In this document: in pieces, positions 1 through 64,000 of the stretch
How positions within the stretch are numbered: position 1 is the stretch's first letter
How the letters are laid out: the number at the start of each line of letters is the position of its first letter
Source: Paramoeba atlantica
Lineage: Eukaryota; Protista; Discosea
DNA: 64,000 nt
Assembly: GCA_977017575.1 (NCBI GenBank)
Contig: CDRNVI010000029.1
Location: 744,001-808,000 of the forward strand
Direction: 5' to 3'
Position numbers and translations under genes: made by a program
Notes under the pieces: model-generated
The model's database searches: none
Told to the model about the DNA's origin: nothing
The model's input: only the letters and a program-made list of their open reading frames with translations

Positions 1-690
1 TCGGCCACCCATTTGGTCTGTGTGAGACAGATTCAAAACATCCACTCTACCAAATGGATGAATGCGTGGTGGAACAGGCCGGAATACTACATGCGGGACA
101 CCCGAGTGGGAAACAGCGGCCCGCCTTCGGTACTTGGTCTCCCCGACCTCCGAACCTGAACTACAGTGCGTGTACGGCGCCACCCTCAGGAACGAGGATT
201 TTTGCATCCACGCGCTGGACTGCAAGAAGGTCAGGGGCAAGACCCAAGCCTCTCGACATAAAGTAGTTAAGGAAACCTTCCGAGACCTCCTAATCAACTA
301 TGGTTTCTCCCCAGACCTTTGCGAACCCAGGTTCGACAACGGTCGAGGCCCTGACATATGCTTCCAACTGGGCTGGAAGCTCGCCGTTGTGGACGTCACC
401 GTGGTCAACCCACTGGCCCCGTCCTACGTAGATAAGGAGGCCGCCCATCCCTCTTATACACTGAGGATGGCGGAAGGCAACAAGCGCCGCGCCCATGACG
501 AGATGGCGGCCGCCAGATGGATTTTTTCCCCCTGGCCTTCACCACCTATGGCGTGCCTGGCCCCAGAAGGCATCTATGGGGTGCCTTGCCATCCAGAAGG
601 GCAATGCCCAGATAGTGCAAGCGGCGGTACAGGATTGGTACCGTCGCGGGGTGCGCTAACTGGGGTAGGAGCGGGGGTGAAAATATAATT
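1..690 (+). mobile_element. 3' fragment of a CRE/SLACS-like non-LTR retrotransposon (Zn-knuckle + restriction-like endonuclease), degenerate
   Basis: ORF 62..688 has HALDC...RHKVV...EP...GPD...DVTVVNP..PSY, an RLE-domain motif set. Clearly homologous at DNA level to 10500..11165. The window starts inside the element. Confidence 0.75.
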
Positions 691-1178
691 ACGCATCATA
701 GATTATTCAATTATAGTTATAAACTAAAGTGCTCTTATTTATGAGAGGGGGAGTATTTTTTAGGGGGGCTAATAGAATTTTACGTAGACTCCCGAGTACG
801 ATATAGTAGAAAGATTTTTTTAACTAAAGGGAATTTTAGTACACTTTGTATTAATATCTCAGAATAATCTCACTTCGTAGTAATATCTCATTTTACATGC
901 AATCTTGCATTGAAAATATCACACTCATTTTTCGAAAAATATTCTTTTATCCAGGTAATAATTCGTAAGCTGCGTAGGATCATACTTTAGCAAACGATAT
1001 ACGACCGTTCAACTAATTCTTATTTCCACTAATGTTAGGTAAGCTATGGGTAAGCCGATGAAGCATTTCCCTTTACCGTCACCAAGCAAAGCGAAACGAC
1101 ATTACTACTTCTGCTCCATGCAAGTACAGTGAGCCACTACACATTTTCTAAACTGATCTCCACAAAAGCACAAGCAAA

Positions 1179-3008
1179 ATGTTCTTTTCCCGACCACGAA
1201 GCCTTTTCATGTCCGGATTCTGCAAAGCCTATGACGAGTTCCGCGAGCGCTACGCTCGTTTCGAACTCGCCCGTAAATCCGAGAACCCCATCTCCTTCAA
1301 AGAGGCCATGACGGAGGACCTTAAAAAATCCCGCCACCCCAAACCCAAACGTGTCCGCACCGAGGAGCTCCTCATCACCACCACCGCCTCCCACATCGAG
1401 GCCGGTGGGGAGGTCTCCGAACAGGCCGTCCGCGACCAAACCCCCGCCTCCTTGGTCGCCGGAGGCCAGGCCACACTCCAAAAAGGCGCTCCTCTCCCCC
1501 AACTCCCCTATCTCACCAAGGAGTTCCTCCTGGAGGCCTCCACCCCCGGCGGGGAGCCCGATGTTTGTATGATCTGCAACCACTCCCTTCCCCTCAGCTG
1601 GGCGAACCACATCCACACCCCCCAGCACCGTATCACCGCCTCGACCTTTACGATTCTGCTCAACCGACACCGCGGCCAGGACGTGGACCAAATCTTTCGT
1701 GCCTTCACGGGTTCCGCGCTGCTCCACCCCGCGGGGTACTACGTGTGCCCCGAGCTGGTCGGGCAGATTGGGAGCGTAGCGGATATGGCCATGAAACTCC
1801 GTAGCGTGCTGTCCTATTTAAGGCGGGAGAGGGTACTGCAGTACTCGATGAGTTTGGTCGGGATGCGAGCGTGTTTTGAGCAAATGGAGCGGCTGGGGGA
1901 TTTGGTGCTGACCCCGATTATTAGTGATGTGTTGGGGTCGATTTTTGATGTGGATACGGAGTATAATTTAATGCCGATTCTGGCGCCTGGGTTGTCGAAT
2001 TCGCAGACACATTATGGGTCGATTACGGATGCGTATTTTACGTCGAATTTGCATTTAGAGTACGCGTTTGACCGGCTTGATTTAAGTGAAATCACAGAGA
2101 TATCCTGCGACTCCAGCCGGTTGGAGGGAAAGGGTAAGGCGGATGTTATGGAGGCCATTCTGGGTGAGCTTCAGCTCTTCCTGTGGGCTTGTGAGGCTGA
2201 TCCGGTATTTGGGGACTGGTCCCAGAGACAGTATGTTGAGGCACATCACCATCCGCTTATTACTTTGGCCGAACATGCTAAGAATGTATTAGTCGGACTG
2301 GTGGTGCTGGTTTTCATGCGTGTCGTCATCGAAAACTGCGTCCCTATGATGCGAAAATACGAAGAAACGATAGAAAAGCACTCCAATATGGCCTTGCGGA
2401 GGATTCCGAAGTTGGCGACATGTGAATCATACGTTCGCCGTGAATTTCGTCCTGTAATATGCTTAGCTCCACACAGGCCACCGCAGGAAAGAAAAAATGG
2501 TTTTTTAAACATGGCTTCAGCAAAGGACGATTGCTCAACTACCTTCCCTAATGTTGACGTAAATAGATGTTCCTTATTTCGTCCGAGTTCTTGCGCTGGT
2601 TATCAACTGGAAAAGTACGTGTCCTGTTCTGAAGGATACTCCACAAAAGAGTTTTCTCACACAATTGGAAAGGAAAAGAAATTTCAAAATTGCAGCCAGA
2701 AGATTGCCATGCAGAACGTCATACAGTCGCATCTTCTTTTTGCTGATTACAAACACTCACCCGCAAAATCCACTAATGATACAGATGGTTCTTCTAAAGG
2801 AGACCGAAAGTCACCCACATTTTCGGAAGGTTCTTCAAACTCCAATCCGACAACTGAGAAAATACACTCCGCACGTCCGCTCTCCGAGACAGAAATTTTA
2901 TTACCCAAAGATACGGTTTCACAGGTTTCACTTGACGTAATAAGACATAAGGAATTTTTGGATGGTCAAGCAGCGAGGCGAAATGATGTTTCTGTTGCAC
3001 AAACATGA
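1179..3008 (+). CDS. Hypothetical protein (609 aa) with a C2H2/matrin-like zinc finger
   Basis: Long ATG-initiated ORF, co-directional with its neighbours. CMICNHSLPLSWANHIHTPQH fits CxxC...H...H. No other family recognised. Confidence 0.7.
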   Translation: MFFSRPRSLFMSGFCKAYDEFRERYARFELARKSENPISFKEAMTEDLKKSRHPKPKRVRTEELLITTTASHIEAGGEVSEQAVRDQTPASLVAGGQATLQKGAPLPQLPYLTKEFLLEASTPGGEPDVCMICNHSLPLSWANHIHTPQHRITASTFTILLNRHRGQDVDQIFRAFTGSALLHPAGYYVCPELVGQIGSVADMAMKLRSVLSYLRRERVLQYSMSLVGMRACFEQMERLGDLVLTPIISDVLGSIFDVDTEYNLMPILAPGLSNSQTHYGSITDAYFTSNLHLEYAFDRLDLSEITEISCDSSRLEGKGKADVMEAILGELQLFLWACEADPVFGDWSQRQYVEAHHHPLITLAEHAKNVLVGLVVLVFMRVVIENCVPMMRKYEETIEKHSNMALRRIPKLATCESYVRREFRPVICLAPHRPPQERKNGFLNMASAKDDCSTTFPNVDVNRCSLFRPSSCAGYQLEKYVSCSEGYSTKEFSHTIGKEKKFQNCSQKIAMQNVIQSHLLFADYKHSPAKSTNDTDGSSKGDRKSPTFSEGSSNSNPTTEKIHSARPLSETEILLPKDTVSQVSLDVIRHKEFLDGQAARRNDVSVAQT

Positions 3009-3311
3009 TGATCTTGAACACCTTGAAACGTATCTAGAAAGAGTGTTGTTTCTCATCGTTCTAGAATTTTTGTCTGATGGCAAATATTCCCGTTCTGCTA
3101 AAAAACGAATAGAACATTATCTCAAAGTCTTGTTTCTCTAAGGTACTTGTGCAAGCTTCAAAAGGTAAGAGTTTAACAGTAGAAGTTTTGTTCGTTGAGA
3201 GGTTGAGATGTGATATGATACTATTGTATTAGGATATGGTACACCTTTATTCATATTAGTACACATGCTTGATCCCCGTGCACACTCCGAATTAACAGCT
3301 ACGACTGACAA

Positions 3312-4994
3312 ATGGATGAGTGGATACTGATTAGCTGTAACGGGTTGCTGCCCGCTCACTTTGAAGGGGCCCAGGTGAATGAGGAAATTTCGTGTGTCTC
3401 GCTTCTAAAACAAACACACATGGGTTCTTCTGCAATGTCGAATTCAAGTGCAAATTTAATATCGAAGTCCGAAATATACATAATATTTCGCCAAAGTCAA
3501 ATGAGCGAAGGGAATTCTATTAGTTTCAATTGTGTTCCCCCAACCCTCACATCTAAGTTGTGCTATCCTTGCACGAATCATATTTCTCCAACGTACTCTG
3601 CATCGGAGTATGTTCAAATCGCATTCGCAAAAGATTATGCAAAAACGCAAATTTTGGAAGTCGATGTTTACGTGCGGAATAAAAACGAAAATTTGGACAA
3701 GTCGTGTGATGAATCTTCACAAGGCCCAACTTGCTATTCTTCGGAAAAGCTTGGCACTGCATACATTATCCTAATTTCACGGAGTAGCAGCAACCCAGCG
3801 CCTTTGACAAGCGCAAGTCCTATTATATCCCCTTCTAACGGGCTTGTCGGTGAGCTTTACTATACTGTGCAACACTTTAAAGTCACAACAGGGTGTGTCG
3901 TACCTCATTGTAGGTGCATCTATTGTTCTTGTGTGCGATCGAAAAAAAATTGCACCCGACAAAAGGATCACGTTTCGTCCTTTCTTGTTGGACACCGAGG
4001 GAACGGAGCTATCTCCTCAGATGTGAATGCGCCATGCGATCGAACGGGACGTCGAAAGCCTCCGGAAAACACTTTGGATTCTTTTGAAAAAGCTATTCAA
4101 GTAGACAAAATTTCCTTTGTTGAGATTGACGTTCACCTTACCGCCGATAGAATTCCGATTGTGTTTCATGACTTTAAAGTTAATGTCGCCAGCAATAACA
4201 GTGCGTTAACTATTCCAGTTCCCATTGCCCACCTAACTCTGAAGGAATTGGAGGGAATTCGCATTGCAGAGCACAGAACTTCGCACTTTAAGGCTGTAGT
4301 TACGAATCATTGGAATGAGATAATTGAACGCTCTGAATCGGCATCTCAGCGAGAAGCACCATCTAACTTGCACTTGAACTCTTGGATTCCGATGTCGATT
4401 TTAACACCATATCTTCGCAAAGGCTTTTTGAGTTATAAAAAGGCTCTCTGCGAGTCCCCTTCTGCGCTTTCTTTTAATGTGGAGATTAAATACCCCACCT
4501 TTGATGAGGATTCCTTTGTTAAATCTAGTGATGTATATCAAAACATGTACGCATATGTTCAGGGCATTGTGGACATTTCTCTGCAACATTGTGGCGCTCG
4601 GGAAATCGTATTTTCTTCGTTCTCTCCGGAAATATGTATCTTGACACGGGTCATGCAAACTTGTTTTCCAGTCTTCTTTCTCGTAGCCGAAACAAAAGAT
4701 GATGGTGGTTACTTTTTAAATGATGGACGAACTGCATCTGCTCAACGGGCACTTGATTTTTGCTGCAAAGTTGGGCTATGTGGTCTTGTTTTGGAAGCAT
4801 CTTGGTTGCATTTTAATCCAGAAATTATTCACGAAATGGCTGAGAAGGGGAAACAGCTATGGACATATGGCAAAGGTAACAATGCTGCCTCGTGGGTAAT
4901 GCAGCAATATGATTTAGGAGTACATCGTGTCATTACCGACCTTACTGGACAATTAATTGGTGAGATTAGAGCAGTGGGATTCTTAACATTTTAA
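3312..4994 (+). CDS. Glycerophosphodiester phosphodiesterase (GDE1/GPCPD1-like GDPD domain)
   Basis: GDPD motifs VGHRGNG, PENTLDSF, VEIDVHLTAD.IPIVFHD, FNVEIKYP, VFSSFSP, LWTYG..NN, GVHRVITD. Confidence 0.9.
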   Translation: MDEWILISCNGLLPAHFEGAQVNEEISCVSLLKQTHMGSSAMSNSSANLISKSEIYIIFRQSQMSEGNSISFNCVPPTLTSKLCYPCTNHISPTYSASEYVQIAFAKDYAKTQILEVDVYVRNKNENLDKSCDESSQGPTCYSSEKLGTAYIILISRSSSNPAPLTSASPIISPSNGLVGELYYTVQHFKVTTGCVVPHCRCIYCSCVRSKKNCTRQKDHVSSFLVGHRGNGAISSDVNAPCDRTGRRKPPENTLDSFEKAIQVDKISFVEIDVHLTADRIPIVFHDFKVNVASNNSALTIPVPIAHLTLKELEGIRIAEHRTSHFKAVVTNHWNEIIERSESASQREAPSNLHLNSWIPMSILTPYLRKGFLSYKKALCESPSALSFNVEIKYPTFDEDSFVKSSDVYQNMYAYVQGIVDISLQHCGAREIVFSSFSPEICILTRVMQTCFPVFFLVAETKDDGGYFLNDGRTASAQRALDFCCKVGLCGLVLEASWLHFNPEIIHEMAEKGKQLWTYGKGNNAASWVMQQYDLGVHRVITDLTGQLIGEIRAVGFLTF

Positions 4995-5420
4995 ATCAAG
5001 TCTTTGTCCAGAGATCTCATTTCTATTACTAGAATCATCCGACATTGGTGTTGTGATTCACAACAGGAGCCTAATGGAGCCTTCCTAATGAGGAACCTAA
5101 TGTTCACAACTTGTGAACATTAACACAACTGTTCAATTTTTCTGATGATACAAGGTATAAAACGTATAATTTTGCAATGGACTAACAACGCCAAGGAAAT
5201 TATACCGAATTCTAATACAGAACGTGGCACTCTTCGAGCGAACTGATATCATATTGTCCGTTAAGGTGATATGCATTCATCATTCACTATAAGCCAGATT
5301 TTTATATTCCAGCCGTCGAGTAAGAAGAATACAGTATCACAAAAAAGTTAACCATATTTTGAGCATTTTTTCAAAGTTACGCACGGACTGATATTTCATA
5401 AATATTTATCTCACATTTTT

Positions 5421-5873
5421 TTGCAGGCGGTTGAAACGTCAGAACCTCGCACTGAACTTTTCGGAGGACCATCCTTCAGTGTAGTCGAACACAACCGCGT
5501 TGACTTTTTTCTGTATACCCTTGGCAATATTCGCGAAACGGCATTAAATGGTGATGCAGATTCGCGAATTGCAGCTGAATCTTTAGGAAGTTGCTTTTCC
5601 TCCGTTGAAGTCAGAAGATCACTTCGACCACTTCGACTGCCCACTACATGGAGAGTGGAAAACCATTTGTACTTTGCAGGAGGAGCGTCTCGACGCCATG
5701 CAAATTATTACTCAAATTTCAGTAGAACAGGATCTCAATTCGCAAAAGGCCGCTACTTTTCCTCCTCAGTAAGGTCTGTTGGATGCAGTAATTTTGGAAT
5801 CTTGAAAAACATAATGTATCTCAGAGAACAATTTCACCAATGTCCTCAATCTAGAAAGGTACAACAAGAATAA
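5421..5873 (+). CDS. Possible short hypothetical ORF or gene fragment
   Basis: 150-codon ORF with a non-ATG start, co-directional with the cluster, ending just before the Merlin relic. No family recognised. Confidence 0.25.
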   Translation: MQAVETSEPRTELFGGPSFSVVEHNRVDFFLYTLGNIRETALNGDADSRIAAESLGSCFSSVEVRRSLRPLRLPTTWRVENHLYFAGGASRRHANYYSNFSRTGSQFAKGRYFSSSVRSVGCSNFGILKNIMYLREQFHQCPQSRKVQQE

Positions 5874-5885
5874 TAATAATAAACG

Positions 5886-6698
5886 GTTAAACTGAAGCAA
5901 ATTTAGCATTTTTCATATTTTTTGATATTTCCGATGAATCCTGGCTCTACTTCGAAGCCACTCTCTTCCAATACAATGAATTTAAATTTCTTTCTTACTT
6001 CAATATCTTAAGACTTTCTTACATAACTCTGCGAACTTAAAGATGAATACAAGTGCAATGAGTCTGCAAGTTCTCGAAGATTCTCAGCATGACATCCCCG
6101 CCGTTCCTCTTCAAACTTCCGTTACATTTTTCAGGAATTGCTTGAACTCGGTCTGATCTTTTCCCTGGCTTGCTCCCCAAAATATTTCCTTCACGTTTCA
6201 AACGCTTCTTAGCCATAGAGTTAGCACATTCAACAGTGTTTGTATGTACCCCGTCTGGGGTGACCCATTGCTGACGATGATTTACACTTCGCCACTCGTA
6301 CTTGGACCGAAGTTTTAGATTATGACGGGCGCCAAGAAGCGGACGGGCGCAATGAAGAAGCAAGTTCATCAATTTTTGAAACGAGCGTTGGTACACCACC
6401 ACTTTGCTCCAATGAGCTTCATGTGTCGGGGTGACTTGTGTACTTTCCTGTAGCACACAACTTTCTGGGCTAACAGCTTGTGGCTTTTCATTCATTCGGC
6501 ACATTCCTGCTCGCAAAGTGCAACTTTGCTTAATGTGAGGTCACCCCGACAAGAAAACCCAGCACACCCTTGACAAGGTATAACAAAATCACGAAAAATC
6601 CAAAAATCAACCTAGTAGAATAAAAAGAAGATTTTTTTGGGGGCAAAAAATAGGAAAAAAAATAATCGAGAAAAAGGCTAAATTTGCTTCAGTTTCAC
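5886..6698 (-). mobile_element. Internally deleted Merlin (IS1595/ISXO2-like) DNA transposon
   Basis: ~28-bp TIRs: GTTAAACTGAAGCAAATTTAGCATTTTT (5886-5913) and the inverse of AAAAAGGCTAAATTTGCTTCAGTTTCAC (6671-6698). Internal ORF 6037..6516 has the Merlin C-terminal motif VNH..WVTPDGVHTNTVE. No clear TSD. Confidence 0.75.
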
Positions 6699-6826
6699 AT
6701 AAAAAGCCCCTACTTCTGCATTATTTTTGCTTGCTAAATAATATTTCGAAAATTTTTACGTTACGGTGCTTTTACTAGGGCTGTACCCATTGTGCGTCTT
6801 AGTTTAAGATTTTTTGAGTGGTGTAC

Positions 6827-7888
6827 ATGTCTGACTATGAGTGGAAAACAGTTCAATCAAAAAGAAAAAAATCGCGTCGAAAACGGGTACCCCTTTTTCT
6901 TCAAGAGAAAGATTCCGGATTTGATCCAGGACTGATAGAACTGGAAGCATTACATTCGGGAACGGGAGTGGCACGAAAAACGCTGATCGAACCTGAGTTG
7001 TGTGCGTTGAAGATGAAACGTGCGCACAGATTGCTACGCATCATTAAGCATATCGTAAACTGCACACCTCGATATCACCAAATGTCGAAGTCCCTTGACG
7101 AGGTTGCGCGCATTATATCGCATTCATGGAATTTGCTTTACCCTGATCAGGCTGTTTATGCACATATTCGTCATCTCGCGCTTGCTCTCGGTTCTATCGA
7201 AAAAAATAAGAATACTCTTCCACAATTATGTTTTTTCCTTTCGTTGCGAAATCAGCTTGCGATGCGTTTGCAGTCCTTCATCACTGCATCTACCGATGTA
7301 GGGGATCGCTGCCCTCATCAGTGGCACACAGATGATTTAGCTCAGGCGTACGATCCGGATTCTACATCAATGGATCAGTTTGTACTTTCTCAATGCGGTT
7401 TGCATTCGCGTTTGAATCACCATTACTTTCGAGATGAAAGCAAGAACAAAGTCGAACCTTCAGTTTACGTAATATTTGCCCCTCACGCACCCTTGCAGCT
7501 CACTATAGAAATATGGAATCAATTGCGCATTTTCCGAAGTTCGATGAACAGCATTCCCCAGGAGCCCTCAGCAAAAGAGAACAGATTGTATTCGATGCTC
7601 GTTTGGATAGGAAACCCTATGATATGCCCCACATTTGATTTTGAGGGAGCACCCCTATTAAAGGAGCACTTCATAGATATTCCTTTAAAGATATTAAATC
7701 CTTTCGAGGAATCTCCGCTGGCGCTGGATGACACTTGCATGTCTATTCTTCGAATTTCTCACCAGATATCCCCACCCAACGAGATATCTACACCGCCTCT
7801 TGCTTTTGATGAAACCAGGGTACAAAGCAACATGGCAGCACTATACAAATATTGCAAATGGAACGGTGCAGGTGAATTTCGTGTGTAG
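6827..7888 (+). CDS. SRR1-like (SRRD) domain protein
   Basis: Motif order LALGSI...QLCFF...AYDP...D..VL..CG...FAPHAP...IWN...WIGNP matches the SRR1 domain pattern. First ATG is at 6827. Confidence 0.6.
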   Translation: MSDYEWKTVQSKRKKSRRKRVPLFLQEKDSGFDPGLIELEALHSGTGVARKTLIEPELCALKMKRAHRLLRIIKHIVNCTPRYHQMSKSLDEVARIISHSWNLLYPDQAVYAHIRHLALALGSIEKNKNTLPQLCFFLSLRNQLAMRLQSFITASTDVGDRCPHQWHTDDLAQAYDPDSTSMDQFVLSQCGLHSRLNHHYFRDESKNKVEPSVYVIFAPHAPLQLTIEIWNQLRIFRSSMNSIPQEPSAKENRLYSMLVWIGNPMICPTFDFEGAPLLKEHFIDIPLKILNPFEESPLALDDTCMSILRISHQISPPNEISTPPLAFDETRVQSNMAALYKYCKWNGAGEFRV

Positions 7889-8340
7889 ACAATTTCTTGC
7901 GTGGATCGCTTAATGGTACTAATGTACCCCCCCCCCGGTTTATAATAGCCGCGCTTTTGCCCAATTGAACTTATAAAGGAGGGGAGGGCGATGGAAGATT
8001 AAAAGTTCGCACTGAAATAGCCCTACATTTTGGAGCGAGAAACCAGGAATTATCCAATCGCTAAGTAGGCCCCGGCTCTCTGGCAAAGTAAAGTGTCCAG
8101 CACCACCCCGTGCCATACCTCGAAGAACCACGTAAAAATAATACTAGTATCAAAATATTTAAGACGGTGCAAGAAAATTAAAAAAAAACTTCCTCGGTTT
8201 GCCAAAAAAAGAACCTATAAGCGGAAAGTGGAAAAGCGAAAAGTGGGCGTGGAAAGCTAAAAAGTGTACGAAAGCTCGAAAAGTAGATAAAAAAATAATA
8301 GGAGTCGATTTTGGAAAAATAATGTTTTTACTTTTTTTTT

Positions 8341-8630
8341 TGGTCACCCCAAAATTTTCGGAAATTTTGACCTTGTCGGACCCCTCCTGCGCGTACCAGG
8401 GGGGGGGGGGGTGGAAATCATCGCCGCGGCATACTCTACCACTTCCCTGCGCTCAATTTCGAAAAGCAAAAAATTCGAAAAAAAAATCGCGACGTATGCC
8501 CCCCGCCTGGACCCCCCTCCCCAATGGACCCCCCTTTTTTTCAATTTTGGACCACCGGAGCCCCCTTTTATACTTTTTTTTCTATTATAAACCCCCCACA
8601 GCGAAAAGTCACCCCCCTCTAACTTTTCAG
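8341..8630. repeat. ~300-bp dispersed repeat (probable Tc1/MITE end), inverted homologue of 25880..26190
   Basis: Near-identical blocks GACCTTGTC(G/A)GACCC..CCTGCGCGTACCAGGGGGG...CGCGGCATACTCTACCACTTCCCTGCGCTC..TTTCGAAAAGCAAAAAATTCG on opposite strands. Both copies lie near Tc1-like transposase relics. Confidence 0.8.
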
Positions 8631-9298
8631 CCAAGTGTCCGTTTGAGCTCATTTTTGTTGCATTTTGCTGTTCCCAACACAAAGACTGCCCGTTAAAGCA
8701 TGGAACCAAAACTCTCAAATGCGTGCATCCGATAGATGGATTATCACTTTCTTCACATTTTTCAAGAGACCAATTTCTCACACTTTAACTAATTAAAATT
8801 CTCCTCCCATGAGGAAATCAATTATTTCTGTCCGTTTTTGCTGATTTTTGTTGCAAACGAGAAATCTATTATTACTATTATAATCTATTATTACTGTGTT
8901 CCTCTTTATATTTTCACTGTTTTTGTTCACTTTTTTTTCAATAATTGAGGGTAGAGCGGTAGTGATACAACCACCGCAATTTTTTCCTTTATTTTTCAGA
9001 TGTTTTTGTTCAGGTCCAAATTTTTCCCAACTCCAACACACGTCCTGTAAAGTATGTAAAGTCATAGAGTTTCTTACCGCGCAACGGCACCATTCTCAAA
9101 ATGTAACGGAAGTATACGATGTACGATACAATGGCAAATAAACCCCCGCTCGGTAGTACATTGGGCAACAAGATGCCAAGTTTGGGGTGCTGTAGGAGTG
9201 GGGTGGAGGTATTTGGTTATTCTACGAAATGACACATCTATTACAAGTGAGACGTACATAGAAACATTAAAACAGGTAGATTTCCCCCTAATAGTGTA

Positions 9299-9405
9299 TT
9301 TCAACAGGATGGGGCAACGGCACATACTGCCCGTGTCTCCAAAGAGTATATTGAGAATCGAATGAGTGATGTTCTAAGAAACTGCTCCCCCTACTCGCCC
9401 GACCC
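9299..9405 (+). pseudogene. Tc1/mariner transposase relic
   Basis: Manual translation FQQDGATAHTARVSKEYIENRMSDVLRNCSPYSPDP gives the second catalytic D motif and a degenerate WP..SPDL motif. Confidence 0.7.
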
Positions 9406-9475
9406 GTTTGTTTATTTCACACTGATTCGAATTATGTCTGGTAGTTTTTTCACAATTTGCGCAATAAACGGCATA

Positions 9476-11431
9476 CCCTGGACGGCAATAGGAGGTAATT
9501 ACCTCCTATTGCCACATATTTTAGTCTAAAGTGTGACTTCTAAAAAGTCTTACGTTATCCTATCTAATTCTGTTCTAAGTCATAAAGGGGGCTTTTTTCG
9601 TTACTAATACAGAGTTTCTGCTTTCTTGTGGTGCAAAATACGATGTTATTGTGCCTCTAGGGCCTACGTAAGGGCGTTCTTACCTTTTATCTAACTTCTT
9701 ACTATTCCCCATACTTTTTCCCACGCTCGTATACTTTTAATGAAAGTCATAACTGTTAGTTACTTTAAATTGTTCATTAATCGAGTTAATATCCTGATAT
9801 ATCCTGATATGAAGAGGCAGATATTACTCCAAGGTCTCAGAAGCGAGCAGCGCGTCATATTAGCAACGAACTACGCGATGCTGTTAATCAGCGGGCGGCT
9901 GATGGACCAAACCAATTAAGCTTGACAACAATGAGAAAGGTCACGGATATTTCAAGCCATGCGAAGAAAGTTCGGTCTCGGAACGTTGAGGACCCACTTA
10001 AATTTGGAGATCTATACTGTTATTTTTATTAGGTCTGGGCATACCTAGATGACGTCACCTTCGCGGGTGAACCAAAGGTTTGCGCGGAAGCCCTGGAGGC
10101 CCTCCGCGAGGAGTTGAAATTCCTCGGACTACGGCTGAACGACACCAAGCGTAAAGTGGCCACTAGGCACGACAAATTCTTCACGGATGGAAGATTCACC
10201 CCAGATGGAACTTCATTGTGAGGACGCACGAGCCTCCGGTAACAAAAAGGGGCAGAGACCAGGTGGATAAGGCCGCCATGGCATGTGCCGAGGCCCTGCT
10301 CGGCGGGATGGGTTCCTTGGGGAAAACGCCGTTTACTAATAACCTCTTTAAGTCAGATTTCCTAGGGACCATCCCCTTCGAGCACAAGGCTCAGGACATG
10401 CAGGTGAAGTCGAAAAGCGCACCTCAAGGCATACCACCTGGCATTTCTGCCAAAGATCTGCGTAGCAACTCTTTGCTCTGAGGAACGCCCCGACGTCTAC
10501 CCAATGGGTCTGCATGCGTCAGATCCAGAATGTGCACTCCACCAAGTGGATGAGTGCCCTGCCGAACAGGCCGGAGTACTACATTCGGGGCCCGTATTGG
10601 GAGACTGCGGCACGCCTCCGGTACCTGGTCGCCCCGATCTCGGAACCTGAGCCCCAGTTCGTGCGCGGTGCAACCCTCAGCAATGAGGAGTTTTGCGTAC
10701 ACGCACTGGACTGCAAGAAGGTGAAGGGGAAAACTCAGGCCTCCATCCATAAGGAGGTCAAAGAAACGTTTCGGAACCTCCTATTCCACTATGGGTTCAG
10801 CCTGGGCCACGAAACGAGGTTCGACAACGGACGGGGGCCAGACATCTGTTTCCTGCTGGGACGTAAGATCTTCCTGGTTGACGTCGCAGTTGTGAACCCA
10901 CTGGACCCGTCGAAGGAGGCCGCGGAGCCAGCCCACACGTTGAGGATGGCTGAGGCCAACAAAAGGCGCCCTCATGAAGAGATGGCTTTGGTGAGGGGCA
11001 TGGATTTTCACCCCCTGGCCTTCTCCACGTACGGGATCCCGGGCCCAGAAACCTCGAACTTCCTCAACAAGGTGGCCCGGGCCCACTCTTCGGACAAGAA
11101 CGGGTGTCTCGCCCATTTCTTGATGGCCGTCGGGGTGGCCATCCAGATTGTGCAGGCGGCGTTATAAGACTGATACCGCCGCGGGGTTAGGGGACAGGAG
11201 AGGGCGGGGGAGGGGTGTAGGCTTCCGGTGGGCCTAGGTGGTGCACACGAAAAAAAAATGGTTTAGTTTTATTCATCTTTTAATATCAAAGATACCGTTT
11301 CTGTAAACATATGGTTTTTTCCTGAGTGTAAATTTCAGTCCAAGTTCTGCCATGTTAATTGGGTAATAGAAAAGTGGTAATTACCACATATTACCACGCA
11401 TGTGGTAATTACCGCCTATTACCGTCCAGGG
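9476..11431. mobile_element. Non-autonomous TA-flanked TIR element (Tc1/mariner-type) carrying a nested retrotransposon
   Basis: 28-bp TIRs CCCTGGACGG(C/T)AATAGG(A/C)GGTAATTACC at 9476-9503 and 11404-11431 (26/28 identical). TA lies immediately outside both ends. Confidence 0.7.
10032..11258 (+). mobile_element. 5'-truncated CRE/SLACS-like non-LTR retrotransposon (RT end + Zn-knuckle + RLE + poly-A)
   Basis: VWAYLDDVTFAG RT motif at 10033-10068. ORF 10514..11167 has HALDC/H..V/GPD/DVAVVNP/FSTYG RLE motifs. A9 tail at 11250-11258. Frame breaks are present. Confidence 0.85.
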
Positions 11432-11432
11432 T

Positions 11433-11771
11433 ATGAAACGGCGTAAAGTGGGATACAATGGAATAAAAAATGGTGATTTGATGCATGATGTGGATCTTCA
11501 GCTCCGATTCCTAAAATTTAATTCTTATACCATAAGTGTATACTTGTGCAAAGTAAGGGCGCACATTGGAAATATATGGAATGAAGAGGCAGATTGCCTA
11601 GCACTTTTGGCAGCTCGTAAAGTGGCTCGTCCTCCGATACCAAAAAGGAGAAAAACAACTGACAACTCGGAAAATCAAGAGAATTCCCAGCCTTTATGGT
11701 CCTTAAATGCCTTACTCAAAAGGAAATCCCTTGGAAATGCTTCGAGGTATGGTTGCGAGAACTGGCGGTAA
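11433..11771 (+). pseudogene. RNase H C-terminal fragment of a non-LTR retrotransposon
   Basis: KVRAHIGNIWNEEADCLA is the RNase H H...N..AD motif. The N-terminal part is missing. Confidence 0.65.
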
Positions 11772-12222
11772 TAGGAAACCGCCCAAGTAAGGAAAGAATT
11801 GATGGAATTGCATCTTTGTAAACTTGGAATACCTGGAGGATTGTGTGTAGGTTATGGGAAAAATATTGTTTGTTTATACCGTATCAGAAACATATAAACT
11901 CTGAACTTGGAAGTGATAGATGAAAGCTTCTTGGATTTGGATTCTTATTGGATACAAGGGCGGCGATGTAATGCTGCGCATCCTAGATAATCTACAAGAT
12001 CATTGTCGTTGTATTCATTTTAAGTTGAGAGCTAGAAGCGCAAAGTTTTAATTTCTTTACACAAATATTTTTATGAACAGAAAAAAAATGCCTTTTTGGA
12101 AAGGCGAATTTTGCTTTAATTTAACCGACTCCTGTAACTCTGCGAATCACCCCCAAACACGGCACCGGTTGGGTGACCGAAGGAGGGGCGAAGTACTTTG
12201 ACGTGGTATTACTGTGACCCCC

Positions 12223-12509
12223 AAAAAATACAAATCCAAATCATTCCGCATTGCTCCGGATGGCCACTGGCAAGCCAGACCCTTTACAGACAGATTTGGA
12301 AGTTCAGAGGCCGACGTCCTCTACCAGTTTCAGCTTTTTCATGGCGGCACTAACGTGCTGTTGCCAACACGCTGCGTCGACGAACTGTACGTTGACACGG
12401 CTCACCCAAGAGGTGTGAGCCGGATAAGGGGGCTGGTTCCCTGAGGGAAGGGTCCGGGACGGTCCTCCGAGTACTGGGCCTAGTCGGTTCTCAGCCAAGC
12501 CTCTTAGAG
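12223..12509 (-). mobile_element. SINE family 1, 5'-truncated copy
   Basis: Near-identical to the 3' part of 13611..13997, in reverse orientation. Confidence 0.8.
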
Positions 12510-12553
12510 AGGTCCCGCACTACCCTGTAATGGGGTGTCTCCCCTGAGGCACG

Positions 12554-13232
12554 TGATGCGAGTCACGTAACTTGCCAATGGAAGGTGGCTGGTTCATCGG
12601 ACCAAGAAAAGCCTGCCGGTCGGACAAAGGGTGGAGGTCGGAGGGACTATGGCAAAGATTTCTCTATGTAACTAGAAGAAGAAGAAGAAGAAGAAGAAGA
12701 AGACACGGAGGGCTCTGCAGGGCCAACCGTTAGGGTAAAGTCTCAGGCCACCGACCTTCATCGTCTTGCTACCCCCTTCCCAGACGGCACTCGACGCCTT
12801 GCGGCCCGAGCACGGCTACCCAACCGTAGCTACCAGGACGGGCGCCCAGCCCTTTGCATCGTGTAGGCTGTGTCTCAAGCCCCCCTTGCGTAGGCAGCTC
12901 GCAATTTAGCGGCTGCGCTGGAGCCTGGTTCAGCTCGGCGGTTCCGGGTCGGTCCTCCAGGGGAGCGGGGTTGGGTGTGGGCCTCGAAGGCACTCCTGAT
13001 CGCTTTCCCTTTTTAGTGAGGCCGCCAGGTTGCGAGTTTTGTCGATAGCGGGAATCGAACCCCCAACCTGCAGGTTGTAAGGCCCACCGTCTACCAACTA
13101 CGCCCGCACCTTGATGCGAGTCACGTAACTTGCCAATGGAAGGTGGCTGGTTCATCGGACCAAGAAAAGCCTGCCCGTCGGACAAAGGGTGGAGGTCGGA
13201 GCGAATATGGCAAAGATTTCTCTATGTAACTA
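12554..13232 (+). repeat. 121-bp direct repeat pair (12554-12674 and 13112-13232) flanking SINE family 2
   Basis: TGATGCGAGTCACGTAACTTGCC...GATTTCTCTATGTAACTA occurs twice with only a few mismatches. Confidence 0.9.
12675..13111 (-). mobile_element. SINE family 2 (tRNA-Val(TAC)-like head, (TTC)9 tail)
   Basis: Minus strand reads GGCGTAGTTGGTAGACGGTGGGCCTTACAACCTGCAGGTTGGGGGTTCGATTCCCGC, with D-arm, TAC loop and B box GGTTCGATTCC. The acceptor stem is broken. Ends in (GAA)9 on + at 12675-12701. Confidence 0.65.
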
Positions 13233-13610
13233 AAAAAAATTGGAACTGAAGGTATGGTGCTTTGGGGGCGCTTGTTCCCGACAGAGCTGTATAACATACA
13301 AACACTGTCGAATGTGCTAACTCTCTGGCCAAGAAGCGTTTGAAAGCATCTCCGCATTAGTCGTTTAGCGCTGAATAAAATCACTTTTCCGAAACCCATT
13401 CCGAGCTTGAATTCGGGCATATGTTGCACATTGAAAATGAAAAACGGCACTTGTCAGAAGATCTGCACAAACATACCACCGCACAAACATACAAAGCGCC
13501 CCATCACCGACGAGCCCCCGAATCATCACACACCCCCAAACACGCGCACGCACACACACCTCTTCCCACACCCCACCCACGCCCCACCGCCACCACTTTC
13601 CACCACTTAG

Positions 13611-13997
13611 GGCGGAGGTGGCGGAGTGGCAAGAACTCAAAGTTTGAAGCACATGGTGCTCAGACGGCGAGTTCAAACCCGCTCATCGCGTTATTCTTGG
13701 CGGCCTCACTCTAAGAGGCTGGGCTGATAACCGACTAGGCCCAGTACTCGGAGGACCGTCCCGGACCCTACCCTCAGGGAACCAGCTCCCTTACCCGGCT
13801 TACACCTCTTGGGTGAGCCGTGTTGACGTACAATTCGACGACGCAGCATGTTGGCAACAGCACGTTGGTGCCGCCTTGGAAAAGCGGAAACTGGTAGAGG
13901 ACGTCGGGCTCTGAACTTCCAAATCTGTCTGTGAAGGTTCTGGCTTGCCAGTGACCATCCGGAGCAATCCGGAATGATTTGGATTTTTTTTTTGGAT
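13611..13997 (+). mobile_element. SINE family 1, full-length copy (tRNA-Leu(CAA)-like head)
   Basis: A box TGGCGGAGTGG, CT-CAA-AG anticodon-like loop, AGCAC/GTGCT variable-arm hairpin, B box GAGTTCAAACC, ~300-bp body, T-rich (TTTGGA) tail. At least 6 copies in the window. Confidence 0.75.
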
Positions 13998-14392
13998 GGC
14001 CACTGGCAAGCCAGACCCTTCACAGACAGATTTGGAAGTTCAGAGGCCGAAGTCCTCTACCAGTTTCCGCTTTTCCATGGCGGCACCAACGTGCTGTTGC
14101 CAACAAGATGCGTCGACGAACTGTACGTTAACACGGCTTCCAAATCCAATCAAAATCCAAATCATTCCGGATTGCTCCGGATGGTCATTGGCATGCCAGA
14201 CCCTTCACAGACAGATTTGGAAGTTCCGAGGCCGACGTCCTCTACCAGTTTCCGCTTGCCCAAGGCGGCACCAACGTGCTGTTACCAACACGCTGCGTCG
14301 ACGAACTGTACGTCAACACGGCTTCCCCAAGAGGTGTGAGCCGGTAAGGGGGCTCGTTCCCTGAGGGGAAGGCCTGGGACGGTCCTCCAAGT
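13994..14392 (-). mobile_element. Two tandem partial SINE family 1 copies, inverted relative to 13611..13997
   Basis: Repeats at ~13994-14140 and ~14141-14392 match the SINE1 3' half. Confidence 0.8.
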
Positions 14393-14474
14393 CCCCCGTC
14401 TTTCCTTTACTACCAACCACCAGTTAGGTTGGTCCTAACACGTGTTAGGCGTTTAATCAATTTGGCACATGAAC

Positions 14475-17402
14475 CAACCAACCAACCAACACTGAGATGT
14501 TAGCCCAGTTAAAGGATTCAAAAATTTCCCCTAAATATTTCCACCCTCAAAATATCAACACAGAACACACTTACAGAAAATTTTTCAAAAACAAACAGAC
14601 TTTCAATTTCAAGCCTCCTAATCAATCGATCTCTATGAACCATTAGTACTTAGCTTTTGAACACTATAAGACAACTCACCGTCGCAATCACGTCAGCGAA
14701 CGTAATTCTTTAATTCACCAAATCTGATGGTAATTAACTTAAATATAACAGAAGCATAGGCTCCAATAGCATCTCTCAAAGTTAAGTCAAGGAAAGTTAA
14801 TGTCGTAAGGCTAATTCTCCCGCTTATTTCCATGCTTTTTTACATCAATTATACTCTTGTCTTTTCCTTTAGCTGTAAAACAAGGTTTTTTCTTTGATGT
14901 CCTTTTCACTCTCTTTTGTGACTCCTTTTCTTTTTCTGGTTCACTCTTTGTCTGGGATGATGATAAGTCCAAACTTGTATCTTTTAGACGCTTCATTTGC
15001 GGTTTATTTCGTTTCACCTCAATGCTTACGTTCGAATTGGTTATCTGTGGGGGGCTGGAAATTAAGTTGATACCCTTTGTCTTCTTATGTAAAGAAGCTT
15101 TGCGTATGGGAGATTTCGTCCTCTTTTCATTTATTCGAATGCTCCGTTTGGGTTGTTTCGTTGAACGTGAATCGTTTGAGTTTTCCGACAAAGGGGGCCC
15201 CGTAGATACAGGTACTGCTCTTTGGTTTGTGCCTTTTCTAGTCCTCTGAGTTTTAAGACATCTTGAGGTATTATTTTGCTCTGATTTCCTCTTTGCATTG
15301 CCGTGCAATATATCCCCATAGTATTTTATAGCTAGTTCATTTCCTTCCAGCTTGCACGCCTTTTTGGCTAAATAATCTGCGGTATCGTTGTACATATTTT
15401 CATTGTGTGATTTGACCTTGATACAGTAGAATTTTTTAGTATGTTTTGTACTGTAGTAAGCGTTTTGAAGGGATCGCATTGCTTCGCACCCTTTGAATGA
15501 GTGGAACCCAATGAGCCGATACCGATGCACAGTTTCGTGGAAGAAATCCCATATGTACTCTGAATCCGTGTGAAGTATTACATCTCCCTCGTAGTTGCTA
15601 GCCAGAGAAATTGCCTCGACAACAGCATATGCCTCTATAGATTGTATGGAATCACAGAATTTTTCCGGAGGTCTTGTCCCGTAGAATAATGTACGTTCGT
15701 TGTTTCGTATTATTACTATGCCGCATCCTTGGAGTTGTTTCTTTGTACCCGGAATGAGCGACCCATCCGTATATAAGTGTGTTTCCGAGTCGCTTATGGG
15801 AAAAGGGGTGCTACTTTCTTCCACGTACTGTAGAGTTTGATAGTCCTTGTTTTCCAATATCTTTTTAATACTTTTTTCCCAAGCAGGAGAACAAGACTTT
15901 GTGTAAGAAGGCCGTGGTTCCAGCTCCACCTGTAGTTTTTCCAGTTTCTTCCGCCATGTGGGGCGATCTTGTCCAAGTTGTAGAATTTCAGTAACATCAG
16001 AGTGTAGTTCGTGGGCACACCGTTCGGACAATGTTGGTTTAGAGGCCTCATCATTTGTTCTCCATAGTACTGCTGTAGTAAACGGTGTAGGATGGCGCAC
16101 AAGATGCCCTATTAAGGAAGCTCTCTGTGTCTTAATTACTGTTTCCGGTTTTAAGTCAGTAGGATAAAGCGATTCCGTTCTGAGATGAGAGTCACAAGCA
16201 CTTTTTACGCCAAATACAATTCTGCGCATTCTATTTACTTGAACTTGAATATCGTGAAGTTCTGCCTGATTGACATTCCATGTGCCAGGGTTGTAGTACA
16301 CGACGGATTGAACGAGTGTTTTGAAAATTTGAAATTTGCAATGAGAGGAGATAGAGGACTTCCATATGGCGCGAAGCTTGTGCATTACACCCCATCCTAG
16401 TCGCAGTCTTTCCTTGGGGGACGTACAGGTATCCTCGGTGTTCTGCGTGCTGCCAAGATATCTGTACTTTTGTACTCTAGGAATTTCCCCTAATCCGTCT
16501 ATTTCTAGTGCGGTATTATCATCCTTCACCTTTCCAAGTGTCATCCAAGCCGTTTTCTGTGGACCAACATTGATTTTAAGGTTTGCCTTTTCTGCTGAAG
16601 CACATAAATTGGTAAGCATGATTTTTAATTCAGGTTTCGTTGCAGCAAACAATACAATATCATCCGCGTAATCAATGTCAGAAATTCTCAGTTCTTTGAG
16701 TCCTCGACTTTTTGTCCCGGATGTGTGCGTTACCAGCCCGAGCTTGTTCATGTCAATAGCCTCTACCAAAATTCGGTCCAGAACCATAACAAATAAGTAA
16801 GGAGCTAGAACATCTCCTTGAAGAGTGCCGCTTACAATAGGAAAATCTTCCGTTGTTCCGTAAGGGGTCCGTACATGAGATCGAAGATTTTTGTAAATTG
16901 ACATCACAGCTGCACTCAGTTTTGGAGGTATTTCAAAAGCTCGGAGAGCCTCTTTTATGGAGTCGAACGATATTGATGGAAAGGCTTGCTTGAAGTCTAC
17001 GAAACATGCGTACACGCCTGTTCCTCTGTGCGATTTGCTTGCAATCTCCATAAATGTTGCCTGCGCGCCTGCTGTAGATCGATTCGGGCGGAAACCAAAT
17101 TGGTTCCCACGGAGAGACTTCTCTACTGCTGGTTGGATGCGGTTTAGGATCATTCTGTTCAACACTTTAACCACATGGTTGACAAGGCATATTGGTCTCC
17201 AATTTCCCAGTGATTGCAAGTTTCCCTTTTTTGGCAGCGGTACCTGTAATATGGACTTCCAAGATTGTTCCGCGTTCCCAGATTCATGAACATCGTTCAT
17301 TATATCAAGCAAAACAGTTCTCAACTCGCTGTCATCTGAAATTGCTCTGAGCGCCTCGATAGGTATGCTATCAGCCCCAGGAGCTTTTCCCGATTTGACC
17401 CG
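14475..17402 (-). mobile_element. 5'-truncated RTE/RTEX-like non-LTR retrotransposon (RT + RNase H)
   Basis: 15-bp TSD ATTTGGCACATGAAC at 14460-14474 and 17403-17417. (GTTG)4 tail at 14475-14490. RT motifs KAPGAD, WRPICL, QFGFRPNRST, FVDFKQAF, GTLQGDVLAPYLF, YADD. RNase H motifs YTDGS, EAYAV, TDSEY, KVKSH.EN.YNDTAD. Confidence 0.92.
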
Positions 17403-17450
17403 ATTTGGCACATGAACAGTTTTAATGCATATAAAGTGTTCACAGTGCAA
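14811..17450 (-). CDS. Uninterrupted RT-RNase H ORF (879 aa; first 16 codons come from flanking DNA)
   Basis: No stops or frameshifts. MHCEHFICIKTVHVPN is encoded by 17450-17403, outside the element boundary. No APE domain. Confidence 0.8.
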   Translation of the reverse strand: MHCEHFICIKTVHVPNRVKSGKAPGADSIPIEALRAISDDSELRTVLLDIMNDVHESGNAEQSWKSILQVPLPKKGNLQSLGNWRPICLVNHVVKVLNRMILNRIQPAVEKSLRGNQFGFRPNRSTAGAQATFMEIASKSHRGTGVYACFVDFKQAFPSISFDSIKEALRAFEIPPKLSAAVMSIYKNLRSHVRTPYGTTEDFPIVSGTLQGDVLAPYLFVMVLDRILVEAIDMNKLGLVTHTSGTKSRGLKELRISDIDYADDIVLFAATKPELKIMLTNLCASAEKANLKINVGPQKTAWMTLGKVKDDNTALEIDGLGEIPRVQKYRYLGSTQNTEDTCTSPKERLRLGWGVMHKLRAIWKSSISSHCKFQIFKTLVQSVVYYNPGTWNVNQAELHDIQVQVNRMRRIVFGVKSACDSHLRTESLYPTDLKPETVIKTQRASLIGHLVRHPTPFTTAVLWRTNDEASKPTLSERCAHELHSDVTEILQLGQDRPTWRKKLEKLQVELEPRPSYTKSCSPAWEKSIKKILENKDYQTLQYVEESSTPFPISDSETHLYTDGSLIPGTKKQLQGCGIVIIRNNERTLFYGTRPPEKFCDSIQSIEAYAVVEAISLASNYEGDVILHTDSEYIWDFFHETVHRYRLIGFHSFKGCEAMRSLQNAYYSTKHTKKFYCIKVKSHNENMYNDTADYLAKKACKLEGNELAIKYYGDILHGNAKRKSEQNNTSRCLKTQRTRKGTNQRAVPVSTGPPLSENSNDSRSTKQPKRSIRINEKRTKSPIRKASLHKKTKGINLISSPPQITNSNVSIEVKRNKPQMKRLKDTSLDLSSSQTKSEPEKEKESQKRVKRTSKKKPCFTAKGKDKSIIDVKKHGNKREN

Positions 17451-17517
17451 AAAGAATGTCTAGTGGAAATGACGAAAACGAAGATGAGGAAAAAAAATCA
17501 AGTGGTTACGTCCCGGG

Positions 17518-17660
17518 TTCGTTGAGTACTCAAAGAAGTGTACAACAGTTCGTTGAGTTCTTAACGAAGTGTCACCACTTGGTTGATTAATCAACGAAGT
17601 GTTATACACTTTGTTGAGTACTCAACGAACTGTTTTACACTTCGTTGAGTACTTAACGAG
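17518..17660. repeat. Left subterminal array: 5 palindromic 20-bp units with ~31-bp period
   Basis: TTCGTTGAGTACTCAACGAA-like units start at 17518, 17549, 17579, 17610 and 17641. Confidence 0.9.
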
Positions 17661-17846
17661 TATTTTTGTTCGTGATCGTGAGTATTCTTTTTGATGATGA
17701 TGATGTATTCTTTTTACATTCGTTAGGCCCAGGAAGTGCACATTTATATCAAATTTCAAAAGAAAATAATAGAAAGCAAGAATAGCAAATATATTCAAGT
17801 TTAACGTGTTTTCTTATCAACTATTCGCAAAGAAAGTTAACGGTTC

Positions 17847-19408
17847 ATGGCGCGCGACAACCCCAATCGAATTGAGGACGCGGAAGATTTGGTTCGCCGT
17901 TTTCGTTCTTATATTGATCGTCAGAATCGCAACAGTGAGCGCTTGAGTGGCAACAGTGAGCGCTTTAATCAGGGCGATGGTGATGTGCCTTGGGAAGATC
18001 AACGAGTTGAAATTCCATCTACGCAAGTTGCTCGTCGCACTTGTAGTGGATGTGTTCCAAATCCAAAAAAAAATCCAAATCATTCCGGATCGCTCCGGAT
18101 GGTCACTGGCAAGCCAGACCCTTCACAGACAGATTTGGAAGTTCCGAGGCCGACGTCCTCTACCAGTTTCCGCTTGTCCAAGGCGGCACCAACGTGCTGT
18201 TGCCAACATGCTGCGTCGACGAACTGTACGTCAACACGGCTTACCCAAGAGGTGTAAGCCGGGTAAGGGAGCTTGTTCCCTGAGGGGAGGGTCCGGGACG
18301 GTCCTCCGAGTACTGGGCCTAGTCGGTTATCAGCCCAGCCTCTTAGAGTGAGGCCGCCGGGAATATTGCGATGAGCGGGTTTGAACTCGCCGTCTGAGCA
18401 CCATGTGCTTCAAACTTTGAATTCTTGCCACCCCGCCACCCCCACCATGGATGTGTTGGGTTTGCGTGCGTTCGTTCGTGGAAAAACTTGCGCCACATTC
18501 CTCAAGGCGAGTCCGCCATCGAATGGATGTTAAACAATCATTTGCTTCGACACCCTCGTTGCGAAAAACATGGCCCTGACTACATGAGGGAAGTACGCGG
18601 AAGACCGCACATAGAAATATGTACGTATCGTGCTGACGATGATCGCAACCCATGTCGTGCGCGAGCGTTTAGATTCTCCCCTTTTTTGAACAGTCGCCCT
18701 GCGGTGGATGTAGACACTCTTCTTCTAATGTGGGGGGAAATCGCGAACAACCTCACGACAGGGCTAATCAGTCGTAACCGTGGAGTGCGGCAAGGCACCT
18801 TTACAAAGTTCCTTCACATGGTAGGTAACGCAGCGTTCCACCAACAGGAAAACACGGATTTTAACTTTTCCAAACTGCAAGTGGATGAAACATTCATAGG
18901 AAAGCGGAAATATAACCGTGGGAAAAGGGTCCGAAAAATAGGATGGTGGTTCGTCACGGTGACAGAAATCGATGATCGGAAAATGGGCCGAACACACTGG
19001 AAACTGGTAAAGCGCCGTGATCAAGAAACCCTTCTGAACTTTATAACCCCACATCTAACAAGAGCTCGGTCCGTCGTGGTTACGGATGAATGGCGAGGGT
19101 ACTGGAACCTTGGTGATTATTGCCGGCACTTCACTGTAAACCACAGCAAGGAGTTTTTCACTTTGAGGGGCCACCATGCCAATCACGCGGAAGCTGCGCA
19201 TCGAACCATTCAACAATGGACGAAACAGCAACACTACAACTATGGGGCGACATCGATGGACCTTCGGCGAAACGTGGCTCTCCAATGCGTCAAATATGGC
19301 TACGGCAAAACAGAGCGACGAAAATCGTGGCAGACTCGGTTCATTAACATTCTCGAATGCATCTGCACTCATTACGGGTACGAGGAAATGACGAGCAGTT
19401 GGATGTAA
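17847..19408 (+). pseudogene. Merlin transposase split by a SINE insertion (386 aa once restored)
   Basis: Joining 17847..18056 to 18458..19408 gives one in-frame ORF (...TCSGCV|GFACVRSW...). Confidence 0.85.
18057..18447 (-). mobile_element. SINE family 1, full-length copy with TSD
   Basis: 10-bp TSD TGGATGTGTT at 18047-18056 and 18448-18457. The tRNA-like head is at the 18447 end. Confidence 0.9.
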
Positions 19409-20115
19409 GCGATAGCTCCTTCTCATTCTACTTGAGCGAAGACGCATCAATTTCCAGCGAATACATACTAGGGAGTGATGAATCGGAATAAATAAGCAGA
19501 CCTTTTCGTAGAGAAATACACACTACATACTATATCCCAGCGGCGTCCACAGCAACGGTTCTCGTACATAAAATCGTATTCAAGATTTTCTGTGGTTTTT
19601 CTTGGTGTCGCGCGTATTGATTCTTTTCGAATTATCCATAGCATAGTCAGCATTCAAAAATTTATGCATAATATGGAGCAGATTTTCTGACATCCAATTC
19701 GTTCGTCCACAGCACCGGTTATTTGTACATAAAATCGCATCCAGGATTTTCTGTGGTTTTTCTTGGTGACGCGCGTATTCTCTTTTTTCCGATATTCTAG
19801 AGCATAATAATCAGCTAAATGTTCGTGCATAACGTTTCTGGAGGAAACATCTCGCATTTAATTAGTTTCTTCGATGCAACGATTAATTGTAAATCCTGCG
19901 GAAGGGGTAAACACAGGTTCTCAGTGCGCGACCCGCGCGCTCCAGCGCGCGGGTCGCCAAAAAATATTATTATGTCCCAGGACTAAGCTCACAGTTGGGC
20001 CTTGCTTGTGGACTTGGGCTTCGCTCACAGTTGGACCTTGCCTCTGGACAATCCTGGAAGACAACCCTGGAAGTGGCAGACATAGGTTCTCAGTGCTTGA
20101 CCCCGCGAAAACACA

Positions 20116-20258
20116 CTCGTTGAGTACTCAACCAAGTGTACAACAGGTCGTTGAGTACTCAACGAAGTGTCACCACTTGGTTGAATAAGCAACGAAGTGT
20201 TATACAGTTCGTTGTGTACTCAATGAAGTGTAGAACAGGTCGTTGAGTACTCAACGAA
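20116..20258. repeat. Right subterminal array: 5 palindromic units of the Merlin element
   Basis: Same CGTTGAGTACTCAACG units as 17518..17660. Confidence 0.9.
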
Positions 20259-20949
20259 CCCGGGACATAGCCAATCAAGTTTTTTCTTTTGGGAAAAAAG
20301 TCCCCTTTCTATTTTATACACTGCCTAAGGCGAGAGTCAAAGCTTAATACCATACCTTGTTGGTTCATGAACCAATGAAAAACCTTTGTACAGTGGTCGT
20401 CGGCATAACGTGCCTTTCTCTAGAATGCGCCATTTTTGTTTGTTTTTGCTTATTGTTGTAGCAGTGAAGAGATATCAGTTGGCGAGCTTGTGCCAAAGAT
20501 GGAGTCATTTCTCTAAAATGAACAATTTTTCCGAAATTTTTGCGAACGATAAAATATTCTTTTTTTTTTGTTTGTAAAAGATGACTCTTTTTTTGGAATC
20601 GTTTTTGGGTTTCTTCTACAGTTTATGTACTTACATAACACCGTGAGGGATTGTGTATTCCCTTCTACACATTTTTACATGATACACTTTCCTATGGTAC
20701 ATAAATCGAATCATTATGAGCCTTCTTGTAACACACAGGAACATGGCATTCCAATCTGGGTGCGCAAAGCAAATAACTTTCTTATGAGCCCCATTGCGGG
20801 GATAGGGGTGTTGTTCTGCGCAAAACGCCCAATGCCGTCAGTATCTGTAGATATGTTCGGGTTTCAGTGAGTCGCTGTGGGCTGCTTTGATTCGCTGCGA
20901 CTAGATGTGAGTATCGCGATAGACGAGTCAGAATCCAGAATAACCAGGT

Positions 20950-21300
20950 GTCTCCACCCCAAACTCCTATGGCACCCCAGGCTTGACATCTTGGCGCCCA
21001 GCGTACTTTTTTCTTCAGGCAGGTTGTTGGACGGCATAAATCTTCCTCAATGAACTTCGGCTGAGCAGCTCAGCCAGATTCTCCTGAAAGGGAGTATGCC
21101 CGTCCTCTTACTCACTAAGTTGATGATGATGATGGTGATTTGGGTCTTTTGACTCCGAAAAGTTATGGCCCCTCAACTCCCCAAACGGGTAGTCCGAATA
21201 CTTCTTGGCAGCAAGCTATGGCTGACCTCCGCTTGGAGAGGAGTGAGGTTTCCAAACATTATTCTCCAATAAAGGGAGCCAATAATTAACAGCTCGGATA
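20950..21300 (-). pseudogene. Possible highly degenerate Tc1-like transposase fragment
   Basis: Manual minus-strand translation gives RRSAIACCQE and KVRWAPRCQAWGAIG, resembling Tc1 R..FC and VWGAI motifs. The reading is frameshifted. Confidence 0.3.
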
Positions 21301-21429
21301 GGAGGGGCTCGCTACTCCCCAACATGGTTTAACATGTTAAGCCACGACCCTGCCTAACTTTAAATTGTTGTGTGGATACTACCCTAGTTTCTTGAAGTCT
21401 TGTTTTACTGACGCCGGGTAGTTCCACAA

Positions 21430-21800
21430 CATGGGGGATGGTGGCGGCGAAGGGGTCGGCGAAAGGGGGCGCGGCCGAGAGCGCGATCGGAGAGAGAGCG
21501 CGGCGGGGAGCACGACGGGAAGCTCGGCGGGATCTGCGGCGGGGAGCTCGCGGAGAAGCGCGGCTGGGAGAGCGGCGGGGAGCGGCGGAGAGGACGAGAA
21601 GGCGGGCGAGTAGGCGGCCAGCTGCGGGTGCGCAGGGGGCGAGCAGGGAGCAAGCAGGGTAGCGAGCAGTGCGGCCAGCAGGCGGAGAGCTGTGTGGCGA
21701 GCAGGGGGCGAGAAGGGCGGTGCACGGGGGGCCAGGAGGGCGGCGCACGATCGGGGGAGGGCGGCGCACAAAGGGGGAGGGAAGGGGGCGGGCGGGTGAG
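21430..21800 (+). repeat. G-rich, T-poor low-complexity tract
   Basis: Reiterated GCGG/GAGC/GGGG words with almost no T. ORFs in several frames are low-complexity. Confidence 0.8.
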
Positions 21801-22141
21801 TTAGCTCGGGAATCTGGGGTCGCTAAGCCCCATCATCCGACAAAAGTCGAATACCCTGACTACCGCATACTTACAAGGATATAAAGGGGGGGTCACGAAA
21901 AAGGTGGGGGGTCTAAAATTTGTACCGTGCGAGCTTTTGACCTAATTCCTTCAGCATTCAACAGATCTCGAAATTTTAAGACTACTGGCACCATTGTTGC
22001 CGCCCCTGAAGCTGATATGACGTCATGTTAAAATTTTACTGAATTTTTTACCTGAAAATTCTGCAAAAAATCGGATTTTTATCAATTTAGCCCATTAATC
22101 TATGAATAAAATACCACTTAACTCTTTCTAACACATCTTTT

Positions 22142-23510
22142 ATGCCGAAAACACTTCGCCGCCAGAGGCGCACCCTCTCGACGCAACAAATCACTTATGA
22201 AACACGTGTAATTTGCGTCCATGAGGTACAAAACCAGGGACGTTCGATTACAGACACTGCTGCTCTTATGAAATGCAGTGAAGCAACTGTCTCTCGATGG
22301 GTTAAGCGCCGCCGGGAGACAGGAGGGTTAGAACGTATAAAATACATACGTAAGAATGCGATTGATAATGAAGAGTTTCGAATAATGTTAGAATCTATTG
22401 TAGATGAAGAAAATCAACGTAGTCCCATTGGCTGTCCATCTTGGAGGTTTGTTCACCACCAGATCGATCAAACCAAGTACCCATGCTCTCTTTCGTCTGT
22501 GAAAAGATCACTGAAAAGGAGCGGGTACATAAGCAGAAAAATGAGGAAAGTTCCTCATCTCACGCCTCAGCAAAAATTCGACCGCCTGGAGTTGGCAAAT
22601 CGTTTGGAGAGGTTCACCCCTTTTCAATACGCCCGTATTCTGTGGACGGATGAAAAGATTTTTAAATGCGGGTACCACTCACGCAATATTTGGTACATTT
22701 GCAAAAGGTCAGATGAACCCCTTGAGGTACCAAAAGATGTTGAGAAATATTTCGGAGGAAAGGGGGTTCATATTTGGATGGCGGTGAGCCTTGAATGGGG
22801 GGTTCCCAAGGTTCACTGTTTTCATGAGTTTGAGGAGAATGAGACGGTCACTAATGAAACGTTTCTCTCTGAATTGTTCATCATCGTATTTGTAACAAAT
22901 AGAAAGATACCACACAATAACATATTCGTTTCACCAGCGCATATTTCCTTCTGCATATATTACTAATAACACTTTGAACTCGTGTAATCCAATCCAAAGA
23001 TAAAATATTTTTTCACTGGGACGTCCCTTCATATAAATCATAACTTCCAACCAATCACTGTCCTACACTGTATACCTTGCGATCGGGTAGTACCACGCGG
23101 GGACCACCCGGGAGTGGTTTGGGGGATGGTGGGCGGGGCAACTTTCCTTACGCGAATAGGGAGTGAAAGACAAACTACAAGGTGACAATTGTAATTTTTC
23201 TATAAACATATTAATCACATATTAATAGATCATAATAAAATATTATTATGTGCCCCGTAGGGCCAAACATGCCCTCTATAATATAGAAAACCTGCAAATC
23301 CTCTTCAAACATTTCTTTTCGTAAACTATAAGCCATGACAAAACGAAATGGTTTCTACAACTGGTTAAAGCGTAAACCAGCGGCAACAGTGATCATGGAT
23401 AACGCTCCGGGCCATAATCACGCTCGACGCGTCGGCAGAGACATGGGTATCAGCATTCCTGATTGGCCTGCCAAGTCGCCGGATTTAAAGTTTCGCAAGA
23501 GACGTATGCT
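22142..23510 (+). pseudogene. Tc1/mariner transposase, interrupted
   Basis: 22142..22966 has HTH domains, RKVPHLT, ILWTDEK and IWMAVS. The remaining IMDNAPGH...WPAKSPDL lies at ~23390-23490 after unrelated DNA. Confidence 0.8.
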
Positions 23511-23765
23511 CCCAGAAATTCAGGCCGAAAGGGCTATGTTGTACCCAAAAAGATTCCAGAAGCTGAAATTGACACTGCTTCCTCGCGCTCACGTGACGCT
23601 TGTTGCGGTTAATCAATAGATTGAGGCGTCAAAAGCGCTCTTCAAGTAAGAGGGAAGCGCGATGTACGAGTGCGGGAGGTCCGAGGAAACCTCAAAATTT
23701 CCGTGCTCCAAATATATCCGGAAGAGGCGGCCGGACTCTGCGGATGATGATGATACCAGCTATTT

Positions 23766-24047
23766 TCAGGAACGCTTCCCCCATTGCGATAGGGCGACAG
23801 GCCGGGAGCTCGTCAGTAGGGGGGGATTCTCTTTTCGGATTAGCAAAAGTCGGGATGTCGTAAGTTCGTTTCGGAGATCAGGCTTTAATTTGTTGTTTAG
23901 AATGCCTTCCAGGGTCCACACCAGGCATTCGAAGACTTCCGGGATATCCAAGAAAGGGAAAACCAACTCCCGGGTCCATGCCGATGTACCGGGGGCGTCC
24001 CCCCGTGCCATGTGAGAAACTCCGTCTCGGACCTCTTCCTCGTTCAA
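23766..24047 (-). pseudogene. CRE-like reverse transcriptase N-terminal fragment
   Basis: APGTSAWTREL...SRLLLIRK...RPVALS matches the APG.SGW/RL..L.K/RPIA motifs at the start of CRE-clade RT. Confidence 0.7.
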
Positions 24048-24048
24048 T

Positions 24049-24790
24049 TTAACATCCTTCGTTGGGCGGATAGCTAGGTCTGGTATAACCCCATCCTATT
24101 CTAATAGACCGATTTTCATCGGTTAAGAGCACTTCCGTTTTTGTTTTCAAAAAAACAAAAAACTTTACAGGTTTTGTGCACCTGCGAGAGCCAAGGTGTC
24201 TTGCCTTATCATTGTATACTGTATGTTCCCGTTGTGCGATTTCACTTTGCACAAGTAACACCTTTTATCTCTTGCCTGGGTAGTTCGTATTTCGAGATCT
24301 AATTTCTCTGGTGTAAAGTAGCCTTTTTTGTGGAATTTTTCCGCTACCCGTAGCGCGACGTCCGGGGGAAGAGGAGTTCGTGAAGAGTCGAGCGCCCGTG
24401 CTGCTCTGCCAAGTGCGCGTGCTATTGCCAATAGATCAGCTCTCAGTGTGCTCGATATCGGGCTCTGCATCCTTTTCTCTGTTTGCTCGTGAAAAGTTGG
24501 TTCCATAGAAGTGCTTCGGTAGCGTATTTCATGTGCCATGGCTCTTTCACTCATATGCTGTCGAGTAAGTAACATATAGCGTTTTACAGCTTCGGTTAAT
24601 TTCCATACAAGCGCAATTTTCCCTTCTTGCGCGCTTTCGCGAAAAGGAAGGCATATCTTCTTTCAGATCTCCTTCCACGGGGGTATCTGCGCATGGGAGG
24701 AAGAGAAAGAAGCTCCATGAAAGGAAGTATTGCTTCTATATTTTCTGGTTCATGCGGCCTATTTACGTCGTTTACTATTCTTTCGAGCAA
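24049..24790 (-). pseudogene. RNase H-containing retroelement fragment
   Basis: RADLLAIARAL and YLCKVKSHNGNI motifs, frameshifted. Related to 11433..11771 and the RNase H in 14811..17450. Confidence 0.55.
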
Positions 24791-24819
24791 TGTTCCTTCG
24801 GGGGACGCATCCTCCGTTC

Positions 24820-25221
24820 AAAACAAAAATCATTCCGGATTGCTCCGGATGGTCACTGGCAAGCCAGACCCTTCACAGACAGATTTGGAAGTTCCGAGGC
24901 CGACGTCCTCTACCAGTTCCCGCTTGCCCAAGGCGGCACCAACGCGCTGTTACCAACACGATGAGCCCACGAATTGTACGTCGACACGGCTCACCCAAGA
25001 GGTGTGAGCCGGGTAAGGGAGCTGGTTCCATGAGGGGGGGTCCAAAAATCCAAAACAAAAATCCATAATGGGGGGGTCCGGGACGGTCCTCCAAGTACTG
25101 GGCCTAGTCGGTTCTCAGCCAAGCCTCTTAGAGTGGCCGCCGGGAATAATGCGTTGAGCGGGTTTGAACTCGCCGTCTGAGCACCATGTTCTTCAAACTT
25201 TGAATTCTTGCCACTCCGCCA
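24820..25221 (-). mobile_element. SINE family 1 copy with a small internal tail-like insertion
   Basis: Matches SINE1 from head (25221) to tail (24820). Extra AAAAATCCAAAACAAAAATCC block at ~25040-25070. Confidence 0.85.
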
Positions 25222-25252
25222 ACACAAAGGCTTTACGCGCTAAAAACCGGAA

Positions 25253-25897
25253 TCAAAAAAATAATTCATGATAGTTTATATATTTAACATTTACCATTTT
25301 TTCACTTTTTCGCCTCTCAATCAACGCTTTGAGGCGAGCATCGAAACTCAAAACAGTTTTATCAATCATTTTGTGTGGCAAACGAGACCACGCATTGCGT
25401 ATGCATCGGATGAGTGAGGATTTGTCTGATGGGGTCTTCTCGTCCACCACCTCTTGGACCATAGGCCAGGCGTTTTCTATGGGGGAAAGGTCTGGTGAAT
25501 TGGGGGGCCAATTTTTCGATAGATCTTTCATTCTATTCCAAGTTTTGCTCCAATTTCTTCGAGATTCAATACATTCTTTTCGTTCAGGGCTCAAAGTGTA
25601 TTCTGGGGTCAAGTTTTCTTCGCTAAGGTATTTTCTTACAATCTTTACTGAGAGGTTAAAATAACGAGACAATTGCTTTTTTGGTACACCTCGACCGTAT
25701 CTCATCCTCAATAGAACTTTTCCACTGTTTGTAAGTCCCCTTTTCGGCAACCGAAATGCGGATTTAGGCATTTTTGGGAAAGAGTGAATTTTTTTTTTTG
25801 AAGTTTTTAAAATGAGCTGAAAACAGCGGGAACGTGGAGATCTCAAATTTTTGAACGACAAAGCGGTGCCGTAACCACCTTTACTCCCCCTGTACAA
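25253..25897 (-). pseudogene. Internally deleted Tc1/mariner transposase
   Basis: HTH-like N-terminus fused directly to WPPNSPDLSPIENAW. The first two catalytic D motifs are missing. Confidence 0.8.
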
Positions 25898-26190
25898 AAA
25901 AAAGAGGGGGGTGACTTATTCGCTGTGGGGGGTTTGTAATAGAAGAAAAAAATATAACAGGGGGCTCCGGTGGTCGAAAACTGAAAAAAAAAATTGAAAA
26001 AAATGGGGGGTCCATGGGGGGGGCATACGTCGCGATTTTTTTTTTCGAATTTTTTGCTTTTCGAAATCGAGCGCAGGGAAGTGGTAGAGTATGCCGCGGC
26101 GATAATTTTCCACCCCCCCCCCCCTGGTACGCGCAGGAAGGGTCTGACAAGGTCAAAATTTGGAGCATTTGCGCACTCGAAAAATTCGAT
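25880..26190. repeat. Dispersed repeat, inverted homologue of 8341..8630
   Basis: See 8341..8630. Confidence 0.8.
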
Positions 26191-26736
26191 TTTTCGAAAA
26201 ACGTTCGAAAACGTTCGTTGAATCTTCAACGAACGGGCCCTCAAGCCGGTTTGTATTTCGTATGAAATACAAATTTATATAGGATAGCGAGGGAGTAGTA
26301 TCTCCCTCAGCAAGTAACATACTTGTAAGTGTATAAGTAACACTCTTTTTTCTAAAAGGAAAAGAAATATTTTTTTGTTTTCAAAAATGGTCCAAAATAG
26401 CGGGAAGGTAGATTCAGAGCCCCGAACTACCCAATACTAAAAATATACCCAATACCAGCGAACTACCCAATACTAAAAAAAGCACGTTGTGCAGCAAGAG
26501 GTTAACTAAAGGAGGCAGCAAGCATACAGCAAAAGAAAAAACTACATCAGCGAACAATACTGAAGGAAAATCAAGACAACTCGACAAAGTCAAGTAGTGA
26601 AGAAAGAGCATCAGATTCATATAAAAGATACGCAAGACGTGTGAAGCTTAACTAAAATTTGGAAATAGTGTTTCTAAATATTTTTTGCATTACGGTTCTT
26701 TTGTTTAATGGTGTCTCCATACTGTTATGGCAAAAA

Positions 26737-27996
26737 TTACCAAGCAAGGAAAGTAGATTTTCTTGGGAAATTGTGAGCAACACTCCTCGTTAAGTTAGCT
26801 TGAGAGTTTCCCTTTATATTCTTCATAGACCTAGGGAAAAGGATTGAGCGGAAACAAAAAGACATATACTGAAGGTCCGCATACTTGGAATACATGTCAA
26901 CAAAATAATTGGATTGCATGAATCGTTGATTTACACTGGTATGTGCTTGTGGGTATTCGTACTTGAGAATCGAATTTATTGAAAGCCAGTTGAACCTCCA
27001 ACAGCGAAGAAAGCAGTGTGGACGTGGGCGTCTAGATATTTGAAAATATTTTCTGCATGTATATTTCCAAACGGATGCCATTAAAGTACCCCTCGATATA
27101 CGCAAGGTTGGATTAACTTCGTCCATAGGCGGAGCAGAAACTACAGAAGAGGTATCAACAAAAGTTCTCTGAATCGGCTTGGGAACGAAATACGGTCGCG
27201 GAGAGAAGTTTAAGCTGCTTAAATTAGGACGTGGATCCGAGCGCCTCGCTCGAGAAAAGTTGTTGTTGACGCTTGCCACATGGTGGCATTCCTGCTCTAA
27301 GGAAGTACAGGTTGCAGTTCTTCTACGGTGCTCAATTTCCTTGTATGTGGTTTGCTCGATGTTAAACCACTCAACTGGGGGCCCAAGAAAAATAACAGGT
27401 AGAGGCACAGAGGGAAGACTCAAAGGTAACTTGTGCAGAGATGCATCCTTTACACTTATAAAACATTTTTTCGTAGGTGCATAGTATTGCACATGCCTTG
27501 CTGCAAAGACTAGCAAGCGGCTTTTCGAGACCGCATCGTGAACGCGTCGCCACTTGGAGTTGTAATACACTGAAGGGGAGGAGGAAGCACATGTTACTGG
27601 ATGATGCTTTAGAAAGGCCGCGATGTGCTCTTCTGTGGCATAGTTCAGTGGGGCCGCAATGGTCGTCGGACGAAAAAGGATTCCGCGTTCCCCAGATTTT
27701 ATAACTGCATCATTGTTTTCAAAAAACCTCCTCGTGCCCCATTTTTGGGATGAAAAAGACTTTGTGGAGGGAGATTGCTCAAGCAAGTCACACAATTCTG
27801 CGTTAACCGGAGATTTCGTCCTTATATTAATGTAAATTGACATTGCCTGGGTTAGTTGCACTAGGCTAGATACAACATGTACGATAACAAGGTACAACGT
27901 AACAGTAAATCGAGGTTTTATACATGAAGTTTTAATCATGAAGCACAATTTCTGGTTACGTGAATAATTCAGATTTTTTTTACTTTGACGATTCAA
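26737..27996 (-). CDS. Hypothetical protein (<=419 aa; start uncertain)
   Basis: Long ORF co-directional with the cluster. Listed start is TTG. No family recognised. Confidence 0.45.
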   Translation of the reverse strand: MNRQSKKNLNYSRNQKLCFMIKTSCIKPRFTVTLYLVIVHVVSSLVQLTQAMSIYINIRTKSPVNAELCDLLEQSPSTKSFSSQKWGTRRFFENNDAVIKSGERGILFRPTTIAAPLNYATEEHIAAFLKHHPVTCASSSPSVYYNSKWRRVHDAVSKSRLLVFAARHVQYYAPTKKCFISVKDASLHKLPLSLPSVPLPVIFLGPPVEWFNIEQTTYKEIEHRRRTATCTSLEQECHHVASVNNNFSRARRSDPRPNLSSLNFSPRPYFVPKPIQRTFVDTSSVVSAPPMDEVNPTLRISRGTLMASVWKYTCRKYFQISRRPRPHCFLRCWRFNWLSINSILKYEYPQAHTSVNQRFMQSNYFVDMYSKYADLQYMSFCFRSILFPRSMKNIKGNSQANLTRSVAHNFPRKSTFLAW

Positions 27997-28346
27997 CGTG
28001 AATATTCCTGATGAGTCCTGTCCCCATGTTTTCTGCAGTTCCCTACTACTACACTACTATACTAGCTCAGTGAAATATTTTGAACTGCTACATTTTAACG
28101 GTCGATAATTCGAATTGATACATGTATGTTTGTCTAGTGTTTGAACATTTAATTCTGCTTCGTTTACTAAAATTTCGAAAGCGGCCTAATGAGCAACGTT
28201 TTCTAATGGAGCCGACTAAAGAACACAGCCGCTGTTGTGAAACCCAGGTGAAGGGTATGTCATGTGGTGAAAGGTCGACTTTTCGTCCTGACTCTGCCGA
28301 TTAACGTTAAGTAAACGTAAATCCAGCCATGAGCATACTCCACACG

Positions 28347-30548
28347 CTAAAGAAGTAGCAATTTTTCGATTACTGCGTGTATTTGTAGAAATAGAGCTTT
28401 CGTTAACATTTTCGATTCACTCTGAAACAATAAAAACTCTTGCAGCAATGCGCCTACTGTCTCATAAGTTAATTCACATGAACGCAGTCGTGTACGAATT
28501 GATCTCAAAAGTGCTTCGTCTGAATTCAATTCGTTCAATTCTGTGCTAATCGTCGCTAATAGCAAACTACTGTATGCAGCCACAAGACAATGCGCGGTGC
28601 TAAGATAAGACTTTTCGGTGGACGTAAAATATAATGATATCTGACACAGCAAGGAATTGATAAAGTTTATGTGACGCCCTAGGTATCGAGATGACTTCAT
28701 ATTCCGTTCTCTATCGGAAAGACGAGTACACAAATCATTAATCGTCGTAGGTGATTTGCATAGGTTGCAGAGGGTTCCTAAAACAAGAGCTTTAACTTCA
28801 ACGGCCTCTTCTATCAGGCCAGAAATTTTTCTACCAAAAAGATCATGAATATTGCAAAACAAATCAAGATATACATCCTGACTCATCAATTCAGCGCAAA
28901 CATGATTATTGGAGAGGTTAAGAAGAATTTTAGCACAGCTTAAGTGCCTTTCCACTTCTCGCGTGTTGAAAGGCTTATCGACCAATATCGCTTTAATCGC
29001 ACGACATATATCTAGCAATGCGCCGTTAGTGTCTACATTCGTACTCTGTCGTATGATCTTCTCCGATATTCTACTCTCAGCGCTATCTTTACTATCACTT
29101 ATCAAACACGTTAAACTTAGCTCCTCAATACACGAAAGAGAGGCAAGAATTATGGAACGAAGGTTTGAATCCAAATCTTTAGAAATATACTCTTCAACAA
29201 TTTTCATAAAGGACTCGGAGTGCAGAAGTTGAAAACATGTTGTCTGTGCCACACTCAGTGCCCTTGGACTTGAAATATCCGTCGTGACGTGAGGCGACGA
29301 TAAGCTGTGCTCTTCTGGACATGAAAAACTTAGAAAAGAACGCTGTGAATTTGGACTACCCTCTCCTTGACTTTGTGATACTTTAATATCACTCTCTTCC
29401 TCATCCAAAGCTTCAGGATTTTGAGCCCAAGATGGTTGAAGAATTATGGTGAGCAACTTTAAATACCCGAATAGGGTTCTGTGCGAGGTTTTCCATGCTT
29501 CGTATACGTGCTGTGAGATGTGACTTGAAGATACGAGAATCGATGTATTTTCTTGATCAGTGCCTTGATCCATTCCAGACCGACGCTCTATGGGAAGAGA
29601 TAGTTCATGTGAACGCGTACTTTGATCAACTTTCTTCATGTTCAATTGAGTTTCTACTCTTTTACCAAGCTGTAACCAACTACCTTTTCTATAATTTGAG
29701 CGCTGTGCATTAAACTCTGAGCGAATAGAATTAGCGCTTGAGGGGTGATTTTCCGGTCTGGACGATATTTCGGATTCTTTCTCTACTGATTCGCAGATCC
29801 TATCGAGTACCATTCTAAGGCATCCATCAGTAAAATACGTATGGTTCGCGTAATCTCGAAAAAGAAGAAACAAAATTTCAAAGAAATACTCTTTGTCGTC
29901 GTTCTTCGCCCATTCAAACTCGGTGTTGCATGACGTAATTGCTTCAACAAAGCTTTTAAAATTTCCGCTCCTGCGCAGGCCGTTCGTTACCGCGGTTGGT
30001 GATTCACGCACCAAAGTATGAAGCTCCTTTAATGTGCTTCGCTTATTTGAAGAGTTTGCAAGCATCGCCGATAAGAAAAGACAATGCTCTACGACCGGTG
30101 CACATCTATTACTCTGTATGTGAAGTTGACTAGGAAAAACTTCAGAATTTGTTGAAAGAGCAGCAACGGTTTCCTCAACTTCATTAGACATTTTCCCTAT
30201 TTTTTCCCGCGGGGAATGCTTTCCTTTGCCGTTACCCTGATGTACGGAGCCAGTCTCAGAATAAATTCGTTTCGTTCTTGAATATGAGTTTGTGTATGTG
30301 GATGCATAACGTTCATCAGAAAAGGAAGAGAAAAAAGAGCGATGCTCGGAAGCTTCTTCTTCTAACAAGGAAGTCCCTTTATTCTGTGTGGGTAACTTAA
30401 CATCGCCTAAATGAAAAGGAGGAGTGTATGATTCTTTATTTGTGGTTCCATTCGACATAGGCAAGTCTCTAGAGTTTACGCACCGCGCAGCAAAGCTATC
30501 TATTTTATCTACTAAATTCCGAGTACTCACGGGACGTCTCTTTGGCAT
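28347..30548 (-). CDS. WAPL-like (cohesin release factor) ARM-repeat protein
   Basis: Low-complexity N-terminus followed by C-terminal motifs KILLNLSNN, LVLGTLCNL, LVAAYSSLLLA and LQEFLLFQ, in the order typical of the WAPL domain. Confidence 0.6.
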   Translation of the reverse strand: MPKRRPVSTRNLVDKIDSFAARCVNSRDLPMSNGTTNKESYTPPFHLGDVKLPTQNKGTSLLEEEASEHRSFFSSFSDERYASTYTNSYSRTKRIYSETGSVHQGNGKGKHSPREKIGKMSNEVEETVAALSTNSEVFPSQLHIQSNRCAPVVEHCLFLSAMLANSSNKRSTLKELHTLVRESPTAVTNGLRRSGNFKSFVEAITSCNTEFEWAKNDDKEYFFEILFLLFRDYANHTYFTDGCLRMVLDRICESVEKESEISSRPENHPSSANSIRSEFNAQRSNYRKGSWLQLGKRVETQLNMKKVDQSTRSHELSLPIERRSGMDQGTDQENTSILVSSSHISQHVYEAWKTSHRTLFGYLKLLTIILQPSWAQNPEALDEEESDIKVSQSQGEGSPNSQRSFLSFSCPEEHSLSSPHVTTDISSPRALSVAQTTCFQLLHSESFMKIVEEYISKDLDSNLRSIILASLSCIEELSLTCLISDSKDSAESRISEKIIRQSTNVDTNGALLDICRAIKAILVDKPFNTREVERHLSCAKILLNLSNNHVCAELMSQDVYLDLFCNIHDLFGRKISGLIEEAVEVKALVLGTLCNLCKSPTTINDLCTRLSDRERNMKSSRYLGRHINFINSLLCQISLYFTSTEKSYLSTAHCLVAAYSSLLLATISTELNELNSDEALLRSIRTRLRSCELTYETVGALLQEFLLFQSESKMLTKALFLQIHAVIEKLLLL

Positions 30549-31245
30549 GAACTAATATGCGGTGCAAACTACGAAAACATGGATGTATCTGTTTTAAAAA
30601 CTCATAAAGTAAAACTTTTTCAAGGTACTAAAGATTATATCGCCTGGGAAATTTAGTTTTCCGGCAACTCGCTTACAAGGATCGTGCGCGAGATCCTGTA
30701 CCGATAAACGTGATCAAAAAATATAATGTGAATTCAGCCTCGCAATACACGCTATTATTCTCGTATCTCTCCAAGGTACAATCCTTGGACGGCGACCTGT
30801 GTAAATACTGTCCCCCCCCCACTTAAGCGCAACCAGGTTTCAATAATTGCGCAACCAGGTTTAATTGCGCAAGCCGGGTCAAAAAAAGGGGTGAAAAAAA
30901 ATCATGAGTTCTGTACGCGGGGTACCCTGGGGGGCTGCTTTTTACATACTCCCCCTGTCATTAAATTTTATAAATTATATTTTATAACAAAAATTGAAAT
31001 ACACCCAAGCCAAAAATTATTATCGCTAAATTTCATGGCACAAAAAATATTTTTTTTTTAGTTAAAAGTTGTCAATTTTTGGCGAGAAACATTTTTTTAA
31101 TTTTTTTGTTCAATTTTACGATATGCAGAATTCTAAAGATACAAGGCTACATCGATTATTATCTGAATGTTAATTTTCGATACCTTCTGAGGTGCTCTTT
31201 CATGACGTTTTCATGCAAACTGCTTTATTGGTGCCTACTAATCTC

Positions 31246-31827
31246 TCATTTTCCTTTCTCCACTTTTATCTTTGTGCCTTCCACCCATTCCTTCTTTATG
31301 ACCAACGGTGCTCGAAAATCAACACTCCCAACGAGATCGCTATTCCAAGAAATATCGAAGCACGTTAATTGTAACGGTAAGGTGTGAAAGAGAACTTCTC
31401 CTGAAAACTTGTTTCGATTCAGATCGATCAAACTTAGGAAGGGAGGCAAACCGCTTAATGAAATTGGTCCCGAAAACTCATTTTTAGAGAGATTCAAGAA
31501 CCTCAGCTGCTTTGGCAAAGACGCAAACTCAACCGGGCCCGAGAGCCTATTCATTGTTAAATCGAGGTACGTGACAGTGTGAGGCACACTTCCCCATGTA
31601 GGGCTTCCGCTCAACGATGCCTCGTGCCACAACACATAGGCGACCTCCCCCGGGGTGGTGCATACGACCTGGGCCCACGAACATGCGGGGTTGTGAATCG
31701 TCCACGTGTGGTGTATGTTGTGCATGTCCTGCGTGAAGCGCACGAGGTCATATTCCTGGGGTAGGGCGAAATTTCGTACACGGCCGGCCCGGACGGTGTC
31801 ACGAGTGAAACAAGGAGAAATGGTCAT
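31246..31827 (-). CDS. Leucine-rich repeat protein (plant-type LRRNT + LxxLxLxxNxFSG repeats)
   Basis: ACSWAQVVC cap. Repeats LDLTMNRLSGPV, LNLSKNEFSGPI, IDLNRNKFSGEV. Confidence 0.85.
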   Translation of the reverse strand: MTISPCFTRDTVRAGRVRNFALPQEYDLVRFTQDMHNIHHTWTIHNPACSWAQVVCTTPGEVAYVLWHEASLSGSPTWGSVPHTVTYLDLTMNRLSGPVEFASLPKQLRFLNLSKNEFSGPISLSGLPPFLSLIDLNRNKFSGEVLFHTLPLQLTCFDISWNSDLVGSVDFRAPLVIKKEWVEGTKIKVEKGK

Positions 31828-32064
31828 GGGGTTACGAAGTTAAAAAGCTTCTGAAAAGGAAAACGACCACTACACCAGGGGTAAAGGATTAGAGGTCACG
31901 GTTAGAAATGGATTCAATAAAAGATTCAAAAAATGTTGCTTTCAATTAAATCATGTTCTCACAGTGCAATCTACAACATTAGGGAACGATGAATCATATA
32001 TGTATGCGAGGTGAATAAGCCTTTCCCCTCTCGTTGGGATTACGCATGACAGCGAATGCGAAAC

Positions 32065-32997
32065 CTATTCCCTCTGAAGATTTTCTGTGTCATTATATTC
32101 TTGGTGCGTTGCAAACCGAAACGAAATGTTGTACTCTTTTGCCAAGTCTAGCAATACGCGCGGATGCGATAAAAAGCCTGACCCATATTTCCCATTCTGC
32201 GGCGAATACGCCGCCCTCGTCGCGTCCAACACAATACAAACCTCATATCCCGCAGCCGCGATCGTCAACGCGGTGTCCATTACACAGAAATCAAGCGCCA
32301 CGCCACAAACGTACACCCGTCTTAACTTTTCTTTACGAAAAAACTCCGCAAGCGAGACACGTTCCAGTACCGCACAAACATCCGGGGGAGCATTCACATT
32401 GTCTCCCCCCGCACTACACTGCAGCACAAACGACCCCGTCCACTCTAACGAACCGTTCTTCCTTCGTGGGAGTACCCTCTGCCACTCACCCCGCTTTACC
32501 AACGCCTCGGTGTAGGGAAACGCCCCGAAAGAGTCCATATCGGTATGAATCCCTTTATGAACCACCACGACGTGCCGAGGGGCTTGCGCTCGTAAGGCTT
32601 GCAACTTTATGCCCAGAGGTTTGGTAAACTCAGCCCCATAGGAACCCTGAACGCAATGGGGGGGAAAGCCTCCCCCATGGTTGACAAAACTACAATGGTC
32701 TTGGGGATGGTAATCTTTCGTGGCCACGACATGGGCTCCAGAGTCTATTGCTTTTTCGGAGAGCTCCATAATCAAATCCACAATTTCGTGGGCTTCAGGA
32801 ATGGCCAACGAACCGCCGGGCATAAAGTCGTTTTGCATATCAACAATAAGGAAGGCGTCATGGGGGGTAAAGGTCAGGGGGGAGGGAAGATTAATATTTT
32901 TGTTTAAGGGGGAGAGGGAGGGGAGGAGGGGGGAGAGTTTATTTTCGGAGGCGTAGAGCAGGGTGAGGTATTCGTGGAAGAGGGGGGATGTGGGCAT
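32065..32997 (-). CDS. Nicotinamidase / isochorismatase-family cysteine hydrolase (PNC1/PncA-like)
   Basis: IVDMQNDFMPGGSL, TKDYHP.DH.SF, PPHCVQGS.GA, HKG, SFGAF, GVALDFCV. First ATG is at 32997. Confidence 0.9.
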   Translation of the reverse strand: MPTSPLFHEYLTLLYASENKLSPLLPSLSPLNKNINLPSPLTFTPHDAFLIVDMQNDFMPGGSLAIPEAHEIVDLIMELSEKAIDSGAHVVATKDYHPQDHCSFVNHGGGFPPHCVQGSYGAEFTKPLGIKLQALRAQAPRHVVVVHKGIHTDMDSFGAFPYTEALVKRGEWQRVLPRRKNGSLEWTGSFVLQCSAGGDNVNAPPDVCAVLERVSLAEFFRKEKLRRVYVCGVALDFCVMDTALTIAAAGYEVCIVLDATRAAYSPQNGKYGSGFLSHPRVLLDLAKEYNISFRFATHQEYNDTENLQRE

Positions 32998-33441
32998 GGA
33001 GGGGGGAAAGAGCAAAGACGGGTAAAGAAACAGGTAGGTTTCAGGTTGTGTCGGATTACAAAGGGGAAAGGGTTGTGGACCAACTCATCATAATAAGAGA
33101 AAAATCCTGTGAAAATATGTTGAGAAATAGTAAAGGTAGTCTTGACCACTAGAAATGCTCTCGGGCGGGCGTACATAATTCTAAAGGCGTGTTCCGGAAG
33201 AGCAAACTTTCTTTTGGGGTGTCTGTACACCTGAACAAAAATGCAAGGAACCTGTCGTGTAAAAATGAAAGGAACCTGTCGTGTGAAAAGAGTAACGAGG
33301 TAGACCTCAAGCATTGTAGTGTATATTTGATCACTGAACGTGATTCAGGAAAGCAGACGAGGAGAAATGGGGCCAATGAGTCGTACCTTCTACAGCGGTC
33401 GAAACGACTACACCGCTATGAATCGCTCTTTCCTTAAGTAA

Positions 33442-33759
33442 TTACCCTCTACGTTCCTTGGTGCGCTTTCTTTGCTCTTTTCTCCTGGAAAATTCTGCAG
33501 CTATTTCATCAGAATCAGAGCCATACAAAGGGTAAATGGTATGGTAAAATTCACTCAAGACGTCTTTACCATCGTCAAAATTGTTTGTGCCATGTTTGTT
33601 GCGCGCCTTCTCTAAGTCCGAATCCGAGAGAGGCAAATAATGGAGATCAATACCCTTTTTTGCATCAACAAAAACTCCCGGCGAATCAGTCACCATATTT
33701 TTGAATACCTCTACACCATTTTCCAAGTCTTCAGCGGTGATTGAGCTCGGCCAAGGCAT
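33442..33759 (-). CDS. Small hypothetical protein (105 aa)
   Basis: ATG-initiated, co-directional, plausible composition. No family recognised. Confidence 0.5.
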   Translation of the reverse strand: MPWPSSITAEDLENGVEVFKNMVTDSPGVFVDAKKGIDLHYLPLSDSDLEKARNKHGTNNFDDGKDVLSEFYHTIYPLYGSDSDEIAAEFSRRKEQRKRTKERRG

Positions 33760-34039
33760 TTAAACAATCTACAAGTAATAGTCTGCATAAAAAATAATAC
33801 GTTGCCCGTCACATCTTAATGAGAGGAAATAAATTAATGTACGGGCGAATGCCTCATGCATAAGAAATACACGACTTCAGATATTCTCGATACATGTCCG
33901 TATATCAAATTAATTCCGTATATCAAGTTAAATACGAATCCAGTAACGATATCGGAATAATTTCGTATTCGATCAAAGTTGGATAAGTTCACAAACATTA
34001 CATTACTATAAACACTATAACAAACTATTGTATGATCTT

Positions 34040-36451
34040 CTATTGTCTACGATATACATAAGCCCGCGAGGAACGAAACTCAATGTCCCCTTTGCGCGTC
34101 ATGGCGTACAAAGCAAGTTGCACCCACTTTCGGTCGTGGCCTTGTGAGCGCAACAGGTTCGTCAGGCGAACAGTTTTCATTCCGAACCCTACACTACAGT
34201 TGTGGCGAATCGCTGCCTCGACACGGTGCACACGGGCTTGCTCCGCGGGTGTGAGCGTCGAGATCGGAGTAGCACCCGCCTTGCTCGCTTCAACTGTACT
34301 GACCTGGAACAGTCGTATCGCCTCCTCGGCATGCGTTGCTGTGGCGACTTTGGAGAGTGTCATCTTTGCTAAGGCCTCCGTCATGCGTACCAGACTTTCA
34401 AGCTGCCGCACGGTGAGATGGATGACACTATCGGAGGGATCGTCCCCGAAGAGGGCCTCGGTGGCCTCCGCTCGGATTTTGGTGAAGTAATTTTGCAGAA
34501 CTTCCTTGGCTTGTGAACTGATCAATGGGGTGCATGAGGCTTTGGCAAAAGCAATGTATTTTTGTAACAATGCGGGCTCGATAATATTAGGATTCGTGTG
34601 CGCCGCTCCAGAGTCAATGACTCCCGGACGTGAACGTTTGTGTCCTTGTTTGTGCAGCGACATTACGTGAGAGGCAATCCGAACATCTCTTTGAAAATCC
34701 TTCACGTCAACCAGACGAAAGATACAATCAAAACGAGAAAGGATACTTGCCTGAAAACTAATTTGTTCGTCATCCGACTTGGTAGGGTCAAAGCTTCCCA
34801 TTAACGGATTCGCCGCAGCTAACACACTACATCGCGCGTTGAGTACCGTAGAGATATTCGCTTTTGAGACCGAGATGGTTTGCTGTTCCATCGCTTCATG
34901 AATCGCAACCTGGTCTTGGATTCGCATCTTGTCAAATTCATCAATACACACCACCCCGCCGTCAGCCAGCACCAGCGAGCCCGCCTCCAGCCACCATTCC
35001 CCACCCTCCCCACGGACCACCGCCGCCGTGAGCCCTGCCGCGCTCCCGCCTTTCCCCGAGGTATACAACCCCACCGGAGCGACCTTCTCCACATACTTCA
35101 ATAGCTGACTCTTCGCCGTGGACGGATCCCCCATCAACAGCACATTCATATCTCCGCGAAGAATCGACCCGTCCTTAATCCGCTTCCTCGTCCCCCCAAA
35201 CAGCAAACACGCAATCGCCTTTTTAATATCCAGTGCCCCAAACACCGCAGGGTCAATACTCGCGGCAATATCCTCATACAGATGCGGTCGTTTCGCCAGA
35301 GCTTCAAAAATCTTCTCCTCCCTCGGTTGCCAAATCGGAAGCCGCAACATTGCATTCATCCCTTTACCCCACGAAGACGACGACGACGACGACGACGACG
35401 AACCCGGACTCCACCACGAAATCGCGCCCCCCCTCCCCTCCCCCTCCCCCCCTCCCTCCTGCGACAACCCCATCCACCCCACCCCTTTTAAATACGCCGT
35501 CCGTAGCCCCACCCCGTTTCGCGATCCATGATTTCCTTTGCCCCCCCCGCCCCCTCCCCCTCCCCCCCCTCTCTCCATCACTGCGTTCACCGCCACCACC
35601 CCCACCCGGTCCCCCGGCGCCACACGGTCGGTGAGGCCCCGGTCCACGAGCACCTCCACGCAGCGGGGCATCTCCCCCGGCGGGACCCCCTGCGGGAGCT
35701 CCTGGAGCCTCACCCGCTGCGCGTCCTCGTAGGCGCAGCTCTGGGCGAGCAGCGTGTAGGGCGCGGGGCGGCAGGGCGGGGTCCCGGGGAGGGGGCTGAC
35801 GTTGGAGACGCAGCGCCGGGGGAGCTCCAGGTCGTTGCTGAGGGGGAGGGCCACGACGGTTTTACAGGACTGGCACTGGAGGAGGGCGCGGACGCAACGG
35901 AGACGGGTCTTGCCGACTTTGATCACCAGGCCGGGGACGCAGAGGAGGTGGGCGACGGGGACGTGGCTGAGGTCGCGGAGGGGGGTGAGTGGGGAGGCCC
36001 AGAGGATTTGGAGTTGGATGTCGTGGGAGGGGGTGGGGGTGGGGGAGACGGGGAAGTAGTGCTCGGCTTCGGCGATCTCGCGGAGGGCTTCTTCGAAGAG
36101 GAAGATACATTGTGTGGCGCGATCCCGTAGGGCGATGCCTAAATCCTGACTGAAGCAGATGGCATCTTCCCAGTTGATTTCTAAGAAGTTTCGACCAGAG
36201 TAGAGATTCGATTGTAGCTGCTTCATGTAGTCAAGCACGATGGCGTTCCGAGAGGATGCCCGATACGAGGAGATAAATTCTTTAAACATTCGCTTCAGAC
36301 CTTCCGGTGAAGCTTGCCATCGAGGCAGGTCATTGGAAACACTCTCACCTTGAGAAGCACGGTCGGTTGTAACGTCCCAGCTGTAAGGTGCTTCACTAGG
36401 ATCACCTTCGGTCGGTGACAGCACAGATACACGTCCTAGATCGTGTTGCAT
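34040..36451 (-). CDS. MCM5: DNA replication licensing factor MCM5
   Basis: IKKAIACLLFGG.RK...DG..LRGDMNVLL.GDPSTAKSQLLK, YTSGKGGSAAGLTA, CIDEFDKMR..DQVAIHEAMEQQTIS, ILSRFD. The GDPSTAKSQ and KA+.CLLFGG combination is MCM5-like. First ATG is at 36451. No introns. Confidence 0.9.
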   Translation of the reverse strand: MQHDLGRVSVLSPTEGDPSEAPYSWDVTTDRASQGESVSNDLPRWQASPEGLKRMFKEFISSYRASSRNAIVLDYMKQLQSNLYSGRNFLEINWEDAICFSQDLGIALRDRATQCIFLFEEALREIAEAEHYFPVSPTPTPSHDIQLQILWASPLTPLRDLSHVPVAHLLCVPGLVIKVGKTRLRCVRALLQCQSCKTVVALPLSNDLELPRRCVSNVSPLPGTPPCRPAPYTLLAQSCAYEDAQRVRLQELPQGVPPGEMPRCVEVLVDRGLTDRVAPGDRVGVVAVNAVMERGGGGGGGGGGKGNHGSRNGVGLRTAYLKGVGWMGLSQEGGGEGEGRGGAISWWSPGSSSSSSSSSSWGKGMNAMLRLPIWQPREEKIFEALAKRPHLYEDIAASIDPAVFGALDIKKAIACLLFGGTRKRIKDGSILRGDMNVLLMGDPSTAKSQLLKYVEKVAPVGLYTSGKGGSAAGLTAAVVRGEGGEWWLEAGSLVLADGGVVCIDEFDKMRIQDQVAIHEAMEQQTISVSKANISTVLNARCSVLAAANPLMGSFDPTKSDDEQISFQASILSRFDCIFRLVDVKDFQRDVRIASHVMSLHKQGHKRSRPGVIDSGAAHTNPNIIEPALLQKYIAFAKASCTPLISSQAKEVLQNYFTKIRAEATEALFGDDPSDSVIHLTVRQLESLVRMTEALAKMTLSKVATATHAEEAIRLFQVSTVEASKAGATPISTLTPAEQARVHRVEAAIRHNCSVGFGMKTVRLTNLLRSQGHDRKWVQLALYAMTRKGDIEFRSSRAYVYRRQ

Positions 36452-37096
36452 GGACCATGAAAATTGTTTTTTTCGAGTCGATAAAAAATCGTATATTTTC
36501 TGGAAAAAACTGTGATCTGCCTTATAAATACACACAAGTGTATCTGTAAGTGTGTGATAAAGTAAGTCGAACTTGGGAAGAAACGCTCCTCAAAGATAAA
36601 GCTTGTACTTAACCTAAACCGAGAGTATCATTGAATCTCTCTCTTGAGAAACTACACTTTCTCAAAGCCTTTTTCTAAATCGTATACGCCATATGATCTA
36701 CAAATAACGACACGGCCACACGATAAAATAATTTTTGTTTTCATTTCATTCAAGCTGCTCGTTTCAAGCTGTTGATATACACCGGCCCAAGCAAAACAAA
36801 AATACTACCTTTTTTCTCCATCACTTAATCAAGGAATAAGATTGGGATATGTTTCCTAAAAATAATTCTTCAAAAAAATACCGAAAACTAAAAACAACAC
36901 ACGACGCAAATGTGATTCGCGTTCGAACACCCCTAAGGGAATCTGTGTATAACTGAAACCTCACTTCAAATACTAAAAAAAACTATTCACCAGCGCGCCA
37001 ACAAAAATAACACATATAATAAAATATTAGTATTCTATCGCACGTGCCAATCAAAGAAACCCACTACTCAACTCATCAGACCTTATTCGCGCAGCT

Positions 37097-40009
37097 CTAC
37101 AAATAGTACGGCATTTGTCGCAGTTCCATTCCCACGTTTGGCTTGGCAGCGGAGGAGGTTCCGTGGAAGAATGCCAACTTGCTTGCGCATTGCAGGACGA
37201 AGGGTGCCTTGATGGATCCGGGCCAGTTCGTGTACATCCAGCACAGGTGGTAGGACATGTTCTCTATAGCTTGCAAGGGCAAACCGCCATCACGGAGCAC
37301 AAAGTACTTGACCGGTTTCGAGGTAGCCAGGGTGCAGTCGACAGCGATTTGGGAAAAGGAGTGGGAGCTGTGCTCGACAACATGTCCACGAGGAATGTTG
37401 TGCCACTCCACCCGTCCGCCCTTTGATACTGGCGCTGCGTAGCGATCATGAATACGTTTCTGGACTACCATGAAGGTAAGTTCAACGTTTTTGCTTCCGA
37501 GTAATTTTTCACAGTCCGCCATCTCTTCAACGCGCACACGGTCCATCATGCTGTCTCCCACACCGTCGCGGTACACTACAACGCGTCCGACATTGGAACC
37601 TTTCACGAGCACCTCGAACACTTCTTCGAGAAATTCCTTCAATGTAGTCATGCTCATGCGATCCATCACTGGGCTACGTCCGTCAGTCTGCTCACTCGCG
37701 GCTCCAGCATTGCGGCGGCTTTCAGTCGATGATCCTCCCATCATCTTCTGTCGGGACACCTGCATGTCTGTGTTGCACAAATGGCTCCACTTTCGAGTCT
37801 CCGCATTGTAGTACCAGGCTACAAAACCAGCGAGGTTGCGACGTTGATTTTCGAAGGATCCGGATTCACTTGCTTCGCTTTTGCGATCGCTATAGATATC
37901 GTAGCCCACGTAGATGGTGCCATTTGCTCCAAGCTCCGGAACGTTGCTCGGAATGTCAACCAGCCACAATGGCGTACCCATCTTAGCAGTCACATTCTTC
38001 GCAATGTTGTGAACATAGGGTCCTGCCGTTTTTGCCTTGCTCATCTTGTCAAAGTCTACGAATTGGGAGACGATGCCCATAGACCCCAGTTCGCTCTTCA
38101 ACGTGCCGTAGGCATCCTGACCACGTGTGCTGTGGCCGTTGCTGAGGACGCATAGCACAAGGGCGGGTGTACCTTCCGCCATGGCCTGGCGTACGGCATC
38201 GGTTCGCACGGAGTCCAAGCATTTGTCGATAAAGTCGCGGTCGTCTTCACCACTATCGACGAAGGTGACAGGTCCTTTCGCCTTCCATACGCCACGAATG
38301 CGTTCGTTGACATCCATAATTTGACGCACTAAGTCACGAGCCTTAGCACCCCAACCAAAGACTTGGTATTCTTTGCGTTCCTCGTTGAACTGAATCCGCA
38401 TGGTCTGGGGAGCGAAATCTTGATTCGGGCGGAGAGTCTCTGGAGAGCCAACGATCTGGACTTTGACGGTCTTCATTTCTTTCGGTTGTATGGTTTCCAA
38501 TGCCGCATTCTTGATCTGAAGGCCGTATCCGCTCAGGAGCTCTTTCGGTTCCTGTTCATCGAATCTCTTCACCAACTTGATACACTGATCTTGCATTTCC
38601 TCGGGCATCTTGGAGCATCGCGTCGGAAGGAAGCGTCGTGCTTCAGTGCTTAATTGGTCCACAAGGACGAATTCAGGAATGAGGCGGACGCGGCCGGAGC
38701 GCTCACCCCAGATAAGAGGCTGATCCGTCTTTGTAACCTCCAACCCATACGTCTCCTTGTAGTAATCCGCATAAGAGATCGTTCGTCCGCTCTTAAGCTC
38801 GAAGACGGACTCCACCGTCGTCCCCTTATCCACTTTGTAGACCATGTAGTTGCGCTTCCTCGTTCCGTAAGACGTCATCACCTTGAGACCCAGCAGACTG
38901 CGCGGCCCGTTCTTGTTGAGGTAGTCCAGCGCAGTTACACGTGCTTCCACATGACTTCGAGGATGAACAATGAGAACAACACCGTTGTCTGTCAACTGGA
39001 ATGTTGCAAAGTAACCAGGTACCACAATCATATCGCGATACACACGTTGCCGAGTGAAATCGCAGTATATTTTTCCTGTTCGGCGAAGATCTAATGATTC
39101 CAGAATTCGGCATAACACATGATTGTACACTTGCATCGTTTGTTCCTCATTAGAGCGGGGGTTGAGTTGCACCTTAGTGATGTCTTCTTTGCGTAGTTCC
39201 ATTGTGGTCTTGAAAGATCCAAGGGAGACTTCACGTGAAAGCGGTTCTTGCAAATGTTCGGAGATATCCTCAAGGCAATAAAAGTTAGTTCCAGAGATGA
39301 TCAAATCGAGCTTCTTGAGGTATTCCTTTTCTAAGACTTGGCGAAGATATCCGAATAGAAGCTTCTTACGTTGAATTTCGCTGATGTTTTCATTTTTCTC
39401 GATGCTGAGGGGATACATGTAGACCTCCGCCTTACTGATGGAGACACTGACAGCATTCCACATTACGTCGCGGCATGGTGCACGCTGACGGAGGGCGTCA
39501 CGTTCGGATGCCATCAAACGACCACGTTCCGTCCTGTCTTTATCAGCCCAGAAACGATCCCAACAGCCACTGCAACAGCGTTTATTGGGGACGTCCGCAT
39601 GCTTTCCTACTCGGCATAACTTACCACAGCTGTCGCATTTGGCGTACTCGCTCCCAATGAAGGGCATCATGCTTCCGGTGCCCGGACCACCTCCCATGGG
39701 ACCGCCCATCGGACGGGGACCACCGGGTGCACCACCCGGAGGGCCACCTGGTCGTCCTCCAGGAGCTGGGCCACGATCGTCTCTTCGGTAGTTGTCGTTT
39801 CGGCGATCATCGCGGCGGTTGTCATCCCGGCGATAGTCTTGGCGGTGGTCACGCGAGCGATCGTCCCTGCGATAGTCGTCGCGACGGTCATCGCGTCGAT
39901 AATCATCACGACGGTCATCGCGCCGATAATCATCACGACGATCATCGCGCCGATAATCATCGCGCCGGTAGTCGTCACGTCGGTAGTCGTCGCGTCGATT
40001 GTAACTCAT
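37097..40009 (-). CDS. PIWI-type Argonaute, copy 1 (970 aa)
   Basis: PAZ (LLGLKVMTSY..ISYADYYKETY..DQPL..LIPE), MID pocket (YGTLK, SQFV, AKMG), PIWI (VGYD, AGFVA, VYRDGVGD, QKRI, LCWMY.NWPG.IK.P..KLA). N-terminal RRDDY repeats and a Cys cluster. Confidence 0.95.
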   Translation of the reverse strand: MSYNRRDDYRRDDYRRDDYRRDDRRDDYRRDDRRDDYRRDDRRDDYRRDDRSRDHRQDYRRDDNRRDDRRNDNYRRDDRGPAPGGRPGGPPGGAPGGPRPMGGPMGGGPGTGSMMPFIGSEYAKCDSCGKLCRVGKHADVPNKRCCSGCWDRFWADKDRTERGRLMASERDALRQRAPCRDVMWNAVSVSISKAEVYMYPLSIEKNENISEIQRKKLLFGYLRQVLEKEYLKKLDLIISGTNFYCLEDISEHLQEPLSREVSLGSFKTTMELRKEDITKVQLNPRSNEEQTMQVYNHVLCRILESLDLRRTGKIYCDFTRQRVYRDMIVVPGYFATFQLTDNGVVLIVHPRSHVEARVTALDYLNKNGPRSLLGLKVMTSYGTRKRNYMVYKVDKGTTVESVFELKSGRTISYADYYKETYGLEVTKTDQPLIWGERSGRVRLIPEFVLVDQLSTEARRFLPTRCSKMPEEMQDQCIKLVKRFDEQEPKELLSGYGLQIKNAALETIQPKEMKTVKVQIVGSPETLRPNQDFAPQTMRIQFNEERKEYQVFGWGAKARDLVRQIMDVNERIRGVWKAKGPVTFVDSGEDDRDFIDKCLDSVRTDAVRQAMAEGTPALVLCVLSNGHSTRGQDAYGTLKSELGSMGIVSQFVDFDKMSKAKTAGPYVHNIAKNVTAKMGTPLWLVDIPSNVPELGANGTIYVGYDIYSDRKSEASESGSFENQRRNLAGFVAWYYNAETRKWSHLCNTDMQVSRQKMMGGSSTESRRNAGAASEQTDGRSPVMDRMSMTTLKEFLEEVFEVLVKGSNVGRVVVYRDGVGDSMMDRVRVEEMADCEKLLGSKNVELTFMVVQKRIHDRYAAPVSKGGRVEWHNIPRGHVVEHSSHSFSQIAVDCTLATSKPVKYFVLRDGGLPLQAIENMSYHLCWMYTNWPGSIKAPFVLQCASKLAFFHGTSSAAKPNVGMELRQMPYYL

Positions 40010-40442
40010 AGAATTTGGTTAAAAGTAGTTAAATTTTCAGGTTCCGTTGTATGTCCTTGTTGTATCTGACATACAACAATTAGGACATAATGTCCGAGAA
40101 ACGACTTATTGATGTTGCATGTGATTAAACAGAGAAACTATGGGAGACTTTTATACATTCAGCGAATTGTGGGTTAAGTTGTTTCATATCAGCGAATCAC
40201 TACAAGAGTAATCATCATGGAATTTTCTGGAGATACGTGGAAACAGTGTTTCATTGTGACAACCGGTCATCTACAGACTTTCCATTTCATTTTTATCCCC
40301 CCAGACCCTTTTTTCATTCATTCTCGAGCCAGCAATCCTTCGGAGGTTTCACCTGCTTCGGATTCCGCTCCTTCGATTTCAAGTCCTTCAATCGAGACTT
40401 CCCCAAGTCAACGAGATCGGATCGCAATCCCTGGACATAGCT

Positions 40443-40500
40443 ACAACAATAATTTTTGTAATAATAATAATAATAATTAATAATTATTATTATTAAATAA
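40443..40500. repeat. (AAT)n microsatellite / AT-rich tract
   Basis: AATAATAATAATAATAAT... directly visible. Confidence 0.85.
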
Positions 40501-40870
40501 ATCAAATTATTAATTTTATGTGTGCGACCAAGGCTTCACAACTCCGCAGTTTCCAGTCCCAAGCGTGGAGCAGGTCAATATGTGAAAACCAGGGGAGGAG
40601 GGGGAAGCATGTACTTTGTCTTATGTAAACTTGTGATCGTAATTGTGATCGAGCATTGTCGTGTTACTTTTATATGAACTCATACACTCACTGTTTCCTC
40701 GTAAAAAAAGGGTTCCGAAAACGATGCTCAGATGTATCAGCGGTATTTATTAAATTTTGAACTATTCTTCTTACATTAGTACTTCATTTTGTACACATTG
40801 TTGTACACTTTTTTGGCGACTTATATCACATTTAGAAATTACTTTACTTATTTTACTTGTTCCATTTATG

Positions 40871-41098
40871 ATCGAGACATGAGCTTCGCCTTGGATGTGT
40901 CTTTCGAGACACCTCTCCTTGGTTCCCATTACGTCTTGATTGGATGAACTGTCGGGTTCATGCCAGGGACATCGAGACATGGGTTTCGCCTTGGATGTGT
41001 CTTTCGAGACACCTCTCTTTGGTTCCCATTACGTCTTGATTGGATGAACTGTTGGGTTCATGCCAGGGACATCGAGACATGGGTTTCCCCTTGGATGT
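40871..41098 (+). repeat. 100-bp tandem repeat (~2.3 units)
   Basis: ATCGAGACATG recurs at 40871, 40971 and 41071, with near-identical sequence between. Confidence 0.92.
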
Positions 41099-41129
41099 GC
41101 TGGGCAGCCCCAGCGTGATCCCGAAATCA

Positions 41130-41760
41130 ACAGCCCCGTCTGAGGGGGGGGGCTACCAAGCTCCCTAGTAACCAACCGGGCCCTAAACCTATATCCCCTA
41201 CCCAAGGGGGGGGGCGAGCAGATGGCCCGCGAGACTAGCGCCGAGGCTGGCAGCCTCAGAGCGGACCCGTATCCAAAATCCCATTGTAATGGGGGGTCCA
41301 AACTGCACTCTTGCGGGACGATGATGGAACGCATTGCATCGGCAGCTAAGGGCCCCAGCACCGCGGAAACTACGACGAAGGACGGGGAGTCAGCCCTCAG
41401 ACCAGGACCCAAACGGACCTTGACCCCTCAAACCCAAGTCGCTCAAACCGAGGAGAGAGGACCAGTCCCGTCCCCTGAACACCTGGCAGAGTTACTGGCG
41501 AGGGGGACCCTGCGTAAACTTTACGCCATCCAAACCCCAGCCTGGAGGGAGTACGTAGCCAACGTCTGCCACGGCTTCCTAGACAAGACAGTCGAGGGAA
41601 AAACCGAAGTAGCGTGGAACCTCCTACTCGGGGTCAAGCGCTTCCTCTTCTACCCCGAGGACAAACTATCCCAACGGCAACTCGCACGCGAACTACGAAT
41701 GCGAGCACATCTCGAGGCTCGCATTCGTAGTTGCGCCATACATGAAATATATTAGAAAAA
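41130..41760 (+). mobile_element. Probable 5'-proximal fragment of a CRE/SLACS-like element
   Basis: ORF 41222..41755 has the C-rich codon style of the other CRE fragments and W...AW.LL..KRFL motifs resembling the pre-RT region. It follows a tandem repeat. Weak evidence. Confidence 0.4.
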
Positions 41761-43835
41761 TATAACGTTTTAGAACCTTCTTGATGCCATACAGCTCGAT
41801 CACGCGGCTTGAAGGTGAGGAAGCGACTTGCAAGCCACTCGCCTCTTGCATGATGCGTTTCCATTCGTTGTGAAGATGACCAAGGAGGTAAGATCTGTTG
41901 TTAAATTCAGAAGTTTGTTTGAAGTTCGAAGCATGAAGTCCGTACCTCTATTCGTGACATTTTTGGTTTTTTACTTTGAACTATACTCTTCTTATCTAGC
42001 TCATATTTATCCTGCAATTCCCTACATGTAGGGCATCAATAGAGATCAGCTAAACGACTTTCGTTGAACCTCGGCGAGTAAATCCCCTTGTTATGCATAC
42101 AGATCTCGGACGTCTCAGCTCTTACCTTTAGCCGGTAGTTTCGACGACCAATGATATTGGACCGGCACGCGGGCCGTCAATAATTTCTGGGTGGACTATG
42201 GTGAAAATGTACCCTAAAAAACAAATTTTTGAAAATAACATTCTAACAAAAAACAAATGTGATTCGGCACTATTCTAAGACACTTTGCGACAGTTTTCCC
42301 TGATAAACACAATAAAATTTACCGATGTCCTGCAAGATCATCAGTGGTAATCTCAGATTTCAAATGTCTAGGTCCGGTAAGGGATGGTTAATTACGGGGC
42401 AAAATCCTGGTATGACGAAATGTGGTGTGGTAAGGGGGGAGGCGAAGTAAGGGGGGGGAGGTAACGGTAAGTGGTGGTGTGATGTGGGTGGTCACTATTT
42501 CCCGAAAGTTTTTACTGCTGGAAGACATTACTCATGGACGCCGCCGCTGGTCACCAAATATGATTCATGGTTATCGATATTGTCGTACATGTTCAATTCA
42601 CGACAAGCTTCAATTGCACCTCATGTGATCGCTAATCAAATATTTTTCCATGGCAACAGCGAGCAACTTGGCTACTTAACTGAGCATATGAATGAAGTGG
42701 CGGGTGAGGATGAGACGATGACGATGAAATATCGAATGGCGACCTCATTGGGGAGAGTAGTTCTGGAGAACATTGCATTCAGGAATCTTTTTTGGGAATG
42801 TTTTGAAAAGCTATTTTATGACCGAATAATATACAGTGGTTTCAATTCAACTTCCCCTCCCCCCGCAGAATTTTGAGTCTTTTTGTCCGTTTTTGCTCAT
42901 TTTTGATCTCGTTCCCCTAGTGAAGTGCTTTGGCACCTTTTTTATAATAGGGACCCCCTAGTGCTCATACGTATCTCATACTGTGACCCCGCCTTAATAT
43001 GCCCACATTTTTGGAGTTTGTGCATATAAAAGGGGGGGTGCATAATAAAGGGGGGGCGCGCCACTTCCCTCTCATACTGTATGATTGGTCCTTGGAAATG
43101 CTGTTTTTCCTAATATTGCCGTTCTGTTGAGCCTCGTATTGTTTTATTGCGCGTTGTTGCTTTTCGCTCGACGATCTCTATGGCAATAATTTTTCTGTAC
43201 CACTTCGTGCCAAGTTGAATGGCAATTGAAAAAAACGTAAAATGATCTCCTTTTTTAGCTGGCTTCGCAAAGTTTCACGAGCGTTACCCTAGTTATTTGG
43301 AGGGGTGACTCCTATCCAGGCGCTTCTAGGCGCTTCCAGTGAATTTCTATGGAGTTCGGACTTGGTAATTTGAGGATAAGCAATGTAAACCCCCATATGG
43401 GGGGACATGGGGGGCACATTTTTTTTATTTTCTAAAATCTTGTCCAAGGAAGTGGCAGATTGGGCAGCGGCTATCGCTCGGTCCCGGTAATAAGGCATTT
43501 TGCACTGCGTCAACAAGAGATGAATGCTGTAAATTGTTGTTGTTTTTGTTGGTAACAAGAGCGCCCGCATTACAACCCCGTTCATCAAAAATGGGACTAA
43601 CCTTTAGAGAGCTACGCGTCTTGTTTTTTGATAATTTTCTTTCAGGCTTCCTCACATTACTACAGAGAAGATCGCAAAAATAGTGTCGAAAGGCGCAAAA
43701 GACTAATATTTTAATTATTTGTATTTTATCCTCTTTTTTGTGCATTTAATGTGACTTTTGGAGTTTTCGTAAGAATTATTGAGAAAATTTAACCAGTTTT
43801 TAACATTACTCCCGATCTTTTTCCTTTAACGACAT

Positions 43836-44822
43836 ATGAATTCTAGCGATAGCGAAGAGCTGTCGAGCGGGGTCACTCTTTCGGATGAAAATGATTCTGA
43901 TTGGAATCCATCAGATGAAATGGAATCAGATTTCTCTGAATCACAAGAATCGTCTTCTTTTTCGTCGAATGGTTCGTGTGCTTCTCTAGGATATGATTCG
44001 CCGCACGACGTACGTGTATTGTCTAGTTCATCCAGCTACTCAACTTCCAGTGGCTCGGAATCTTCGTATTCTTCTTCTTCGGAATCTTCGTATTCTTCTT
44101 CGGAATCTTCGTATTCTTCTGCTAGCGAAAGTAACGTTTCCTCCCCTCTCCCACTTTCCCCTCTCTTACTTTCTCCTGCACGCCGTGTTTGCTCTTCGAC
44201 CCGCTCTCGCATTCCATCTTTTTCACCAGACTGTTTTCAAAGAAGTGGATCGTTGTCTCCAGGATTTGATGCCGAGCTATTGGAAGCGATACGTGATATT
44301 AAGGACGTTCACTCCGATATATCCCACCCAGCTGTTGACAACACCTTCTCTGATAGTTTACCCCCTGAAATGGAAGAACCAGATTCCAAACAACCAACCA
44401 ATCAGTTAATTACAGATCCAAGAGATGATCAATTAAAATCTTTGGAGAAAAAAATCAGTGCCAAAGATGCAGTTATCAAGAGGCTGCGCAACAAACTTTG
44501 CAAGACTAAACGCAAAGTGAAGACTCTTGAAAAGCGTGGAAGTAAGCAGAAGGAAGACTTTTTGGAGACCGAAAAGCGGAAAACAGAAATGGAGATCAAA
44601 GTGGAAATATTAAAAAGGGACAACGCAAGCGCTCGCACAGAGTGTCAGGACCTGAAAAAACGTTTCAATCACTTAATGTGCGAGCGGCAGAAAACACTTA
44701 AAATAGTAAGCGAGTTCCGTCGCGCATCTCTGCTTGAAAAAAAAGAGCGAAGCGTTGGAAAGAAAAGAGGTCGTCCGATGAAAAAGAAAAATGAAAGAAA
44801 ACGCTATCTAACTGCAGTTTAA
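43836..44822 (+). CDS. Transposon ORF1: Ser/acidic low-complexity region + coiled coil + AT-hook-like motif
   Basis: 328-aa ATG ORF inside the TIRs, with a heptad-rich region and KKRGRPMKK. Confidence 0.65.
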   Translation: MNSSDSEELSSGVTLSDENDSDWNPSDEMESDFSESQESSSFSSNGSCASLGYDSPHDVRVLSSSSSYSTSSGSESSYSSSSESSYSSSESSYSSASESNVSSPLPLSPLLLSPARRVCSSTRSRIPSFSPDCFQRSGSLSPGFDAELLEAIRDIKDVHSDISHPAVDNTFSDSLPPEMEEPDSKQPTNQLITDPRDDQLKSLEKKISAKDAVIKRLRNKLCKTKRKVKTLEKRGSKQKEDFLETEKRKTEMEIKVEILKRDNASARTECQDLKKRFNHLMCERQKTLKIVSEFRRASLLEKKERSVGKKRGRPMKKKNERKRYLTAV

Positions 44823-44893
44823 CTGAATCTGGATTGTTTCTTTTGAAAGGTTAATATCAAACAGGTTTGTTCTGTCAAGCGGATCTTTGCTAT

Positions 44894-45925
44894 ATGTTTA
44901 TCTTGCCGAAGCAAACGTGCAGTCGCTTGATTAGAAAAATTGACGGTCAATCTATAAATGTCACGCTGCGCCTCCAAAAAATTGAGACAGTGCGTCGAAC
45001 TATATCAGAGTGGGGCAGCGCCGACGAGGCAAAGAAACTTTTTGCCCGCGTTATGGCCGAGAATCCAGTACATCGTTCCCTCAATTATCTACGCAGGGCT
45101 ATGGAAAAACAAAGCGAGGGGTCTATCCAGGTTTCGCGCCACAGAATGCGTGCGTTACTTTACTATTATGACTATTCTTATGGATCAAAAAAACGAACTT
45201 TGCATCTCACTGCTCGCAAGCGGGAGGCCCGCGTTAATTTTTGTAAGGCGATGCTACAAGAAAATGAACGAACTGAAGGCCAGTTCTTTGAGAAACTCGT
45301 CTTTACTGATGAGACATTCGTCTGTGAAGGGGATTCTTCCACGTCTACCTGGCAAAGTCGATATGATCGAGTTGCGCGTAACAGAGACTTTCACCCCATT
45401 AAGGTCATGATATGGGGAGGTATCGACAATCAAGGCAATTTTATATTTCACTGGTGTGACAATTTCGCGTCCTTTTATGCGAACGAGATAAGCCGCCCTG
45501 TGCAGCCTGGGGAAAAGCGTGAAACGCTTCCTGATCAACTAAAACTCGGGAGCCTATATTATCGTCGCGAAATTCTTGATGCAGAGTGGGTTCGATACTG
45601 TGAGGTAAACCCCACCGCGGTTTACATGGATGATGGAGCCTCGCCGCATACGAGTAAGAAGACACAGCTGTGGTGGAAAAGGCATGTTGCTTCCGGACAT
45701 TACGCACAATGTTTGCGGTACATGTCTGGCGTAGAGGACGTAAATCCTTTCCGGTGGCCCGCAGACTCCCCGGATCTAAATCCCATTGAAAACTTTTGGG
45801 CAAGAATTCGGCATGCAAAGAACCAGACGTTTCCTCGCACGTCTGAGGAGATAAAAAGAGTGTCTCAAAGTTATTTTCTCTCTCTTGAGGGTAGAAGTTG
45901 CATAACACATTTAAAAAACGTTTAG
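44894..45925 (+). CDS. Tc1-like transposase with DD52E spacing
   Basis: LVFTDETF, KVMIWGGI, YMDDGASPH, WPADSPDLNPIENFW. 52 residues lie between the second D and the E. First ATG is at 44894. Confidence 0.85.
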   Translation: MFILPKQTCSRLIRKIDGQSINVTLRLQKIETVRRTISEWGSADEAKKLFARVMAENPVHRSLNYLRRAMEKQSEGSIQVSRHRMRALLYYYDYSYGSKKRTLHLTARKREARVNFCKAMLQENERTEGQFFEKLVFTDETFVCEGDSSTSTWQSRYDRVARNRDFHPIKVMIWGGIDNQGNFIFHWCDNFASFYANEISRPVQPGEKRETLPDQLKLGSLYYRREILDAEWVRYCEVNPTAVYMDDGASPHTSKKTQLWWKRHVASGHYAQCLRYMSGVEDVNPFRWPADSPDLNPIENFWARIRHAKNQTFPRTSEEIKRVSQSYFLSLEGRSCITHLKNV

Positions 45926-48206
45926 AAATGTGTATAGCTGCCGATGGACATAAAATTCGATATTAAAACACCTTTATCTTATGATATTTTTAGACCATTG
46001 CTAAAAATTATACTCAGAAAAGTTCATTTTTTAAAGGGATTTTTGACTTTTCAGGGTACTTTTTAAGGTAATATTATATATTTGTTTTGTCTACAAGTAT
46101 TTTTCCGGTGGTACCCTCAACTAGATCTGCACGAATACACCGTTCTTTTGCCCTTTCTCTCATATACATGAATGTGGGGATAGTCCCAAAACCACTGGAA
46201 CGGGGTTGTACCCTCGTGCAAGCGCCGCAAGTACCACTCCGGCTCTAGGGCTCCGTCCGAGTACGGGGACGCAAGGCTCTCCTAGGTCGCTTCACTAGCG
46301 TGTGTATGTCTGTGCGTGTGAGTCAAGCCGTTTGGCTCCGAAGAGCTGGCTTCCTCCTTCACGCGTAGGTCGCGCTACCGGTTCTCCACGCGAAGCGTGA
46401 TCTTCTAACACGAGAGCGTCGAAACCCTTAGGTCCGCAGAGCGTAGAACAACCTTCCCCGGGCACGTGGAAAGCTGAGCCGTCGCTATTCAGGACGAACT
46501 GGGTTTTACACCAGTTCTTCCCGAACGCCCCATGATTCCCAAAAGGGAGAGGAACCGGCTTGCTGGCACAGTTCGGGAGTGGCGAGTCTCCTCACTATCC
46601 TTTTCTTATCTAGCTCATATTTATCCTGTAATTCCCTACATGTAGGGCATCAATAGAGATCAGCTAAACGACTTACGTTGAACCTCGGAGAGCCAATCCC
46701 CTTGTTACGCATACAGATCTCGGACGCCTCAGCTCTTGCCTTTAGCCGGTAGTTTCGACGACCAATGATATTGGACCGACACGCGGGTCGTCAATAATTT
46801 CTATGGTGAAAATGTACCCTAAAAAACAAATTTTTGAAAAAACATTCTAACAAAAAACAAATGTGATTCGGCATTATTCTAAGATATTCTAAGACACTTT
46901 GTGACAGTTTTCCCTGATAAACACAAAAAAAAATTAATCGATGCCCTGTAAGATCATCAGTGGTAATCTCAGATTTCAAATGAGCCGGTTGATCTTCGTC
47001 GACACGAAGTTCCCTCACTAAACAAGATAAATGGATTACCTCATTCGCATGCTGAGACTATGTAGAACTTTTAAAAATTAACGCAGGTTTCATAATATCG
47101 GAGTGCATCTGAAAAAAGCGGCGACATTTGCTGAGTAATGTCTGTAGTGTCCTATAGCTTCGGAATCGGTTTTGTCCCCTCTACCCTTCTAACCTTTGTT
47201 TCGAGTATGGGGTACCTTGGATGTCTAATGTGACATGCACGATGAACGCCACGACAATCCCATGTCGTGCAAGGAAACTGCCTGAAACTTTGCAAAAATT
47301 ACTTTCTAGGCATTTCGTTAAGCGCGGAGGTAATTTTCAATGCAAGGCGCGCAGCAGTGGTGACTTATAAGTCGAAAACAACAACCGCTTTTGAGGAATC
47401 GACAAAAAAACCAAAAATTTCAGGATAGTATGCTTAAAAAATTCATAAGACTCGAACTGCACTTATCTCTACTTGCGAGCCCCGACGAAATACGTTTCAG
47501 TAAAGCGAACGATAGAATCCTTGTTGGTAGGCGACTGGAAGAATCTACTTGTACATGCATGAATAGCTGTTTACACTGTACTGTTTCAATGACGTGATGC
47601 ACTATGGATTTACTTTTCAAGGTTAAAATATGAAATGAAAAGTACAGAGTATATTGCGATTATTTTTAGACAAAATTTTGTTTAATCGAATAGCATCGAA
47701 CCGTGCACCAAAAACTGATGAAACTTATACAAGTTTGGTGATATGTGCTTCTTAGATAATGACATGATATGATCTACAGATTCCTTAAAAACAATCAGCT
47801 ACAGGACTATACATACGAAAAGAAAGCATAACATATACAGCATAAACAGCATAACAGGTGTAGTAACTAACAGTAAGAAACAACGAATAGCTCTCACAAC
47901 AAGACAGTACAAATATACTTATTTCAGAAACTTAATTAGATCACATCAAGAGATATATTCTGGATTCCAATTCCAAAACACATGAATATTTTCAGTTAGA
48001 TATAGTTGTATGCAGTGCATCACTTTTTCTGTTTCACTACACAAAAGAGATTCGAAGTAAAAATATATAGTTGAATGTCAAACACAAATTCTGATTCACC
48101 AGAAAAACAGAACGAAGCTAGACTCCAGAAATAAGTATGTCAAAAAAATCTATTAAGGCCTAACGTTTCTCCCTAGATATTCACTTCAACGGCGTTCTCA
48201 ACACTT

Positions 48207-51119
48207 TTACAAATAGTACGGCATTTGTCGCAGTTCCATTCCCACGTTTGGCTTGGCAGCGGAGGAGGTTCCGTGGAAGAATGCCAACTTGCTTGCGCAT
48301 TGCAGGACGAAGGGTGCCTTGATGGATCCGGGCCAGTTCGTGTACATCCAGCACAGGTGGTAGGACATGTTCTCTATAGCTTGCAAGGGCAAACCACCAT
48401 CACGGAGCACAAAGTACTTGACCGGTTTCGAGGTAGCCAGGGTGCAGTCGACAGCGATTTGGGAAAAGGAGTGGGAGCTGTGCTCGACAACATGTCCACG
48501 AGGAATGTTGTGCCACTCCACCCGTCCGCCCTTTGATACTGGCGCTGCGTAGCGATCATGAATACGTTTCTGGACTACCATGAAGGTAAGTTCAACGTTT
48601 TTGCTTCCGAGTAATTTTTCACAGTCCGCCATCTCTTCAACGCGCACACGGTCCATCATGCTGTCTCCCACACCGTCGCGGTACACTACAACGCGTCCGA
48701 CATTGGAACCTTTCACGAGCACCTCGAACACTTCTTCGAGAAATTCCTTCAATGTGGTCATGCTCATGCGATCCATCACTGGGTTACGTCCGTCAGTCTG
48801 CTCACTCGCGGCTCCAGCATTGCGGCGGCTTTCAGTCGATGATCCTCCCATCATCTTCTGTCGGGACACCTGCATGTCTGTGTTGCACAAATGGCTCCAC
48901 TTTCGAGTCTCCGCATTGTAGTACCAGGCTACAAAACCAGCGAGGTTGCGACGTTGATTTTCGAAGGATCCGGATTCACTTGCTTCGCTTTTGCGATCGC
49001 TATAGATATCGTAGCCCACGTAGATGGTGCCATTTGCTCCAAGCTCCGGAACGTTGCTCGGAATGTCAACCAGCCACAATGGCGTACCCATCTTAGCAGT
49101 CACATTCTTCGCAATGTTGTGAACATAGGGTCCTGCCGTTTTTGCCTTGCTCATCTTGTCAAAGTCTACGAATTGGGAGACGATGCCCATAGACCCCAGT
49201 TCGCTCTTCAACGTGCCGTAGGCATCCTGACCACGTGTGCTGTGGCCGTTGCTGAGGACGCATAGCACAAGGGCGGGTGTACCTTCCGCCATGGCCTGGC
49301 GTACGGTATCGGTTCGCACGGAGTCCAAGCATTTGTCGATAAAGTCGCGGTCGTCTTCACCACTATCGACGAAGGTGACAGGTCCTTTCGCCTTCCATAC
49401 GCCACGAATGCGTTCGTTGACATCCATAATTTGACGCACTAAGTCACGAGCCTTAGCACCCCAACCAAAGACTTGGTATTCTTTGCGTTCCTCGTTGAAC
49501 TGAATCCGCATGGTCTGGGGAGCGAAATCTTGATTCGGGCGGAGAGTCTCTGGAGAGCCAACGATCTGGACTTTGACGGTCTTCATTTCTTTCGGTTGTA
49601 TGGTTTCCAATGCCGCATTCTTGATCTGAAGGCCGTATCCGCTCAGGAGCTCTTTCGGTTCCTGTTCATCGAATCTCTTCACCAACTTGATACACTGATC
49701 TTGCATTTCCTCGGGCATCTTGGAGCATCGCGTCGGAAGGAAGCGTCGTGCTTCAGTGCTTAATTGGTCCACAAGGACGAATTCAGGAATGAGGCGGACG
49801 CGGCCGGAGCGCTCACCCCAGATAAGAGGCTGATCCGTCTTTGTAACCTCCAACACATACGTCTCCTTGTAGTAATCCGCATAAGAGATCGTTCGTCCGC
49901 TCTTAAGCTCGAAGACGGACTCCACCGTCGTCCCCTTATCCACTTTGTAGACCATGTAGTTGCGCTTCCTCGTTCCGTAAGACGTCATCACCTTGAGACC
50001 CAGCAGACTGCGCGGCCCGTTCTTGTTGAGGTAGTCCAGCGCAGTTACACGTGCTTCCACATGACTTCGAGGATGAACAATGAGAACAACACCGTTGTCT
50101 GTCAACTGGAATGTTGCAAAGTAACCAGGTACCACAATCATATCGCGATACACACGTTGCCGAGTGAAATCGCAGTATATTTTTCCTGTTCGGCGAAGAT
50201 CTAATGATTCCAGAATTCGGCATAACACATGATTGTACACTTGCATCGTTTGTTCCTCATTAGAGCGGGGGTTGAGTTGCACCTTAGTGATGTCTTCTTT
50301 GCGTAGTTCCATTGTGGTCTTGAAAGATCCAAGGGAGACTTCACGTGAAAGCGGTTCTTGCAAATGTTCGGAGATATCCTCAAGGCAATAAAAGTTAGTT
50401 CCAGAGATGATCAAATCGAGCTTCTTGAGGTATTCCTTTTCTAAGACTTGGCGAAGATATCCGAATAGAAGCTTCTTACGTTGAATTTCGCTGATGTTTT
50501 CATTTTTCTCGATGCTGAGGGGATACATGTAGACCTCCGCCTTACTGATGGAGACATTGACAGCATTCCACATTACGTCGCGGCATGGTGCACGCTGACG
50601 GAGGGCGTCACGTTCGGATGCCATCAAACGACCACGTTCCGTCCTGTCTTTATCAGCCCAGAAACGATCCCAACAGCCACTGCAACAGCGTTTATTGGGG
50701 ACGTCCGCATGCTTTCCTACTCGGCATAACTTACCACAGCTGTCGCATTTGGCGTACTCGCTCCCAATGAAGGGCATCATGCTTCCGGTGCCCGGACCAC
50801 CTCCCATGGGACCGCCCATCGGACGGGGACCACCGGGTGCACCACCCGGAGGGCCACCTGGTCGTCCTCCAGGAGCTGGGCCACAATCGTCTCTTCGGTA
50901 GTTGTCGTTTCGGCGATCATCGCGGCGGTTGTCATCCCGGCGATAGTCTTGGCGGTGGTCACGCGAGCGATCGTCCCTGCGATAGTCGTCGCGACGGTCA
51001 TCGCGTCGATAATCATCACGACGGTCATCGCGCCGATAATCATCACGACGATCATCGCGCCGATAATCATCGCGCCGGTAGTCGTCACGTCGGTAGTCGT
51101 CGCGTCGATTGTAACTCAT
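48207..51119 (-). CDS. PIWI-type Argonaute, copy 2 (970 aa)
   Basis: Differs from copy 1 at 5 amino acids in the supplied translations. Confidence 0.95.
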   Translation of the reverse strand: MSYNRRDDYRRDDYRRDDYRRDDRRDDYRRDDRRDDYRRDDRRDDYRRDDRSRDHRQDYRRDDNRRDDRRNDNYRRDDCGPAPGGRPGGPPGGAPGGPRPMGGPMGGGPGTGSMMPFIGSEYAKCDSCGKLCRVGKHADVPNKRCCSGCWDRFWADKDRTERGRLMASERDALRQRAPCRDVMWNAVNVSISKAEVYMYPLSIEKNENISEIQRKKLLFGYLRQVLEKEYLKKLDLIISGTNFYCLEDISEHLQEPLSREVSLGSFKTTMELRKEDITKVQLNPRSNEEQTMQVYNHVLCRILESLDLRRTGKIYCDFTRQRVYRDMIVVPGYFATFQLTDNGVVLIVHPRSHVEARVTALDYLNKNGPRSLLGLKVMTSYGTRKRNYMVYKVDKGTTVESVFELKSGRTISYADYYKETYVLEVTKTDQPLIWGERSGRVRLIPEFVLVDQLSTEARRFLPTRCSKMPEEMQDQCIKLVKRFDEQEPKELLSGYGLQIKNAALETIQPKEMKTVKVQIVGSPETLRPNQDFAPQTMRIQFNEERKEYQVFGWGAKARDLVRQIMDVNERIRGVWKAKGPVTFVDSGEDDRDFIDKCLDSVRTDTVRQAMAEGTPALVLCVLSNGHSTRGQDAYGTLKSELGSMGIVSQFVDFDKMSKAKTAGPYVHNIAKNVTAKMGTPLWLVDIPSNVPELGANGTIYVGYDIYSDRKSEASESGSFENQRRNLAGFVAWYYNAETRKWSHLCNTDMQVSRQKMMGGSSTESRRNAGAASEQTDGRNPVMDRMSMTTLKEFLEEVFEVLVKGSNVGRVVVYRDGVGDSMMDRVRVEEMADCEKLLGSKNVELTFMVVQKRIHDRYAAPVSKGGRVEWHNIPRGHVVEHSSHSFSQIAVDCTLATSKPVKYFVLRDGGLPLQAIENMSYHLCWMYTNWPGSIKAPFVLQCASKLAFFHGTSSAAKPNVGMELRQMPYYL

Positions 51120-51877
51120 AGAATTTGGTTAAAAGTAGTTAAATTTTCAGGTTCCGTTGTATGTCCTTGTTGTATCTGACATACAACAATTAGGACATAA
51201 TGTCCGAGAAACGACTTATTGATGTTGCATGTGATTAAACAGAGAAACTATGGGAGACTTTTATACATTCAGCGAATTGTGGGTTAAGTTGTTTCATATC
51301 AGCGAATCACTACAAGAGTAATCATCATGGAATTTTCTGGAGATACGTGGAAACAGTGTTTCATTGTGACAACCGGTCATCTACAGACTCTCCATTGCAT
51401 TTTTATCCCCCCAGACCCTTTTTTCATTCATTCTCGAGCCAGCAATCCTTCGGAGGTTTCACCTGCTTCGGATTCCGCTCCTTCGATTTCAAGTCCTTCA
51501 ATCGAGACTTCCCCAAGTCAACGAGCTTTTCACGACTTGCGCGAACAGTGTCAATGTTGGCATTTCATGCTACTACTATCCTAAGTTCTTAATAAAATAT
51601 GCCCATGCCCACTTAGTATGCCTAGTTGGTATACTAAGTGGCCTTGGGAAAGGCTACTAGGTATACTAAGGCATGGGTATACTAACATGGTTTAGTAAAA
51701 CTTTTCAGTAAAATTCTACTAAAATACATATTTTCTTTCCTGTATCCGAAAAAAAAACAAAAAAACACTTTGAAATTTCATCCAAAAATATATGTTCAAA
51801 AAACATCGGTTTACAGTATTTTTCCGTGGTTACGCAGAGAGGTTCCCCTTTTATGCAAAAGATATTAGTAGAAAAGC

Positions 51878-52200
51878 TTGCCTGTAGCTTTCACAATGTT
51901 TGTTCCATTTTTCGATCATAGGGACAACACGCAAACGGAGGAAGAGCTCGCTGTAGACTACGCCAAAGTACTACATAACCTCCACGGGGAGGAGATCTCA
52001 CGGTTCGCTTCAATGATCATGGTTGGATACTCACCTCCGAGCCTCATTAACACCCGCTCCTGGGGAAAGTCCGATGGACACGAGACGTGCTGCATATGTC
52101 GGGAAAGAAAACAAACACTCAGACACATCTTAACATTTTGTTATTCGTGCAGTAAACTGCAGAGATTAATAACGAGAAAGATAGGGAGTTTCCCTGTCAT
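51878..52200 (+). pseudogene. Non-LTR retrotransposon Zn-knuckle fragment
   Basis: WGKSDGHETCCICRERKQTLRHILTFC fits the CxxC...HIL..C knuckle. Confidence 0.55.
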
Positions 52201-52526
52201 TGCGCCCAAAACGCACTTCTTTCTCTCAGTTTATCACCTCACTGGAAGCTTGGCATCAACCAGTTGGGGTATTCCCGTTGCTGGTAAATGCAGAAACTCC
52301 CGCATAGTGCTCGCTGCACGAACTTCTCCCTACACTGCGAGGCCATTGTCTTGCCTCCAAATAGAGAGTTTAGGGCGCGCGCGGAAGTATTGAGCTTCTC
52401 TCGCGCCTACCTCGAACACCAGGAGAAAAATAGACGGATTTTCCATTTTCCGTTGCTTGTATAGGTGATTATACTTATAGGTGATTATACTTTCTAACTT
52501 TCCGTTCTTGCGCCGTTTCAAAGTTT

Positions 52527-53949
52527 GGCGGATTGTCAACACCCACGCACCATTTTTATTCCCAGAAAATAATTTTCTTGTCATTTCCAGTGCACCACTT
52601 TTTCTTGAGAACTGTATTCTCATTTCCAATGCACCATCAATTATTTAAAGAAGTATTATTTTATAATATCCTTCGGATCTACACTACAAATGCGCCATTA
52701 TTCAAGACTCAGTCATTACGATTGTAATCGTATTCAATCAATCTTTACATCTGGCGAGAGTCGGCGAAGCATAGCTCGAATAATTGGCAAAAGTCACAGC
52801 ACTGTTTGTCGCGAGTTGGCGAGTAATGCAAGAAGGGGTCAGCGCTATGAGGGGACGAGGGCACAGTACATTTCGAAAAGACGCCTCTCGTGTAAAAAGG
52901 TCAAGCCTCACAAGATACAAGGCCTTTTGGAAGAGGAAGTCAGCTCTCGACTTCAAAAGAAGCACAGCCCGGAACAGATTGCAAATACGATCCGTAGCTG
53001 TCGTACCGTCTCGACTTCTACCATATATCGCCATATTCGTCGCAACGCGTCCTTAGGCGGCAAGTTGTACACCCATTTGCGGATCCGGCGAAAGAGGCCA
53101 TACCGTCGTCGCACCAGACCTGATCGCAGCGCGATTCCCAACCGAACACCACTTGAAAATCGACCAGAAATTGTTAATAAGCGTCGGCGCTACGGCGATT
53201 GGGAAGCAGACTTGGTCGAGGGTCGAGGACATGGCGGATATATTCTTACCCTGTGCGAGCGTAAGAGTCGCTTCCTTGTTCTTCGCAAGTTGGAAGCTAA
53301 GCACGCGAAGGGGGTAAGCAAACAAATTGTAGACGGGTTAAAAAATTACAAGGTTCAAACAATCACATACGACAACGGAACAGAATTCTGGCACCATGAA
53401 GAAGTAGACAAAGAATTAAAATGCAAGTCTTTCTTTTGCGCTCCGTATCATTCGTGGGAGAAAGGGTCTGTGGAACATGCAAACGGTTTGATCCGACAAT
53501 TCCATCAGAAAACCGAATCTTTTGAGAATTTAAACCAAAGTGAATTAAACAAAACAGCATTGGAATTGAACACTCGTCCCCGGAAATTATTAAATTATCG
53601 TTCTCCAATGGATTTTGTGAATGAACTGCGTAAGTAAAAGAAGCTAAGTAAGCAAAGGTACGTGAGAAAGCTTGTAAAGTTAGTCTGTTAGTGTTGGAAA
53701 TTTAATGACAATAAATTTAAGCATTTTGTAAAGGTGAAGAAATTCTTGTCTAATAAAGTTTCTTACTCAAACCTTACACTTGTACTACGCTTTCTTAAAA
53801 TACTCTGGATAAGTTTTTATGTTGAAAGGAAAAAGGAACGATGTTCAACTATGGTGAGGCGCAGAAAAAAGGAATGACGGTCGACTATGGTGAAAAAAGT
53901 GGTGCGCTGGAGTTGACAATGGGGTGATGCACTGGAGTCGAACATCCGG
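52527..53949 (+). mobile_element. IS30-family-like DNA transposon integrated in eukaryotic DNA
   Basis: Removing 52527-53949 plus one GTTT restores PWEENFET. Inner TIR pair TGTCAAC.CC..CGCACCA at 52534 and 53918, each flanked by AT. Further TIR-like motifs at 52579, ~52620 and 53922-53944. Confidence 0.9.
52690..53637 (+). CDS. IS30-family DDE transposase (315 aa, intact)
   Basis: IAR..G+S.STV.REL..N HTH, SPEQIA, TIYR, GDWEADLV, ERKSR, TYDNGTEF, PY.SWEKG..E..NGLIRQF, LN.RPRK.L.Y.SP. Confidence 0.95.
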   Translation: MRHYSRLSHYDCNRIQSIFTSGESRRSIARIIGKSHSTVCRELASNARRGQRYEGTRAQYISKRRLSCKKVKPHKIQGLLEEEVSSRLQKKHSPEQIANTIRSCRTVSTSTIYRHIRRNASLGGKLYTHLRIRRKRPYRRRTRPDRSAIPNRTPLENRPEIVNKRRRYGDWEADLVEGRGHGGYILTLCERKSRFLVLRKLEAKHAKGVSKQIVDGLKNYKVQTITYDNGTEFWHHEEVDKELKCKSFFCAPYHSWEKGSVEHANGLIRQFHQKTESFENLNQSELNKTALELNTRPRKLLNYRSPMDFVNELRK

Positions 53950-54693
53950 GTTTTCTTCCCAAGGGGACGTAAGCTCAATAATATATTCCGACCCGTTGTG
54001 CAACCTCACCCACCCGTCTGGTCTCAGTTCAGTTCCATGCGAGAGCCAGGCGGGTGCGTTGCGGTACAGTGATACGTCGAAGTGGGAGGAGGCTGTCATA
54101 GGGGAGTCGGAAACGGCGTCCGCTAAAGCCATTAAGATGAGATCATGCCGGTAAGTGTACCGACCTTGCTCCAGAGACACCTTGCTACCCGTGAGGATGT
54201 GCCGCGGGGTGCACTGCATCACTCCTTCAGGAAAGATACACATATAGACCCAACGCAGTCCTGAAAGTATTGCGTGACCACATAAACGAATGTGGTCACG
54301 TGCTGTAAATTATCCTGTACTGTAAATTACAGTATTTTTCCACGGTTACGCAGAGAGGATCTCCTTTGATGCAAAAGAAATTACTAAGTAGTAGAAAAGC
54401 ATGCCTGTAGCTTTCACAATGTTTGTCCCATTTTTCGATCATGGGTCTGTATCGCACTTCAGGTGCAAGCGTGGAGGCCCTCCACTGGAGGGTGTGGATG
54501 GGAATCTCACTGTAAGGCAAAAAATCACTATTTTAAACACAGGCGGGAATGTCGGGAGAAACAGGAGACGCTTGCACTTGAGACCTCGGAACTAGCCAAA
54601 AATGAAGCGATGGGATTAGAGTGTTACTATTAAAAGGTCCTTCCGTGCGTTCAAGCGTCTGCGATTTTATCCACTTCGCGATTCTTATGGCTG

Positions 54694-56342
54694 GTGACGG
54701 CGTTAGAGAAGCTAAGACCGACGGTACCGTCCGACACGATCATGAAATCCCTTCCGAAAGCAAGCGCCATATTTCATAAGTGTGGTGCCACGCTTGCAGA
54801 AGAATTATTGGATATGTTGTGTCATGACATAGACACACATGTGTACTATGGTTTAGCGGTAGACGCCGGTATTGATCGCGTCAAGTCGGAGCACGTTCTT
54901 ATCAGCGTGCTATACATGTATGTTGAAAAAAAGGAGTATGTCTTCCCAGCGTTATACACGTCGAAGTATAAAGCTTTCGATGGCAAACTAATGGCGAATG
55001 ATCTCAACACGCTTGTGGGTAACATAAGCCAGGAGCGATTGTTAAAATTAAAGTTCATGATGGTAGACGGAAGCACTGTCAATTATGTTGCCCGAGAAGC
55101 ATGTGAAGGTCATCTTCGAGCTATATACGAGCGAATTCACCCTGTTGGGGCTTCTGATGTGGAAGCATTTGAAAGAGATTCTGCAGCGATCCGAAAATAA
55201 CTTTGCTGTCCTGCATTGGACATACTGAATAACGTATGCTGAATAACGTCTGCAAGACATCGCTACAGATTTATGAGTCACAACCGTCGCTGAAGCTGAA
55301 GCATGAGTTCTGCAAAGCCTTCTATTCGGGTGGTCGAGCGTGTGCATCGAAGGGAAAGTACAAGGCGTTGCTCTCGATCAGGCTCTCATTCGTTTTGACC
55401 CCGAATTTATAAGGATGAAATTTCTTTCCGCCAATATCTTCTCGGACATACAGAAGAAACCCCTTCTCAGTGGAAATTGGTTCTTGAGTCAAAGCTGAAT
55501 GATTGTTCAACGAAATTGAAGGTAATTATTCCACCTGAAACAAGCATTCTACAAGCCAAGCTTGCTGATACTGGAATTGACTGGGCTACCAAATATGCAA
55601 TATTAAAGGAGCGTGACCCGGTGATTATTAGTGCCATGAAGAATGCTAGAGACACTCGTATCGTTGCAACTCCCAAACTCGGCGGGGTTATAAGATGGTG
55701 CACAAACAAATCTACTTGCATGAAATTTCTCTCAGAAGAAATCAGGCTGCTTATGTTGCTCATGAGGCCGGAAGACCGAAGCCGTCTAAATCCATATTGA
55801 GATGCAATGAAACTATCAACAACGTTGGGTGCGATGCGATCGAGTCGGAATGTCGAAATTTTCTTACGGAATGCAAGCCTCTGCATGTCGCCCTAAAAGC
55901 GTTTTCTGATATGATGGGGCAGCCTATGGCAGCGCACGTTGCTCAGACATTAGAGCTACTCTTCGAGCACGCTTCACCTCGGGATGCGCCTCCGGGTTTC
56001 CTAGAAGCATTAAAACATCACAAGCGTCAACTGGAAAAGAACCATAATATGAAGTTTTGGAAGGAGGTTATGTGGTTCAGACCAAGTTGGATAGTGCAAT
56101 GCGCTCGACCATCAAACACTCCCTCAATTTCTTGGAAACGCGCCAAAAATTTCTTTCCCGGATCCCTTTACTGTCCAGAAAATGGTAACGAGCCTCCAAT
56201 TTTTTGCATTACAGAGGAGTGGAAGGAATGTGTAGCACACGAGGACTACAGATGGAATCCGCCCGCACACGCCAACGAATATACCGTTACCCCCCCTTAC
56301 TTAGCCCCCACTTTTTGGCCCAAGACCCGTACTTTATGGTGA
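54694..56342 (+). pseudogene. Possible fragmented hAT-like transposase
   Basis: Consecutive + ORFs contain AVDAGID, MVDGSTVN and DWATKY, loosely matching hAT D/D/RW motifs. Multiple stops. Confidence 0.3.
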
Positions 56343-56389
56343 AGTAAGGGGGGTGGTGAAGTAAGGGGGGTGGTGAAGTAAGGGGGGTG
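56337..56389 (+). repeat. (GGTGAAGTAAGGGGGGT)3 tandem repeat with an inverted copy at ~56290-56305
   Basis: Directly visible. The GAAGTAAGGGGGG motif also occurs at ~42443 and ~57867. Confidence 0.8.
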
Positions 56390-57258
56390 AATGAATGATT
56401 CAAAGTTCGATCAATTTATAGTTCTCTCGAAAATCCTCAAATTATTGAAGTACACTATGCTATCGACATTGAGCGTAATTTCCTTTTCTTGAGTGTTGTA
56501 ATACCTCGTGTTGCACATTCTATATTTTATGTTTCTTTTAGCTTGTCTACAATGTCCCATGGGCTTTTAACTTCCCCCCATCAAAATTACTTACGTCTTG
56601 AGATTTAAATGATGTCGCAGAACATAACCCATTGAACACCAATTTAAATTTTAGAACTACAAAACACTGTGGCGCAACTTTATGATCAAACTGACATGAT
56701 GATGAAACTGACATCGAAGAAAATCGTTCTGAATTAGAAATGGTTCAACATACTAAGAGGGGGGCAACGCGTCTGTGTTGATTGACAGAATATGGCAGAA
56801 TTCGTAAGTGAAAAGCAAAAATAATTCGGCGCCGCTTCGCGGCGCCTACGGTTTTCCCACTTATGTGCTGTATTCTTAACGTATGCTGTATGGGAAGGAT
56901 TGTTGATGGTGCCTGAGATGCAAAATTATCCATTTGGTACTCTTTTTATGAAAGCTTGCGTAAGTAATTCATCGCGGGGGTTGTATCGATCCACAATCTC
57001 AGAGTAATACCACACTACGTGTCGAATGAAGAATGACACTACGTGTCGATGAAGGAGAACCACGCAGATCCCTGTAGCAGAAATTGGTATTCGACTTGGC
57101 GACAGGATGGAATAGAACTGGTGAAAAGTGAAATTGGGTGTACTAGAACCCAGTTTGAATTCGTATCTGTCACGTTTACTAAGCTTACTTAGCAGGCTCG
57201 GGGGAGGTGCTAAAAAACTTCCTAAAACTTTCATTTTCTGGTCTGCGATTTTTACTAC

Positions 57259-57609
57259 ATGTGCAAATCTGAAGAAAGCAATTCCCCTAAAAAGGCTGTG
57301 TGGCCCTCAACACAATTCATTAAGAGCAAAGAGAAAGTCAAAAATACGGAACTTGAAGTTAAAAAGGCAAAAGAGTCGTTGGAGTCTGAGTACACGGATC
57401 TCGATCCCTTTTCGATCACCGTGAAATGTATTCCTGTGGAGGTGGGCAGGGAAAGTTTTCGAACGTTTTTTTCGTCCTTCGGAACGATTGGCAAAATGAC
57501 CCTTCTGTCTAACAAACATCTCGCCTTTGTTTGTTATGAACAGGCGAAACATGCTGAACACACATGCCGATGCATGCAAGTGCATCTAAAAGGAAAAATC
57601 AAAAAGTAA
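57259..57609 (+). CDS. Short RRM-domain ORF (possibly a fragment)
   Basis: ITVKCIP (RNP2-like), FRTFFSSFGTI, HLAFVCYE (RNP1-like). Confidence 0.55.
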   Translation: MCKSEESNSPKKAVWPSTQFIKSKEKVKNTELEVKKAKESLESEYTDLDPFSITVKCIPVEVGRESFRTFFSSFGTIGKMTLLSNKHLAFVCYEQAKHAEHTCRCMQVHLKGKIKK

Positions 57610-60600
57610 CACATGTTACTCATTCATGTTGAAAACAACCACTGCGTTTAGTAGCGCCCATGTCACAGAGCGCGCAAGTTATCCGGCACACATAACAATG
57701 TATTTGCAAGATAACTGAACAAGATAACTGAAAAAGAGATAAATAAAGGAAGATAATTGAAAAAAAGGTGTAGTAGAGCCTTAGAAAACAAAACGGAGAA
57801 TTAAGGGATGGTTAATTACGGGGCAAAATCCTGGTATGACGAAATGTGGTGTGGTAAGGGGGGAGGCGAAGTAAGGGGGGGGAGGTAACGGTAAGTGGTG
57901 GTGTGATGTGGGTGGTCACTATTTCCCGAAAGTTTTTACTGCTGGAAGACATTACTCATGGACGCCGCCGCTGGTCACCAAATATGATTCATGGTTATCG
58001 ATATTGTCGTACATGTTCAATTCACGACAAGCTTCAATTGCACCTCATGTGATCGCTAATCAAATATTTTTCCATGGCAACAGCGAGAAACTTGCCTACT
58101 TAACTGAGCATGTGAATGAAGTGGCGGGTGAGGATGAGACAGACGATGACGATGAAATATCGAATGGCGACCTCAGTGGGGAGAGTAGTTCTGGAGAACA
58201 TTGCATTCAGGAATCATTTTTGGGAATGTTTTGAAAAGCTTTTTTATGGCCGAATAATATACAGTGGTTTCAATTCAACTTCCCCCCCCCCGCGGAATTT
58301 TGAGTTTTTTTGTCCATTTTTGCTCATTTTTGATCTCGTTCCTCTAGTGAAGTGCTTTGGCACCTTTTTTATAATAGGGACCCCCTAGTGCTCATACGTA
58401 TCTCATACTGTGACCCCGCCTTTAATATGCACACGTTTTTGGAGTTTGTGCATATTAAAGGGGGGGGGTGCATAATAAAGGGGGGTGCATAATAGAGGGG
58501 GGGGGGTGCATAATAAAGGGGGGGCGCGCTTCTTCCCTCTCATACTGTATGATTGGTCCTTGGAAATGCTGTTTTTCCTAATATTGCCGTTCTGTTGAGC
58601 CTCGTATTGTTTTATTGCGCTTTGTTGCTTTTCGCTCGACGATCTCTATGGCAATAATTTTTCTGTACCACTTCGTGCCAAGTTGAATGGCAATTGAAAA
58701 AAACGTAAAATGATCTCCTTTTTTAGCTGGCTTCGCAAAGTTTCACGAGCGTTACCCTAGTTATTTGGAGGGGTGACTCCTATCCAGGCGCTTCTAGGCG
58801 CTTCCAGTGAATTTCTATGGAGTTCGGACTTGGTAATTTGAGGATAAGCAATGTAAACCCCCATATGGGGGGACATGGGGGGCACATTTTTTTTATTTTC
58901 TAAAATCTTGTCCAAGGAAGTGGCAGATTGGGCCGCGGCTATCGCTCGGTCCCGGTAATAAGGCATTTTGCACTGCGTCAATAAGAGATGAATGCTGTAA
59001 ATTGTTGTTGTTTTTGTTGGTAACAAGAGCGCCCGCAATACCCTCATGCAAGCGCCGCAAGTACCACTCCGGCTCTAGGGCTCCGCCAGAGTACAGGGAC
59101 GCAAGGCTCTCCTAGGTCGCTTCACTAGTGTGTGTATGTCTGTGCGTGTGAGTCAAGCCGTTTGACTCCGAAGAGCCAAGCAGTTTGACTCCTTCACGCG
59201 TAGGTCGCGCTACCGGTTCTCCACGCGAAGCGTGATCTTCTAACACGAGAGCGTCGAAACCCTCAATCATACAAGAAAAATTGAGACAAAGGTCCTTGGC
59301 GCTTCTAGGCGCTGCCACCCAGAGTCACCCCTCTTAGTATCTTATTATGTTCGTGGATTGTAGATTGTCCAGGCGTTTATCCTAGAAAAGCATCTAGCCT
59401 CCCATGAGAAAGCAGGGGAATTGGGGGAAGGTGCCTCGTCGCAGGATTACCGAAACTCTTTCGAATTTGGTAATGGTATGCAAATCGCCGTGAAGCGACT
59501 ACATACTTGGGTCCGCAGAGCGTAGAACAACCTTCCCCGGGCACGTGGAAAGCTGAGCCGTCGCTATTCAGGACGAATTGGGTTTTACACCAGTTCTTCC
59601 CGAACGCCCCATGATTCCCAAAAGGGAGAGGAACCGGCTTGCTGGCACAGTTCGGGAGTGGCGAGTCTCCTGACTATCCTCTTCTTATCCAGCTCATATT
59701 TATCCTGTAATTCCCTACATGTAGGGCATCAATAGAGATCAGCTAAACGACTTACGTTGAACCTCGGAGAGCCAATCCCCTTGTTACGCATACAGATCTC
59801 GGACGCCTCAGCTCTTGCCTCTAGCCGGTAGTTTCGACGACCAATGATATTGGACCGACACGCGGGTCGTCAATAATTTCTGGGTGGACTACGGTGAAAA
59901 TGCACCCTAAAAAACAAATTTTTGAAAAAACATTCTAACAAAAAACAAATGTGATTCGGCATTATTCTAAGATATTCTAAGACACTTTGCGACAGTTTTC
60001 CCTGATATACACAATAAAATTTATCGATGCCCTGTAAGATCATCAGTGGTAATCTCAGATTTCAAATGAACCGGTTGATCTTCGTCGACACGAAGTTCCC
60101 TCACTAAACAAGATAAATGGATTACCTCATTCGCATGCTGAGACTATGTGGAAGGTTAAAAATTAACGCAGGTTTCATAATATCGGAGTGCATCTGAAAA
60201 AAGCGGCGACATTTGCTGAGTAATGTCTGTAGTGTCCTATAGCTTCGGAATCGGTTTTGTCCCCTCTACCCTTCTAACCTTTGTTTCGAGTATGGGGTAC
60301 CTTGGATGTCTAATGTGACATGCACGATGAACGCCACGACAATCCCATGTCGTGCAAGGAAACTGCCTGAAACTTTGCAAAAATTACTTTCTAGGCATTT
60401 CGTTAAGCGCGGAGGTAATTTTCAACGCAAGGCGCGCAGCAGTGGTGACTTATAAGTCGAAAACAACAACCGCTTTTGAGGAATCGACAAAAAAAACAAA
60501 AATTTCAGGATAGTATGCTTAAAAAATTCATAAGACTCGAACTGCACTTATCTCTACTTGCGAGCCCCGACGAAATACGTTTCAGTAAAGCGAACGATAG

Positions 60601-61291
60601 AATCCTTGTTGGTAGGCGACTGGAAGAATCTACTTGTACATGCATGAATAGCTGTTTACACTGTACTGTTTCAATGACGTGATGCACTATGGATTTACTT
60701 TTCAAGGTTAAAATATGAAATGAAAAGTACAGAGTATATTGCGATTATTTTTAGACAAAATTTTGTTTAATCGAATAGCATCGAACCGTGCACCAAAAAC
60801 TGATGAAACTTATACAAGTTTGGTGATATGTGCTTCTTAGATAATGACATGATATGATCTACAGATTCCTTAAAAACAATCAGCTACAGGACTATACATA
60901 CGAAAAGAAAGCATAACATATACAGCATAAACAGCATAACAGGTGTAGTAACTAACAGTAAGAAACAACGAATAGCTCTCACAACAAGACAGTACAAATA
61001 TACTTATTTCAGAAACTTAATTAGATCACATCAAGAGATATATTCTGGATTCCAATTCCAAAACACATGAATATTTTCAGTTAGATATAGTTGTATGCAG
61101 TGCATCACTTTTTCTGTTTCACTACACAAAAGAGATTCGAAGTAAAAATATATAGTTGAATGTCAAACACAAATTCTGATTCACCAGAAAAACAGAACGA
61201 AGCTAGACTACAGAAATAAGTATGTCAAAAAAATCTATTAAGGCCTAACGTTTCTCCCTAGATATTCACTTCAACGGCGTTCTCAACACTT

Positions 61292-64000
61292 TTACAAATA
61301 GTACGGCATTTGTCGCAGTTCCATTCCCACGTTTGGCTTGGCAGCGGAGGAGGTTCCGTGGAAGAATGCCAACTTGCTTGCGCATTGCAGGACGAAGGGT
61401 GCCTTGATGGATCCGGGCCAGTTCGTGTACATCCAGCACAGGTGGTAGGACATGTTCTCTATAGCTTGCAAGGGCAAACCGCCATCACGGAGCACAAAGT
61501 ACTTGACCGGTTTCGAGGTAGCCAGGGTGCAGTCGACAGCGATTTGGGAAAAGGAGTGGGAGCTGTGCTCGACAACATGTCCACGAGGAATGTTGTGCCA
61601 CTCCACCCGTCCGCCCTTTGATACTGGCGCTGCGTAGCGATCATGAATACGTTTCTGGACTACCATGAAGGTAAGTTCAACGTTTTTGCTTCCGAGTAAT
61701 TTTTCACAGTCCGCCATCTCTTCAACGCGCACACGGTCCATCATGCTGTCTCCCACACCGTCGCGGTACACTACAACGCGTCCGACATTGGAACCTTTCA
61801 CGAGCACCTCGAACACTTCTTCGAGAAATTCCTTCAATGTAGTCATGCTCATGCGATCCATCACTGGGCTACGTCCGTCAGTCTGCTCACTCGCGGCTCC
61901 AGCATTGCGGCGGCTTTCAGTCGATGATCCTCCCATCATCTTCTGTCGGGACACCTGCATGTCTGTGTTGCACAAATGGCTCCACTTTCGAGTCTCCGCA
62001 TTGTAGTACCAGGCTACAAAACCAGCGAGGTTGCGACGTTGATTTTCGAAGGATCCGGATTCACTTGCTTCGCTTTTGCGATCGCTATAGATATCGTAGC
62101 CCACGTAGATGGTGCCATTTGCTCCAAGCTCCGGAACGTTGCTCGGAATGTCAACCAGCCACAATGGCGTACCCATCTTAGCAGTCACATTCTTCGCAAT
62201 GTTGTGAACATAGGGTCCTGCCGTTTTTGCCTTGCTCATCTTGTCAAAGTCTACGAATTGGGAGACGATGCCCATAGACCCCAGTTCGCTCTTCAACGTG
62301 CCGTAGGCATCCTGACCACGTGTGCTGTGGCCGTTGCTGAGGACGCATAGCACAAGGGCGGGTGTACCTTCCGCAATGGCCTGGCGTACGGCATCGGTTC
62401 GCACGGAGTCCAAGCATTTGTCGATAAAGTCGCGGTCGTCTTCACCACTATCGACGAAGGTGACAGGTCCTTTCGCCTTCCATACGCCACGAATGCGTTC
62501 GTTGACATCCATAATTTGACGCACTAAGTCACGAGCCTTAGCACCCCAACCAAAGACTTGGTATTCTTTGCGTTCCTCGTTGAACTGAATCCGCATGGTC
62601 TGGGGAGCGAAATCTTGATTCGGGCGGAGAGTCTCTGGAGAGCCAACGATCTGGACTTTGACGGTCTTCATTTCTTTCGGTTGTATGGTTTCCAATGCCG
62701 CATTCTTGATCTGAAGGCAGTATCCGCTCAGGAGCTCTTTCGGTTCCTGTTCATCGAATCTCTTCACCAACTTGATACACTGATCTTGCATTTCCTCGGG
62801 CATCTTGGAGCATCGCGTCGGAAGGAAGCGTCGTGCTTCAGTGCTTAATTGGTCCACAAGGACGAATTCAGGAATGAGGCGGACGCGGCCGGAGCGCTCA
62901 CCCCAGATAAGAGGCTGATCCGTCTTTGTAACCTCCAACCCATACGTCTCCTTGTAGTAATCCGCATAAGAGATCGTTCGTCCGCTCTTAAGCTCGAAGA
63001 CGGACTCCACCGTCGTCCCCTTATCCACTTTGTAGACCATGTAGTTGCGCTTCCTCGTTCCGTAAGACGTCATCACCTTGAGACCCAGCAGACTGCGCGG
63101 CCCGTTCTTGTTGAGGTAGTCCAGCGCAGTTACACGTGCTTCCACATGACTTCGAGGATGAACAATGAGAACAACACCGTTGTCTGTCAACTGGAATGTT
63201 GCAAAGTAACCAGGTACCACAATCATATCGCGATACACACGTTGCCGAGTGAAATCGCAGTATATTTTTCCTGTTCGGCGAAGATCTAATGATTCCAGAA
63301 TTCGGCATAACACATGATTGTACACTTGCATCGTTTGTTCCTCATTAGAGCGGGGGTTGAGTTGCACCTTAGTGATGTCTTCTTTGCGTAGTTCCATTGT
63401 GGTCTTGAAAGATCCAAGGGAGACTTCACGTGAAAGCGGTTCTTGCAAATGTTCGGAGATATCCTCAAGGCAATAAAAGTTAGTTCCAGAGATGATCAAA
63501 TCGAGCTTCTTGAGGTATTCCTTTTCTAAGACTTGGCGAAGATATCCGAATAGAAGCTTCTTACGTTGAATTTCGCTGATGTTTTCATTTTTCTCGATGC
63601 TGAGGGGATACATGTAGACCTCCGCCTTACTGATGGAGACATTGACAGCATTCCACATTACGTCGCGGCATGGTGCACGCTGACGGAGGGCGTCACGTTC
63701 GGATGCCATCAAACGACCACGTTCCGTCCTGTCTTTATCAGCCCAGAAACGATCCCAACAGCCACTGCAACAGCGTTTATTGGGGACGTCCGCATGCTTT
63801 CCTACTCGGCATAACTTACCACAGCTGTCGCATTTGGCGTACTCGCTCCCAATGAAGGGCATCATGCTTCCGGTGCCCGGACCACCTCCCATGGGACCGC
63901 CCATCGGACGGGGACCACCGGGTGCACCACCCGGAGGGCCACCTGGTCGTCCTCCAGGAGCTGGGCCACGATCGTCTCTTCGGTAGTTGTCGTTTCGGCG
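61292..64000 (-). CDS. PIWI-type Argonaute, copy 3 (5' end beyond the window)
   Basis: Nearly identical to copies 1 and 2. The RRDD repeat is cut by the window edge. Confidence 0.95.
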   Translation of the reverse strand, partial: RRNDNYRRDDRGPAPGGRPGGPPGGAPGGPRPMGGPMGGGPGTGSMMPFIGSEYAKCDSCGKLCRVGKHADVPNKRCCSGCWDRFWADKDRTERGRLMASERDALRQRAPCRDVMWNAVNVSISKAEVYMYPLSIEKNENISEIQRKKLLFGYLRQVLEKEYLKKLDLIISGTNFYCLEDISEHLQEPLSREVSLGSFKTTMELRKEDITKVQLNPRSNEEQTMQVYNHVLCRILESLDLRRTGKIYCDFTRQRVYRDMIVVPGYFATFQLTDNGVVLIVHPRSHVEARVTALDYLNKNGPRSLLGLKVMTSYGTRKRNYMVYKVDKGTTVESVFELKSGRTISYADYYKETYGLEVTKTDQPLIWGERSGRVRLIPEFVLVDQLSTEARRFLPTRCSKMPEEMQDQCIKLVKRFDEQEPKELLSGYCLQIKNAALETIQPKEMKTVKVQIVGSPETLRPNQDFAPQTMRIQFNEERKEYQVFGWGAKARDLVRQIMDVNERIRGVWKAKGPVTFVDSGEDDRDFIDKCLDSVRTDAVRQAIAEGTPALVLCVLSNGHSTRGQDAYGTLKSELGSMGIVSQFVDFDKMSKAKTAGPYVHNIAKNVTAKMGTPLWLVDIPSNVPELGANGTIYVGYDIYSDRKSEASESGSFENQRRNLAGFVAWYYNAETRKWSHLCNTDMQVSRQKMMGGSSTESRRNAGAASEQTDGRSPVMDRMSMTTLKEFLEEVFEVLVKGSNVGRVVVYRDGVGDSMMDRVRVEEMADCEKLLGSKNVELTFMVVQKRIHDRYAAPVSKGGRVEWHNIPRGHVVEHSSHSFSQIAVDCTLATSKPVKYFVLRDGGLPLQAIENMSYHLCWMYTNWPGSIKAPFVLQCASKLAFFHGTSSAAKPNVGMELRQMPYYL

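Follow-up and report, generated by a model that had tools for sequence, protein, structure and literature searches.

A multi-copy PIWI-type Argonaute

The window (the whole stretch of 64,000 nucleotides that we analyzed) contains three copies of a gene for a PIWI-type Argonaute, all on the minus strand. Copy 1 (37097..40009) is a complete, intronless coding sequence for a protein of 970 amino acids with PAZ and Piwi domains, as judged from the list of open reading frames, Pfam, AF2, and Foldseek; it ends with a TAG stop codon. Copy 2 (48207..51119) ends with TAA and is identical to copy 1 at 965 of 970 residues, and R79C is the sole change within the N-terminal ~150 residues. The N-terminus of copy 3 (61292..64000) lies beyond the end of the window. 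Self-BLAST shows that the region upstream of copy 1 (40010..40415, minus strand) was duplicated along with the coding sequence. In this region, three AGs (-48, -58, and -97) are candidate splice acceptors, and there are small hairpins (inverted repeats at 40046–40089). The 3' flank is common to copies 2 and 3 and to L002, while copy 1 diverges from the last base of its stop codon onward. Because the copies sit in unrelated flanks, we asked whether a transposon could have carried the gene unit as cargo, but found no evidence to support this. Scanning the window with Rfam found nothing, and the 3' end of a spliced leader was not found in the window.

The sequence points to a multi-copy PIWI-type Argonaute from a kinetoplastid-like protist with a transposon-rich genome. 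We consider the genome to be kinetoplastid-type because of the spliced leader on a relative (L003), the relative from Apiculatamorpha (P0017), and the same-strand order of intronless genes.

Within the protein, Pfam identifies a PAZ domain at residues 369–449 (38663..38905, minus strand; PF02170, E = 7.6e-17) and a Piwi domain at residues 618–950 (37160..38158, minus strand; PF02171, E = 4e-33). Together with the AF2 model of residues 105–970 (pLDDT 78.8, pTM 0.75), these give the order N-PAZ-MID-PIWI. A disordered insert in the Piwi domain (around residues 753–786) corresponds to a low-pLDDT segment of the model. The nearest named relatives by sequence are metazoan Ago3, Piwil (Piwil3), and Siwi, at ~27% identity. 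With Foldseek, the matches ranked 1–18 are all PIWI-clade structures (18–22% identity), with Hili, Mili, Siwi, EfPiwi, Miwi, and Drosophila Piwi at the top, and AGO-clade entries come next (15–17% identity). By both the named sequence matches and the Foldseek ranking, the core resembles PIWI representatives more closely than AGO representatives, in agreement with the sequence-only reading, which called the protein a PIWI. A homology search with the whole protein was swamped by words from the N-terminal repeat and returned three proteins, and limiting the search to residues 105–600 gave no additional relatives. Neither the homology searches nor HMMER retrieved any proteins from trypanosomatids.

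When aligned with ten metazoan and metagenomic PIWIs, the four slicer positions are D704, K755, D815, and S943, so the protein has D-K-D-S instead of the catalytic tetrad DEDH. Among the relatives, P0002 has D-R-D-G and P0004 has D-E-D-H. With D-K-D-S at these positions, the protein probably cannot slice.

The charged tail and its proposed role in nuclear import

Positions 39560–40009 (minus strand) encode residues 1–150 of the protein. The sequence-only reading described this region as ~80 amino acids of RRDD(Y) repeats followed by a linker and a string of cysteines, and this description is accurate. The mixed-charge array (residues 5–78; 39776..39997, minus strand) contains 16 units: 13 perfect RRDD units, six of which are RRDDY, and three degenerate units (SRDH, RQDY, and RRND). 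The first 80 residues include 32 arginines, 29 aspartates, and 9 tyrosines. Tandem Repeats Finder reports a 27-nucleotide period with 3.7 copies (89% matches, score 151). The linker (residues 79–116; 39662..39775, minus strand), which we delimited by its composition and by alignment with L001 and L003, is rich in glycine (16 of 38 residues) and proline (11 of 38). The cysteines lie at residues 125–150.

The tail differs among the relatives: one has DR repeats with RGG, while P0004 has a tail rich in proline, alanine, and glutamine. The DR tail is missing from both P0004 and P0017, so its function must be inessential to the family.

Among Argonautes, a DR tail has a precedent in EhAgo2-2 from Entamoeba (PMC6796981). 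In EhAgo2-2, an RGG/RG motif and 12 RRDDR repeats are necessary and sufficient for nuclear localization, and without the DR part alone, nuclear localization is lost while binding of small RNAs is unaffected (PMC6796981). With 13 perfect and three degenerate units, the array in our protein is of the same type, that is, a terminal array of ~12 RRDD-type repeats on an Argonaute. By analogy with this amoebozoan protein, whose array is C-terminal, and with Arg/Asp mixed-charge domains, the most likely role of the tail is to direct the protein to the nucleus or to a nuclear RNA-rich body. The sequence-only reading instead proposed Tudor-independent targeting to condensates. The precedent that it invoked is sound: mixed-charge tracts of arginine and aspartate do drive incorporation into nuclear speckles, RD repeats enter speckles in human cells, and blockier charge patterns moved reporters toward the nucleolus (bioRxiv 10.1101/771592; PMC9324279). 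But EhAgo2-2 is the closer precedent, and because its DR repeat is necessary and sufficient for nuclear localization, we expect nuclear import ahead of a generic condensate.

We also considered that the tail might act chiefly like the RGG domain at the N-terminus of trypanosome AGO1 (TbAGO1), or like the RG/RA motifs of animal PIWIs. If so, it would be involved in association with polysomes or RNA, or in arginine methylation and docking to Tudor proteins, rather than in import. The closest relative of our protein (L001, 63% identical) does have a clear RGG box at the position of the linker, between the DR repeats and the cysteine module, with RGG runs in frame 3. EhAgo2-2 and a PIWI from E. 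marina likewise pair RGG with DR repeats. However, residues 79–116 of copy 1 contain no (G/A)R(G/A) motif, and the loss of nuclear localization with intact RNA binding upon deletion of the DR part of EhAgo2-2 argues for import. We therefore view an RGG-like role as fairly unlikely.

The cysteine module

The linker is followed by a conserved cysteine module (residues 117–162; 39524..39661, minus strand), which we recognized from invariant columns in four sequences, from AF2, and with HMMER. After a PF.GS lead-in, the module has the layout C125-x2-C128-x17-C146-x2-C149-W150, and then W154, D158, and R162. These four cysteines and W150, W154, D158, and R162 are invariant across the four proteins, which are 29–49% identical in this region, while the residues near the cysteines vary freely. 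The spacing across the four sequences is C-x2-C-x17/18-C-x2-C-W. The C4 core (residues 125–150; 39560–39637) reads CDSC...CCSGCW. The string that had been called zinc-finger-like has six cysteines and one histidine. Four of the cysteines are indeed conserved, but the "CC" doublet, the other extra cysteine, and the histidine are not; the residue before C146 is tyrosine in three of the four sequences and cysteine in our protein. Downstream of the module, AF2 and the alignment show a helical connector (residues 163–183; 39458..39523, minus strand) that leads into a conserved WNA (residues 184–186), where the Argonaute N domain begins. The conserved residues in the connector region are E169, L173, R176, and W184–A186.

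A search for this architecture with HMMER against 1.84 billion (1.84e9) proteins found the module only in P0004, P0002, and P0017; the last of these is from the prokinetoplastid Apiculatamorpha spiralis. Another match, P0016, is a bacterial repeat protein, and from its sequence we judged it to be spurious. The sequence-only reading did not recognize the module from known Argonautes, and we found it in no Argonaute outside of a small kinetoplastid clade. The module is a genuinely conserved element, so far found only in this small group of kinetoplastid PIWIs.

Two runs of AF2 gave the same topology, in which the turn of a beta-hairpin holds the first CxxC and a helix begins at the second. In the model of residues 105–970, this helix spans residues 147–175 and its pLDDT climbs to ~80. 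The pLDDT of the module is 69–87 if it is folded alone and 40–66 in the full-length model. With moderate confidence, the predicted fold has one knuckle in a hairpin and another where the helix starts, similar to a treble clef, and the most likely role of the four invariant cysteines is to coordinate a single zinc ion.

Could the cysteines bind no metal? They might instead form a structural or redox motif that is specific to this lineage, or they might be conserved by chance within a very small clade. The module is known from just four sequences, and AF2's confidence in it is moderate. However, the four cysteines are invariant from prokinetoplastid to bodonid-type sequences while their neighbors change freely, and a pair of CxxC knuckles at a hairpin and a helix start is standard geometry for zinc. 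Also, cytosolic or nuclear proteins seldom retain disulfides. So we think that a module without metal is improbable, and we prefer the zinc site.

The module does not seem to belong to a known family of fingers. It had been described as similar to FCS/MYM fingers, whose second half is F-C-S-x2-C, or C-x3-C. In our alignment, the invariant second pair is C-x2-C, and Pfam, at E ≤ 10, found no finger family in residues 105–200, in residues 116–160, or in the whole protein. Searching PDB sequences with the single sequence or with a four-sequence profile gave nothing below E = 0.03; the matches at chance level were to the HIV nucleocapsid (E = 0.05–0.14), to a RQT4/TRIP4-type finger (E = 0.3–0.5), and to multihaem CxxCH sites. 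In the comparisons of structure, Foldseek of the module against PDB found nothing under E = 5, so this check on the region assigned no known finger fold. VIA-align against 48,161 chains gave a best Z of 3.0, among unrelated helical proteins, with weak matches to B-boxes (Z = 2.4–2.9). In the ESM Atlas, neither a feature-based nor a shape-based search gave a usable match.

Given these results, it is very improbable that the module diverged from a known type of finger (FCS/MYM/TRASH, GATA-type, B-box, or retroviral-type knuckle) and has the function of that family. The aromatic residue ahead of the third cysteine in three of four sequences is reminiscent of F-C-S, and there are the weak matches to the HIV nucleocapsid, to the RQT4/TRIP4-type finger, and to B-boxes; but the C-x2-C pair does not fit FCS/MYM/TRASH, and the searches at the level of family, sequence, and fold were empty or at chance level. 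The C-x2-C-x17/18-C-x2-C spacing of the module is the same as that of GATA fingers. We rejected a GATA-type finger, as Pfam is empty at E ≤ 10 and no GATA structure is among the fold matches.

The surface charge of the module varies, while its two tryptophans and an acidic/arginine patch on the helix are conserved. Because of this pattern, we tentatively favor a role in docking to a protein, or in stabilizing the N-lobe, over sequence-independent binding to RNA.

A probable two-layer extension and its relation to known systems

Across comparisons of the repeat units, 312 of 429 nucleotide differences are at the third codon position of the RRDD frame. In this frame, 266 codon differences are synonymous and 74 are non-synonymous, versus 54 and 320 or 26 and 347 in the other two frames. 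The repeat also shares its usage of arginine and aspartate codons with the remainder of the gene. The 63% relative has a transcript-like contig, in which the DR repeats are in frame with the PIWI open reading frame. The contig of a 50% relative opens with the 3' end of a kinetoplastid spliced leader, just 4 nucleotides before an ATG that starts a 120-amino-acid low-complexity tail. Because the differences between units are mostly synonymous solely in the RRDD frame, the tail is probably translated and would be the true N-terminus of the Argonaute. It is highly unlikely that trans-splicing occurs at or after the ATG, with translation from Met101, 105, 114, or 115 and with the array as an untranslated leader or a DNA satellite: the five sequencing runs that hold this stretch look like DNA and also cover intergenic DNA, the AG within ATGAGT lies behind a pyrimidine-rich stretch and is a possible acceptor that would remove the start codon, and another frame of the repeat is open too (so openness alone is weak proof of coding), but against it stand the synonymous excess in one frame, the continuity of the DR frame with the PIWI open reading frame in a 63% relative whose DNA repeat is different, and the long low-complexity tail that begins at the trans-spliced relative's first AUG.

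On balance, we favor a translated N-terminal extension with two layers, a disordered tail and a putative zinc module, on a multi-copy and probably non-slicing PIWI-clade Argonaute from a kinetoplastid-type genome. The outer layer would be a fast-evolving disordered tail (the 16 RRDD(Y) units and the Gly/Pro linker) that targets the protein to the nucleus. The inner layer would be the conserved module of ~45 residues, most likely with four cysteines around one zinc ion; its first CxxC is predicted to belong to the beta-hairpin knuckle and the other to open the long helix that enters the Argonaute N domain. With lysine and serine in place of the catalytic glutamate and histidine, the protein may silence by recruiting partners and not by cutting, which would fit a function in the nucleus, given a genome rich in transposons.

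The family is a natural series for separating the contributions of module and tail, with an intact DEDH member that has a Pro/Ala/Gln tail on one side and DR-tailed members that have D-K-D-S or D-R-D-G on the other. For now, its value is as a well-defined and testable domain with predicted functions.

The conserved zinc-finger-like domain was found in no other Argonaute. GTSF1 has two CHHC fingers and is a separate protein, and we found no similarity in sequence or fold between it and the module. GTSF1 is a small zinc-finger element with conserved aromatic residues that works with PIWI (PMC11602119), and by a speculative analogy the module might be such a finger in cis. (PDB entries 9nhb and 9nhc are listed among the Foldseek matches of the core.) We think it quite unlikely that the module is an ancient Argonaute domain specific to kinetoplastids (from prokinetoplastids to bodonid-type) and a built-in counterpart of zinc-finger cofactors of PIWI such as GTSF1, which would sense target engagement or dock a silencing effector. 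In that case, a slicer-dead PIWI that is imported via its DR tail could direct the silencing of transposons in the nucleus, in a lineage of protists for which no nuclear piRNA-like pathway is known.

The Arg/Asp domains of speckle proteins resemble our tail in their short-range alternation of charge; the tail is ~78% arginine plus aspartate and is near-neutral to slightly positive. Such a composition, net charge, and alternation are reported to confer incorporation into speckles (bioRxiv 10.1101/771592; PMC9324279). The speckle domains were studied in human cells and are strict RD dipeptides, whereas the tail has RRDD blocks with interspersed tyrosines.

Little work has been done on PIWI-clade Argonautes other than those of animals and ciliates. 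The functional studies that we found for kinetoplastids concern two members of the Argonaute family from trypanosomatids, which belong to the same class of organisms: AGO1 and a PIWI-like protein without PAZ. The latter, in Leishmania and Trypanosoma, is a 133 kDa mitochondrial protein (PMC3528672), while our protein has PAZ. This gene shows that free-living kinetoplastids keep a PAZ-bearing PIWI-clade protein, which here, in a genome rich in transposons, has undergone amplification to several copies.

The best structural matches are animal PIWIs (Siwi, Mili/Hili, Miwi, Drosophila Piwi, and Ephydatia PiwiA), which have the same N-PAZ-MID-PIWI fold (Foldseek E = 1e-46 to 1e-53; TM 0.56–0.65 by query and 0.65–0.74 by target) at 20–27% sequence identity. 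The N-terminal extension of animal PIWIs is likewise disordered, and it governs localization or binding to partners; it carries a classical NLS or motifs for RG/RA methylation, where our protein has RRDD(Y) repeats. They have no N-terminal C4 module, with gaps in the alignment at that position, and they mostly keep DEDH, unlike our protein.

For the tail, the most similar proteins are EhAgo2-2 and the E. marina PIWI (P0003), which are also Argonautes with a terminal array of ~12 or more RRDD(R/Y) units beside RGG/RG. P0003 has C-terminal RGG and RRDDY repeats, and its repeat matches our tail at E = 6.8e-6, but the alignment spans 3% of the query, so the cores are not close relatives. The Entamoeba array is C-terminal, with the order core-RGG-DR, while here the array is N-terminal, with the order DR-(G/P or RGG)-module-core; and the Entamoeba proteins lack the cysteine module. 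The resemblance is most likely convergent. That unrelated Argonautes, from Amoebozoa and from Kinetoplastea, both combine DR repeats and an RGG box suggests a general route to the nucleus for small-RNA effectors that arose by convergence.

The N-terminal repeat and its translation

The first copy of the PIWI-type Argonaute gene in the window (37097–40009, minus strand) is a single uninterrupted open reading frame of 970 codons. The sequence-only reading had described RRDD(Y) repeats, a linker, and a cysteine string at the N-terminus of this protein; that description was accurate, and all three elements lie within residues 1–150 of the reading frame (39560–40009). Residues 5–78 comprise 13 perfect RRDD units, six of which are followed by tyrosine, plus three that are degenerate. 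Residues 1–80 include 32 arginines, 29 aspartates, and 9 tyrosines. At the DNA level, Tandem Repeats Finder describes the array as 3.7 copies with a period of 27 (89% matches, score 151). The linker (residues 79–116) is mostly glycine (16/38) and proline (11/38), and the cysteine string is residues 125–150.

Across the 16 repeat units, codon position 3 carries 312 of the 429 pairwise nucleotide differences. In the RRDD frame, differing codon pairs are synonymous in 266 cases and non-synonymous in 74; the two other frames give 54 versus 320 and 26 versus 347. This synonymous excess implies that the peptide repeat has been kept, beyond the DNA repeat alone. Furthermore, arginine and aspartate codon usage in the repeat is that of the remaining gene.

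The contigs of relatives also bear on translation. The contig of the closest relative, P0002 (63% identity; JGI sample 3300017225), stays open in the PIWI frame as far as its 5' end, where this frame reads through DR-rich repeats, an RGG box, and then the cysteine module. The gene caller had split this gene, with a 174-amino-acid wrong-frame product over the DR repeat (contig L001, 1–525) and the PIWI start at an internal methionine, so the database protein hides both the tail and the module. For P0004, the next relative (50% identical over the Piwi half), the first letters of the JGI contig are the 3' end of a kinetoplastid spliced leader, and an ATG comes after a further 4 nt (L003, 1–25). 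This contig is thus a trans-spliced mRNA whose 5' UTR is almost absent, and its ATG opens a 120-residue Pro/Ala/Gln-rich tail with the cysteine module after it. In the window gene, the AG dinucleotides nearest upstream of the start are at −48, −58, and −97, and the stretch from −58 to the start contains no ATG. That the AG within ATGAGT is an alternative acceptor is a formal alternative. Judging from the codons of the repeat units, codon usage, and the relatives' contigs, the case that the RRDD tail is translated is indirect but good.

The third relative, P0017 (a 177-amino-acid fragment), comes from Apiculatamorpha spiralis, a member of the subclass Prokinetoplastina, by way of its EukProt transcriptome. 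The tails are of different types: RRDDY plus Gly/Pro in the window protein, DR plus RGG in P0002, Pro/Ala/Gln-rich in P0004, and Pro/Thr-rich in P0017. The low-complexity tail thus lacks conservation among the relatives. We also noticed A-W-N-K-x-P-P near the extreme N-termini of P0004 (L003, 23–130) and P0017 (residues 1–25), both of which lack DR repeats; the remainder of these Pro-rich tails is unalignable.

The cysteine module

We aligned the module from the window protein, the extended P0002 and P0004, and P0017. C125, C128, C146, C149, W150, W154, D158, and R162 are invariant, as are, beyond the module, E169, L173, R176, and the W184-N185-A186 that opens the N domain. A fifth cysteine (C132) is one position off in P0002 and missing in P0017, His137 is asparagine in P0004, and the first cysteine of the "CC" doublet is tyrosine in all three relatives. 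Because these residues vary, the conserved motif in this alignment has four cysteines: C-x2-C-x17/18-C-x2-C-W-x2-[FW]-W.

We compared residues 112–230 to all 1.84 billion representative proteins with HMMER. P0004 (E = 1.5e-16), P0002 (2.4e-13), and P0017 (4.4e-5) matched, and there was no genuine match to the module outside these three among those proteins. (A fourth match, a bacterial repeat protein, was spurious.) Since only relatives of the window protein matched, the module is, as far as can be seen, confined to the kinetoplastid PIWI group, and the suggestion that other Argonautes lack this finger-like module held up. Its presence in the prokinetoplastid P0017 suggests that the module is old within the class.

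With the four-sequence alignment, AlphaFold2 modelled residues 114–205 as a beta-hairpin whose turn carries the first CxxC, a helix with the second CxxC at its N-terminus, and a second helix (pLDDT 69–87 over about residues 118–175). The model of residues 105–970 has the same hairpin and one long helix (147–175), with pLDDT of only 40–66 in the module and about 80 where the helix meets the N domain. A hairpin-knuckle plus a helix-start CxxC is the layout of treble-clef zinc fingers; a zinc-binding knuckle-plus-helix fold is predicted for the module. The module fits no family in our searches: Pfam gave nothing at E ≤ 10, PDB sequence searches nothing below E = 0.03, Foldseek with the module model nothing below E = 5, and Atlas searches nothing usable. 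In an exhaustive VIA search, the best Z was 3.0, and B-box, RING, and CsfB-type fingers were scattered among unrelated helical proteins. The earlier proposal of an FCS/MYM-like finger fails, as there is no match to the Pfam model and the second pair of cysteines has the wrong spacing. GATA fingers have equal cysteine spacing, but nothing further supports that family.

Gene copies and surroundings

The window contains three copies of the PIWI gene. Copy 2 (48207–51119) is identical to copy 1 at 965 of 970 positions; copy 3 runs from 61292 and is cut short by the window end. Another identical copy lies in a different context on an ENA contig (L002). The duplicated unit starts 406 nt before the ATG and ends at the stop codon. 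Copy 1 ends in TAG (37097–37099) with a unique 3' flank, whereas copies 2 (48207), 3 (61292), and L002 (12913) end in TAA and share a 3' flank of 90 nt or more. The final base of the stop codon is the exact point at which copy 1 ceases to resemble the others.

In the runs containing this stretch, word depth of the gene's contigs is several times that of the flanks, which agrees with a multi-copy gene, although the tool warns that such depth does not equal copy number. Five runs hold the stretch, stored as contigs that also cover intergenic DNA. In contigs from three runs, a variant form has 32 additional letters at 40042–40044, so other gene copies differ there. The upstream part of the duplicated unit contains nested short hairpins (40046–40089; arms of 9–14 nt), 37–80 nt ahead of the start codon.

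An MCM5-type helicase gene (34040–36535, minus strand) adjoins copy 1 directly downstream. The window also has a reverse transcriptase/RNase H ORF (14811–17450, minus strand) and, in the interval from copy 1 to copy 2, a DDE_3 transposase ORF (44867–45925, plus strand). A search for the spliced leader in the window itself found none; our assignment of the window to the kinetoplastid type rests on the relatives and on the same-strand, intronless gene order.

Catalytic residues and proposed role

The window protein contains PAZ (residues 369–449; Pfam E = 7.6e-17) and Piwi (618–950; E = 4e-33) domains. The AlphaFold2 model of residues 105–970 is good (mean pLDDT 78.8, pTM 0.75), and its top 18 hits in the PDB all belong to the PIWI clade (Hili, Mili, Siwi, EfPiwi, Miwi, and Drosophila Piwi), with AGO-clade proteins ranking after them. 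Aligned to PIWI relatives, its catalytic positions are D704, K755, D815, and S943. Because of K755 and S943, the window protein is probably not a slicer. The same positions are D-R-D-G in P0002 and D-E-D-H in P0004, so that this more distant member of the family probably is a slicer. Just past the catalytic Glu position, the Piwi domain carries some 35 inserted residues (753–786; 37652–37753) that metazoan PIWIs lack; this insert varies among the three relatives and is modelled as disordered.

Besides the anatomy, conservation pattern, and clade of the window protein, which we establish here, we propose a role for it. By analogy, the DR tail would serve to carry the PIWI to the nucleus or to an RNA-rich body within it. 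The module might perhaps dock a partner or stabilize the N lobe. Counted from the alignment, its net charge differs between members, at about +3 for the window protein, −1 for P0002, and +2 for both P0004 and P0017; two tryptophans and an acidic/arginine patch are kept. For such a PIWI, catalytically dead, nuclear, and in a transposon-crowded genome, the expected mode of silencing would be recruitment.

The idea that mixed Arg/Asp charge directs localization is sound: Arg/Asp repeats enter nuclear speckles, depending on length and arginine, and blockier patterns push reporters towards the nucleolus (bioRxiv 10.1101/771592; PMC9324279). However, a DR tail on an Argonaute has already been tested, and its effect was nuclear import. 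The C-terminal region of EhAgo2-2 from Entamoeba histolytica, an RGG/RG motif with 12 RRDDR repeats, is required for nuclear localization, suffices to carry EhAgo2-3 into the nucleus, and is not needed for small-RNA binding; the authors also remarked on a stretch of this kind in one Caenorhabditis brenneri Piwi (PMC6796981). Our first homology search found an Entamoeba marina PIWI with a C-terminal RGG stretch followed by RRDDY-type repeats. In Entamoeba the DR array is at the C-terminus of the Argonaute, whereas in the window protein it is at the N-terminus. As the two cores are unrelated beyond both being Argonautes, the likeness of their DR tails is best read as convergence.
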